Source: Octopus vulgaris (lineage: Eukaryota). From it: a stretch of 64,000 bases of DNA. The notes under the pieces are model-generated. The model searched no databases and was not told the origin of the DNA. It worked only from the letters and a program-made list of their open reading frames with translations. The position numbers and the translations under genes are program-made. Each line of letters begins with the position of its first letter. The stretch's first letter is position 1. The stretch covers positions 6,758,001 through 6,822,000 of the forward strand of contig OX597816.1 of NCBI GenBank assembly GCA_951406725.2. The letters run 5' to 3'. Below are positions 1-64,000 of this stretch, one piece after another.

Positions 1-549
1 TCTTTGACTGCTTTGTTTACAGAGACGACCTCGTTAACTTTTCATTTTCAGTGCTGCCTCTTAATTCTATTAATAAAAATTTGTAGGGATTCTAGAATTA
101 ATACAGGGTTTCTGTGATTTTAGTATTTAATTCAAGTCCTACTTTAGAACTATCCCACAACATGATTTGGAATTTTTGCTGGGGTTTTCTTTTTGCTTTT
201 TGTTGTTGTTGTTTTTTTGTTTTTTTATTATATGCTTTTTGCTTGGGGTTTTTTTGGTGCGTTTCTTTCGTTTTTATTTTGGTTGTTTGTTTTTTCAATT
301 TCATGAAGAAAATAGTTCGACTTTAAAATATTCCAAAATATTCCTTATCTCTGATACAGGACATTGTTGTGGCTATTGTTTTTGTTGTTGTTGTTGTTGT
401 TGTTGTTGCTGTTGTTGTTGCTGATGGTTGTGGAAGTAAGGGTGATGGTGGCGGTGGTGATACAGTTTTAGATTAAGTGAAATTGCAGATTCAGCCAAGA
501 ATTGTATATGTATGAGTATATATATATATATATGTGTGTATGTGTGTAC

Positions 550-586
<37 letters not shown>

Positions 587-615
587 CTTATATATATACA
601 CATACATATATATAT

Positions 616-672
<57 letters not shown>

Positions 673-915
673 CACGAGTACATATATATATATATATACA
701 CATACATATAGGTAGATTGATATACACACCTATGCATTTGTACATATACACATATATGTCTGCATACATAGATACACACACATATATGCACCCATACGTA
801 TATGCATACATACATGCATATCAGCAAAATAGTTTATATGTGTGTGTGTGTGCGTGAGTGTGTATGTGCATGAGTTCGTGTGTGTGTGTGTCTGTGTGTG
901 TGTCTCTGTGTGTGT

Positions 916-956
<41 letters not shown>

Positions 957-1533
957 TGTGTGTGTGTGTCCGATTTTGCCGCAAACATTGGAATTCTGTA
1001 TACAGAGTGCCAAAATGAGTCTGTTTTATTGGTTTTGATGTTTTTGGTGGGGTTTTTTTACGTTTATTTTATTTTTGTCTCTTGTGATGATGAATGGTGA
1101 TTCTGGTGGGGAGCATAATTGGTGTTGACAGATTAAAAAAAAAAAAAAAGAGAGAAAAAGAGAAAAAAAAACAGAAATGAAGCAACTGAATCGAAAGTTA
1201 GCCGGTTCAATTCCATAATGGAATTTTGCCAAAACGCCGAAATGCAATTCGGAAATAAGTTCCAATGACAGTTCTCAACCATTTCTTTTGGAATGGTACT
1301 ACAGATGTGTTTATTGTTGTTTTTGTTTTTTATTTTGTTGGTTTGTTAGTAGTTATTATGTTGTTCTTTCGTTTTGATTTTGGTTTTGTTTTGTTTTTTT
1401 TTCTTTGGTTTTTTGCTTGTTTTTTTTCTCTCTCTTTTTTTCCTTCTTATTCTTCGATTGTTGCTTGTGTTCCAACCCTGAAAGCGGAATCGGACTGTTA
1501 ATTTGCAATGATGTCATCTTAGATTGAAGAGTC

Positions 1534-1577
1534 TCAATGGAGTCTACCACTCGACTGAGAGGTCATGAATGGGTACC
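1534..1577 (-). CDS. Candidate terminal coding exon of an unidentified minus-strand gene, followed by a long A/U-rich, microsatellite-containing putative 3' UTR toward position 1
   Basis: Minus-strand acceptor tattgttattgtttttgtgatAG|GGTACCC (AG at 1579-1578). Reads (R)YPFMTSQSSGRLH* (stop ends 1534) or (T)VPIHDLSVEW* (stop ends 1544); both are phase-compatible with the 12934-13018 exon. Frame unresolved. Confidence 0.5.
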
Positions 1578-1892
1578 CTATCACAAAAACAATAACAATA
1601 CTACTATATAAGTAGACACTTAACTCTATTGAAGAATGGGGAATGAAGTCATATGACCGGAAAAAGCCGAGGAATGCATTAACGCCCACCCCGTCACCTT
1701 CATTGATTGTGGGTACACTTTTATCCAAACCTATTATCGTAGATTTCCAAACCTATTATCGTAGAATTATCGCAAATTTCATGATAAGCTAGCAATAAGG
1801 CAAACAGCGGAACAGGATCAAATCCAGGTTAAGCTATTTAGCTATTTCTAATGTACCCACTCTCCATATCTGCAAATTTTAGCCTGTAGTCA

Positions 1893-1961
1893 GTCCCCCT
1901 GACGATGGGGAATAGATTTTGACAATTTAACTTATGTTCACCATGTTACATACATCGGGAC
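1893..1961 (+). ncRNA. Decayed hammerhead relic
   Basis: GUCCC(C)-CUGACGA-UGG...CCA-(GAAA lost)-...UC-GGGAC. Helix I is intact but the GAAA box is mutated. Confidence 0.3.
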
Positions 1962-2139
1962 CAACAGCCCTCGTATTTTCAATGTCTCGGAGAAATATAG
2001 AATTGGTCAGGTGTGTTGATGAACAATTACCAACCATGGAAGAGAAATCTTAAAATCATATCAGCTGAATTGAGGAGTAGAGTACCCCTTAGTTAAGATA
2101 CTTCACTCTCAACAACCCAGTCAATGCAAATGTAGACGA

Positions 2140-2485
2140 CAAAACAGTGTTTCTGGTTGCCCGGTCCTGGCTAAAAAGGAATATATTCCCTGACATGACA
2201 GAGTTGGGACCTACATACACTGGAATCTATGCCAACACTATGGAATAGCAACAGAAAAAAGATGGTATAGGTACACACCAGAAAAGGTCACAGAAAATAA
2301 GAAAGCAACCATACTGTGGGATATGCCCACAGATAGAGAAATTAAGGCCAATAGACCGGATATAGATGTCAGGGATCACCAAGAAAAAAAATGTTTTTTA
2401 ATCGATGTATCAATACCAACAGATGACAATGTTTCTCTAAAAGAGACGGAGACACTTTCAAAATACAAAGACCTGGAAATACTAA
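2140..2485 (+). mobile_element. Non-LTR retrotransposon fragment, R4/Dong-like (zinc-knuckle/RLE region)
   Basis: Translates SGCPVLAKKEYI.*HDRVGTYIHWNLC...ILWDMPTDREIKANRPDI.VRD..EKKCFLIDVSIPTDDNVSLKETE.LSKYKDLEI, a restriction-like endonuclease PD..D motif. Confidence 0.85.
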
Positions 2486-2793
2486 TGAAACACTCGTGTG
2501 TTTCATTAGTTTGCTCTCAACCACATATATAGTATAATGATATGTTGAAAAAAGATTGGGTCCAGAAGGTGAAGTTGTTTCCCTTCCATAAACACAAACA
2601 ATACAGCAATGATCCAATTACATATTCCATTGGACATCGATGAGGAGTGACTCAAACCTGAGTCACACCTAAAGAGATGAGGCGTTCATACGGCGTCATT
2701 GATTTATATATATATCTCTACTTCCCTATTCCTATCTTGGAAGGGAAAAATGATCGGACAGTCGATACGAAACTGACTGAAACATAATTATTA

Positions 2794-3186
2794 CTAGTAG
2801 TATCGCCCGGCGTTGCTCGGGTTTGTTTCGACCCTTTAGAATTGGAATTTTTGAAAAGTAAAAATTTTGCATTATGTAGCTTGTTATTCTCTTTAAGTGA
2901 ACATTTTTCTGGTTGAAATACACCGAGAAATGGCGACACAGCAGTCAAAATATCGTAAAAAATACGGATTTTCAGAGAAAAAAAAAGCACCTTTTTGATG
3001 TAAATAATTTTTGGTGTTAACATGGTCCGATTTGAATTTTTTCTTCTACGGAATAAAGAGCAAGCCTTTTTTCTATCATACTCTCAATTTTGGTCAACTT
3101 GCACCGCAGGGTCTCGGAGGAGATAGTGTTAGTTGAAGGCTACCAAACCTGCCACACACAGACAACTTCAGCTTTATATATATATA
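2794..3186 (-). mobile_element. Non-autonomous Helitron, copy 1
   Basis: Minus-strand 3' end CTAG|T preceded by hairpin CCCGAGCAACGCCGGG; 5' end ...TATATAAAGCTG merges into (TA)n. Highly similar to 51249-51640. Confidence 0.8.
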
Positions 3187-3812
3187 TTATTCAGTAGTTT
3201 TACCAAGCGCAGCTCTGTGTGCCTTGGGTATGTGCTGCGGTTTTTGTAATGCTCTTACGGTCACTGTATTGAAAGTGTTTTCTGTAGGATGTGTGCAGTG
3301 TCCAGTAGTGCTATTTTCTGCCTGTTATATATATTTGTTAATCCTGGTGTTTTTAGTCATGCATTTGTCTGAATATTTTTTTATCATACCTAATGCGCCC
3401 ACTATGATAGGAATTCTTTCTGTTTTTAGATTCCACATTCGAGTTAACTCTATTTCCAGGTCTTTGTATTTTGAGAGTTTCTCCGTCTCTTTTAGAGAGA
3501 CATTGCCATCTGTTGGTATCGATTAGAAAGCATTTTTTTCTTGGTGTCTTATGTTTCTTTGTGCAAGATATTATCAAGCTCCAGGATCCCAAGGTACTTG
3601 TACCCATCATCATCCGGGTCTCCTATTCGCTCTCCGTTTGGCAGTTATATCCCCTTATAATCTGTTCTTTTCCCCCGCTTCAAAGTGAGCACCGTACACT
3701 TCGAGATCCCGAATTCCATTCCTATATCCTTGCTGTACATATGCACAGTTTCAACCAGCCTCTCCATTTCAGGCTCTGTTTTTGCGAACAGTTTCAAATC
3801 ATCCACAAAAAG
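3187..3812 (-). mobile_element. R4/Dong-like LINE relic: RT piece joined to the RLE C-terminus and 3' UTR
   Basis: FVDDLKLFAK...DIGMEFGISKC...YKYLGILE, then KKCFLID...KLSKYKDLEIELTRMWNLK...PIIVGALG...QKIALL.TAHIL. Confidence 0.85.
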
Positions 3813-3879
3813 GAAAATCATTTTCGTATATCATTATCGTTCTGGGGCGATAAATGAAGGAGATCTAATGTACTAACAT

Positions 3880-5004
3880 TTCCAATCGCGATCCGTCTGC
3901 GACAACCAACACCTCAGGCATTGCAGCGTAGAGTTTTCTTCCAGGACCTCTTTCCGAATATATTTCCAATTAGCTTTATGAAAGCTCAGGCTGGAAAGCA
4001 GACGGACGCTTCTAGTAGACTGCATGTCCACACTTCCCCGCGAACCATACATTGTTAGGAGTCAGAAAAAATTGTCGGTGTCACCATAACATCTTGGATG
4101 AGTGTCGCGCATTTTGTGAAGCAAAGGTCTAGAACATTTTTACTCCTTGTTGGGTGGCGCACTATTTGCTCCTTAAATACCATGTTTGTAAGGTCAGACA
4201 GAGACTCTACTCGCCCCTGTTTATGCAGTGACATACCTGGAGGAGACGGCCCCAGGCCATTCGACATTAGAGAAGTTGAATTCTTCCACAAGAAGAACGG
4301 AAGGCTGTCATTTAGGTTGGTTGATATTTTTCCATCTTTTTGAGGCTCTGTTCGAATGAATCCCCATGATTTGAAGCATCTGGGCGATATGTGGTACATA
4401 TTACCATTTGGATCTGTTTAATGTGAATTACCAGAGTGCCACAAACTGACTTTGAGTGTGGAATCTTCCCGGGTTTACATAACAGGTCCACCATGAGTTC
4501 TTTCTCTCCTATCAGTTCGAAATAATAAAATATTTCGGTATTTATACTTCGGCATCTGCTACGACAGTGGTCAGATGTCTTTCTGCTAGTACCATGCATA
4601 TTACTTGATTACCTAGAATAAATCTTTCAAGTATGGGGTTTTGTGCTGGTGTGGTGTCACAAGGTTCCTGGTATTCAGCAGGGACAATGCTATGGAATGT
4701 CAGTGGTGGCCGCTCGTCTGACATTTGTGGAACTTACCACACCACCATTGATACATGCCTTCATTCTGTCATGGAATTTTTGAGCGATTTTGTTTTTTCG
4801 GTTACGGCCAACCATGGCATGCAATGTCTGTCTGAAGCTTTTTAAACTGTGGCAAGGCCCTGCACAGAGCAACCCCAGTTTCTAGAGAACGTATGCTTTT
4901 GTTAAAAAAGAACTCGTCTATATCCTTAGATGCAAACAAACGACCCGCAAGTAATACAGTGTTCCTTCTCACAGCTCGTAGAGAGATGTCTAAACAAAGT
5001 GTAG

Positions 5005-5005
<1 letters not shown>
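3880..5005 (-). mobile_element. Decayed LINE (CR1/L2-group-like) AP-endonuclease region
   Basis: Frameshifted pieces VICTTYRP, EQIVRHPTRSKNVLDLCFT...VTPTIFSD and LSFHKANWKYIR. Confidence 0.75.
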
Positions 5006-5064
<59 letters not shown>

Positions 5065-5394
5065 ATGTTTGTTCCTTCTCGAACCACACCTGGCTCATAA
5101 GGGCCGGTTTCCAGGTTTCCTTGGCATATAGGTTCCCCACCTGGACGGGACGCCGGTCTATCTCAGGTAAGCTGCAAGATGCAGGAGGAAAGAGTGAGAG
5201 AAAGTTGTGGCGAAAGAGTCAGCAGAAGTTCGCCATTACCTTCTGCCGGAGCCGCGTGGAGCTTAGGTGTTTCGCTCATAAACACACACATCGCCCGGTC
5301 TGAGATTCGAACCCGCGATCTCTCGACCGCGAGTCCGCTGCTCTAACCACTAGGCCATGTGCCTCCACTGTGTACATACATACATTCACACACA

Positions 5395-5444
<50 letters not shown>

Positions 5445-5458
5445 AATATATATATATA

Positions 5459-5496
<38 letters not shown>

Positions 5497-5598
5497 TCGG
5501 GGTGAGTACTTGATAATTATAAGCACCTGTGTATACCGTTTGGTGGTGTAGGTGGTGGAGTAAATTGATCAAAATAAAAACATGATGCGAAGGATTCA

Positions 5599-5676
5599 GC
5601 GGTACATATGTTTCGGGCCTTTATTAGACAGATTTATAACAATGCATAATGTATGTCTGTGGCCTTCTTCAGCCGC
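5599..5676 (-). ncRNA. Mirror copy of the same minimal hammerhead in the other arm of the palindrome
   Basis: Exact reverse complement of 5817-5894. Confidence 0.8.
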
Positions 5677-5816
5677 GCACAACAGCTTCCACAAGGACAT
5701 GTGTTACATCAGAAATTCTTGGTTGGGGATGCAAATCCTCCCATTCGAATGGGAGGATTTGCATCCCCAACCAAGAATTTCTGATGTAACACATGTCCTT
5801 GTGGAAGCTGTTGTGC

Positions 5817-5894
5817 GCGGCTGAAGAAGGCCACAGACATACATTATGCATTGTTATAAATCTGTCTAATAAAGGCCCGAAACATATGTACCGC
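5817..5894 (+). ncRNA. Minimal type I hammerhead ribozyme (Penelope-like element type)
   Basis: GCGG-CUGAAGA-A-GGCC...GGCC-C-GAAA-CAUAUG-UA-CCGC. Helix I GCGG/CCGC, palindromic helix III ACAUAUGU, predicted cleavage after 5890. Confidence 0.8.
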
Positions 5895-5948
5895 TGAATC
5901 CTTCGCATCATGTTTTTATTTTGATCAATTTATATATATATATATATA

Positions 5949-6093
5949 TATATAAGAATTTTTTTTGCGTAATAAGATAAAAAAACCAAGGCTGTATAGA
6001 TATTAGAGCATTCTATCTATTCTATCTATAAATGCTCTAATATCTATACAGCCTTGTTTTTCTTTTATCTCATTACACAAAACAGTCTTATAT
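5949..6093. repeat. Imperfect inverted repeat
   Basis: Core arms caaggctgtatagatattagagcatt / aatgctctaatatctatacagccttg with degenerate extensions. Confidence 0.85.
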
Positions 6094-6402
6094 ACACACG
6101 CTGACATAGAACCAACGTAGAACCCTTTATTCGCAATATTCCTGAATCTGGAACTTAACTATGGTCTGTCTATAGCACTTGTTCAGCATTACCTGACACC
6201 TTTGGGTCTCAATGACACCATTATCTCTTTTATATATATATATATATATATATGTTTAAGTAGTTGAATGAATTATTCTAGTATGGATAATTCGGTTAAC
6301 CGATACCCGGGTAGTAAATTTACGTCAGAAAGCACGGTTGAAGCTACATGCCAAAGGCAGAAATCATGTGCTTTCGTGTGGAATTTTGTGTGTTTTTTTT
6401 AC

Positions 6403-6492
6403 TATAGATAAATGAAAGAATGGAGTCGAACGACGATTTAACAAAATATTTTGTTAAATCGTCGTTCGACTCCATTCTTTCATTTATCTATA
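6403..6492. repeat. Perfect 90-bp palindrome
   Basis: tatagataaatgaaagaatggagtcgaacgacgatttaacaaaat followed by its reverse complement; centre between 6447 and 6448. Confidence 0.95.
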
Positions 6493-6720
6493 TTATAGAT
6501 ATATATATATAATAAATAAATAAAACATATGCATATATACATACATATATGTACGTACCTACCTCTACATGTATATATACATGCATATATGGGTACAGGA
6601 CACCAAAAGAAAACCGTCTAACACAATGAGAAACGAAAACATAAACACAAAACCAAGGAAATGGACATTTTTCTTAAACAACGAAAATATAGAGTACAGG
6701 ACATACAAAACAAGGAAAAG

Positions 6721-6783
6721 TCCCCTTCTTCAGTCGCCTTTGTTTCATTTACTCCACGTTTCGAAGGTTAAGGCGATACATGA
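6721..6783 (-). ncRNA. Candidate hammerhead ribozyme with non-canonical (C-B-A) strand order
   Basis: Minus strand: U-CAUG-UA-UCGCCUU-aa-CCUU-C-GAAA-CGUG-G-...-AAGGCGA-CUGAAGA-A-GGGG. Perfect 7-bp helix I and 5-6-bp helix III abut the core in register; GUA cleavage triplet. Confidence 0.55.
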
Positions 6784-6969
6784 CTTTAATGAAACAATCC
6801 TTCCCGCGAAAATCAAATTAAATAAAATTTGAGATCTTTTTGCGGAGGGGTAAAAATGGTAACATAAACAGGACAGTAACGACAGTACAAAATATAAACA
6901 GTAAAAGACAGGACAAGGAGAATAACAGTAACACAAACAAGAAAGGCTGTTAAGCCGAACGAGATAAAA

Positions 6970-7019
6970 TTTCGTTTTACTGGAATATATATATATATAT
7001 ATATTCCAGTAAAACGAAA
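6970..7019. repeat. Short palindrome centred on (AT)n
   Basis: tttcgttttactgga-(AT)n-tccagtaaaacgaaa. Confidence 0.9.
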
Positions 7020-7121
7020 AACGAGATTTGAACTCAGGCAATCTACCAAAGCAGATGTTTGTTTCGATGTTTCTAGATTTCTTTTATTTTCGGCTAATAT
7101 TTTCTATTTGTTCATCACGCT

Positions 7122-7313
7122 GATAATAATGACGACGACGACGACGACGATGATGATGATGATGATGACGATGACGATGATGATGATGATGATGATGATG
7201 ATGACGATGACGATGATGATGATGATGATGATGACGACGATGATGATGATGATGATGATGATGACGACGATGATGATGATGATGATGACGACGATGATGA
7301 TGATGATGATGAC

Positions 7314-7388
<75 letters not shown>

Positions 7389-7580
7389 AATGATGAGGAT
7401 GATGATGATGATGATGATGATAATAATGATGATGATGATGATGATGATGATGATTATGATGATGATGATGATGATGACGACGATGATGATGATGATGATG
7501 ATGATGACGACGATGATGATGATGATGATGACGACGATGATGATGATGATGATGACGACGATGATGATGATGATGATGAC

Positions 7581-7621
<41 letters not shown>

Positions 7622-7650
7622 CGACGATGATGATGATGATGATAACAACA

Positions 7651-7682
<32 letters not shown>

Positions 7683-7707
7683 AATAATAATAATGATGAT
7701 GATGATG

Positions 7708-7745
<38 letters not shown>

Positions 7746-7752
7746 AATAATA

Positions 7753-7812
<60 letters not shown>

Positions 7813-7892
7813 ATGATGATGATGATGATGATGACGACGATGATAATGATGATGATGATGATAACGACGATGATGATGATGATGATGACGAC

Positions 7893-7988
<96 letters not shown>

Positions 7989-7995
7989 AATGATG

Positions 7996-8026
<31 letters not shown>

Positions 8027-8097
8027 CGATGATGATGATGATGATGATGATTATGATGATGATGATGATGACGATGATGATGATGATGATGATGATT

Positions 8098-8167
<70 letters not shown>

Positions 8168-8226
8168 CGACGATGATGATGATGATGATGATGACGACGA
8201 TGATGAAGATGATGATGATGATGATG

Positions 8227-8269
<43 letters not shown>

Positions 8270-8316
8270 CGATGATGATGATGATGATGATGATTATGAT
8301 GATGATGATGATGACA

Positions 8317-8350
<34 letters not shown>

Positions 8351-8405
8351 CGATGATGACGACGACGATGATGATGATGATGATGATGATGACGACGACG
8401 ACGAC

Positions 8406-8451
<46 letters not shown>

Positions 8452-8473
8452 ATGATGATGGAGAAGATGATGA
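7122..8473. repeat. About 1.35-kb interrupted (ATG)n microsatellite
   Basis: ATG units with ACG/ATA/AGG/ATT variants; followed by (TTA)n at 8524-8712 and (CT)n at 8905-9007. Confidence 0.98.
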
Positions 8474-8640
8474 AGGCAGTAACGAAAGTTGATCAAAATG
8501 ATTCGTATATTTGTTTCTGCCACTTATTATTATTATCTCTATTATTATTATTATTATCTCTATTATTATTGTTATTATCATTATTATTATTATTATTATT
8601 ATTACTTTTTTTTTTCTTCTTTCAAATTTGCTTCCATTTC

Positions 8641-8686
<46 letters not shown>

Positions 8687-8899
8687 CATCATTATTATTA
8701 TCATCATCATTATTTATCAGTCAATTTTATTTCCAGATAATATATTATATATCCAATGATATACTGATATTATACAACCAATAATACAATAAGTTAATAT
8801 TATATCTGCTCTAATATAATAGATAAGGTTTTAGTGTATCAAGTTTTCATCTCTTTTTCTAACAGAAAAACGGTAGATTTAACGAAAGAGTGCATTGCT

Positions 8900-9000
<101 letters not shown>

Positions 9001-9606
9001 CTCTCTCAGTCTGTCAGCACATCACTCATACTAACTGGGCCACAGGTGGCTCATATCTTTTGAAGAGATACAATCTAAGCTTCTACAAACGATAAATGGT
9101 GACAAACGCAGTTAAAATGGAATTTGGTTGCTAATGCAGAATCACTGTTGCTATCTGTCGCTTAAATATAAGAGTTTTTGACAATGGAAAACGGGTTCCT
9201 ACTTAACGGAGAACGTGATGTCATTGTGATTATTAATTTAAGTTTACTTCTTTTTTCTATTTAATTGGGGGAAATAAAACGTTTCGAGTTTATACAAGAC
9301 GTATGATGGACGAACAGACAGAGAGTTAGGCACACAGATATCCTTATATAAACAGACGCACATAATACAATCGACGGAATGACTTTCGGCAAGTATTTTG
9401 TACGTAATTATATTTGCATATATTTTTCAGAGCCACGCAGATACAAACTCAAGCTGAATTTTTCCAGGTTTCTGGTTTGTATAAATTTTTTCCGTGTTTA
9501 TAGATTTTTTTTTTTTAATGTGAAGGTACGTGGCTTAGTGGTAAGAGGCAATGTGCTGGCAGGATTGTTAGCATGCTGGGGAAAATGCTTAGCAATATTT
9601 TAAAAA

Positions 9607-10185
9607 GGTGGCGAGCTGGCAGAAACGTTAGCACGCCGGGCGAAATGCTTAGCGGTATTTCGTCTGCCGTTACGTTCTGAGTTCAAATTTCGCCGAGGTC
9701 TACTTTGCCTTTCATCCTTTCGGGGTCGATAAATTAAGTACCAGTTATGCACTGGGGTCGATGTGATCGACTTAATCCGTTTGTCTGTCCTTGTTTGTCC
9801 CCTCTCTGTTTAGCCCCTTGTGGGTAGTAAAGAAATAGGTATTTCGTCTGTTTTTACATTCTGAGTTCAAATTCAGCCGAGGTCGACTTTGCCCTTCATC
9901 CTTTCGGAGTCGATTAAATAAGTACCAGTTACGCACTGGGGTCGATATAATCGACTTAATCCGTTTGTCTGTCCTTGTTTGTCCTCTCTGTATTTAGCCC
10001 CTTGTGGGTAGTAAAGAAAAGGTATCTCGTCAGTCTTTACGATCTGAGTTCAAATTCTGCCGAGATTAACTTTGCCATTCATCCTTTCGAGGTCGATAAA
10101 TTAAGTACCAGTTGCGTACTGGGGTCGATCTATTTGATTGACCCCCTCCCAAAAAATTTCGGGTCTTGTGCCTAGAGTAGAAAAG
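9607..10185 (+). mobile_element. SINE family C, tandem three-unit array
   Basis: Head ggtggcgagctggcagaaacgttagcacgccgggcg. Body gttcaaatt...gcctttcatcctttcggggtcgataaattaagtaccag occurs three times. Confidence 0.85.
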
Positions 10186-10187
10186 TA

Positions 10188-10738
10188 GAAAGTTCGTGCT
10201 GATTTTTAAAGGAAAGAAAAAGGTCAATAAATACTTGCCATTACATTTTTAATCAACCAAATATGAACCATTTTGTTGCACAATTCGTCTCCATCTTTCC
10301 TTTAACTTGAAAATACCCTCTTCCCAGAATTGAGGTGGTTTCATGGCAAAGAATTCATCAAGGTATCTTTTTACGTCATCCAAGGCATTGAAATTTTTAC
10401 TATTAAGACTATTCTGCAGAAACCTGAATAAGTGGAAATCCGAAGGAGCAATATCTGGTGAATATGGAGAGCCGGGTAACACATCCCAGCCGAGCTGCAG
10501 CAATTTTTGTCTGGTTCCCAAAGTATCAAATGCCGAAAATGAAATTTCTTATCTTCCATTTTAAAGGGTTACAGAATTAACACAGATTATAGGAACATAA
10601 ACCTTCTTCAACGATAGCTTAAACTGTGCTCGAAATGGAGGTGTAGTCAAATCCTATTTTATGGACTCACCTATGTTCTAAAATAAGTTGAAAGGTAAGC
10701 TACTATAAATCGGCACGAAATTTCCAGACAACCCAATA
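10188..10738 (-). mobile_element. Internally deleted mariner element
   Basis: N-terminus MEDKKFHFRH directly joined to C-terminus TRQKLLQLGWDVLP.SPYSPDIAPSDFHLFRFLQN...GSYLVD*. TIR ttgggttgtctggaaatttcgtgccgattt plus TA at the right end; left TIR truncated. Confidence 0.9.
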
Positions 10739-10928
10739 TAAACACAGTTGGAAATGATTTTGTACTTCAGAACATAAAGATGGATGAAATACCGCTAAGC
10801 ATTAAATCCGGCATGCTTACGATTCTGCCAGCTCATCACCATGTATATATTTTACATATGGCCACTCTATATATACATATATATATAGGGGAGATCATTT
10901 TTTTAACCAGGACAAACAGAAAAATACG

Positions 10929-11290
10929 TGGCACCCCGTCGGTTACTGATCCAATTAACGGAACAGCCTGCTCGTGAAATTAACGTGCAAGTGGCTGAGC
11001 ACTCCACAGACACGTGTACCCTTAACGTAGTTCTCGGGGAGATTCAGCGAGACACAGAATGTGACAAGGCTGGCCCTTTGAAATACAGGTACAACAGAAA
11101 CAGGGAGAAAGAGTGAGAGAAAGTTGTGGTGAAAGAGTAGAGCAGGGTTCGCCACCATCAATTGCCGGAGCATCGTGGACCTTTAGATGTTTTCGTTCAA
11201 TAAACACTCACAACGCCCAGTCTGGGAATCGAAATTGCGATGCTACGACCGCGAGTCCGCTGCCCTAACCACTGGGCCATTACGCTTCCA
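10929..11290 (-). mobile_element. tRNA-derived SINE family A
   Basis: Reverse complement of 12080-12460; A box tggcccagtggttagg and B box ggtttcgattcc-like. Confidence 0.9.
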
Positions 11291-11548
11291 CAAAAATAAG
11301 CACATCTTCAATAATGCAAAGAATGAACTGAAGACGTGAGAGGAGGAATGAAACCTGTCTTTGATCCGTTTCATTCTCTTCATTCCTCCCTCCTTCGTCA
11401 AATATTTTGTATTAATTACATTAATGGATTCATTCCGGTTTGAAAACTTGTTGATTTGTGTTTTGTCCGGTCGCAATCTCTTCCGAACAAAACAGCAATG
11501 TGTCCACCTGACAGTTCGAAAAAATTACTGTTTTCCTTCTCCTTTCTT

Positions 11549-11596
<48 letters not shown>

Positions 11597-11643
11597 CTCT
11601 CTCTCTCTCTTTCTTTCTCTCTCTCCCTCTCTCTCTCTTTATT

Positions 11644-11699
<56 letters not shown>

Positions 11700-11744
11700 T
11701 CTTTACTCTCTCTCTCTCTTTCTTTCTCTCTCTCTTTATTTCTT

Positions 11745-11806
<62 letters not shown>

Positions 11807-12079
11807 TTCTACCCCCATTTTTATAGGGGTTTTTTTTTTCAGCAAGACGCATCAGAAACACCAGCGAAAACAAAAAGTCTCTTTGATCTGCTTTATTTCC
11901 TCCTCCGCTAATTATTTCGTATTAATTGCATTAATTGATTAATTAAGGTTTTAAAGACTTTTTAATTTGCAGCTTTTCTCCTTACCTAATCTCATTGAAG
12001 CAAAATAAGCCCAGGTACTCCTCTGATTCTAACACTGTCTGCACCAAACCTCTACATCATACGTATATACTTCCATATA

Positions 12080-12460
12080 GGCGCAATGGCCCAGTTGTTA
12101 GGGCAGCGGACTCGCGGTCATAGGATCGCGGTTTCGATTCCCAGACCGGGCGTTGTGAGTGTTTGTTGAGCGAAAACACCTAAAGCTCCACGCAGCTCCG
12201 GCAGGGGATGGTGGTGATCCCTGCTGTACTCTTTCACCACAACTTTCTCTCACTCTTACTTCCTGCTTCTGTTGTACCTGTATTTCAAAGGGCCGGCCTT
12301 GTCACTCTCTGTGTCACGCTGAATATCCCCGAGAACTACGTTAAGGGTAGACGTGTCTGTGGAGTGCTCAGCCACTTACACATTAATTTCACGAGCAGGC
12401 TGTTCCGTTGATCGGATCAACTGGAACCCTCGTCGTCGTAACCGACGGAGTGCTTCCACA
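12080..12460 (+). mobile_element. tRNA-derived SINE family A with TSD
   Basis: Pol III A/B boxes; flanking direct repeat atacttccatata (12067-12079 and 12460-12472). Confidence 0.92.
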
Positions 12461-12506
12461 TACTTCCATATATACTGTACTCATTATTTCTCTCTTCCCC
12501 CTCAAA

Positions 12507-12737
12507 GCGGCGAGCTGGCAGAATCGTTAGCACGTCAGGCGAAATGCGTAGCCGTATTTCGACTGTCGTTACGTTCTGAGTTCAAATTTCGTCTAGGTCG
12601 ACTTTACCTTTCATCCTTTCGGGGTCGATAAATTAAGTACCAGTTACGCACTGGGGTCGATGTAATCGACTTAATCCCTTTGTCTGTCCTTGTTTGTCCC
12701 CCTCTGTGTTTAGCCCCTTGTGGGTAGTAAAGAAATA
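12507..12737 (+). mobile_element. SINE family C with TSD
   Basis: Flanking direct repeat tatttctctcttccccctc. Confidence 0.9.
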
Positions 12738-12933
12738 TATTTCTCTCTTCCCCCTCTTTCTCTCTCTCTCTCTCCATTTGGCTTCATACTCTGCGAGTGT
12801 GTATGTGTGTGTGTGTGTGTGTCAACAAACATGTGTATATATGTGAGTGCAGTTGTATGTGCATCCATACGTGTATGTGTATCCTTATATACATATATAC
12901 ACGTTGTCTTCCTTTATATACGCATGAACTAAC

Positions 12934-13018
12934 GTGACCTGTGCATGGCCGAGCCGTCGGCGAATAAACCGACAGCCCCACCAAAGCGTGCATGTTGAGG
13001 CAGGCGAGTTTGGACATC
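12934..13018 (-). CDS. Candidate 85-nt internal exon
   Basis: Strong polypyrimidine acceptor ttttcttttcctttttatccggcAG and donor CAC|GTTAGT. GC-rich unique sequence in repeat background. Open in all three frames (e.g. DVQTRLPQHARFGGAVGLFADGSAMHRS or CPNSPASTCTLWWGCRFIRRRLGHAQV). Confidence 0.65.
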
Positions 13019-13421
13019 CTGCCGGATAAAAAGGAAAAGAAAACTAAATTTACCAAAGGACTGATGAAAGTCAACAGCTGCCGGACGAGCTGCACAAATG
13101 AGTTGTTTCTAGTGATCAAATGTTCGTGCCGCGCGTTAGCTCGGTCCCTGCATCAAATCGACTTTGCCTGAACAGGGACACAAGTGTACCACGGGTCGAG
13201 TATCGAAGTGACGGCAGAAGAATGTGAGACGAAGTGTTTTGCTCGAGAACACAACGCAGCACCCGGTCTAAGAATTGAAACCACGATCGCTAGATTGAGG
13301 GTTCAACACCCTAACTACTAAGCTATGCGCCCTCACTAATATATGTGAGTGCGCGCGTCTGTGTATGTATTTGTGTGTGTGCGCGTCTGTGTGTTTGTGT
13401 GTGTGCATGTATTTGTGTATA

Positions 13422-13717
13422 TAGTGGTTAGGGCATTCGGTTCACGATCGTAAGGTCGTGAGTTCGATTCCCGGCGACGCGTTGAGTCCTTGAGCAAGGC
13501 ACTTTATTTCCCATTGCTCCAGTCCACTCAGCTGGCAAAAATGAGTTGTACATGTATTTCAAAGGGCCAGCCTTGTCACGCTGGATCCCCCTGAGAACTA
13601 CGTTAGGGGTACGCGTGTCTGTGGATTGCTCAGCCACTTGCACGTTAATTTCATGAGCAGGCTGTTCCCTTGATCGTATCAGCTGGGACCCTCGTCGTCG
13701 TAACCGACGGAGTACTC
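13422..13717 (+). mobile_element. SINE family A variant (different 5' body)
   Basis: tagtggttaggg...gagttcgattcc head; shares the 3' body ending ccgacggagt. Related heads at about 13180-13335(-), 18763-18988(-), 45600-45740(+) and 60585-60720(+). Confidence 0.8.
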
Positions 13718-14515
13718 CTAACATGTATATGTAAACAAACATCCAAGAAGAAAGCTCTGACATGAAACCTGCGCTGTTTGTGGCTTCTGGTTGTCTCATC
13801 ATTTAGGTTTTTGCCAGATTAATGGAGTCAAACGTGAAGAGAATTCGGGTCGCACAAACGTTTATCACTACAATATTTTGCGTTGGTCCTTATTGTTTGC
13901 AAATTCATTAGATTTTTTCCTAAATTTCTGTGGGAAAGTGTAAGTAGAGACGAGTGCAATGGTAACGGATTGGAGATTTGGCAGTAAACCTGCACTCGGC
14001 AGCAAAATTTACGAGGAACATTTGAGAAATTTAATTAACAATGAGACATTTTACAAATCAAATTTAGAATGAAATGTTCAAATTTTATAAATTTAGACAA
14101 GAGACCATTTCATTCTTGAAGATGTATCACTGTTGCTTCCATGTTGGAAGCCCCTCGTATTTTCGAAACTACTTTGAAATGAAAGTCATGGAAACCCACA
14201 AATTCAGTCCCATTGTAAGTGTTGATGACGTTGATTTCGTGGAAGGACATGGACTCAACATGGCGAGCTAACAAAACATTTTTATACTTCTCAGACGGTG
14301 ATATGATAGACGTCGTGATCTTGGACACTATCTGGTTCCAATGATAGGATAGGAACCATTTCTGCTAGGTTGACCTTTATTCTACAGACTCACCAATCAA
14401 TATTCCTGTTGTTTAATGAAGTACTGAGCTTCTCTAAGAAGGCAACGGTTCCAGAACTCTTAAAGTACATTTGTAACTAACGTTTCTCGAAGAATATGGA
14501 TGACACATTAATACT

Positions 14516-14776
14516 TATTTCTTTATTACCCACAAGGGGCTAAACACAGAGGGGACAAACAAGGGCAGACATAGGTATTAAGTCGATTACATCGACCCCA
14601 GTGCGTAACTGGTACTTATTTAAGGCAGCGAGCTAGCAGAAACTTAATTTATCGACCTCGAAAGGATGAAAGGCAAAGTCGACCTCGACGGAATTTGAAC
14701 TCACAACGTAACGACAGACGAAATACCGCTAAGCATTTCGCCCGGCGTGCTAACGTTTCTGCCAGCTCGCCGCCTT
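14516..14776 (-). mobile_element. SINE family C with TSD
   Basis: Flanking direct repeat tgacacattaatact. Confidence 0.9.
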
Positions 14777-15274
14777 CGTGACACATTAATACTGAGATCG
14801 AATCCAGTGAATCACCTCTTCATATACCAAATCTCTTTTGTCAACACTAGAATGATGAAAAGCCAAGCCAAGCCGATCCCTACACTCTTCGAAGCCAGAT
14901 CGTAAAGAGATGGAACTAAACACTACAAGACATTTCCTACGGTACTCATTGTGATGTCAAACGATCTTTGTTTACTGCAAAAAATATTAGGTTGCATTGG
15001 CCGCAAATGCACCATTTTTGAAGATTTCATTATCATTCGATTTGGCTACGGAATTTCAATTCAGGACATTGATTAACATAATTAAACAATGACAAACATA
15101 CAGACAAGTATTTTACCATTTCCACAATTCGACTGCATCCTTTAGTGAATGTGTGTGTGTGTGTGTGCGTGTGTGTGTGTGTGTGTATGAGTGTGTGTGT
15201 GTGTGTGTGTCTGTGTGTGTGTGTGTGTGCGTGTGTGTGTATGTGTGTGTGTATGTGTGTGTGTGTGTGTGTGT

Positions 15275-15357
<83 letters not shown>

Positions 15358-15485
15358 GATGTTACAGTTTCATTATCCAAGAAAAGTGCTGTGTAGAATG
15401 GGTAGAAATGCTTCTTGTCCATGGTATGCAGATTCCAATAGGAGTTCATATTTTGTTATTACGGGTGGATAGTATAAGGGTGTAT

Positions 15486-15518
<33 letters not shown>

Positions 15519-15600
15519 AATGGCGGTGCCCCAGCATGGCCACAGCTCATAAGCTGAAACTGGAAAAATCAAAATCAAAATCAAAATCAAATATATATAC

Positions 15601-15977
15601 GGCACTCCGTCGGTTACGACGACGAGGGTTCCAGTTGATCCAATCAACGGAACAGCCTGCTCGTTAAATTAACTTGCAAGTGGCTGAGCACTCCATAGAC
15701 ACGTGTACCCTTAACGTAGTTGTCAGGGAGATTCAGGGTGACACACAGTGTGACAAGGCTGGCCCTTTGAAATACAGGTACAACAGAAACAGGGAGAAAG
15801 AGCGAGAGAAAGTTGTGGTGAAAGAGTACAACAGGGTTCGCGACCTCAACCCCTGCCAGAACATCGTGGAGCTTTTAGGTGTTTTCGCTCAACAAACACT
15901 CACAACGCCCGGTCTGAGAGTCGAAAGCGCGATCCTACGATCGCGAGTCTGCTGCTCTAACCACTGGGCCACTGCGC

Positions 15978-16074
<97 letters not shown>

Positions 16075-16362
16075 CGTGATCACCGTGACCGACCAGGCTA
16101 TCAGATGTTGCTACACATTGCTGGTCACAATGCGCTTCGCATTGTATTAGCCTTCAAATGACGCCACCCCGCTGGCTCAGTGAGCAGGCCAACAGAAGGA
16201 ACAGCGAGAGAAAATTGTGGTGAAAGAGTACAGTAGGGACCGCCACCAACCCCTGCCGGGCCTCGTGGATCTTTTAGGTGTTTTCGTTCAATAAACACTC
16301 ACAACGCCCGGTCTGGGAATCGAAACCGCGATCCTACGACCGCGAGTCCGCTGCCCTAGCCA
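15601..16362 (-). mobile_element. Two adjacent family A SINEs (15601-15977; 16070-16362 with an alternative 3' tail)
   Basis: Same head and body as 12080. The alternative tail tcaccgtgatcaccgtgaccgaccaggctatcag recurs as fragments at 39400-39522 and 39628-39733; another tail variant lies at 5085-5368. Confidence 0.85.
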
Positions 16363-16612
16363 ATATATATATATAAAACACACACACACACACACATACA
16401 CACAGAAAGTGATTCTTTATATTACTGCAAGATTAAAATGTCTAAAAGAGAAATGTAATTTATTTCTTACATCGATGGTGCAGTGTTAACGTGTCCGTTG
16501 GTGTAGCATAAATTAATGTTGTTGTGTGTGTTAGTCCGCTATAGAATATTATTGGACTTCGTGTTATACACATTGATGTTATTAAAGATATAAATGTTGT
16601 ATATGGATAAGT

Positions 16613-17122
16613 CCCATTAACTGCCAGATGATTTAATTCCTATTTTTTTGGCTTTGCCAGGTGTCTTAGGAGTTCAAATAATATATAGTATTTAAAATTT
16701 TCTTCATATGTGAATCATTTTGGAAATTATGATAAATTTCTCTAAAAGTCTCAAATGGGGATCGCTGAAAAAAAGCATATTTATCTTTTTCTATTCAATT
16801 GCAATACTAAACATTTTAGTCTCTTTTGAAACTATAGTATCAATTGAGAATGTGTATGAAGTATAAATGAATGATACAGATGGGAAATGCAAAAAACAAA
16901 AACAAAACGTTTTCAAAACAGTCAATATTTTTGTAGTTCAAAAACTACGATTTATGATATAAAATGTCGTCTAGAATTAACCAGAGCTGATAATGACAAA
17001 CTTTAACGACTAAATATTATTAAACACACCTCTGCAAATGCCATGTACATAAGCAATTCACTTTAAATATAACGAACACCCGGCAGTGAGACTGTCAAAT
17101 GGGGCCCATGGCAGGCAATGGG
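16613..17122. mobile_element. Possible piggyBac-type non-autonomous element
   Basis: Right end ggcaggcaatggg|TTAA; left end cccattaactgcc is an imperfect inverted match and the left TTAA is degraded. Confidence 0.4.
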
Positions 17123-17570
17123 TTAATATAGTGGTTTTGCTATTGAATGTATGTGTGTTGTATATGTCATGTGTTGTGCAATAGGATGGATATGTGCTTT
17201 TTGTTTTGATAGATATCGATAATGACATCATGTCGACATAACTGAGTTATAATTGTGCAAAAATGTTCAGCAATTAAACAATTGAATTAACAAATCTAGC
17301 ATCCATCCCTGAGGACAATTGCTTTATTAAATAAACACCGAATAAATAGGATTAGGTGAGTGAGGGTAATACAATGCTGCAAATTAATGCCTTAAATTGA
17401 AAGCCACCGTAATATCGGATATACTATGAAGGAAAAATATTAGTTGATGAAAAATATTTATGTTTATATCAGCAAGGGAGACAACTGCAAGCATGTTTCC
17501 TTCTTTGGAAACTCTTCAGAGAAGTGCAGAAGTATTAACGATTTGAATCATTAAGAAAGTACAGAAATTT

Positions 17571-17890
17571 ATAATTACCTCCGCCTTAGCGAAGGCGGAG
17601 GTATTGTTTTCAGTTGTGTTTGTTTCTTTCTTTGTCCGTGGACAAAATATTTCAAGAACTGCTGGATGGATTTCGATGAAACTTTCAGGAATGTTTGGCC
17701 TTGTGACTGGCACGAACTGATTAGATTTTGGGATCGATCCCGTACTGGACAAGGATTCTGGATTATATTTCCGGTTTTTTGTTTTCACTTAATTTTTGAG
17801 AGCAGTCGGGTTTATTTCAGAGATTCTCATTTTAAAAATCATCGTTGCTGTTGCCATGGCGAAGGTTTGCGCTGTCTGAGTGCTCTTATT
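17571..17890 (+). mobile_element. Helentron-associated (HINE/DINE-1-like) non-autonomous element
   Basis: 5' subterminal IR cctccgcc(tt)...(aa)ggcggagg, internal gttt repeat, 3' partner ggcgaagg plus small hairpin gcgctgtctgagtgc and T-rich end. Confidence 0.6.
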
Positions 17891-18344
17891 ATTAATGTTT
17901 AATTAAGCATTTTCGAGCTATTCTTTTCAAATTCGGAGTAAAAAGAAAAATATTAAAAGACACTAAAATCCATATATTATTCTAGAAATGGTTTATTTAT
18001 TTGCTTTTTAAAACATTCACCAAAACCTTTGCATCAAAATTGTATTTCCTTTTGTTGAAGACGAGACTAAAAAGAGAGACTTCTGATTGGTCGGCGAAAT
18101 ATTACAGTTGTTAGTTTTGTGAAATACAACGCAATCAAGTACAGCGTTCCTATTTATATGCCAGCAGAGATAATGTAACGAGTCTAAACAATGGCAGCTG
18201 AAATTGAGATTACTATCAGAGAGATAATATAGTTTTAGACTCTTTTAAACTACATTATCGTCTGCTTTGTCAATGTGCGTGTGGGTAGGCGTGCTTAGAG
18301 ATTGTTAAATAAATTTTGTGTGTGTGTGTGTGTGTGCGCGCGTT

Positions 18345-18748
18345 GGCGCAGTCGTAGGTGTGTGTTAAGAAGCTTGCTTCTCAAACACATGGTTGTAGGT
18401 TCAGTCCCACTCTGTGGCACCTTGGGTAGGTGTTTTCTGCTATAGTCTCGGGCCTAATAAAGCCTTGTGAGTGGAATTGGTAGACGGAAACTGAAAGAAG
18501 CCTGTTGTATATATGTGTGTGTGTGTGCGCGTGTTTGTCTCTGTACTTGTGTTTGTCCTCCACCCACCGCTTGATAACCGACGTTGGTGTGTTTACATTC
18601 CCGCAACTTAGCGGTCCGATAAAAGAGACCCATACAATAACTACCGCTCTTGAAAAAAATATGTACTGTGATCGATTCGTTCGACTAAAAATTCTTCGAG
18701 GCAATGCTGCAGCATGGCCGCAGTTGAATGGTTTAACCAAGTAAAAGA
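18345..18748 (+). mobile_element. tRNA-derived SINE family B (internal TA/TG microsatellite), diverged copy
   Basis: Same layout as 44270-44694. Further copies or fragments at about 20048-20190(+), 21430-21640(-), 22855-23255(-), 24063-24190(+), 25660-25860(+), 30570-30940(-) and 46130-46340(-). Confidence 0.85.
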
Positions 18749-19002
18749 TGGACAGACATATCCACGGACACGCGTACCCTTAACGTAGAGAGATTCAGCG
18801 AGACACAGAATGTGACAAGGCTGGACCCCATTGAATTACGGGTACAGCACATCTTTTCCGATCTGAATGGAAAGGAGCAATGTGAAGTAAAGTGTCTTGC
18901 TCAAGGACATAACGCGTCGCCGAGTATCAAACTCGCGACCTTACAACCACGAACCGAACGCCCTACCCACGAAGCCATGCACCCTCACTCGTATCAATAT
19001 AC

Positions 19003-19077
19003 CAGCGGCTCCCAACCTGGCCCCTGGTGGTCCTCAATGGTAGTACTAGGTTTCCGTTAACTAAATTCAACATTTCA

Positions 19078-19146
<69 letters not shown>

Positions 19147-19301
19147 TTCTTTCTTTTTATTCTTTTACTTGTTTCATATATATATAATCGAGCAACTACC
19201 CGGGACTTATTCTTTGATACTATATCGGTCTCTTTTGCCGATATTATAAACACCAGCATACAAGCAATGCTATATATATATATATATATATATAGCCTGT
19301 C

Positions 19302-19340
<39 letters not shown>

Positions 19341-19387
19341 CATAATACATACATACATATATACATACATACATACATATATACATA

Positions 19388-19441
<54 letters not shown>

Positions 19442-19971
19442 ATATATATATATATATATATATAATTTCATATACATACATATAAATATATATATATATA
19501 TTTCGTTTTTGGATTTGGTTTGCAAGGTTCTTTATATGAGATCGTGTGTTGAAGAATATTCTGTTGTGTCTGGGGAGAGTCATTTTCTCTTTGTGCCTTA
19601 TAATGTAACACACGCACCGGTAAAATTTCCACTTATTTCTTATTTTTATTTTCCTAAAATTTTCGTTGCGTCTTGCAACCTTTTCAATAGTCTTGACTCT
19701 GTCCGTTATTTACACTGAGTTCCTTTTTGTTTGTTTGTGCGCATGTGTGTGGGTCAGTGTGTGGGTCAGTGTGTGTGTGTGTGTATGTGTGTGTGTGCCT
19801 ATATATGCATGCATGTACGTATGTATGTGTGTATGTATGTATGCATGTGTATGTATGCATATATGCGTGTGTGTGTGCATCTGTAATTATGTATCCTGTA
19901 TATTATGTGCTTGCATGTCTGTGTTTGTGTATTTTCTATGTATGTGTGTGTGTGAGCATGTGTTTGTGTGT

Positions 19972-20049
<78 letters not shown>

Positions 20050-20271
20050 CTTAGCGGTTTAGCAAAAGAGACCAATAAAATAAGTATTAGGGTTACGAAG
20101 AATAAGTCCTGGGGTCGATTTCTTCGACTAAAGGCGGTGCTCCAGCATGGCCGCAGTCAAAATGACTGAAACAAGTAAAAGAATAAAAGAAAAAAAAGAA
20201 TACATAAGAATAAGCATATTTAAAGGGGTCAATGGGAAAACCCATTTAAATAAAATGGTTGGGAACCACTG
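19003..20271. mobile_element. Old hAT-type MITE expanded by nested microsatellites and SINE pieces
   Basis: TIR cagcggctcccaacc / ggttgggaaccactg (13 of 15 match); TSD not recognisable. Confidence 0.5.
19654..19690 (-). ncRNA. Degenerate hammerhead-like motif at the end of a probable PLE relic (about 19500-19720)
   Basis: CUA-UUGAAAA-G-GUUGC-aagac-GCAAC-GAAA-AUUU-UAG. Confidence 0.35.
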
Positions 20272-20904
20272 CTTGGAGCCCCTGCAATACACTGTAGCTT
20301 CCTAGACAGATGAGTCTTCCCTGAATGACAAATTACAATGCCACAACATGTCCTTCACACGTCTTGTGCTGCAGCTTTACAAGACATACATGGCTATAAT
20401 AATTTCACTGTCAATTTCTTTACTTGAGCACTGCTTAAGACATCGATAATACGATTTAATAAAGAACGTTCCTGTGAAAGATCAATTAGTACAATGTCAA
20501 TCAATATATTTCTTACTCGGCATTAAAGATTAATCTCCTGACCTGTGGAAGCGTTAGAAATCACAACTGCATGACCCCCGCATTCGTTAATTGAATTCTT
20601 CCATTATTTCACTGAAAATCTGTCACAAACTGATTTCTTCAACAAATCCGTTTTGCTTTTCCACTTCTTTGCACTTCTTGCGTTGAAATTAAATCTTTGA
20701 AAAAAAAAATACGAAACGACTGGATCCAATCAAGTAGAAACACGTCTGATGAATGTCATTTGATATCTAGTTTGATCTCTCCTGGGCCTTCGTTTCAAAC
20801 CCATCCACTGGCTTCACTCCATCTTTCAATTCGTCTTCCAATGAATATTAATCGACAGAAATCAATCAGATCGATTACACGCACACACAAATATAGACTT
20901 TGTT

Positions 20905-21155
20905 ACTTTTTACTCTTTTACTCTTTTACTCATGTGACTAAGGCCATGCTGGAGCACTGCCTTTTAGTCGAGTAAATCGACCCCAGAACTTATTCTTTGT
21001 AAGCCTAGTACTTATTCTATCGTTCTCTTTTGCCGAGCCGCTAAGTGACAGCGACGTAAACACACCAGCATCGGTTGTCAAGCGATGTTGGTAGGGGGGG
21101 ACAAACACAGACACACAAACATACATACACACACATACACACACATACACACACC

Positions 21156-21236
<81 letters not shown>

Positions 21237-21410
21237 ATACATATATACGATAGGCTTCTTTTCAGTTTCCGTCTACCAAATCCATTCACAAGGCTTTGGT
21301 CGGCCCGAGGGTATAAAAGAAGACACTTGCCCAAGGTGACACGCAGTGGGACTGAACCCGGAACCATGAGGTTGGTAAGCAAGCTACTTACCACACAGCC
21401 ACCCCTACGC
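20905..21410 (-). mobile_element. SINE family B
   Basis: Reverse complement of the family B consensus, including the ggttccgggttcagtccc B box and agtaaaag tail. Confidence 0.9.
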
Positions 21411-21676
21411 CTAGTCAACAAAATAACATTTTATCTTTTAAATGGTTCCAGTCATTGGACCGCGGCCATACTGGGGCATCGACTTGAAGAGTTTAACTGA
21501 ACGAGCCGACCGTAATACTCATTTTTAAAGTTTGGTACTTATTCTATCAGTTTCTTTGCCGAGCTGCTAGTTTACAGGTACGTAAACAAATCGACACCGG
21601 TTGTCAGCTGACGGGGGGTGGGAACCAACACAGACACACACATACACACAAATGTGTGTGTGTGTATATGTGTGTA

Positions 21677-21762
<86 letters not shown>

Positions 21763-22643
21763 AAAGCTTCTGTCAAATTTAAGAATAACAGGCCGGATAT
21801 TGTCATTTGGAACAGAGGGGCATTTTAGCCATTTTATCTGAAAATTAACATCGATAATTAGTATATATCATTAACATAGATATTGTGGTGTCTTGGGAAG
21901 GTCATTACACCAATAATAATAACTGACTCACAATAATGAAGTGATGCGTGTGTTGTTATTATTATTATTGTTGTTATTATTGTTGTTACTGTTATTATTA
22001 TTTTTGTTATTATTCTTGTTGTTGTTGTTGTTATTGTTGTTGGTGTTGTTGTTGTTGTTGTTGGTATAATGACCCCCAAGACAAGATTTGTTTCACACAC
22101 GAATTCACTTTAAGAATTTTGCAAACCAAATACAAAAACAAATTAACATATAATTAACATCGACAATTAACATACATCATTAACATAGATAATTAACCTC
22201 GATAATATATCTCCAACGTATTACTTCAGATTGATTTTTTTTTACTTTCCCTTGGTGAATCTTTGTAAAGTTAAACGTCGATGTTCACAGTTCAGCTACG
22301 AAATGTATTTACCTTCCAATTGCAAACTTTTTTCTAGAAATAAAGAAATTTCTTACATTTTGTAAAAATTTTATTGTGATGTATCGTAAAAAAAACGGAA
22401 CTTTACAATAGAGATTTGGTCGAGATTCTTGCAATGGAATATCTGTTGTGTTTATGTAAAGGTTCCATGAGATTTATGGCGTAGATTTCTTCAAATATCC
22501 GAAAGAAATTCTACTTAAGGCGCATAATATCAAAACACACACGCAGATATAATGTAGTTGCTCAACTTTCGAAAAATAGCGACCAAATCTCATCCAACAA
22601 TCTTGAATGAAGGCTGCATTGGATAATATGATCACCGATATAC

Positions 22644-22683
22644 CAAAACACAGGACGGTCGCAACTGGATCACCAGTGATCGT
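22644..22683 (-). CDS. Candidate 40-nt internal exon
   Basis: Acceptor atgttttttgttatcacAG and donor TTG|GTATAT (weaker). Reads TITGDPVATVLCF(G) or RSLVIQLRPSCVL; both join in frame to the 85-nt exon. Confidence 0.5.
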
Positions 22684-22771
22684 CTGTGATAACAAAAAAC
22701 ATACATCATTCATGTGCATTTGAGCGTGTATGTATGTGGCCATATTGTAAAGGTTGAGATAACAGAGGGGC

Positions 22772-22853
<82 letters not shown>

Positions 22854-23060
22854 CTTTTATTTGCTTCAGTCTCTAGAGTGCGGCCATACTGGAGCACCGC
22901 CTTCAAGAATTTTTATGTGTGGTACTTATTCTATTGCTGAACGACTAAGTTACAGGGACGTAAACAAACCAATACCAGCTATCAAGTGGTACAAGGACAC
23001 CGACACACACATATACATATATGTATGTGTGTGTGCACGTGTCTGTGTGTGTGTATGTGT

Positions 23061-23100
<40 letters not shown>

Positions 23101-23268
23101 CTACTCGACGGGTTTCTTTCGGTCCCCGTCTACCAAACCCATTCACAAGGCTTTGGTCAGCCCGAGGTTATAATATCAGCCCCTTGCCTAAGGTGGCACA
23201 CAGTGGGACTGAACTCGGAACCATGTGGTTTGGAAGCAACCTTCTTACCACACTGCTACAATTATTTA

Positions 23269-23334
<66 letters not shown>

Positions 23335-23491
23335 ATCCACTCACTGAATGTATTTGATCGTATCAGCATCACAGAAGACATTAGGAATGTTACTATGTGC
23401 CTACATTTATGTAGATGTGTGTGTGTGTGTGAGGTGTGTCTGTGTATTTAGGTATGCACGTGTGTATGCATCTGTATACTAGATTATAATG

Positions 23492-23544
<53 letters not shown>

Positions 23545-24358
23545 CTATGTATGTATGTATACAGGTACGATTACAATGTATGTATGACTATGTAAGTACT
23601 ATATAGATAACTACAAAAATGTGTGTGTAGCATATAAAGAAATCAAATCTATAATTTAGAATATGTATGTGTCTATCTGTTGCTTTCCTAGCCCTGACGA
23701 TGATTCCATTATCAAGCTGTCCTTCCTATATAAAAACACACACAAAATTCTATTTTATATTCCCGATAGAGATCTCTGTTTCTTCTGGCAGCGAAAGATT
23801 CGTATGGCTAGGATTCAACTGCAGCATCTTCAGGGGAAATTCAGAGAAAGAACAAAAATAAATTTAATGTTGCATTTATTAGAAACCACACATTTCTGAT
23901 CGGCTATCTACAATTATTAAGCGTAAGCAGAGTGAAACCTATTTTGGAAGTTTCAGTTAAATCATAAAAATATCATTTCATTGCCACTAAATCGCATACT
24001 TTCGCTATCAGGTCATCTATAGATAAATACACACACATACACGTGTATGCGTGTGTGTATGTATGCAAAGGAGACCGAAAGAATAAGTACTAGGTTTACA
24101 AAGAATAAGTCCTGGGGTCAATTTGCTCGACTAAAGGCGGTGCTCCAGCATGACCGCAGTCAAATGACTAGAACAAGTAAAAGAGTAAATGATATATATA
24201 TATATATATATATAAATATACAAGTATGATTAAGGGTATCTAAGAGATACAACCATGCTAGAGATAGCAGTCAAAACTTGACTCTAAAACCACTTCATAT
24301 ATTCATACAGCACAAGATGAAAAGACAAACAAATAAACTAGCAAAAAATCTTTGGATA

Positions 24359-24416
24359 ATCTCAGATCCGGATTTCTGACTCTGTACAAAAATATACTCT
24401 GCCTCATCAGTGGGAT
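24359..24416 (-). ncRNA. Minimal type I hammerhead ribozyme
   Basis: AUCCCA-CUGAUGA-GGC...GUC-A-GAAA-UCCGGA-UC-UGAGAU. Helix I has one mismatch; palindromic helix III AUCCGGAU; AUC triplet. Confidence 0.7.
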
Positions 24417-24482
24417 ATACATAGATAGTACATAATTACAAATATATATATACAACATACGGATACTTACATATACGCACGT

Positions 24483-24551
<69 letters not shown>

Positions 24552-24651
24552 GTATATTGTCAATAATAATAAGGGTAAAATTAATTAATTAATTAGTAAT
24601 TAATAATTTTACCAAGCAGTGTTCAGTATGTAAAAGGACCATTTACGGTAA

Positions 24652-24873
24652 ATATAAACATTACTTTATATAATTAGGGTTCAGCAAAAAAATTTTCTTT
24701 ACCACACACCGAACTTTATGCCTACGTGAATTGCTTTTGAGTATACATTGTCTGGGAGACTCTTTTTATAGTAGTGGAAATAGCTAAATTCTTTGGCTGC
24801 TATTTCTAAAAGTTAGGTGTGTGGTAAAGCAATTTTTTTGCTCAACCCTAATTATATAAAGTAATGTTTATAT
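24652..24873. repeat. Inverted repeat with about 65-bp arms and about 90-bp spacer
   Basis: atataaacattactttatataattagggttcagc...acacaccgaacttt / aaagttaggtgtgtgg...gtaatgtttatat. Confidence 0.88.
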
Positions 24874-25039
24874 GTACGTATATATATATATATTCGCCTT
24901 CATATCTCTCGTTCACACTCACACGATCACACGCGTAGGTGCTTGTGTGTGTAAATGCTTATATGTATAAAAAGGTTATGTAAACGTTGTATGTTTATTT
25001 GCAAGAAAACATCATCAACCCAGGCACCCATTCAACTTG

Positions 25040-25420
25040 GAGGCACTCATTTCAGCCATCACAATCTCTCGGAATGTTAGACCACAGTTTGATCGAGGAT
25101 CTCTCCTGGCAAAATCACATCCTTAACATAACTAGGACTGCATTTCAAAGACTGGGCCTTCTCTTCAGAACCAGAAGATATTTTAGTCTGTAATAGTTAT
25201 TGAGATCCTACAAAGCTCAGGTGTGGCCTACGTCGATGTATTGTTGCTGCTACCGCTACACACATAGACAGACTGGACTGCATCTAGAGGAAAGCCATCC
25301 TCACTGGCTCGCTGATTCTGTTCCTTGGGTCTCGCAGCTCCTCCTCCATTCATACATTCGTACACACTCTGAGGAGTTGCTTTTGATTAGAATGGAAATC
25401 ATGGCATATCCTTGTAGAGA
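25040..25420 (+). mobile_element. Decayed LINE RT C-terminal fragment (CR1/Jockey-group-like)
   Basis: EDLSWQNHILNITRTAFQRLGLLFRTRRYF...LRSYKAQVWP.SMYCC. Confidence 0.7.
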
Positions 25421-26160
25421 GTGAGATTGAAGAATTTGGTGAGTGTGGGGGCAGGTTATGGGGTGAAATATTTGAGTGTAAGGGAAGGGACATTGTCAGA
25501 ACTAGTGGTCTGGTTGGATTTTGCATAAGGAATGTGTGTGTGTAAGTGTATGTGTGCATGTGTTTGTGTATGTGTGTTTGTGTTTATGTGCGTGTGTGTT
25601 TGTGTGTGTGTGTGTGCGCGCGCGCGCGTGTGTGCTTGTGTGTGTGTGTGTTTGTGTTTGTGTTTGTTTGTCCCCCTAAACCGCTTAAGAACCGGTGTTG
25701 AGATTTAAGTCCCCGTAACTCAGCGGTTCGGCAAAAGACCGATAAAATAAGTACTAGGCTTAAACAGATAAAAAGTTCACAAGTCGATTCATTCGACTAA
25801 AAATTCTCGACGGCAGTGCACCAGCATGGCCGCTGTCTACTATCTGAAACAAGTAAGAGATCAGATACAAAAAGTCAAATGAGTTGATAGGTGCTGAGAC
25901 AATTACGGTTAAAGGTTAGCTCTGAGATGAGGAAGAGATCAAAAAGTATTTGGGATACTTGAGATTTCGTCAGAAAAGCAAAGGCGTGGGTGAAGCAAAT
26001 GGTTACCAAAATCTGTTGAGAATTGCAAAATATTACACTTGTGCAGCAGCAGTCTAAGTATGGAACGAAGGTGAAAGCCATAAGGGGTTGTGAGAACTGA
26101 AGTCAGTGAAGACGAGACTTCGAAGAGGATCAAGGTGTAATATATGTTCTCATTGGAGAA

Positions 26161-26390
26161 GGTGGCGAGCTGGCAGAATGGTTAGCACGCCGGGCGAAAT
26201 GCTTAGCGGTATTTCGTTTGCCGTTACGTTCTGAGTTCAAATTCTGCCGAGGTCGATTTTGCCTTTCATCCTTTCGGGGTCGATAAATTAAGTACCAGTT
26301 TCGCACTGCGGTCGATGTAATCGACTTAATGCTTTTGTCTGTCCTTGTTTGTCCCCTCTATGTTTAGCCCCTTGTGGGTAGTAAAGAAAT
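26161..26390 (+). mobile_element. SINE family C with TSD
   Basis: Flanking direct repeat atatgttctcattggag. Confidence 0.9.
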
Positions 26391-27391
26391 AATATGTTCT
26401 CATTGGAGGAGGGAGATATGGCCAAAGAGAAGAAGTGCTGGTGGTTGAAGACATTCAGAGAATAATAAAGGGAGTAGATGCGTTTAGGAGAATGAGGGAT
26501 GAGAGGGTTGAGCCAGAGAAACTGGAAGTTTTTATTGCTAAAATCCAGATGAAGGAGTGACGAAGAGAGAATTCACGCATGCGCAGGCACCAACTTTTAG
26601 AGCGAAATTTTAGTAAAGAACGGACAACGAAGATGGAATGTGGATCGCTGTTGCCATGTATCGTTCTTTTACAGTGCGTTGATGACACTACAACGAAAGT
26701 CTCCCGGATTAAGCGCGGATTCTTCCTTCAGGTGAAGCCATTGTGCTACTTCATTCTGACTTTCTTATAGTGTTTAATTGGTAGAAATAATAAGGTGGTT
26801 TGCCATTGCCCTTCCTCAACTGGATGGCCTTAAGCCGACAAGGGGCTCATGCATCCTTCGATAAGTTTCGTTTTTAGTCCAGCTGGATGTCCAGACACCC
26901 TCCTCACAAGAGTAACAAGTTACTCAAGCGGGGAAGCTTTTAGTCGCCGATCATTCGACCATGAAACAGATAGAATGGTTTCTATGGTGACAGTAGCGGG
27001 TCTCTTCAGCCTCTGATGAGATCCCTCAACCTGACATAGGGAATATGAACAGGGAGTTGTCAATACGGGTTGATAAATTTGAGTTACGAAGAGGAAAAGG
27101 ATTTGTGGTTTACATGTGATCGTGAGGTGATGTGTGAGATGGGAGAAGAGGAGGGAAAATTAAGCAGAGGGTCAAGTTGTATTTTTGGTATCATGGCGGA
27201 GTGTAGAGAGTGGCGGAGTGTGGACAGGCCTGGGTAAGATCCGTTTGGAAAGATGATCTGAATAACTATTAACAGAGCGAACTCTGCCAGAGAGTATCAG
27301 CTAGTGAGGTATGAGAGGTTAGAGTATATCAGCGTATGCGCATAAAGAGATAGACACACAGACAGATAGACACATACATACATACATACAT

Positions 27392-27435
<44 letters not shown>

Positions 27436-27571
27436 TTACACGCACACGCACACGCACACACACACACACAAACCACATGAGAGCATACATACGTGAATTT
27501 AGAGTATATGGGTGTCGATACATTATCATTTTTAAACGAAAAATCTTAAATCTTAAAAGTGACAGACCCAG

Positions 27572-27607
<36 letters not shown>

Positions 27608-27608
<1 letters not shown>

Positions 27609-27766
27609 AGGTGTGGCTGTCTGGTAAGAAGCTTGCTTCCCAACCACATGGTTCCGGGTTCAATCCCAGTGCGTGGCACCTTGGGCCAGTATCTCCTACT
27701 ATAGCCTTGGGCCGACCAAAGCCTTTATGAGTGGATTTGGTAGACGGAAACTGAAAGAAGCTCGTC

Positions 27767-27806
<40 letters not shown>

Positions 27807-28015
27807 AACCCCCTCTCCGCCATTGCTTGACAACCAATGCCGATGAGTTTATGCTCCCGCAACTTAGCGGTTCGGCAAAAAACACTGATAGAATAAGTAC
27901 TAGGCTTACAAAGAATAAGTCCTGAGGCCGATTTCTTCGACTAAAACCCTTGGGGGCGGTGCCCCAGGATGGTTGCAGTAAAATGACCGAAACAAGCAAA
28001 AGAAGAAAATAAAAG
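27608..28015 (+). mobile_element. SINE family B
   Basis: gtggctgtctggtaagaagc...ggttccgggttcaatccc...ggcggtgccccaggatgg tail. Confidence 0.88.
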
Positions 28016-28417
28016 AATATATATTTGCGGGTCCGTGTGTGTATAATATATAAATACACGTATATGTGTATATAAAATATGAGTAAATAACGGAATCAAT
28101 TCCACATGTATGTCTGTATCTATTTCCATCCACAGATGCCCTGATAGTAAAATTATGCGATTTTATATGTTTGAGAAGACCCAACACATTATTAATGACT
28201 ATTAATCGTTCCAATATAAATATAACAATTTATTGGCGAAGCATAATGGCAGAAGCCACGCAAGTATTCCTGTAAAGTAGCTATTAATTTCGTTTCACAA
28301 ACCGTTGGTTTTAGCCGTCATCCAACTCTCTATGTTTCAGGATTTGCCGTTTGAAACGCTGGTTCCACCATTGAAAACCTCCTTCACAACCGGTTTGTAA
28401 TGTAGTAAGACGTACGC

Positions 28418-28420
28418 GTG

Positions 28421-28468
<48 letters not shown>

Positions 28469-28632
28469 TCTGTGTGTGTGTGTGTGTGTGTGTGTATCTG
28501 TGTGTGTGTCTGTGTGTGTGTGTGTGTGTATCTGTGTGTGTGTGTATCTCTGTGTGTGTGTATGTATCTGTGTGTGTGTATCTGTGTGTGTGTGTATCTC
28601 TGTGTGTGTGTATGTATCTGTGTGTGTGTGTA

Positions 28633-28671
<39 letters not shown>

Positions 28672-28875
28672 CTCTGTGTGTGTGTGTGTATCTGTGTGTG
28701 TGTATCTGTGTGTGTGTGTATCTCTGTGTGTGTGTGTGTATCTGTGTGTGTGTGTATGTATCTGTGTGTGTGTATCTGTGTGTGTGTGTGTATCTCTGTG
28801 TGTGTGTGTATCTGTGTGTGTGTGTATCTGTGTGTGTGTGTCTGTGTGTGTGTGTGTATCTGTGTGTGTGTGTCG
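28418..28875. repeat. Compound (GT)n/(GTATCT) microsatellite
   Basis: Direct reading. Confidence 0.95.
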
Positions 28876-29282
28876 CGTGAGAGACAGACATACAGACAGA
28901 CAGAGCAGGCTTTCACACAAGTACTTTTCATTTTATTGTTTTCTAATGATGCTGCCGACTCACAAATTACATTTAACTAAAGAGAGATTTTTCGTTATGG
29001 GTTTTAGAAGGATTAATACGTTCATATTTTCTAATTGCGACATTAAATCAGACATAGATTCACTTACTATTGTGATGGGTAAATGAACTACGGTGGAGAT
29101 ATACAATTAAGAATTGAGGTTCCCTCTTAAATTTTTGTATTTTCGATACGGTAACCCTTTCATCAAGACATAAAATTAATAAAGGCGGACCCAATAAGTC
29201 GATATATTTTTCATTCGATGCCTGTTGTGATCAATAATACCTTTTAACAATCAGGTACGAGTGAGATATAATTCTTGGTTGT

Positions 29283-30185
29283 GTGGAGGCGCAATGGCCC
29301 AGTGGTTAGGGCAGCGGACTCGCGGTCAAAGGATCGCGGTTTCGATTCCCAGACCGGGCGTTGTGAGTGTTTATTGAGCGAAAACACCTAAAAGCTCCAC
29401 AAGGCTCCACAAGGCTCCGGCAGGGGATGGTGGTGATCCCTGCTGTACTCTTTCACCACAACTTTCTCTCACTCTTACTTCCTGTTTCTGTTGTACCTGT
29501 ATTTCAAGGGGCCGGCCTTGTCACTCTCTGTGTCACGCTGAATATCCCTGAGAACTGTAACGAATATGTGATATCTCCGCTTGCACTTTTGGGGTGCAAG
29601 TTGGTGCAATCACTTTCCGTTGCTTTTATATCCAGACTCTACCAGTCAAAGAAACACAAAACGCAGACGTAAAAAAATAGACATACTTTATTGTTTTATA
29701 CCGGTGAGAAATCAGTGGTATATCTGATGTCCAAAATGGCGTCCTGGGGAAGAAGATGATTTGACTGCAACACTTAAGGTTAAAAGTCTTCGGCCAAAGG
29801 ACTGCTGCTATCAAAACCGGAGAGAGAGCGAATTAAACGTCTGCTTTGGTGAAGTGCCTGCCGCTGTCTCGGACGCTAATGGTCAACCTTTACGCTCCCT
29901 TGCCTCTTTGTTAAGGCTCACGCTCCCTTGCCTAAGGCCACGTCAGCAAGGCTGTCAGCTAAGGCCACGTCAGCAAAATTCCCTCTTTCGGACTTCGTGT
30001 ATTCGCGAGAGGGCGTTGCGCGCGCGCGCGCTGTTGTATAGGATCACTTCACTACAGAACTACGTTACGGGTGCACGTGTCTGTGGAGTGCTCAGCCACT
30101 TACACGTTAATTTCACGAGCAGGCTGTTCCGTTGATTCGGATCAACCGGAACCCTCGTCGTCGTAACCGACGGAGTGCTTCCACA
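29283..30185 (+). mobile_element. SINE family A interrupted by a solo LTR
   Basis: TSD aattcttggttgt (29270-29282 and 30186-30198); the SINE sequence resumes exactly after the insert. Confidence 0.92.
29556..30056 (-). mobile_element. Solo LTR (501 bp), Gypsy-like
   Basis: TGTAA...CTACA termini, 4-bp TSD GAAC, AATAAA on the minus strand; homologous to 33702-34296. Confidence 0.85.
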
Positions 30186-31149
30186 AATTCTTGGTTGTAA
30201 ACAACAACAGGAAAACGAACGAGTACTTTGGTGGGTTGTAATACTGTTACACTGGTATGAGAGATTTCCATTCACATAATGATGTTCTTTCCAAGAAGAC
30301 AAACGTTTCTCAATTACACAACAGAAACATCGCTAGTGCTGAAGTGAAGAAGACGTTAGGAAACCTTTTTTTAGTTTTCAATAGGCCATTGAATGCAATT
30401 AAAATGTATTCGGGGAACGGGTTTCAAGGAGTTATACAGGGTGCGACAAAAAACAAACAAACCAGATTCACCATTCTTTTGAAACTTTTCAACAGCAAAC
30501 ACTCGATGTGCACCAGTTCAAACCCTGACGCGAACTAAAATCAGCATGAGCACCGACTTAACTTCCCAAGTTATTCTTTTACTTGTTTCAGTCATTAGAC
30601 TGCGACCATGCTGGTGCACCACCTTGAAGATGTTCAGTCGAATGAACCGACCACTGTACTTCCTTTAAGACTGGTACTTATTCCAGAAGTTACGGGGACA
30701 TAAACACACCAGCACCGGTTGTCAAGCGGTGGTGGCGGACAAACAGTGACACAAAGACACACACAGATATTTATAATACCTCGGGCTTTTTTCAGTTTCC
30801 ATTTACCAAATCTACTCACAAAGTTTTGGTTATCCGAAATGTTAGTGGAGACACTCACCTAAGGTGACACGCAGTGAGACTGAACCCAGAACCTTATGAT
30901 TGCCAAACAAGCTTCTTACTACAGAGTCACGTCTGTGCCTATATATATATATATATATATATATATCAATAATAAATCTCTGAGCGCGGTATAACCGGTA
31001 GCTGCACGACATTGTGAAGTATATTTACCACTTAAATGTGGCTAACCCTTAAGGGTGGATGCTACTGTAGCTTGTAACCCCAGGAAGATATCTCCTCCAG
31101 CTGGCTATTGACACACTTTCGGTGCCCTATCTGTATATATATATATATA

Positions 31150-31430
31150 GCACATACTGCAGAATACCACCCATAAAGCTACGATGGGCCGGTCATGTCG
31201 TCACAAGGTTCACAGGTAATCGGTGGACCCGAGCAGCTGTTGAGTGGTGCCCGTGTGAGCGGAAGAGACTAATCGTAAGACCTCCAATCAGGTGAGAAGA
31301 TGATTTAAGAAAGATGTTTGGAACAACGTGGAGGAGAATTGTGAGAGCACGAGGAGAATGGAACAAATGCTGTGACCAGCGGAGTCGACTCGGCACCAGA
31401 TAGTCAGACCGATCCAGATGATCCAGGAGG
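31150..31430 (+). mobile_element. RTE-clade LINE 3' fragment
   Basis: KLRWAGHVV.RFTGNRWTRAAVEWCP.ERKR..RPP.R*EDDL. Confidence 0.75.
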
Positions 31431-31507
31431 CACATGCCTCCTTGGTAAGCAAAATAAACAATAGCTACAGACATTCAAACAGGAGATATTAAATCTAAAA
31501 AGATATA

Positions 31508-32742
31508 CAAGTGGGGAAGCAAAACTTGGAAATTTTCTGTAACATTTGAAACTCTCGCATTGCACATTAATAGGTTTAGTAATTCGAAAATAGGTTAACA
31601 TTCACAAAACGAATAATTTATTCTATGTGGCTTCCATTCTTTGAAGTTACGGCCTCCACATGGCCCTTGAACCCCGTACAACTCTTCACCACGAAGTCAC
31701 TGGATATCCTGGCCCACTCCTCATTGATGGCAGCCTTCAGAGAGTTGATGTTGGGGTAAGATCCTTTGTTAGTCGCATGCTCCAAAATGCCCCATACTGC
31801 ATTAAGATCCGGGCTGGAAGAGGGCCAGAAGTCCGCAGGCCAGAAAGTAGCAAAGTTGGATTTGCAGAAGTTCTGTACCTTCTTGGCAGTATGGTTGGAA
31901 GCACCATCCTGGGTCTACACATAACTGCCCTCTGGTTAGTTGGCCTTGAACCATAGTAAGACATAGTATTTCAGCATCTTGTAGTAGGCATCAGCACCCA
32001 CCTTTTCCCCGGGTTTGTAGTAGATGAGCATCTTTCTTCCGTCAAAGGCCACAACACCGACGCCCATGACCTGGGCTGGATATTTTGTTCTGATGTCAGC
32101 TGTTGACTCCGCAATGTAAAGGTCATTTCTGCGATCCACAACATCATCCACTGTAAAGATCTTATCAGAGAAAATTTTCAGTGGACTCGTCCTTCTTGAG
32201 ATATGTGAGAACCTTTTGGCACCTCTCCAGTCTCCTGGCCTTCATAGGTTCTGTCAGAAGGTGTCTCGGTGTCCTGGTGTAGGACTTGAGACCCAAGTCA
32301 TCATTCACAGCTGTTCTGATGGTCTTGAAGTCCACTTCAAGTCCAGAAGCAAACTTCCTCATGGATGTGGTTGGATTCGTTGAAATTTTGGACTTGAAGG
32401 TGTTGACGAAGTCTTGATTCCGCTTCTTGTTGACTCCACTGCTACCAGACTTCCTCTGAATGTCCATTCTCTTCTTGATGTTATAAACTGTGTGTAAAGA
32501 TACTCCGACTATGCTTGAGATCCTCTTCCGATCGGATCGTGCACGAACCAAATCACATACTCTTTGGCGTTTGTCTTCCTACGCAGTCATATTCTCTAAA
32601 ATTCCTGCATAAAAAAAAAAACGAGTTTATTATTAACTGACACTGTAATCTTTGTTCTGCATTAGGTTTCCTATCATTGGGTGTAGTGGTTACTGTGAAA
32701 TACTAGTGTAACTTTTAATGCAAGTTTTGATTCGCCACCCTT
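31508..32742 (-). mobile_element. Tc1/mariner-superfamily element, maT/DD37D-like, with pseudogenised transposase
   Basis: TA flanks and degenerate TIR (ca)gggtggcgaatcaaaacttg. Frameshifted protein: HTH...SMRKFA...DLGLKSY, IFSD.KIFTVD, QDGASNHTAK, FWP.SSPDL. Confidence 0.85.
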
Positions 32743-32845
32743 TAAGTATAGTTGCGATTGTAATTCCAACAAGCATTGAATATAGTAAAACAAATACAGA
32801 ATAATTGCTGCCTTTCACTATAAAGATAGAAGTGTATATGTGTGG

Positions 32846-33533
32846 TCAGGCATAAAACCTTGACATGTCTGAATACTTTTACGATTCAATACTTTCGTTT
32901 TTTTTCAATACTTCAGACATTGTTTCTATTTGCCAATCAAATCATTTGCCTTCGGTGGTTAAGTAACTTTTGGAGTCGTATTTTATTGCAGAAGTTAACC
33001 ATTTTTCAAATTTAGACAGTAAATCTCTCGAGAATTTTTCTAATCTGTCTTGTAAAGAAATGTAGAATGTGATTAAAAATGGTTAAACAACACCTGAACA
33101 GAAACTTCTTCGACAGTGTAAATGTACGGAAATAAAACGAACAAACTGCGAGGTGTAGCAAGAGAAACCGTCGTGTGTCTGCGATCCGGAAACTAGACGC
33201 TGTTGTTTCACTCGGTTGTTGTTTTCTGTATCTAGTGGCTGGGCCGGAACCGGATGTTGTTTTCTGTATCTAGTGGCTGGGCCGGAACCGGATGTTGTTT
33301 TCTGTATTTAGTGAGTGGGTAAGAACCGGAAGTCGAAATTTTTCAGAGGTTATTGCTATGTATTGTTGGAGAAAGCTTCTTGTTCTTTCAATAATTTACT
33401 TTATTTAATACCTACTGTCTACCCTGAATATTTGCCATCAGCTGAAGACATATGCGTAGGATGTGTGTGTGGGGTATTTGTTAGTCCCCTACCACCGCTT
33501 GATAACTGGTATTGGTTCATTTACGTCCCCGTA
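32846..33533 (+). repeat. Left arm of a long-range inverted duplication; contains a 38-bp tandem unit
   Basis: Reverse complement of about 46270-46894. Unit ttgttttctgtatctagtggctgggccggaaccggatg occurs 2-3 times. Confidence 0.93.
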
Positions 33534-34532
33534 AATTCAGGTTTATAGCTGTAATTATTGGGGCCCTGGGATATGTAACACACTGCCTAAATACCAGTCT
33601 TCAGAAATTAGGCTTCTCAAAACCAGAAAAGAGAAAGCTAATTCGAAGACTACAGGTCCAATCTATAACTGGAACTGTAAAAATCTATAAAACTATAAGT
33701 TTGTAGTGACCCTATAGCGGTGCGCGCGCTCGCGCACCGTCCATTTGTATTTCGCGCGTGTTGGTGCCTTTACCAAGGCACAGAAAGGAAGGGCCCTCTC
33801 GCGCATGCGCGAACCACCGGAAGCACGACCCTGGCCAAGGCAGGGGGTCGTAGAACGTTTGACCGCTAGCAGCAGTCAGGGGCGACTTGGGACATGGCTA
33901 TCGAAGGCAGCGGTCACATATTTTCTCTCTCCGTCAGGACTTGCTTCTAGCAGTCCTTACCAAAAGGGCTTTAACCAAAATTGTTGCAGACCAACATCGT
34001 CTCCATTGTTCGACGCCATCTTGGACCCTTTCTGTTTTTGGCGGCTGGACATTGTAAATATTACAATCGATTTACTTTCAGCCTTGCGCGCCCCGAACCA
34101 AGGACATCAGAAAACACACTTATTGTTATTGTTACCGAGAAAGAGAATAAAGTAGTATATATATATATTACGTCTGCGTCTTGTTGTTTCTGACTAGTAG
34201 AGATTCTGGATTATTAAAGCAACGGCTAGTGAGTGATTGCTTTCTTGTACCCCGAAAGTACAAGACAAGATATTCGCTCACGTTAAGTTCGTTACAAGTT
34301 TATCGTTTAAATATATGTAAGCATGTCTAGATATGTAACTATATGCATGAGAATACATACATAAAACAAAACATACAAATCTGCACATATACATACATAC
34401 ATACATACATACATACATACGAGAATACCCTGTTGTTGATGTTGAAATACCAATGAAGGAGCCTCGGATCTAGGTTAGAAACCGGCTCTTTCTCTGTTGG
34501 CAAGAAATCTTGATATAAAACTGAATAATTCC
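33534..34532 (+). mobile_element. 3' end of an RLE (R4/Dong/NeSL-like) LINE, interrupted by a solo LTR
   Basis: FIAVIIGALGYV...L.KLGF.....RKLIRRLQVQSITGTVKI.KT; continues after the LTR into a TACA-rich tail. Confidence 0.7.
33702..34296 (+). mobile_element. Solo LTR (595 bp), Gypsy-like
   Basis: TGTAG...TTACA termini, 4-bp TSD AGTT, AATAAA near 34146; inserted in the last codons of an RLE LINE. Confidence 0.85.
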
Positions 34533-35124
34533 ATACATACATACATACATACATACATACATACATACACTCACACATACATACATACATACATACATAC
34601 ATACATACATACATACATAAATACATACATACATACATACATACATACATACATACATACATACATAAATACATACATACACTCACACATACATACATAC
34701 ATACATACATACATACATACATACATACATACATACACACACACACATACATACATACATACATACATACATACATAAATACATACATACATACATACAT
34801 ACATACATACACACACACATACATACATACATACATACATACATACATACATACACACACACACATACATACATACATACATACATACATACATACATAC
34901 ATACATACATACATACATGCATGCATACATACATACATACATACATACATACATACATACATACATACATACATACATACATACATACATACGTATATAC
35001 ATACATACATACGAGAATACCCTGTTGTTGATGTTGAAATTCCAATGAAGGAACCTTGGATCTAGGTTAGAAACCGGCTCTTTCTCTGTTGGCAAGAAAT
35101 CTTGATATAAAACTGAATAATTCC
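34421..35124 (+). repeat. Two 112-bp direct repeats (34421-34532, 35013-35124) embedded in (TACA)n
   Basis: gagaataccctgttgttgatg...actgaataattcc; three substitutions seen between the copies. Confidence 0.95.
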
Positions 35125-35401
35125 ATACATGCATATATACATACATACATACATACATACATACATACACACATACATACATACATACATACATACATAC
35201 ATACATACATACATACATACATACATACATACATACATACATACATACATAGAGACATACATACATCGTTGTTTTGCTGTCTTTAATGGCGTGTGTTATT
35301 GTTGCTGGGAAGTGTTTTCGGCTGGCAGAGTAAAACGTAAATGGCGATACATGACAAAGATGGCGGACCATTCAATCGGTTTAAAGAGCTGCTTCACGAA
35401 C

Positions 35402-35443
35402 TCGGCTGGATCCATGTGTCTCGGATGAAATCCAGCAAATTTT
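35402..35443 (-). CDS. Candidate 42-nt internal exon
   Basis: Acceptor ggctttcttttttttAG and donor CGA|GTTCGT. Reads KICWISSETHGSSR, KFAGFHPRHMDPA(E) or (E)NLLDFIRDTWIQP. An alternative downstream donor (AT|GTATCG) is possible. Confidence 0.5.
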
Positions 35444-35804
35444 CTAAAAAAAAGAAAGCCCAACGGATCTATTCACAGATAATTCTTTAGTTAATATATT
35501 CATCTGAGCGTGAGTCGAACAATTTGACCCTTTTTTGTTCCCTAAATTTCGAAGATAGTCATCTAACTTGTGTCTCAGATGTTAAATCCAAAATGAAATT
35601 ATAAAATATTTCGTTAATCGTATATCATTAAGCAGAAATTAATTAACTTCGTGACTTGCAAATATTTAGTGGATAATTTGGTTTTCTTTTTTATCTCTGT
35701 AGCAAAATGTATTTTAAAAACAACATTTTGGTATCGTGTTTAAACTTTTGACCGTATGTAAGTGTGCGTGTATGAGTGTACATGATGTGTACGAATCTGT
35801 TTAT

Positions 35805-35892
<88 letters not shown>

Positions 35893-36742
35893 TGTAATGA
35901 TTTGGCAATAGTCATGAGATAGGATCAAATAATTTCACTTTAAATCACTTAATTAAACAACTCGACGACAGAAGACTATTAATATATCTGGACATTTCAG
36001 TCATATGGCAAACATTGCTCTCCAAATAACTACCATACTACTGTGAAATTAGTATTCAAAATTGGTACACACATACACACACACACGTTTGTATATGTGC
36101 GTTCGAGCACACCTATGTACGCGTTTGCAGGTACAAACCTATACATATACTTTTGTACGAATATTGGCGAGTTTATTGAACGTCTAAAAAACTTGTGCGC
36201 ATATATGTGTGTGAATGAGAGAATCGATGGAATAAATATTGGTTTAGAATTCTGGCACAACGCCAGCAATTGGGAGTGGGGGGAGAGAAAATCGATTATA
36301 TCGATCTCAGGATTTTATCAAACCCCGAAAGGATGAAAGGCAAAGTCGACCTCGGCAGAATTTGAACTCAAGGTAAAGACGGACGAAATGCTTAGGTTCC
36401 GACCCCTTGGTTAACCAGACATGTTTAGACCTACAATGAGCTCGGCTCCATTCACTCTGGCCCTCTGGGTTAAGAGAACACAGACACAAATCATTCACCA
36501 CGTCTAGCTGTGCGTGAATGTGTATGTATATATACATGTACATACATATACTGAGAAGGAGTGCTCAACACCGCATTGGTGGACAGATATTCTTTGTGGA
36601 TTAACAAGGCTACCATTGGCTTCGTGTTGGATACGATGGATACGAGTACGAACAGCCCAATGTGGCAGGCTTGATAATTGCTGGGAATTCTCGGCACGAA
36701 ACCAATGGTAGTCTTGCTAACCGAATACAAAAGTACATATAC

Positions 36743-36773
<31 letters not shown>

Positions 36774-37419
36774 TATACACATATATATATATATACACAC
36801 ATATATATACATATATATATACACATATATATACACATATATATACATATATATACATACATATATATATATACACATATATATACATACACACATATAT
36901 ATATACATATATATATATAAACATATATATATATACACACATATATATGCATATATATATATACACATATATATACATATATACATTATATATATATACA
37001 CATATACAAATATATGCACATATACATATATATATATACATATACATATATATACATATATATATACACACATATACATATATATATACATATACATATA
37101 TATATATACACATATACATATATATACACACATATACATATATATATACACATATACATATATATACACATATACATATATATATAGATATACATATATA
37201 TATACACATATACATATATATACACATATACATATATATACAGATATATATATATATATATACATATATACATATATATATACACACACATATATATGCA
37301 CATATACATACATATATATACATATACAATATATATACATATACAATATATATATGCATATACAATATATATATACATATATATATATACATATACAATA
37401 TATATATACATTTTTTTTT

Positions 37420-38931
37420 CTAGTTTCAGCTCAGAGCTGCGGCCATGCTGATGCACCGCCGTTTTGTGCTACACTGTTATTACGACGAACCTCGTCTAAT
37501 ATGTGGCACTTGGTGAAGAATGGAGTTTGATATAGCTACCCTCATTTGCACCTCTTGCCGTGAGGTAGGTTCATCTGGGACTCCTGACAGGAAGATGTCC
37601 AGCTTTGATTTAAAAACTGCTACATCTACTTTGTGCAAGTTCCTCAGACTCTTTGGGAGAATATTAAAAAGCTGGGGGCCCTTGAAACCCAGGCTGTTGC
37701 AGAAGCTGGTCCTGAAGCGTGATGGCATTGCTGGGATCTTTGGCACTATGCAGTGTCGTCCCGTTCTAGCATTGGTGTAGCTTACAATGCCAAATTTGGC
37801 ACAATTCCTTCCAGGATCTTCAAGACATATATCACTGCATACCTCTCCCGTCTTCTCTCCAGGGAGTAGAGTCTTAGCTGTTTCAACCTTTCCCAGTAGC
37901 TGAGCTGTTGCAAAGAGACGATCTTCTTTGTGAATCTTCTCTGGATTGCTTCAAGGTCCGCTGTTAATTTTACACTGGTGGGTGACCATAGCTGTGAGCA
38001 GTAATCCAGGCGACTGAGGACAAATGTCCGCCAGAGGACCATCATGGTTTCCTTATCTCTGGTTCTGAATGCTCTTAGGATCCACCCAGCCAGTCGTCTG
38101 CACTTTATCGCCATCCTGGTAATGTGCACTTGGAAAGAAGTATCATCACTCATGTCGATACCCAGGTCCCTCACAGACTTAGGCTCTGGGATTGAAATTC
38201 CCTGTGGACCGGTGTATCCTGTAAGTTTAATATTCAGTATTGGATGCGGGTCGCGCAGGGCCTGGAATTTTTCAGCATTAAACTGCATATTATTATCCTC
38301 AGCCCATCTGTAGATTGAGTCCAACTCCTGCTGCAGGTGTGTAACATCGCTGGGGTTCTGTATTTTCTGCGAGACTTTCGTATCGTCTGCATAGCTGGCC
38401 AGAGTGGCTATCCGGGCATTTGAGGGCATATCTGAGAGGGCCACTATAAAAAGCAGTGGTCCCAAGACAGTGCCCTGTGGAACACCGCTCACTATTTGTG
38501 TGTTCATAGAGGTGGCTCCATTAACCACTACTGCCTGACTCCTATCTTTCAGGAAGTCATGCAACCACACTCCAAGTTTTCCAGCTATGCCGAGGTCACG
38601 TAGTTTGTGGCATATCATACCATGATCCACCTTGTCAAAAGCTTTTGCAAAATCAAGGTAGATTACGTCCACATTTGATTTGTTGAGTAACTGCCTCAAC
38701 ACCCAGTCATAATGCTGCAAGAGCTGGGTCATGCAGCTCCTACATGGTCGAAAACCATGCTGGGTATTACTCAGCAAGTTATTTTCCTCAAGGAATGCGA
38801 TTAGTTTCTTTCTGACTATCCTTTCCATGACTTTGCTGATGTGTGAAGTCAGAGAGATAGGCCTATAGTTTTTGGCATCTGCTCTACTTCCCCCTTTATA
38901 TATTGGGTATATTATTCCCTCCTTCAGCTGC
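37420..38931 (-). mobile_element. 5'-truncated LINE (CR1/L2-group-like) with a largely intact RT domain and 3' tail
   Basis: [77 protein letters not shown]. One frameshift near 37790; A-rich tail. Confidence 0.95.
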
Positions 38932-39518
38932 AATATATATATATATATACATATAGAATATATATATACATACATATACATATACATATATATATACATA
39001 TGCATACATATATAAATACATATACAATATATATATACATATACATACATATATATATACATATACAATATATATATACATATATATATGCATGTAATTC
39101 ATTAAGACATACTCAAGAATAGTCACAGAAACTTGAAAGCATGTGGTTGTGGGTGTGATAGTGTGCGCACGTGCGCGTGTGTATGTGTGTACCAACTTTG
39201 TCAACCAATTTCACAGAAGTATGGTTTCAACAGAAGTAGTTAATTCGGGACCAATGTTTGTCATGTTTGCCATATGACTAAAATATCCAGACATATTAAC
39301 AGTCTTGTGTCGCCTCGTTGTTTAATTATATGAAAGTTATTTGATCCTGTCTCACGGCTCTCCCCACCCCACCACCCCCACACACACATATATATATATA
39401 TCACGGTGATCACCGTGACCGACCAGGCTATCAGATGTTGCTACACATCGCTGGTCACGATGCACTTCGCATTGTTTTAGCCTTCAAACGACGCCACCCC
39501 GCTGGCTAAGCAAGCAGG

Positions 39519-39580
<62 letters not shown>

Positions 39581-39586
<6 letters not shown>

Positions 39587-39593
39587 CTACTGA

Positions 39594-39633
<40 letters not shown>

Positions 39634-39729
39634 ACACGTGACCGACCAGACTATCAGATGTTGCTACACATCGCTGGTCAAAATGCGTTCGCATTCAAAT
39701 GACGCCACCCAGCTGGCTAAGCGAGCAGG

Positions 39730-39786
<57 letters not shown>

Positions 39787-39799
39787 TCAGTAGTTCATA
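39581..39799. repeat. Inverted repeat tatgaactactgacgat flanking (TA)n and a SINE-tail fragment
   Basis: 39581-39600 versus 39781-39799. Confidence 0.85.
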
Positions 39800-40128
39800 C
39801 GTCCAGAAAGGAAGTACACTCTAAAAGAAGGGTGGGGGAAACCCCCGCCCGCGGGCGCAATTGCGCCCACAGGCTGATATACTCGTATGTACAAAATATT
39901 GTAAATTTTTCAATTATAAAACTTATACAATCCTCGCCTGCCTCTTTGCGACATACGACCTTTGTTTCCAATACGACCTAAAACGGTTATACTCGAACAA
40001 TAATCGTCCGGTAAATACTATTTGAATGGAAATTTTGTTTTCACTATAAAACGCATATTGCTAGGTTTGTACCAACCCCTTGAGACCCGACTACACTCTG
40101 TGGCAGAGCTACATAACTTAGGCATAGT

Positions 40129-43100
40129 CAGTGGCGGATCTACAATATTGCGGTCCTGAAGCTTAAAATGTTATGGGGGGGGCCTTTAAAACCAGCAACA
40201 ACAGGGTAACATCCAACAAGGGCCAAAAATTTTTTGTGCCCTTGCAAGGTACTCCAGCTTGAGGCCCTGATAGCCCAAATGGTGGAGTTCTGACATGGAG
40301 TCCTTAAAAAAGAGTCTGAAAGTGAGCCCTCTTTCCATCAGAAACGAAGTGTGGGTAATTACCGATATCTTTGTCGATGTGGTTGTTCCATGGCAAATCA
40401 CTACAAATATTTTCCAGGCTATGCCTTATACTTTTAGAGTTTTGGGGGTTGAAAATTAGGGAAGCGTTATATACATGTACGATGCATCATTAAGATACAT
40501 ATGAAAATTACAAAATACTCTTTTTTCTGGGTTTTTTATTTTTGTAGCAACAGCTGTGTCATATGACAGCTTCCTTGCAATATCATTTTCTAGAGACAAT
40601 ATGCATAAGGAATTTAATTGCTCTTCAACCGTGGTAGGCTGAAATTTATTCTTAACAAAAGAAAGCTTTGAGGAACTTATTTCTGCTTCACAGCTCGTGA
40701 TAGACATTGTCAAGTACAGCTTAAATGCAGTGGTAATATTAGGGGACACTTTAATTAATTGATGCCCATAAATAAGCTGAAGAACTTCTGTGCATTGCAT
40801 TTTAGATGGTGTATTTTCTTGTGTTCCGGGATTTCCTAAGGTGTAAATACTCTTTGAACTGATAACACTCTTTAATTAATTTGTGGTCAATATCGTTTTT
40901 GTAATGCAATATTATAAGTTTGATACTGCTTTCATCAAATTCTGAATTGTTCATCAATGCTAAGATAAACTTGAACCTTTTCGCAATCTGCTCATATGGC
41001 TCCATCATTTTGCTTAACTGGATTATCAAGCAGTCATAGACTTGATTTAGAACTTCTATCCTAAATTTTTCAGCCCCTTTCAAAGAAGCCCTATCACTTA
41101 TTCCATCTGCAAATTTCTTTGTAACAATGTGTTTAGAAACCTCAGAATAATTTCAGGTGATGTATTCGCAATAAACCTTTTGGTACTGATTCATAGCGTG
41201 CAATCCTGTCAACTGAATTTTCTCGCAGTTCTTTAACAGATGAAAGCAAAGATGCTAACAGAAGGTAACCTTCAAATATATCAGAACCAGGGGTTTGAAG
41301 TTTCTTACTTGTTTTGTTAAAACATTCTATAACTTCTTCCCAAGCGAATATTAAAACAGCATATTCGAATTTTACCAACTTGTGGTATAAATTCCTTGCA
41401 TCTCACTTACATTCAGGCTCCTCTTCTGAGTTTGTAAAATATCCCTATATCCATTTTTAATTGCCCGGACTGCTTCATAGTGCGCAGACCATCAAGTTAA
41501 ACTTAAGTTCTTTAGTAAAAAGAGCTAGATTGCCCTGTGTGTTCAAAATCCTCCATCTTCGAGAAGATTCAAGAAAGCATACAGCTGCTGCAAGATGCCA
41601 AAATAGTCAACAACTTCAAGTACTGTAGACACTGCCTTTTACCAAACAAAGTTGGGTGAATGGCTTGCACATGGTACATGGTCTGCACACCTGTTAATGG
41701 TTACAAGAAGTGCTTGCAGCCCTTTCTCTGAGCCCTTCATGTTGGAAGCATAATCGTATAACTGACCACGGATATTTTCAAGTGAATGCTTACGCTCCCC
41801 TAGAAATTGTTATTTTATTGAACAAGGTCGTAGATGAATGTTTTTCTATTGGCAAAAATGCTAAAAATCTCACAGGGTTTTCCATCATAACAGTATCGAA
41901 CCACTATTACCAACTGGTCAACATGTGTCACGTCAGGTGTAGAGTCAACAATAATTGAATAGTATTTGATGTCTCGGTTGTTGATCTGATTCACCACTTC
42001 ATCTTTCACATGTTTTCCCATGATTTCTACCAATTCTTCAGATACAGATTTGGATAGGTAAGTAATGTTTACTTTTTCATTTTTACAGTTCTCTAAATTT
42101 TCATGTAAAAATGGGTCAAATTCCGCAATTAGGTTAATGGCCCCCATGAAATTTTCATTGTTTGGGGAACCCCACCTTTCTTCATGACCTCGAAATGCTA
42201 AATCTCTTCCACTTAAAACTTTATAACTGCTACAACTCTTTTCAGTACTTCAAAATAGTACATGTTTTATTTTTCAACTGTTCCTCAAATTGCTGATCCA
42301 CAGTAGTTTTATTCGACTTTCGTGTTAGCCAACTCAACATCGCCCTGTTATGTTCCATGCTGCCTTCATTATTTTCTAGAGTTCTGAGTATATTCATCCA
42401 AACAGAAAACCCACCCGTTGTAAGTGGTATTTGGCATTTAGAAAAGAAGTTGCTCTCTGGGTAAACTAACCAGGATCTCATTACAGTCTGATCCTTTTTC
42501 AATCTTTTTTTTTCAAAGTACTTGTTTGAGAAGAGAAACTTCGATTTTGTTGTTTGTAAACCTTGTTGGATTCACTCTATGCATTATCTGGATTTTTATT
42601 TTCAAAAAAATTCTGAAGTCTTGCATTAAACAGTTTTGTATGAAATCATTATCAATTGTTACGGGCCAGCTCGCCATGTCACTGTATTCTTCGAAATCAC
42701 TAAATTCGCTTCCTGTTTCCTGTTTCAGCTCTCTCTTTTCTCGCAGTTCTTGACCACCGTCATCATCATCTGCATCAAAAGGGTCAACAGTAGGTTGATT
42801 ATTGCTAAACAGAGCACTCATGGTTTGTGCATTATCATTGACTTCACTGGTGTTTGCATGGCTGGTTTCAGTTGCAAGTGATGACAAACTTTTACCTAAC
42901 ATCGTAAAATAGTTTGATTGGCATTTACAAATTTCGTTAGATTGCTTTTCCTTGAGTTGGCGTTTCTGGTATCCGCTTAAATACTTTCTTGAAGACATTG
43001 CAATTCCTTTTGGAGCCTAGAACTCTGTGAAAAACAAATTGTGGTAATATTTTCATTAGCCACAGCGAGACAGAGATCGATCAAGATAAGGGTCCACAGC

Positions 43101-43611
43101 TTAATATATAGTCATAAATGAAGAATTGCTCATTTCGTATAAGGTGATATTCAAACAATTTTTCTAGTAGAAAAATGCTTTGTTGCTGAACAAGTTGTAA
43201 GTCCAAAATTAGGGGGCAACCCCTTTCATTGGTCATTAAATAATGGTGTGAAAATAAGAATTCTTATCTCTACCGTGTTGATGTAATAGTAGATATATTT
43301 GACAATGGGTGGGGGGCAGAGCTGAAGTTTCCAAAATAATTCAAGTAAAGCGAATTATCTGTGAGTGGTTTGTACTTTTATTTTTTATGCAACACCACAC
43401 CGGCAGAAACATCAGGTGAACAACTCCTGGCTAGACTCTGCCTAGGAGTATGATATGACGTCCACTAAGACTGGTAACGGCAATCTACATGGCAACATGC
43501 AAACATAAAAAATCTGACAGAATGAAAAATTAAGTTGCTTCAGAGGGGCTCCTCCGGGATTAGGTGCTCTTTAGCATAAGCTTCATTAGTTTTATGGTAG
43601 ATCCGCCACTG
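40129..43611 (-). mobile_element. Full-length decayed hAT transposon (Tip100/Zaphod, ZMYM1-like transposase)
   Basis: TIR cagtggcggatctac(a/c)ata (18 of 19 match); degenerate 8-bp TSD ggcatagt / agcacagt. Confidence 0.93.
40456..42998 (-). pseudogene. hAT transposase pseudogene
   Basis: MSSRKYLSGYQKRQ start, RSWLVY, LAFRGHEE, YYSIIVDSTPDVTHVDQL, HVPCASHS, WSAHYEAV, hATC PNITTAFKLYLTMSITSCEAE.S.SKL..VKNK; many frameshifts. Confidence 0.92.
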
Positions 43612-44269
43612 AGCACAGTAATATGTGAGTCGACCTGCACAGCAGACGATGAGGCGGCTAGCCTCACTTTGATACACAAGCCTTGCTTTGATACACTAGC
43701 CTCGTTCTGAGCCCCACTGTAGAAACGGTCTCAGTTCCTTCCAGGCTTTGGTCAAAGACACATGTCTTCTCTGCAGCTCCACGCGCAATCTCCCATGTGC
43801 GACTCACATGTCTATTCACCTCGACACAAGATATATGATGCATAAACGAAGATATTTTGTCACACACACATTCTCAAAATGACTGTTCTCATTACACACA
43901 TGCATACATATTGTAATACAAATATCATATGTCACTTCTTTCAGTGCAACAGCAAAAATCAAAACTTTCTTTGTATGTAAACACACGTTTTTGTATCATA
44001 CTACACGCTTCCACCACAAAAGGTGAACACAGAATAAACAATATATTGATACACAAAAATGTCTTATGGTGATTCATACTAACTGGGGTTTTTTTCCATT
44101 TAATAGCATGCACTTGAACGGCCAACGACAGCCGCTATAACTCTAACTGACAAAAGCATAGAATACCTCATGAGTAATATAAACGACCTAAATTCAGTGG
44201 TGGCTTTAATGAAGATGTTATGCATTAATTTAATGAGTTAAACTTATCTTTATTAATGTATATCGAATT

Positions 44270-44422
44270 GTGGCTGTGTGGTAAGTAGCTTGCTTACCAA
44301 CCACATGGTTCCGGGTTCAGTCCCACTGCGTGGCATCTTGAGCAAGTGTCTTCTGCTATAGCCCCGGGCCGACCAATGCCTTGTGAGTGGATTTAGTAGA
44401 CGGAAACTGAAAGAAGCCTGTC

Positions 44423-44462
<40 letters not shown>

Positions 44463-44694
44463 CATGTGTGTGTGTGTGTGTGTTTGTCTGTCTGTGTTTG
44501 TCCCCCTAGCATTGCTTGACAACCGATGCTGGTGTGGTTACGTCCCCGTCACTTAGTGGTTCGGCAAAAGAGACCGATAGAATAAGTACTGGGCTTACAA
44601 AAAGAATAAGTCCCGGGTCGATTTGCTCGACTAAAGGCGGTGCTCCAGCATCGCCGCAGTCAAATGACTGAAACAAGTAAAAGAGTAAAAGAGT
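44270..44694 (+). mobile_element. SINE family B
   Basis: A/B boxes, internal microsatellite, tail ggcggtgctccagcat...actgaaacaagtaaaagagtaaaagagt. Confidence 0.92.
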
Positions 44695-44829
44695 ATATAC
44701 AAGATTTACACAGATATAAGAGTTAGACCTTGTAATCAGCCCGCGGACCTTTTTTGTGGGAGGAGGGAGAATTTTTGCCCGCCGCACTAAAAAGTTTCCT
44801 CATCCCTGCTCCAAAACACTAGAGCAGTA

Positions 44830-45068
44830 ATATATATTTTTAGGAAATTTAAAAAGTTATGACTGGTCATAGATTGTCCGTTGGTTTCACACCTATAAAG
44901 CGCTTAACAGTCAGTATAGGCGATTCCTGAGACTCTAATGGCTAAAGGCGCCATCAGCCATTTGAGTCTCACAAGTCACCTATATTGCCTGCAAAGCGCT
45001 TTATAGATCCGAAACCAAGGGTCAATCTATGACCGGTCATAACTTTTAACTTCCTGAAAAATAATATA
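44830..45068. repeat. Diverged about 240-bp fold-back (MITE-like)
   Basis: Arms aaaagttatgactggtcatagattg...ctataaagcgctt...tgagactc.aatggct / agccatttgagtctca...aagcgctttatag...caatctatgaccggtcataactttt. Confidence 0.85.
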
Positions 45069-45224
45069 GGCACAGGAGTAGCCGTGTGGTAAGTAGTTTG
45101 CTCACCAACCACATGGTTCCGCGTGGCACCTTGGACAAGTGTCTTCTACTATAGCCTCGGGCCGACCAAAGCCTTGTGAGTGGATTTGGTAGACGGAAAC
45201 TGAAAGAAGCCCGTCGTATATATG

Positions 45225-45277
<53 letters not shown>

Positions 45278-45515
45278 GTATATATATGCGTGTGTGTGTT
45301 TGTGTGAGTGTGTTTGTCCCCCTAGCATTGCTTGACAACCGATGCTGGTGTGTTTATGTCCCCGTTACTTAGCGGTTCGGCAAAAGAGACCGATAGAATA
45401 AGTACTGGGCTTACAAAAAAAAGAATAAGTCCTGGGGTCGAGTTGCTCGATTAAAGGCGGTGCTCCAGCATGGCCGCAGTCAAATGACTGAAACAAGTAA
45501 AAGAGTAAAAGAGTA
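45068..45515 (+). mobile_element. SINE family B
   Basis: Matches the family consensus with a small deletion in the B box. Confidence 0.9.
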
Positions 45516-45884
45516 ATCCCTCGCCACATCGCGGTTCACCTATCGCGGTTTATTATTTAAGCTTACGTCGATTCCTCCATGCGCGTGTGTGTGTATAAAG
45601 GTGCATAGCTAAGTGGTTAGGGTGTTGGGCTCGCGATCGTAAGGTCATGAGTTCGATTACACGGCGGCGCGTTGTGTCCTTGAGCAAGATACTTTATTTC
45701 ACGTTACTCTACTCCACTCACCGGCCAAAAATGAGTTGTATCTTTTGTGTCTCGCAGACCTCAGGTTAGCTCAAGGCTATGGTAGAAGCCACTTTCCCGA
45801 GGGGCCATGCAGTGGAAATGAATCCAAAACCATGAAACAAACCACTCCGCCACATCTGTATCTCTGCCGGGCCTCTAAAATACC

Positions 45885-46894
45885 TTCAGCAAATATTCAA
45901 GGTAGACAGTAGGTATAAAATAAAGTAAATTATTGAAAGAACAAGAAGCTTTCTCCAACAATACATAGCAAATACCTCTGACAAATTTCAACATCCGGTT
46001 CCGGCCCAGCCACTAGCTACAGAAAACAACATCCGGTTCCGGCCCAGCCCCTAGATACAGAAAACAACAACCGAGTGAAACAACAGCGTCTGGTTTACGG
46101 ATCGCAGATATGAATCTTTTACCTATTATCTTTTCCTTGTTTCAGCCATTAGACTGCGGCCATGCGGGAGCACCGTCTGGATTTTACTCGAATAAATCGA
46201 GCCCAGCACTTATTTATATAAGCCTGGTACTTACTCAAATGGTCTCTTTTGCTGATCTGCTATTTTACGGGGACATAAATAAACCAATACCGGTTATCAA
46301 GCGGTGGTAGTGGACTAACAAATACCGCACACACACACACATCCTACGCATATGTCTTCAGCAAATGGCAAATATTCAGGGTAGACAGTAGGTAATAAAT
46401 GAAGTAAAGTATCGAAAAACAAAAAGCTACCGTTGACAAATTTCAACTTCCGGTTATTGCCCAGCCACTAGATGCAAAAAACAACATCCGGTTCCGGCCC
46501 AGCCACTAGATACAGAAAACAACAACCGAGTGAAACAACAGCGTCTAGTTTACGGATCGCAGACATACGACGGTTTCTCTTGCTACACCACGCAGTTTGT
46601 TCGTTTTATTTCCGTACATTTACACTGTCGAAGAAGTTTCTGTTCAGGTGTTGATTAACCATTTTTAATCACATTCTACATTTCTTTACAAGACAGATTA
46701 GAAAAATTCTCGAGAGATTTACTGTCTAAATTTGAAAAATGGTTAACTTCTGCAATAAAATACGACTCCAAAAGTTACTTAACCACCAAAGGCAAATGAT
46801 TTGATTGGCAAATAGAAACAATGTCTGAAGTATTGAAAAAAACGAAAGTATTGAATCGTAAAAGTATTCAGACATGTCAAGGTTTTATGCCTGA
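45885..46894 (-). repeat. Right arm of the inverted duplication plus an extra partial copy (45885-46110)
   Basis: 46470-46894 differs from 32846-33270 at about 5 positions by eye; the remainder is more diverged. Confidence 0.93.
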
Positions 46895-47250
46895 TCAAAA
46901 CCTAGGTTTGTGAGTATCACGAAGGTTAGAGATGAGAGCGATGACCTCCCTTGCTTATTCTATACGGTTACAAACTGTGTGACAATAGCCAGATGGAAAA
47001 GATGTTTTCCTGGTACTAAGCAACAGTAACATCGTCCTTGTATAGGACTGCCACATTCTGTTGGCAAATAAACTCTTACCACACACATATACACTTGTCA
47101 CTTTATAGTGAAAGGCAGCAAAAATTCTGCATTTGTTTTACTATATTTAATATTTGTTGGAATTACAGCGTTTAACTTTGTCACACGAATGTGTGTATAT
47201 ACGTATATATATATGTATGGGCGGGTCTTCGTGCATATATATGTGACATT

Positions 47251-47360
<110 letters not shown>

Positions 47361-47410
47361 GTATATGTTTATGTACATATATATATGTATATATTTATAT
47401 ACATATATAT

Positions 47411-47442
<32 letters not shown>

Positions 47443-47454
47443 GTATATATATAA

Positions 47455-47499
<45 letters not shown>

Positions 47500-47600
47500 C
47501 ATACATATATATATATAAACAATTGCAGCGTGGAAGGTGTTTGTAAGCCATTTAAGAAACACACAAAAGCCGTTCGATTCACGTCAACATTTAAGTTTAC

Positions 47601-47650
47601 TTTGTCAAAATATTTTCGTCGCTAAAATCCGCGACCTGTTCACTGACAAA
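47601..47650 (-). ncRNA. Hammerhead-like motif with degenerate core
   Basis: UUUGUCA-GUGAACA-G-GUCGC-loop-GCGAC-GAAA-AUAU-UU-UGACAAA. Helices intact, but CUGANGA is replaced by GUGAACA. Confidence 0.45.
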
Positions 47651-47727
47651 AATCCGTGCTGCATCTGAGAAAGTAACAGTTAGTTCGTCATATATATGTA
47701 TGTATGTATGTGTATGTATGCATACAC

Positions 47728-47758
<31 letters not shown>

Positions 47759-48041
47759 TGTATGTATGTATGTATGTATGTATGTATGTATGTATGTATG
47801 CATGTACGTACATACGCCAGTGTATGCATGTATGTATGTATGTATGTATGTATGTATGTATGTATGTATGTATGTATGTATGTATGTATGTATGTGTGTG
47901 TATATGCACGCACATACACACTATAAACATAAGGCTATAAACCTGTAGTGATGGATAGATGTAGAGTGACCACTCATCACAATAATATCAAATTTCAACC
48001 TCCCCCGCCGAAGCCAGGGAGTGATTTACGACCTTCACTCC

Positions 48042-48100
<59 letters not shown>

Positions 48101-48282
48101 AAATGAGAAAATGGAGAAATATATCTAAATCAATCATCAACTATCAGATAATACCGAATCATATACTTTATTAAAACACTACACAATAGCAATGAGATTA
48201 GACATTAATACAGTACAATAATTACAAACAATATGGTGAGTTATAACTAAATAAATATAACTACATACATACATACATATAT

Positions 48283-48357
<75 letters not shown>

Positions 48358-48445
48358 TGTATATGTTTATGTACATACATATATGTATATATTTATATAC
48401 ATATATATATACATACATACATACATACATACATACATACATACA

Positions 48446-48481
<36 letters not shown>

Positions 48482-50070
48482 TATATAAACAATTGCAGCG
48501 TGGAAGGTGTTTGTAAGCCATTTAAGAAACACACAATTTGTACTATGTATATGTATGTGTGAGTGGGTATATGTATATGTTGTGGGTGTGTGTTATACGT
48601 GTGTGTATTTGTATGTGAATGTATAGATTAGGGGATTGCTATATAGGTATGTTATTGTGTTTGGTTAAAGGGAGGTTTTATCATTATATGTATATATGGG
48701 TTTCGTTTATCATGATTGTTTTATTAAAGAATTTTATAGTAAATTCTGTCTAATTACGTTTATTAACATATTATTCCATTCCATTCATAATTTTTAAATA
48801 ACGTTCGTTCATAACGCGCAGAGAATTTATTATAAATATGTTCTACTTATATTTCTATGGTAACGTAATTTTGTAAACGTTATAACGGTTAGACTTTAAA
48901 TTCACTTCATAACTTTAAAATTGAATAGAAGGTATGTATTTTTTTTCTCCTTATGTTAATCTTGTTGCTTATGGAGTGTTCTATTTATCGTATTTTCTTT
49001 GTTATTAATTATCAATAATTTAGACATACTTTGATAAATAGATAGGTCTGTTTTTAAATGATTTATTAATAGAATAACTCAATATAAGTTATTATTCACA
49101 TTCATAAATTTGTTTTAGAGTGGTGTTGGGGTTTTTTAATAGTATATTGCTGAGTAGGGAATATTACTGTATGTAAGTGGCTGAGAGTATGTATCTGCTA
49201 AATTTGTTACTCATCTGTGTTGGAGTGGCGGTATGAATGCGGTTGTTTGAGAGTGATTGTGTGTGAATGTGTGTGGGTGTGCATTGTTTATGTGTAGAAA
49301 TGTTGTTTTTCTTTTGAGTGTTTATGTATGTGTAAATGTGTGTGTGTGTGTGTGTTTGTTTGCGTATTTGTGTATGTTTGTTGCATGCATGTGGTATTTG
49401 GACATGTGTGTGTGTGTGCTTGTTTGCGTATTTGTGTATGTTTGTGGCATGCATGTGGTATTTGGATATGTGTGTGTGTGTGTTTGTTTGGTTTAAGTAT
49501 TTATGTATTGTTGTGGTATATATGTGGTATTTGGTATTTGGTAGTTTCTTGCTAAGAATGAAATGTTTATATTGTTGTGGTTGAGTATATGCGGATGCTG
49601 GTTGTGTTGTTGTAATGCAGAGTGAGTGTGTTTATGAATGAGGGTTGTATGTGTGTGTGAGGGACTATGAATAAGTAATGTGTTGAAGTATTTGACTATT
49701 TTATTAATTTATTGTTGCCTAGATGTTTATGTGTATGTATAGAGATATATATGGGCGTGTGAGTTAGTGTATGTATTTAGATATGTTTATATATACTTAG
49801 ATATATGTGTATGAGCATGTGTGTATATATAGTTTATTTTTATTTTTGTTTTTTGTTTTTTGAAATTAGATTCTTCATCTTTAAATATGAGAACTTTAAT
49901 AATATTCAATTGTTTATAGAGGTTATTTTAGTTCTTGATTATATTATATACAGATTATATATAGATTATATATTTTTATATCTTTTCATTGATAAATTTA
50001 TATTATTTATAGTTTTAGCCATTTTAAATTTATTTATTTTTTTAAATATTGATATTTTTAGATATGAAAT

Positions 50071-50114
50071 CCACCTGATGAATGTCATTTGAAGACAGGA
50101 AACAATTGTAGTGG
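50071..50114 (+). ncRNA. Minimal type I hammerhead ribozyme
   Basis: CCAC-CUGAUGA-A-UGUC-auuugaa-GACA-G-GAAA-CAAUUG-UA-GUGG. Palindromic helix III ACAAUUGU, predicted cleavage after 50110. Confidence 0.8.
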
Positions 50115-50289
50115 CGATTTATTTACTTTATATTAAAATTTTTTATGTATTGATTAAGTCTTTCCTTGTTTGATTTGCAAAATAGTGGTTTTGTCTCTAA
50201 TAATATTATATAATATTTTACTATAAAATTGGATTCAATCCTAAATCTGATTTTTCCCTGTAAATTTGGATTTATTCCCTAATATTTAT

Positions 50290-50359
<70 letters not shown>

Positions 50360-50484
50360 GATTTAGCGCGCCAGAGCTGAGACATTTGAAAATAACCCCC
50401 AATGTAATCGGTAGAACTGTACACACATCTAATTTTATGAGGACAACCCGTATATAGTTCTACAAATTATATTGAACTAGAACG

Positions 50485-50552
50485 ATCGTACTGAAGTGTC
50501 CACGGACGATGTTACGTAAATAAAGTTGTTAATGACGAAACCGGTCTACGAT
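50485..50552 (+). ncRNA. Minimal type I hammerhead ribozyme, A9U core variant
   Basis: AUCGUA-CUGAAGU-GUC...GAC-GAAA-CCGG-UC-UACGAU. Perfect 6-bp helix I, palindromic helix III ACCGGU, GUC triplet. Confidence 0.7.
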
Positions 50553-50677
50553 TAATTCTTTATTTTGTATATTTTCATCTGTCTTACCCGCTTATGTTCT
50601 GGTGTTTGCTGTGGTTAGATCGTAGATGATTTTCTTCTAGCATATCGGATGTCCACTTAGTGGTCATTCCTTCTTAT

Positions 50678-50778
<101 letters not shown>

Positions 50779-50901
50779 GTGTAGTTTTTCAGGCACAAGG
50801 GTTTATGTCTAAGAATACATAGGCAGTAACATTCTATCTCGACAATGCGTCGTAATTTAGTCACAAAAAAATACAGGAAACACACAGAATTAAAATTTTA
50901 G

Positions 50902-50957
<56 letters not shown>

Positions 50958-51248
50958 ATGCACGCGCATGTGTGTATGCGTGTGTAACTGTTTCCCATTG
51001 ATCACTGCGTGAATACATTTCATAAATTTTCTTTCATTCACAATTTCAGTCTAGAAAACCTGAGGTTATACAACAGGCGAAGATCTTGCATGGTTGGTAT
51101 TTTCTAAGATAGAAAATTTGCCTCATTGATTTATTTTGCTTCCTTACTCAGCCGAAACCCAAATCTTATAATCTTATTACGGTCTATTGTTTTCTACAGT
51201 AAAGTCACGGGAGATCGAGTCACCATTGACTTATAGGTTTATATTTTA

Positions 51249-51640
51249 CTAGCAGTATCGCCCGGCGTTGCTCGGGTTTGTTTCGACCCTTTAGAATTGG
51301 AATTTTTGAAAAGTAAAAATTTTGCGTTATGTAGCTTGTTATTCTCTTGAAGTGAACATTTTTCTGGTTGAAATACACCGAAAAATGGCGACACAGAAGT
51401 CAAAAAATCGTAAAAGATAAGGATTTTCATAGAAAAAAAGCACCTTTTTGATGTAAATAATTTTTGGTGTTAACCTGGTCCGATTTGAATTTTTTCTTCT
51501 ACGGAATGAAGAGCAAGCCTTCTTCTATCATACTCTCAATTTTGGTCAACTTGCGCCACAGGGTCTCGGAGGAGATAATGTTAGTTGAAGGCTGCCATAC
51601 CGGCCATGCACAGACAACTTCAGCTTTATATATAGAGAGA
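51249..51640 (-). mobile_element. Non-autonomous Helitron, copy 2 (392 bp)
   Basis: A|TCTCTCTATATATAAAG 5' end, subterminal hairpin, CTAG|T 3' end, no TSD. Confidence 0.85.
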
Positions 51641-52150
51641 TTATGACTGACCTGAAGCTAAACATCTTGTGCAATCATTTCAAAATCAGCCACGAAGTAA
51701 CCAATCCTGGCTCCATTTCTACCATGGCCTTCAAACCATTTCCTACTCCAAAACAGTTCCTATCCTCGTCAATCTCTGCCTATATTTATCCCAGTCTATG
51801 AAAACATGTCTGTGTGTCTTTCTCTTCATCAACTACAGCTTTTATCGCCTTAACTTCTGATATCTCTGCCCCATATTCTATTGTAGGCGCTTTACCGCCC
51901 TCCCCCTTGACAGCGAGTAAACAAGCTGGCTATACAGAGATGGAGGCCGTTACACAACATTAAGGTTCAGACACATGACCTCATCTCTTCCTCTTTCTGC
52001 ACTGGGACCTCGAACTGAAAAGATGTGATCTAGCCCCTTTCAACACCCACCAGCAAGCAGATAGGAGCATAGCACAGAATACCATGGCCTTTACACACCA
52101 AACGTTCTATTTATCATTCCATTGTGTATATACGTGTGGCCAAAATAAAT

Positions 52151-52555
52151 AGGCGCAGGAGTGGCTGTGTGGTAAGTAGCTTGCTTACCAACTACATAGT
52201 TCCGAGTTCAGTCCCACTGCGTGGCACCTTGGACAAGTGCCTTCTACTGTAGCTTCGGACCGACCAAAGCCTTGTGAGCGGATTTGGTAGACGGAAACTG
52301 AAAGAAGCCCGTCGTGTATATATATATATATGTATGTGTGTGTATATGTTTGTGTGTCTGTGCTTGTCCCGCCAACATCGATTGACAACCGATGCTGGTG
52401 TGTTTACGTCACCGTAACTTAGCGGTTCAGCAAAAGGGACCGATAGAATAAGTACAAGGCTTACAAAGAATAAGTCTTGGGGTCGATTTGCTCGACTAAA
52501 AGCGGTGCTCCAGCGTGGCCACAGTCACATGACTGAAACAAGTAAAAGAGTAAGT
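52151..52555 (+). mobile_element. SINE family B, full length
   Basis: ggcgcaggagtggctgtgtggtaagtagc head to actgaaacaagtaaaagagt tail. Confidence 0.92.
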
Positions 52556-53099
52556 TACAACCTCGCTTGTATATGTTTTTCATCCAGGTTTACTACCAGC
52601 GAAATTACAGCCTTCTGAGAGTCATATTAGGTGGCACATAACGACCTGCACCATCTAAACTATCAACTCCATTGTACCCCGAGTGATCCCTAATGTCTCC
52701 CACACGCTTGCCTTTGTCCCTTAATCACCTAATTTCCTTCTGTCTTCACGGTTTCCTCTTCCACTTCTCCGATCCATCAGATGATGAGATTTATCTCGGC
52801 AACATTAAATATTTGTGAGTCATTTCCAGCTTCTTTATTTTATGGATGGAAGCTTTGAATTCTTCAATCACTGGAACCCATGCATATTTTTTTCTTCTAA
52901 TTTCAATCCTGAAAGCTAACAAAACACTCATTAGATGGCCGAAACCGTTTGGAAGTTAAATGGTTTATCTATGGACATGGTGCATTGGTAACCACTGGAT
53001 ATGAATTTTTGACTTTCTGGTTTCATTTTGTATTTGTTCAGAAAGCCTCTGTTCTCTCCTAACAAAACTTTGTCTCTGGTTATATTTTGGAGTAAATTA

Positions 53100-53332
53100 G
53101 GCGGCGAGCTGGCAGAATCGTTAGCACGCCGGACGAAATGCTTTGCGGTATTTCGTCCGCCACTGCATTCTGAGTTCAAATTCCGCCGAGGACGACTTTG
53201 CCTTTCATCCTTTCGGGGTCGATAAATTAAGAACCAGTTACGCACTGAGGTCGATGTAATCCACTTAATCCGTTTGTCTGTCCTTGTTTGTCCTCTCTGT
53301 GTTTAGCCCCTTGTGGGTAGTAAAGAAATAGG
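53100..53332 (+). mobile_element. SINE family C with TSD
   Basis: Flanking direct repeat tattttggagtaaatta. A headless dimer of the same family lies at 54360-54620. Confidence 0.9.
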
Positions 53333-53365
53333 TATTTTGGAGTAAATTAAAAACAAAATGTGCAC

Positions 53366-53435
53366 CACGGAAGGTCGTCATCGTCCCAAGATCCCTTCCT
53401 GGAACGTTCCTTCCCCGAACTGCATCCCTCAACAC
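53366..53435 (-). CDS. Weak candidate upstream exon
   Basis: GC-rich unique island with ttcAG acceptor but a poor pyrimidine tract and a weak donor (GTGCAC or GTGGTG). Reads VLRDAVRGRNVPGRDLGTMTTFR or GVEGCSSGKERSRKGSWDDDDLP. Confidence 0.2.
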
Positions 53436-53985
53436 CTGAATTCACATTCGACACATAAATTCGATCTCTTTGAACTAAATGATAACATCGCCAAATTATA
53501 ATCGATTCTACCAACACATTTTCACAAGGAAACTAAATTTCTTTCGTTCTTGGTCAGACACAGGACTTAATGAAACACTAACAATGGAAATCAATTAATT
53601 GTACAACACTAACGCCACCTATAAAAACAATGAATCTCTGTTATTAGTGTTAGATGTAATAACGGCGATTTAGTGAAGATGCATGGCTATGAATTTTGAA
53701 TAATACATATTCTTGCTTGTGTTAAACTAACGACCAAATTAACCTTCTTATCGCGTACAGAGATAATTAATGCAAAATAATGGAATAACTATATTTCTTG
53801 TAATTTCTAAAACTACTTCCAGCTCAAAAGGTTTTGTGGAATGAGTTCACACAAGTGTCAACATTGTGAATTTATATTTCCGTTTTGAATGGAATTAAAA
53901 GTTGTATTCATATACCTAACGTTAATATTCTCTTCGAGACGTTAGCAACGACTACGACGCTATCGACGGCGACGACGACGAAGAC

Positions 53986-54031
<46 letters not shown>

Positions 54032-54044
54032 GTGATGGTGATGG

Positions 54045-54087
<43 letters not shown>

Positions 54088-55789
54088 ACAGTTGTTTCAT
54101 ACGAAAGTTAGAGGAATCAGATCCGATCTCAATTGACAGCTAATTCACTGTCATTTCTCTCAAATCTCTGTCCAACATTTGGTGCCATAAACATACATCC
54201 TCCTGGACTAACAACGATCTCTGCACTAATTCCCTCTAAACCGGTGGTACTCAACCTGAGTCCGTATGGCCCTTCCTTTTCATCCTTTAGAAGGAACAGT
54301 TGTTTGTTCCTTCATAAGGGCCGGTTTCCCAGTTTCCTTAGCGTATAGGTTCCCCCACCTATAATCGACTTAATCCGTTTGTCTGTCCTTGTTTGTCCTC
54401 TCTGTGTTTAGCCCCTTGTGGGTAGTAAAGAAATAGATATTTCGTCTGCCGTTACGTTCTGAGTTCAAATTTCACCGAGGTCAACTTTGCCTTTCATCCT
54501 TTCGGGGTCGATTAAATAAGTACCAGTTACGCACTGGGGTTCGATGTAATCGACTTAATCCGTTTGTCTGTCCTTGTTTGTTCCCTCTATGTTTAGCCCC
54601 TTGTGGGCAATAAAGAAACAGGTATTCTGTCTTCTAACACGACATCTATTTTTAAAGGAGAATAAATATCACCTTTTGCTATTAATGCAGCTTCTATTAA
54701 TTAATTCGTTTAATGTTTCTGTTCCTGGTGTGTCGTTAGCAGACCACAACATTTAGTCAGTAATTTACATATAGGAAGACTTTTGTGCCAAACCTAAATA
54801 AAGTTCTCTGATAATGTTAAAGAGATGTCTGGGAGTTTGGGAAAGAGGAGAAATAAACAAGATAGGGTCGCTTTCAACTTCACATATTTCAGGGAGAAAA
54901 TCTGAAGTAGAGAAAAATAAAATAGAAACAAAACGATTGATTGGTGCAGCTCTTTGAGATTGCTAGGTTAATGGAGTAGGTCTTATGGAATTGCGAGGTT
55001 AATGGAGAACCTCTTACGAGATGTTGCCATACAATGGAAACCGTCATTTAACAGAAAGAAGAAGAATCTCGAAGAAAAATTTTATCGAGGTAAAAAATAA
55101 AATATAAAATTGGTGTCTGGATGAGATAAAAATTAAAATGTCTTTTTATGATTGACAAGCATGTTGTTCTTTTATGTTTGTTTGTTTTTTTTTATTTTGT
55201 CAATGTCACACCTCTTTAATAATCTCAACAGATAATGGTTATATTGGAGCCAAATATATATGAGTCATTTATAATTTATAAATCCATGACATATAACTCT
55301 TATAAGATGGTATTCAATTTCGTTCAGAAATTCTTCTTCACAAAACACAGAAAATACAAAGCCATTGTTTCTTAAATTGAAGTTTTCAAGTGGAGCAGCA
55401 AGAATCTCGTTGAGACTCTTGAGACACTGTCTGGCGTTAAACAAGTGAATAAGAACTTGTAGTCATAGAGAATGGCTGAAGAATATGGAGATGGAGAGTT
55501 TTTCCGTTTTAGAAAAATTCTCATCAGCCACCACAAACTGAAAACGTGAAATAACCAGTTGGATGTAATATTGAACTAGCAACCAGGCAGACGTGATTTC
55601 AAACCCTCTGCATAATTTTTATAGGGTTTCCAAGCAGTAAAGTCCGTTAGGAATTCCTCACAATATATAAACATAATAAAGCCATTGTGTCATACATTTA
55701 ATGCAGGGCTTATCTCAATTTATTTTATGTTATAAAGTGGATGAGAGAATAATCTCACCTTAGTGGGATTCTGTTAATCTGAGACCATA

Positions 55790-56045
55790 ATCATCATCAT
55801 TTAACATCCGTTTTCCATGCTTGCATGGGTTGGACGGTTCGACCAGGGTCTGGAAGCCGTGGAGGCTGCTCCAGGCTCCAGTCTGATTTGGCAGTGTTTC
55901 TACAGCTGGATGCCCTTCTTAACGCCAACCACTCCGTGAGTGTAGTGGGGTGTTTTTTTACGTGCCACCGGCACAGGGGCCAGATCAGACTGGCAGACGG
56001 CCACGATCGGGTGGTGCTTTTACGTGTCACCGACACGGACATGGT
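55790..56045 (-). mobile_element. Retroposon family D (tail ending in (TGA)n)
   Basis: Core gagtggttggcgttaggaagggcatccagctgtagaaac...gcatggaaa.cggacgttaaatgatgat. Other copies at 60890-61203(+), 61700-61905(-), 63004-63178(+) and 63735-63928(+). Confidence 0.85.
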
Positions 56046-56991
56046 AATGATGATGATTTCTAAAACCTAAATCAACTGAAGTCTTGTACAACAAAATATC
56101 TTTTCTAGAAATAACAAAATGTTTTCGTCTGATTCCAATTCACAACCAAGAAATCATTTAATCCAACATTTTACAAGAACAACTATGGCAGATGTAACAA
56201 ACCCCAGAGTTATAAAAGAAGCTGAGATAGCTATAAACAAACTCCATCCTGACTGGTGAACTCCTTAATATCACAAGTATATCTTTTATGATACACTCCG
56301 GCTATTGCTGTCCTTACATAAAGCACAAGGCTACCTTTCTGATGTATTGCACTTGTAACACATCAAATCACAAATGATTTCTATTTCAATCCCCAAACTT
56401 TATTTCAATAATGATATTGGTAAGGCATGAACATCGTGAAATCTCGTTTCTTCTACCTTAAAGATATGAGACCAAATGACAAAAGTTATTCAGTTTTAAC
56501 TGAAAAGTTTAATAATTTCTTATTGATTCAGTACAAAACCCTATATTTATGAGAAAGATAAATGGTATGTGGTGACATACATGCCTTTCCCAAAAGGCAT
56601 TGGTGACGTCAGTGAAGAGAAATGGCTCTCACCAAGAGTGAAGCCACACTGTGATCTCAGTTTGCTGGGAATTTGCTTTTCAGTTCACAACACTTACCAC
56701 AAATATGGATTAATAATTCTAACCAAAGGCCCCCACCCCATGTGTAGAAGGGTAGGTAAAGTTGACTGAATTAACTCCAGGATTGTGTTTCATATTTATT
56801 TCATTGATCTCAGGGGGTGAGGTGTCGCCCATAATCCTGCAGCCATAGAGTGGGCCAGCTCTCCTCAACATGCTGCTCTGAACATCATCAGAAGGGGCTT
56901 CAGTGCAGCCGGCTTCCCATCGCAATTGGAGATGGCAGGTATTGACCACACGGATGGGTAAGTACCCCAATGGAATATTCTCTTCCCATAT

Positions 56992-57244
56992 GACCGGTAA
57001 CAGGACACGATCAGTAGCAGGACAGGACCGGTAGCAGGACACAACCAGTGGCAGGACACAATCGGTGGCAGGACTTGACCAATGGCAGGGCATAGTTGAT
57101 GGCAAGACACGACTGGTGACAGGACACGACCAGTGGCAGCACATGATCGGTGGCAGGATATGACCAGTGGCAGGACTTGATCAATGGCAGAGCACTGCTG
57201 GTGGTAGGACACAACCGGTGCCAGGACACAACCGGTGGCAGGAG
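56992..57244. repeat. 17-bp minisatellite, about 15 units
   Basis: Consensus gaccggtggcaggacac. Confidence 0.93.
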
Positions 57245-57753
57245 AAACCTGAGGTGTTTTGGGACCCTACACTGTTGATTTCCTCTCCAAAATCAAGACG
57301 ACAGTGGTCCATCTGAGAAATGAGCCCTACCAGATGGGAGGACCATTGCAGTAAGTGTCCCTGGATAATTTCTGGAGCAATGCCTTTGCAATTATGGCTG
57401 CAAGATGTGGCTAAACACATCATTTGGACTGGGGTGTCCAACCCATTACCCTTTCCCACTATCTTTTGTTACTTAATTCCGCCTTTTTTTCTTCATTTCT
57501 TTGAAGTAATTCTGGGTTTTGGGGTTTTCTTTTTTTCAATAATTTAATCTTTTATATTTGTAATTTTTGTCATTCTTTTCTTCTTTTTCCTTTTAATTTA
57601 TTTTTTCCTGCTTTTGTTGTTTTTCAATCATTTTCTCAGTTGAAAGATCAAGTCTGTCCCAAAATTATTTTTCAGCATTCAACCACAGATTGATAACTTT
57701 TTGTTTCACTGAAGAAAAATTGAACTGATATTATTCATTCGATTAATTTTATA

Positions 57754-57925
57754 ACAGGAGTGGCTGTGTGGTAAGTAGCTTGCTAACCAACCACATGGTT
57801 CCGGGTTCAGTCCCTCTGCGTGGCATCTTGGGCAAGTGTCTTCTGCTAGAGCCCCGGGCCGACCAATGCCTTGTGAGTGGATTTGGTAGACGGAAACTGA
57901 AAGAAGCCTGCCATATATATGTATG

Positions 57926-57958
<33 letters not shown>

Positions 57959-58168
57959 TTGTGTGCATGTGTTTGTCCCCCTAGCATTGCTTGACAACCG
58001 ATGCTGGTGTGTTTACGTCCCCATCACCTAGCGGTTCGGCAAAAGAGACCGATAGAATAAGTACTGGGCTTACAAAGAATAAGTCCCGGAGTCGATTTGC
58101 TCGACTAAAGGCGGTGATCCAGCATGGCCGCAGTCAAATGACTGAAACAAGTAAGAGAGTAAAAGAGT
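57754..58168 (+). mobile_element. SINE family B
   Basis: Matches the family consensus. Confidence 0.92.
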
Positions 58169-58297
58169 ATATATATATATATATATATAACTGAATTAAT
58201 GGCAAATAAAGTTCTGTCTACTTTTAAAAAAAGGACAAAACTGTATTTTGTCACACATTCAATCCTGTATCACCACCACCACTCAGATTTTGGTACC

Positions 58298-58860
58298 CAC
58301 CGAAGACATGCGTAAGCTCGCAAGGAATGAAGCCAGTATGCTCTGCTGGATGTGTAACGTCAGTGTGAATACTCGACAGAGTATAAGTACCTTGAGAAAA
58401 AAGTTGGACCGAAGAAGCATCAGATGTGGTGTGCAAGAGAGACGACTGTGCTGGTGTGGTCATGTGGCGAGAATGGATGAGGATAGCTGTGTGTTAAAGT
58501 GCCACACCCTAGCGGTTAAGGGAACCTGTAGATGAGGTGCTGAAGCACGACCTTCGAACATTAGGCCTCACCGAGGCAATGACTAGCGACCGAAGCCTTT
58601 GGAAATATGCTGTGCATGAGAAGACCCGGCAGGTCAAGTGAGACCATAACCTGTAGCCTTTACCTGGGATGTAGCCAGTTCACTTATGCATACCTTTCCT
58701 TCTTGGGACACAAAACTCTGCTTGTGAAGACCTGTTGAGGCAAGTGAAATCAAAATCGAAATCGAGATCAAATTCGATGACTGGCATCCGTGCTAGTGGA
58801 GCACTAAGAGCACCATCCGAGCATGATCGTTGCCAGAGTAGCTGGCGTTAAAGCGGACGT
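58298..58860 (+). mobile_element. RTE-clade LINE 3' fragment with UTR
   Basis: EDMRKLARNEASMLCWMCNVS...LRKKL...I...VQERRLCWCGHVARMDEDSCV. Confidence 0.85.
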
Positions 58861-59148
58861 TTTTTATGTGTGTGTGTGTGTGTGTGTGTAATTCAAAATA
58901 TAAACAATTATAAACCATACAAATAAATTCTTATTTTTCAAAATGAAACAAAACTAACAGAAAGATGGAAAATAATATTTTTGTATATCTTTTGTGTCTT
59001 GGGTGAGTCATTATGCCAATAATAACACACACACTGGTTCAATATCACTTCTTTATTGTTAGTCAGTTGATTAAATATCTAACCAAATAAATTAATCAAT
59101 TGCTTGTTTAACATGTTGGTTAAACAGTCAATTAATTATTTGTTTGTT

Positions 59149-59190
59149 AATCAAAGTTTTTTGTTGCTCTTCGCAACCTTTTCAGTGACT
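59149..59190 (-). ncRNA. Degenerate hammerhead-like motif related to 19654-19690
   Basis: AGUCA-CUGAAAA-G-GUUGC-gaaga-GCAAC-AAAA-AACUU-UGAUU. Same helix II as the 19654 copy. Confidence 0.35.
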
Positions 59191-59640
59191 CAGTGACTTC
59201 CTTTCTCACCCCAAGATCTACTTTTTAAAAAAAATTAGCAACAACACCAGTGACAGAAACTAAGCTCTTCTGCTCTTATCTAACCAGGTAAATGTGCAAC
59301 CATCTTCAGAAGAAAAGAGTTCACCAATGTTCTTAGAGTAATAAAATAATCTAATTTAAATGCATAAAATTTGGCTTCTCTATAAAACACCTGCAATTTT
59401 AAATGATTCCAATATCTTTGACTGGAAATTATCAATAACAAAACAAACTGAAGGAAAATGTTTCAACTTCTCTGTCTGAAAAATAAATACAATTCTTTTG
59501 TCTCAACTAAAATCATTTTAATTTAATCAGCAATAATTTAGTTACGTCTAATATTCCTGAAGGATGTCTGTTCCATTGGCTTTCACCAACAATAATTGTA
59601 TTCCACTGAGTTAGCACCGTATGATGGTGGTACTCTTCTG

Positions 59641-59694
59641 GGAGACAGACAGACAAGCAAGGACAGGGAAAGAGAGAGAGACAGGGAGAGAGAC

Positions 59695-59727
<33 letters not shown>

Positions 59728-59742
59728 GAGATACAGACAGAC

Positions 59743-59787
<45 letters not shown>

Positions 59788-60148
59788 GACAGACAGACAG
59801 AAAGAGACAGAGACAGACAGACAGACAGACAGAGACAGACAGAGACAGAGACAGACAGAGACAGACAGACAGACAGACAGAGACAGACAGACAGACAGAG
59901 AGAGAGACAGACAGAGACAGACAGACAGACAGACAGAGACAGACAGACAGACAGACAGAGACAAACAGACAGACAGAGATACAGACTCAGAGAGACAGAG
60001 AGACAGAGAGAGAGATACAGACAGAGAGAGAGATACAGACAGAGAAAGAGATACAGACAGAGAGAGAGATACAGACAGAGAGAGAGAGAGAGACAGAGAG
60101 AGACAGACAGACAGACAGTGACAGACAGACAGAGACAGACAGACAGAC

Positions 60149-60181
<33 letters not shown>

Positions 60182-60216
60182 GAGAGACAGACAGACAGAC
60201 AGAGAGAGATACAGAC

Positions 60217-60265
<49 letters not shown>

Positions 60266-60298
60266 GACAGACAGACAGACAGAGAGAGACAGACAGAA

Positions 60299-60343
<45 letters not shown>

Positions 60344-60505
60344 GACAGACAGACAGAGACAGACAGACAAAGAGAGAGATACAGAGAGAGACAGAGAGAG
60401 ATAGACAGACAGATAGACAAACAGGCAGAGATAGAGACAGATACAGAGACAGACAGACACAGATTGACAAGCAGACAGACAGACAGGCAGACCGGGACAG
60501 AGAGA
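59641..60505. repeat. About 860-bp (CAGA)n/(GA)n compound microsatellite
   Basis: Direct reading. Confidence 0.97.
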
Positions 60506-61693
60506 GTGAGGTGACACAGTTTTAAAGCTTCAAATCCTGGGCCAGCAATTTCCCTTCCTCCTTATGTGGGGTTGCACGGCTTGGTGGTTAGAGTGTGGGA
60601 CTCATGATCGTAAGATTGTGGTTTCTATTCCTGGGGCTGGGCGATGTGTTGTGTGCTTGAGCAAGACCCTTCATTTCATGTTGCTTCAGCCCACTCAGCT
60701 GGCAAAAATGAGTAATTTTGTGACAGATCAGCGTCCTGTCCAGGTGAGGAAGATGTATGTGCCAGAGAAACAGGGGAACCAGATTTATGCTCCTTATCAA
60801 GTAATGTAGACTAACCTTATCTAAAAATGAAAACAAAACTGAATAAATCCTTAACAACCATTAATCAATGAGTTAGGGGTTCAAATCCATGATGTGCTGG
60901 TGGCACGTGAAACATTCAAGCGAGGTCATTGCCAATGTCACCAGACTAGCTCCTGTGCAGGTGGCACATAAAAAGCACCATTTCGGCATGGCCGTTGCCA
61001 GTGCCACCTGACTGACTCCTGTACTGGTGGCACGTAAAAGCACCCGCTACACTCTCAGAGTGGTTGGCGTTAGGAAGGGCATCCAGCTGTAGAAACTCTG
61101 CCAGATCAGATTGGAGTCTGGTTCGCCAGACCTCAGTCAAATCGTCCAAGCCATGCTAGCATGGAAAGCGGACATTAAATGATGATGATCATCATCATCA
61201 TGATGACAGGCCTTTGACTTTTGAGGACATGTCCCTTTCTTCAAGATTTATGTTTGATCACCTGTCCATTGCATGTACAAATCTGTCTTTTTAAAAGATC
61301 ATTAAAGTTAATTACATACACACACACACATACACTAAACTCAAACAGCTGACTCTGTTACCCTCAAAACACAGGATAAATCTTGTTTGCTCCTTGGGTC
61401 TGTGAATAAAAAAATAAAAGGAGTCCACCAGGATAATTTACTTCAGGTAACCAAACAATGAGGAGGCCCTATGGTAGAAATATCAACTAGATCTCCCTCA
61501 AAGCACACCCTACTCATGGGAACAATACATTGATTAATGTACTCCTAGGTATATTTTGAAAAACCTTTGATTGTATTTCTCTTCATCAAGGTTGACTGGA
61601 ATTAAATAACAACTCTCACTACATTGGACGAAGTCTTTGAAGGTAACTGAACCAGCCTCAGCAAGGTCGTCGTCGTCGTCATCGTCATCGTCG

Positions 61694-61727
<34 letters not shown>

Positions 61728-62235
61728 TTAACGTCCGTTTTCCATGCTGGCATGTGTTGGATGGTTTGACTGAGGTCAGGAAAGCCAGTGGCTGCACCGG
61801 GCTCCAATCTGATCTGGATGCCCTTCAGCTGGATGCCTTTCCTAATGCCAACCACTCTGAAAGTGTAGTGGGCGTTTTTATGCGCCTCCAGCACAGGAGC
61901 CTATCAGAGGGTAATAGCATCAGAGCCATACAAATTGACTTGCTCCAGAAATTTCCAAATGGTTCTCTTATAACCCAGGGGGTCACAATTTATCTACCTG
62001 TCCGCCTGTTTCTGGAAATAGATTAAGCCAAACATCCAAACATCACCTGAGAGCACACTAGGCACATACTACATCCCCTCTCTTTGCTCACCTCCTCCAC
62101 CACCTCTCAGAACCACTTCTATTTATCCTTATCTTCCTTGGCCACAATTTCCACCAATCACCCCTTTTCTGTGCATTTAGCCCTTGCTCTCTCCCCTCTG
62201 CTATAATCCATCCTTTACACCTCTCTTATCTTTCC

Positions 62236-62650
62236 TGTTTCTTTATTGCCCACAAGGGGCATACACACAGAGGGGACAAACAAGGACAGACAAATGGATT
62301 AAGTCGATTACATCGACCCCCAGTGCATAACTGGTACTTAATTTATCAACCCCGAAAAGATGAAAGGCAAAGTCGACCTGGGCGGAATTTGAACTCAGAA
62401 CGTAGCGGCAGACGAAATACCTATTTCTATTTCTTTACTTCCCACAAGGGGCTAAACACAGAGGAGACAAACAAAGGCAGACAAACGGATTAAGTCGATT
62501 ATATCAACCCCAGTGCGTAACTGGTACTTATTTATCGACCCCGGAAGGATGAAAGGCAAAGTCGACCTCAGCAGAATTTGAACTCAGAACGTAACGACAG
62601 ACGAAATACCGTTAAGCATTTCGCCCGGCGTGCTAACATTTCTGCCAGCT
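62236..62650 (-). mobile_element. SINE family C dimer inside a single TSD
   Basis: Flanking direct repeat cacctctcttatctttcc; one head and two bodies. Confidence 0.9.
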
Positions 62651-63147
62651 CACCTCTCTTATCTTTCCATCACCCTCTATGTCCTTGCATATCTATCACA
62701 GCCCCACTAAACCACTCCTATATCTCACACCATCACTTGCTACAGTCACCTCTAGCCCATCTCTTCTAACACTTGTATAAAACTCCCCTTCTATACCACC
62801 CTGCCCACTCACACAGTCTAGTCCACTATGTCACTTCACCTCTGTTCACCCCCAATTGTACCTTGGGTGTACAGCTGGGGGTGAATAAAGCCAAAGATGT
62901 CCCAACACATCTCCACCTCCATCTCTCTGTCTATCTAGCTAGCTAGCTGTTTATCAGTTTATCCATCTATTTATTTATCTATCTATCCATTTATCTATAC
63001 ATCTACACTCTCGGAGTGGTTGGCGTTAGGAAGGGCAGCCAGCTGTAGAAACTCTGCCAGCTCAGATTGGAGCCTGGTGCAGTCATCTAGTTCGCCAGTC
63101 CTCAGTCAAATCGTTCAACCCATGCTAGCATAGAAAACAGACGTTAA

Positions 63148-63179
<32 letters not shown>

Positions 63180-63282
63180 CTATCAATCTATCCACCTATC
63201 TATCTATCTATCTATCTATCCATCTCTCTATCTATCTACCTATCTATCTATCTATCTACCTATCTATCAATCTATCCATCTC

Positions 63283-63332
<50 letters not shown>

Positions 63333-63367
63333 CATCTCTCTATCTATCTACCTATCTATCTATCTAC

Positions 63368-63400
<33 letters not shown>

Positions 63401-63447
63401 CATCTATCAATTTATCTATCTATTTATCTATTTATCTATCTGTCTGC

Positions 63448-63660
63448 CTGAAGAAAGACCCAAACAAGGGGGACATAATAGATAACTTCAGGCCCATCAC
63501 TCTGCTCAATACAGACTTGAAGATTTTGGCCAAATTGTTAGCCAAAAGGTTGGTGCTTGTCATCAAGAAACTGGTCGACAAGGCACAAACGTGCACCATG
63601 CCGGGCTGGAGTATCCATGACAACCTCTATCTGATGCGCTACATCATAGACAGGGTACAA
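63448..63660 (+). mobile_element. Tx1/L1-clade LINE RT fragment following a (TCTA)n array
   Basis: NFRPITLLNTDLKILAKLLAKRL..VIKKLV..AQTC..PG.SIHDNL.LMR.II. Confidence 0.85.
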
Positions 63661-64000
63661 AGCCGCCTCCCTCAAAACTACTCCCTACTCCCAGTCAAGG
63701 GGTCTTTGTCTTACAAGTTACTTGGTGACCCTCCACCAGTGCTGGTGCCATGAAAAAAGGCACCCAGTACATTCTGTAAATTGGTTGGTATCAAGAAGGA
63801 TATCCACTCATACAAACCATACTGAATCAGACAAAGGAGCTCGGGACAGCCCCTTGGCTTACCAGCTCCTGTCAAACCGTCCAACCCCTGCCAGCATGGG
63901 AAATGGACATTAAATGATGATGATGATAATCCAAAGGTTTTTCTGATATTTTTCCAATGATTGTGACTCCTCTCTATTGAAGCTTTGCCATTTCACTGCA

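Follow-up and report, generated by a model that had tools for sequence, protein, structure and literature searches.

The window, the whole 64,000-nt stretch of Octopus vulgaris DNA that was analysed, contains on its minus strand, at 6499-6972, a copy of a non-coding Penelope-like element, family A, that lacks its 5' part and is flanked by (TA)n tracts. Its limits were established by blastn with the unit of another copy, L027, which shows 94% identity to the window across 479 nt. The sequence-only reading of this DNA had placed the element at 6590-7019 and made it end in a palindrome. This extent was wrong: the short palindrome around (TA)n at 6970-7019 marks the 5'-truncation junction and lies outside the element's own sequence, as other copies run on into unit sequence at that position. 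The Penelope-like context that was also proposed is borne out by 5' truncation, a partial tandem, an inverted 5' copy, a tail of ~40 nt and a (TA)n target, the anatomy of a non-autonomous Penelope-like element. In L027 the order is an inverted 5' piece, a partial tandem, the 810-nt unit, the ~40-nt tail and then (TA)n, and tandem units are 810 nt apart. The full unit (810 nt) is non-coding, with a longest stop-free frame of 107 codons.

The element region is a repeat. Homologous copies had been called for, and 4,226 candidates were found; the 40 that were scored are all full-length, with 92-97% identity. Two mutually exclusive exact patterns that include both conserved boxes of the motif described below matched 2,460 and 2,980 copies, against 0 for reversed controls, and the family A unit plus its related subfamilies amounts to at least 5,440 copies. 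A loose pattern (13,614 matches against 3,403 in the control) reveals several unrelated families with the same block order. The strict motif pattern is matched by only 21 of the 49 copies that reach far enough upstream.

Several features of other kinds were detected elsewhere in the window and in the genome. An inverted pair of a canonical type I hammerhead element, from a different family, occupies 5520-5935, with predicted cuts after 5890 (plus strand) and after 5603 (minus strand). Another canonical type I hammerhead is found at 50110 (plus strand) and has a relative in locus L341. Short perfect palindromes of the kind seen at 6970-7019, set between (TA)n tracts, recur at 5981-6062 and 6405-6490, and a long (GAT/GAC)n tract with chance snoRNA matches extends from 7130 to ~8500. 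The flanks of loci L001-L374 gave 43 type I descriptor matches, belonging to many families and often with a long loop II; the genome is very hammerhead-rich. A young Penelope-like element (PLE) with a C-terminal GIY-YIG domain (L375-L404) carries a minimal type-I-like hammerhead of the U3/A8 kind ~60 nt past its ORF in 27 of 30 loci. A Pfam reverse transcriptase (RT) profile search of the genome yielded 150 strong matches.

Fold and pairings predict that the minus strand of the family A copy forms, at 6722-6850, a ribozyme of 129 nt with six helices. From its 5' end, the strand comprises the 5' strand of helix IV, CCCCU (6846-6850), which pairs with 6726-6722; hairpin V (6804-6845; -9.8 kcal/mol), which abuts helices IV and II; the 5' strand of helix II, GAAGG (6799-6803, with G10.1 at 6803), upstream of the cleavage block; and the 5' strand of helix VI (6788-6797), which pairs with 6749-6740 and joins the outer ends of helices I and II. 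The cleavage block (6770-6783) is assigned by sequence, covariation and the 5'-end pile-up described below, and is made of the helix III 5' strand UCAUGU (6783-6778), the A of the GUA triplet (6777) and the helix I 5' strand UCGCCUU (6776-6770). The helix II 3' strand CCUUC (6767-6763), the GAAA box (6762-6759) and the helix III 3' strand form the block at 6754-6767, read from the sequence and an 18-copy alignment. The 3' strand of helix VI follows (6740-6749, from duplex energies and fold), and then the helix I 3' strand AAGGCGA (6740-6734), the CUGAAGA box (6733-6727) and AGGGG (6726-6722), the 3' strand of helix IV; these last three are annotated together at 6722-6738 on sequence, covariation and the 18-copy alignment.

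Part of this arrangement had been recognized in the sequence-only reading. Both conserved boxes, the GUA triplet and helices I and III are present as claimed, the non-circular, pseudoknotted strand order agrees with the block order on the minus strand (cleavage site, GAAA, CUGA), a short linker does join helices I and II, and the same predicted bond, between 6777 and 6776, is retained as the cut. The extent of 63 nt was too short, and the block described as helix I strand, CUGANGA and helix II strand in one unit is split; four elements had been missed, namely the upstream helix II strand and helices IV, V and VI. A 14-nt linker is indeed present between the blocks, but most of it is the 3' strand of helix VI (6740-6749).

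The motif is beyond chance, because the final descriptor found a single match, that at 6722-6850, in 128 kb of window strands; a looser descriptor that allowed six block orders gave 2 matches in the SGC order (see below) across 10 block-shuffled windows. No Rfam ribozyme family was detected in positions 1-20000 of the window, in agreement with the earlier statement that standard models would miss the motif. It has the CUGANGA and GAAA boxes, the A15.1-U16.1 pair and the NUH triplet of hammerheads, with covarying helices I, II and III around the core, helix II being formed via the upstream strand. The U16.1-A15.1 pair is found in 39 of 39 copies, U at 16.1 having been required to locate the block, and the triplets GUA, GUC, GUU, AUU, AUA, AUC and CUC are found among the 17 divergent representatives described below. 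Its strand order sets it apart from types I, II and III, which are circularly permuted three-way junctions without core pseudoknots.

For the covariation analysis, 60 position-ordered copies were located with no condition on the 5' strands. The cleavage block is present in 39, and the remaining 21 are mostly truncated or decayed. Among the 39, Watson-Crick pairs account for 188 of 195 positions in helix I (119 ± 9 with shuffled partners) and for 110 of 117 in helix III (77.5 ± 5 with shuffled partners); related copies are not independent, and these shuffle figures are not probabilities. Double changes occur at 1.1, 1.2, 1.4, 1.5, 16.3, 16.4 and 16.5. Changes on both sides were also seen in 8 pairs of a 14-sequence alignment and in 12 of 30 pairs in 18 copies, whose covariation score was matched by 0 of 500 shuffles. 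The covariation test proposed for helices I and III hence reveals compensatory changes across subfamilies.

Helix II is a different case. The pairing originally drawn, GGGG with CCUU, was mis-paired, and shows no both-side change in the 14-sequence alignment, in which the CTTC side was fixed by the search pattern. The partner of CCUUC is the upstream GAAGG (6803-6799), and that of AGGGG is CCCCU (6850-6846). These assignments come from a comparison of 17 divergent representatives, 9 from the Octopus genome and 8 from metagenome loci, picked by hand from 57 distinct matches after viewing them; three of them are related subfamilies. The upstream helix II partner scored 15.3 against 9.3 for mismatched partners and helix IV, which is wrongly assigned in at least one representative (L264), 15.0 against 10.3, while the own-partner duplexes of helix VI had a mean of -11.4 kcal/mol against -4.3 for cross pairings; in each case none of 20,000 permutations reached the observed value. 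The downstream helix II partner scored 6.1 against 5.5 (p = 0.12). G10.1-C11.1 opens helix II in all 17 representatives, and a hairpin V lies between helices IV and II in most of them.

In the 18 copies of families A-C, GAAGG is invariant and fully paired in all 18, though it lies outside the search pattern; pairing in helix IV reaches 91%, and two of the four outer pairs of hairpin V have changed on both sides. Helices II and IV are invariant within these families, so their support comes from the between-family comparison. In the MAFFT alignment of the same copies, where gaps shift the register, pairing in helix VI is only 59%. The minimum-energy fold of the 129-nt strand contains helices IV, V, VI and III (-33.8 kcal/mol, z = -2.47; 4 of 200 shuffles fold as well), and helices I and II are pseudoknots on top of it. 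Folded alone, 6695-6790 gives a z of -0.09 because the upstream half is absent. CUGANGA and the helix II strand are 70 nt apart, in reversed order, and connected via helices IV and V; two additional helices are predicted to open the catalytic core between A9 and G10.1. Three other pairings were considered by eye. Two of them were dropped, a hairpin downstream of CUGAAGA and a helix that pairs the linker with the 3' flank; a kink-turn between helices III and VI can be drawn in some families but not in others, and no claim is made for it.

If the motif cuts, copies of the element might be expected to begin at the cut. A 21-mer located 103 nt downstream of the predicted cut was used as an anchor; the first 100 of its 755 places gave 99 anchors. 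Of these, 4 duplicates and 5 copies whose alignment failed next to the anchor were removed, which left 90 copies. Among copies at risk, 20 of 70 have their 5' end at 0 to +14, compared with 1 of 50 at -15 to -1 (Fisher p = 6.8e-5), and the strongest 5'-end step over 670 positions falls exactly at position 0, the predicted cut. Ends at 0 to +8 are found in 12 of the 90 copies. Ends are also enriched at +15 to +44, inside the structure (17 of 87). In a further set of 60 pattern-selected copies, which cannot show ends beyond +10, 12 ends lie at 0 to +12 and 3 at -13 to -1 (-5, -2 and -1); three more were mis-scored via (TA)n matches, and four loci overlap the first set.

The association of the motif with an open reading frame was examined in Naiads. 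A Naiad RT remnant of the Octopus genome led to full-length proteins with a GIY-YIG domain before the RT, and an alignment of 22 of 40 such proteins was used to fetch 96 Naiad-ORF loci of other organisms, located on metagenome and MAG contigs (80 retained out of 439, and 16 more). With a descriptor that allowed helix II from anywhere upstream, 15 of the 96 loci, or 13 distinct elements, have the motif downstream on the sense strand; the controls on the same loci (minus strands, ORFs and 20 shuffles each) had no match. The other 81 loci have no match; among loci with at least 500 nt downstream, 13 of 52 match and 39 do not. A scan for all six block orders detected no hammerhead of types I to III downstream of any of the 96 loci. 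The matches fall into 9 open forms, 5 contiguous forms of the CSG order and a single CSG with an insert (L199), and helix VI is present in the CSG forms too (5 of 5). In both terminal repeats of L199, 29 nt that form two hairpins separate A9 from G10.1 of the CSG. The L199 contig is binned as a bacterium, and the Naiad CSG found there is a possible intermediate to the opened form. Sixteen Naiad ORFs (L190-L205) come from contigs assigned to bacterial genomes; animal contamination is the most likely reason. In a quick tree of 93 of 98 rows (5 were too short), the matches are confined to two groups of 25 and 15 rows; the other 53 rows have none.

In the Octopus genome, 7 of 30 Naiad RT-remnant loci are followed by the motif downstream. 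A second set of 30 such loci gave 3 descriptor matches and 2 decayed cores, two of these five being common to the first set, and another Octopus family with the same ribozyme comes after Naiad RT remnants. A pattern derived from the published 3' end of an Octopus Naiad had 122 matches in the genome against 0 for the control. The published Naiad consensus file was inspected by eye at 60 of 62 CTGATGA, 30 of 43 CTGAAGA and 30 of 47 GAAAC-type places. At those places the open form is found in three Acropora, two Octopus and at least two further records, and the CSG form in five records of the nematode part; records without an adjacent header were named from file order.

Rfam gave 0 gathering-level matches in 20 Naiad loci, 3 of them motif-bearing, and no convincing match was found in Naiad 3' regions for the core variants U3/A8, G3/C8 and A3/U8. 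No Naiad was found in viral contigs. Two hemichordate Naiad 3' ends in the supplement of PMC8557442 share a different conserved motif without CUGANGA; a rough pattern for this motif had 0 matches in the 96 loci. Locus L078 was considered as a second Naiad-linked family and discarded: it is a separate insertion, and no other of 39 scored copies spans both parts.

Family A itself is no Naiad, as it lacks the ORF with N-terminal GIY-YIG, CxC, DKA and C-terminal RT, and it shares no DNA with Naiad-ORF elements, save where copies of the family A kind lie next to them. At 92-97% identity the family is young; the Naiad ORFs found in the Octopus genome are decayed. Family A resembles the Naiads described in Craig et al. 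2021 (PMC8557442) in (TA)n targets, 5' truncation, partial tandems, inverted 5' pieces and a 30-40-nt tail, and several consensus 3' ends of that paper bear the same motif by eye. According to the same source, Naiads lack canonical hammerheads, and 8 families are marked 'HHR_half_core'.

The order cleavage site, GAAA, CUGANGA is that of type SGC (Eckert 2023, PMC10085705), which was shown to cleave in vitro, as was the CSG order. As described there, these rearranged hammerheads come from assembled metatranscriptomes, plus one bacterial GCS candidate; a word search of the main text for octopus, mollusc or animal found none. Hence the CBA order, of which the sequence-only reading was aware of no description without excluding one, had been published. 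The motif shares with SGC and CSG ribozymes the same cyclic block order, the short linker between helices I and II, a clamp helix on the ends of stems I and II (here helix VI) and a pseudoknotted core, and five Naiad loci of this work have a plain CSG of the published type. It departs from type SGC, in which the helix II strand lies directly 3' of CUGANGA with one or two inserted bases at most; here the two are separated via helices IV and V. In PMC10085705, CUGANGA and the helix II strand are assumed to be inseparable, and the descriptors need CUGAUGA(U)G contiguous with stem II. Unlike the metatranscriptomic examples, the ribozymes described here sit in animal retroelements.

Non-LTR retrozymes (PMC4209133; bioRxiv 10.64898/2026.07.22.740005) are also made of non-coding tandem units with one hammerhead each, and are PLE-derived or PLE-moved. 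However, according to these sources, their hammerheads and those of canonical PLEs are of type I, often minimal and dimer-dependent, while family A, which does have tandem units, has a ribozyme with a full helix III and a rearranged split core. Among the core insertions listed in Perreault 2011 we found only ones of one or two bases, and the non-LTR retrozyme and PLE literature notes a one-base insert between positions 9 and 10.1 of PLE hammerheads and reports the U3/A8 core variant. In the literature searched, which did not extend to subscription journals and bioRxiv supplements, we found no hammerhead described as split between A9 and G10.1, no tested precedent for such a core, and no account of non-circular hammerheads in Naiads or other animal genomes. 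The block order was known; the split core and the animal-genome setting appear to be new. The split-core hammerhead appears to be a new form of a known ribozyme class, well supported by comparison and with predicted activity.

Alternative explanations must be weighed against this reading. The simplest is an ordinary type-SGC hammerhead of ~63 nt in which GGGG/CCUU, immediately after CUGAAGA, is helix II. Four pairs can be drawn, and published SGC ribozymes (PMC10085705) share the wiring and cleave. Yet that duplex reaches only -2.2 kcal/mol, compared with -4.6 for the upstream helix II, while helix IV, into which those G's would pair instead, reaches -7.4; the downstream partner, besides failing to exceed mismatched ones, scores 0-4 in 8 of 17 representatives, and GAAGG and CCCCU are almost invariant upstream. 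We consider this possibility very improbable, and the plain SGC assignment was dropped given that the upstream helix II and helix IV outdo mismatched partners. A strand-swapped dimer, or trans action between tandem units, has a precedent in the minimal PLE hammerheads reported to work as dimers (PMC4209133), and tandem units do exist, as in L027. However, six helices of at least 4-5 bp each can form inside one copy, helix IV closes the monomer, and four of the helices appear in the minimum-energy fold of the single strand. Nothing found requires the dimer that the sequence-only reading had offered as an alternative, and we give it scant probability.

A conserved structure that does not cut, such as a protein-binding or reverse-transcriptase pause element on which stalling produces the 5' ends, would account for the ends inside the structure, and those at +15 to +44 may well reflect stalling. 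The ends at 0 to +8 and the cliff at 0 can hardly do so: the 3' strand unwound last ends near +9. In addition, unrelated sequences retain both catalytic boxes, U16.1, G10.1-C11.1 and a base other than G at position 17. A structure of this kind seems improbable to us. Another possibility leaves the ribozyme as proposed and concerns the driver only: family A might be moved by another Penelope clade, for instance the young element with the C-terminal endonuclease mentioned above. That element has 21,894 candidates with 90-98% identity, (TA)n flanks and a ~40-nt tail, one family A copy adjoins it (L029), and Naiads are described in PMC8557442 as long inactive in cephalopods. Against this, its own motif is the minimal, type-I-like U3/A8 one, it shares no DNA with the family A unit, and the split design is tied to an ORF only for Naiads. 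We view such a driver as possible, albeit rather unlikely.

The reading that we favour, and hold to be highly probable on comparative grounds, is that a 5'-truncated, high-copy, non-coding Penelope-like element carries a 129-nt split-core hammerhead that likely cuts after GUA and likely sets the 5' end of the template, copied into (TA)n by a Penelope-type, probably Naiad, enzyme. Sequence comparison shows the strands in the order helix II 5' strand, cleavage block, GAAA block and CUGANGA; A9 leads into helix IV, hairpin V separates helix IV from helix II, and the distal ends of helices I and II are held together by helix VI. The design is equivalent to a CSG hammerhead that has acquired two hairpins between A9 and G10.1, a closed form seen in L199, and whose first hairpin has then been opened at its loop. 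The active-site chemistry of hammerheads is established, and the active site here would be that of an ordinary hammerhead core. Cutting of tandem or read-through transcripts would yield unit-length RNA, and reverse transcription that reached the 5' end of this RNA would give rise to insertions that start at the cut.

In a broader sense, we think it probable that this is a seventh natural wiring of the hammerhead, with the core opened between A9 and G10.1 and rebuilt via two helices on a non-circular permutation, active in vivo and present in thousands of copies, and that the series formed by plain CSG, CSG with two inserted hairpins and the opened form is the missing ribozyme of at least two Naiad lineages in several animal phyla. 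The rule that limits hammerheads to six block orders would then be broken by the split core, and RNA structural biology would gain a natural hammerhead core in separately transcribed pieces. Non-circular permutations move from viroid-like metatranscriptome RNAs to animal chromosomes, at high copy number, and the closed intermediate in L199 suggests an evolutionary route to the opened form. The apparent absence of hammerheads in Naiads receives a testable answer: they seemed to lack them because descriptors could not see the split and CSG forms. Lastly, the role of the ribozyme at the 5' end of a Penelope-type template has been called unclear (Craig et al., PMC8557442); the pile-up of 5' ends at the predicted cut ties ribozyme cleavage to that end.
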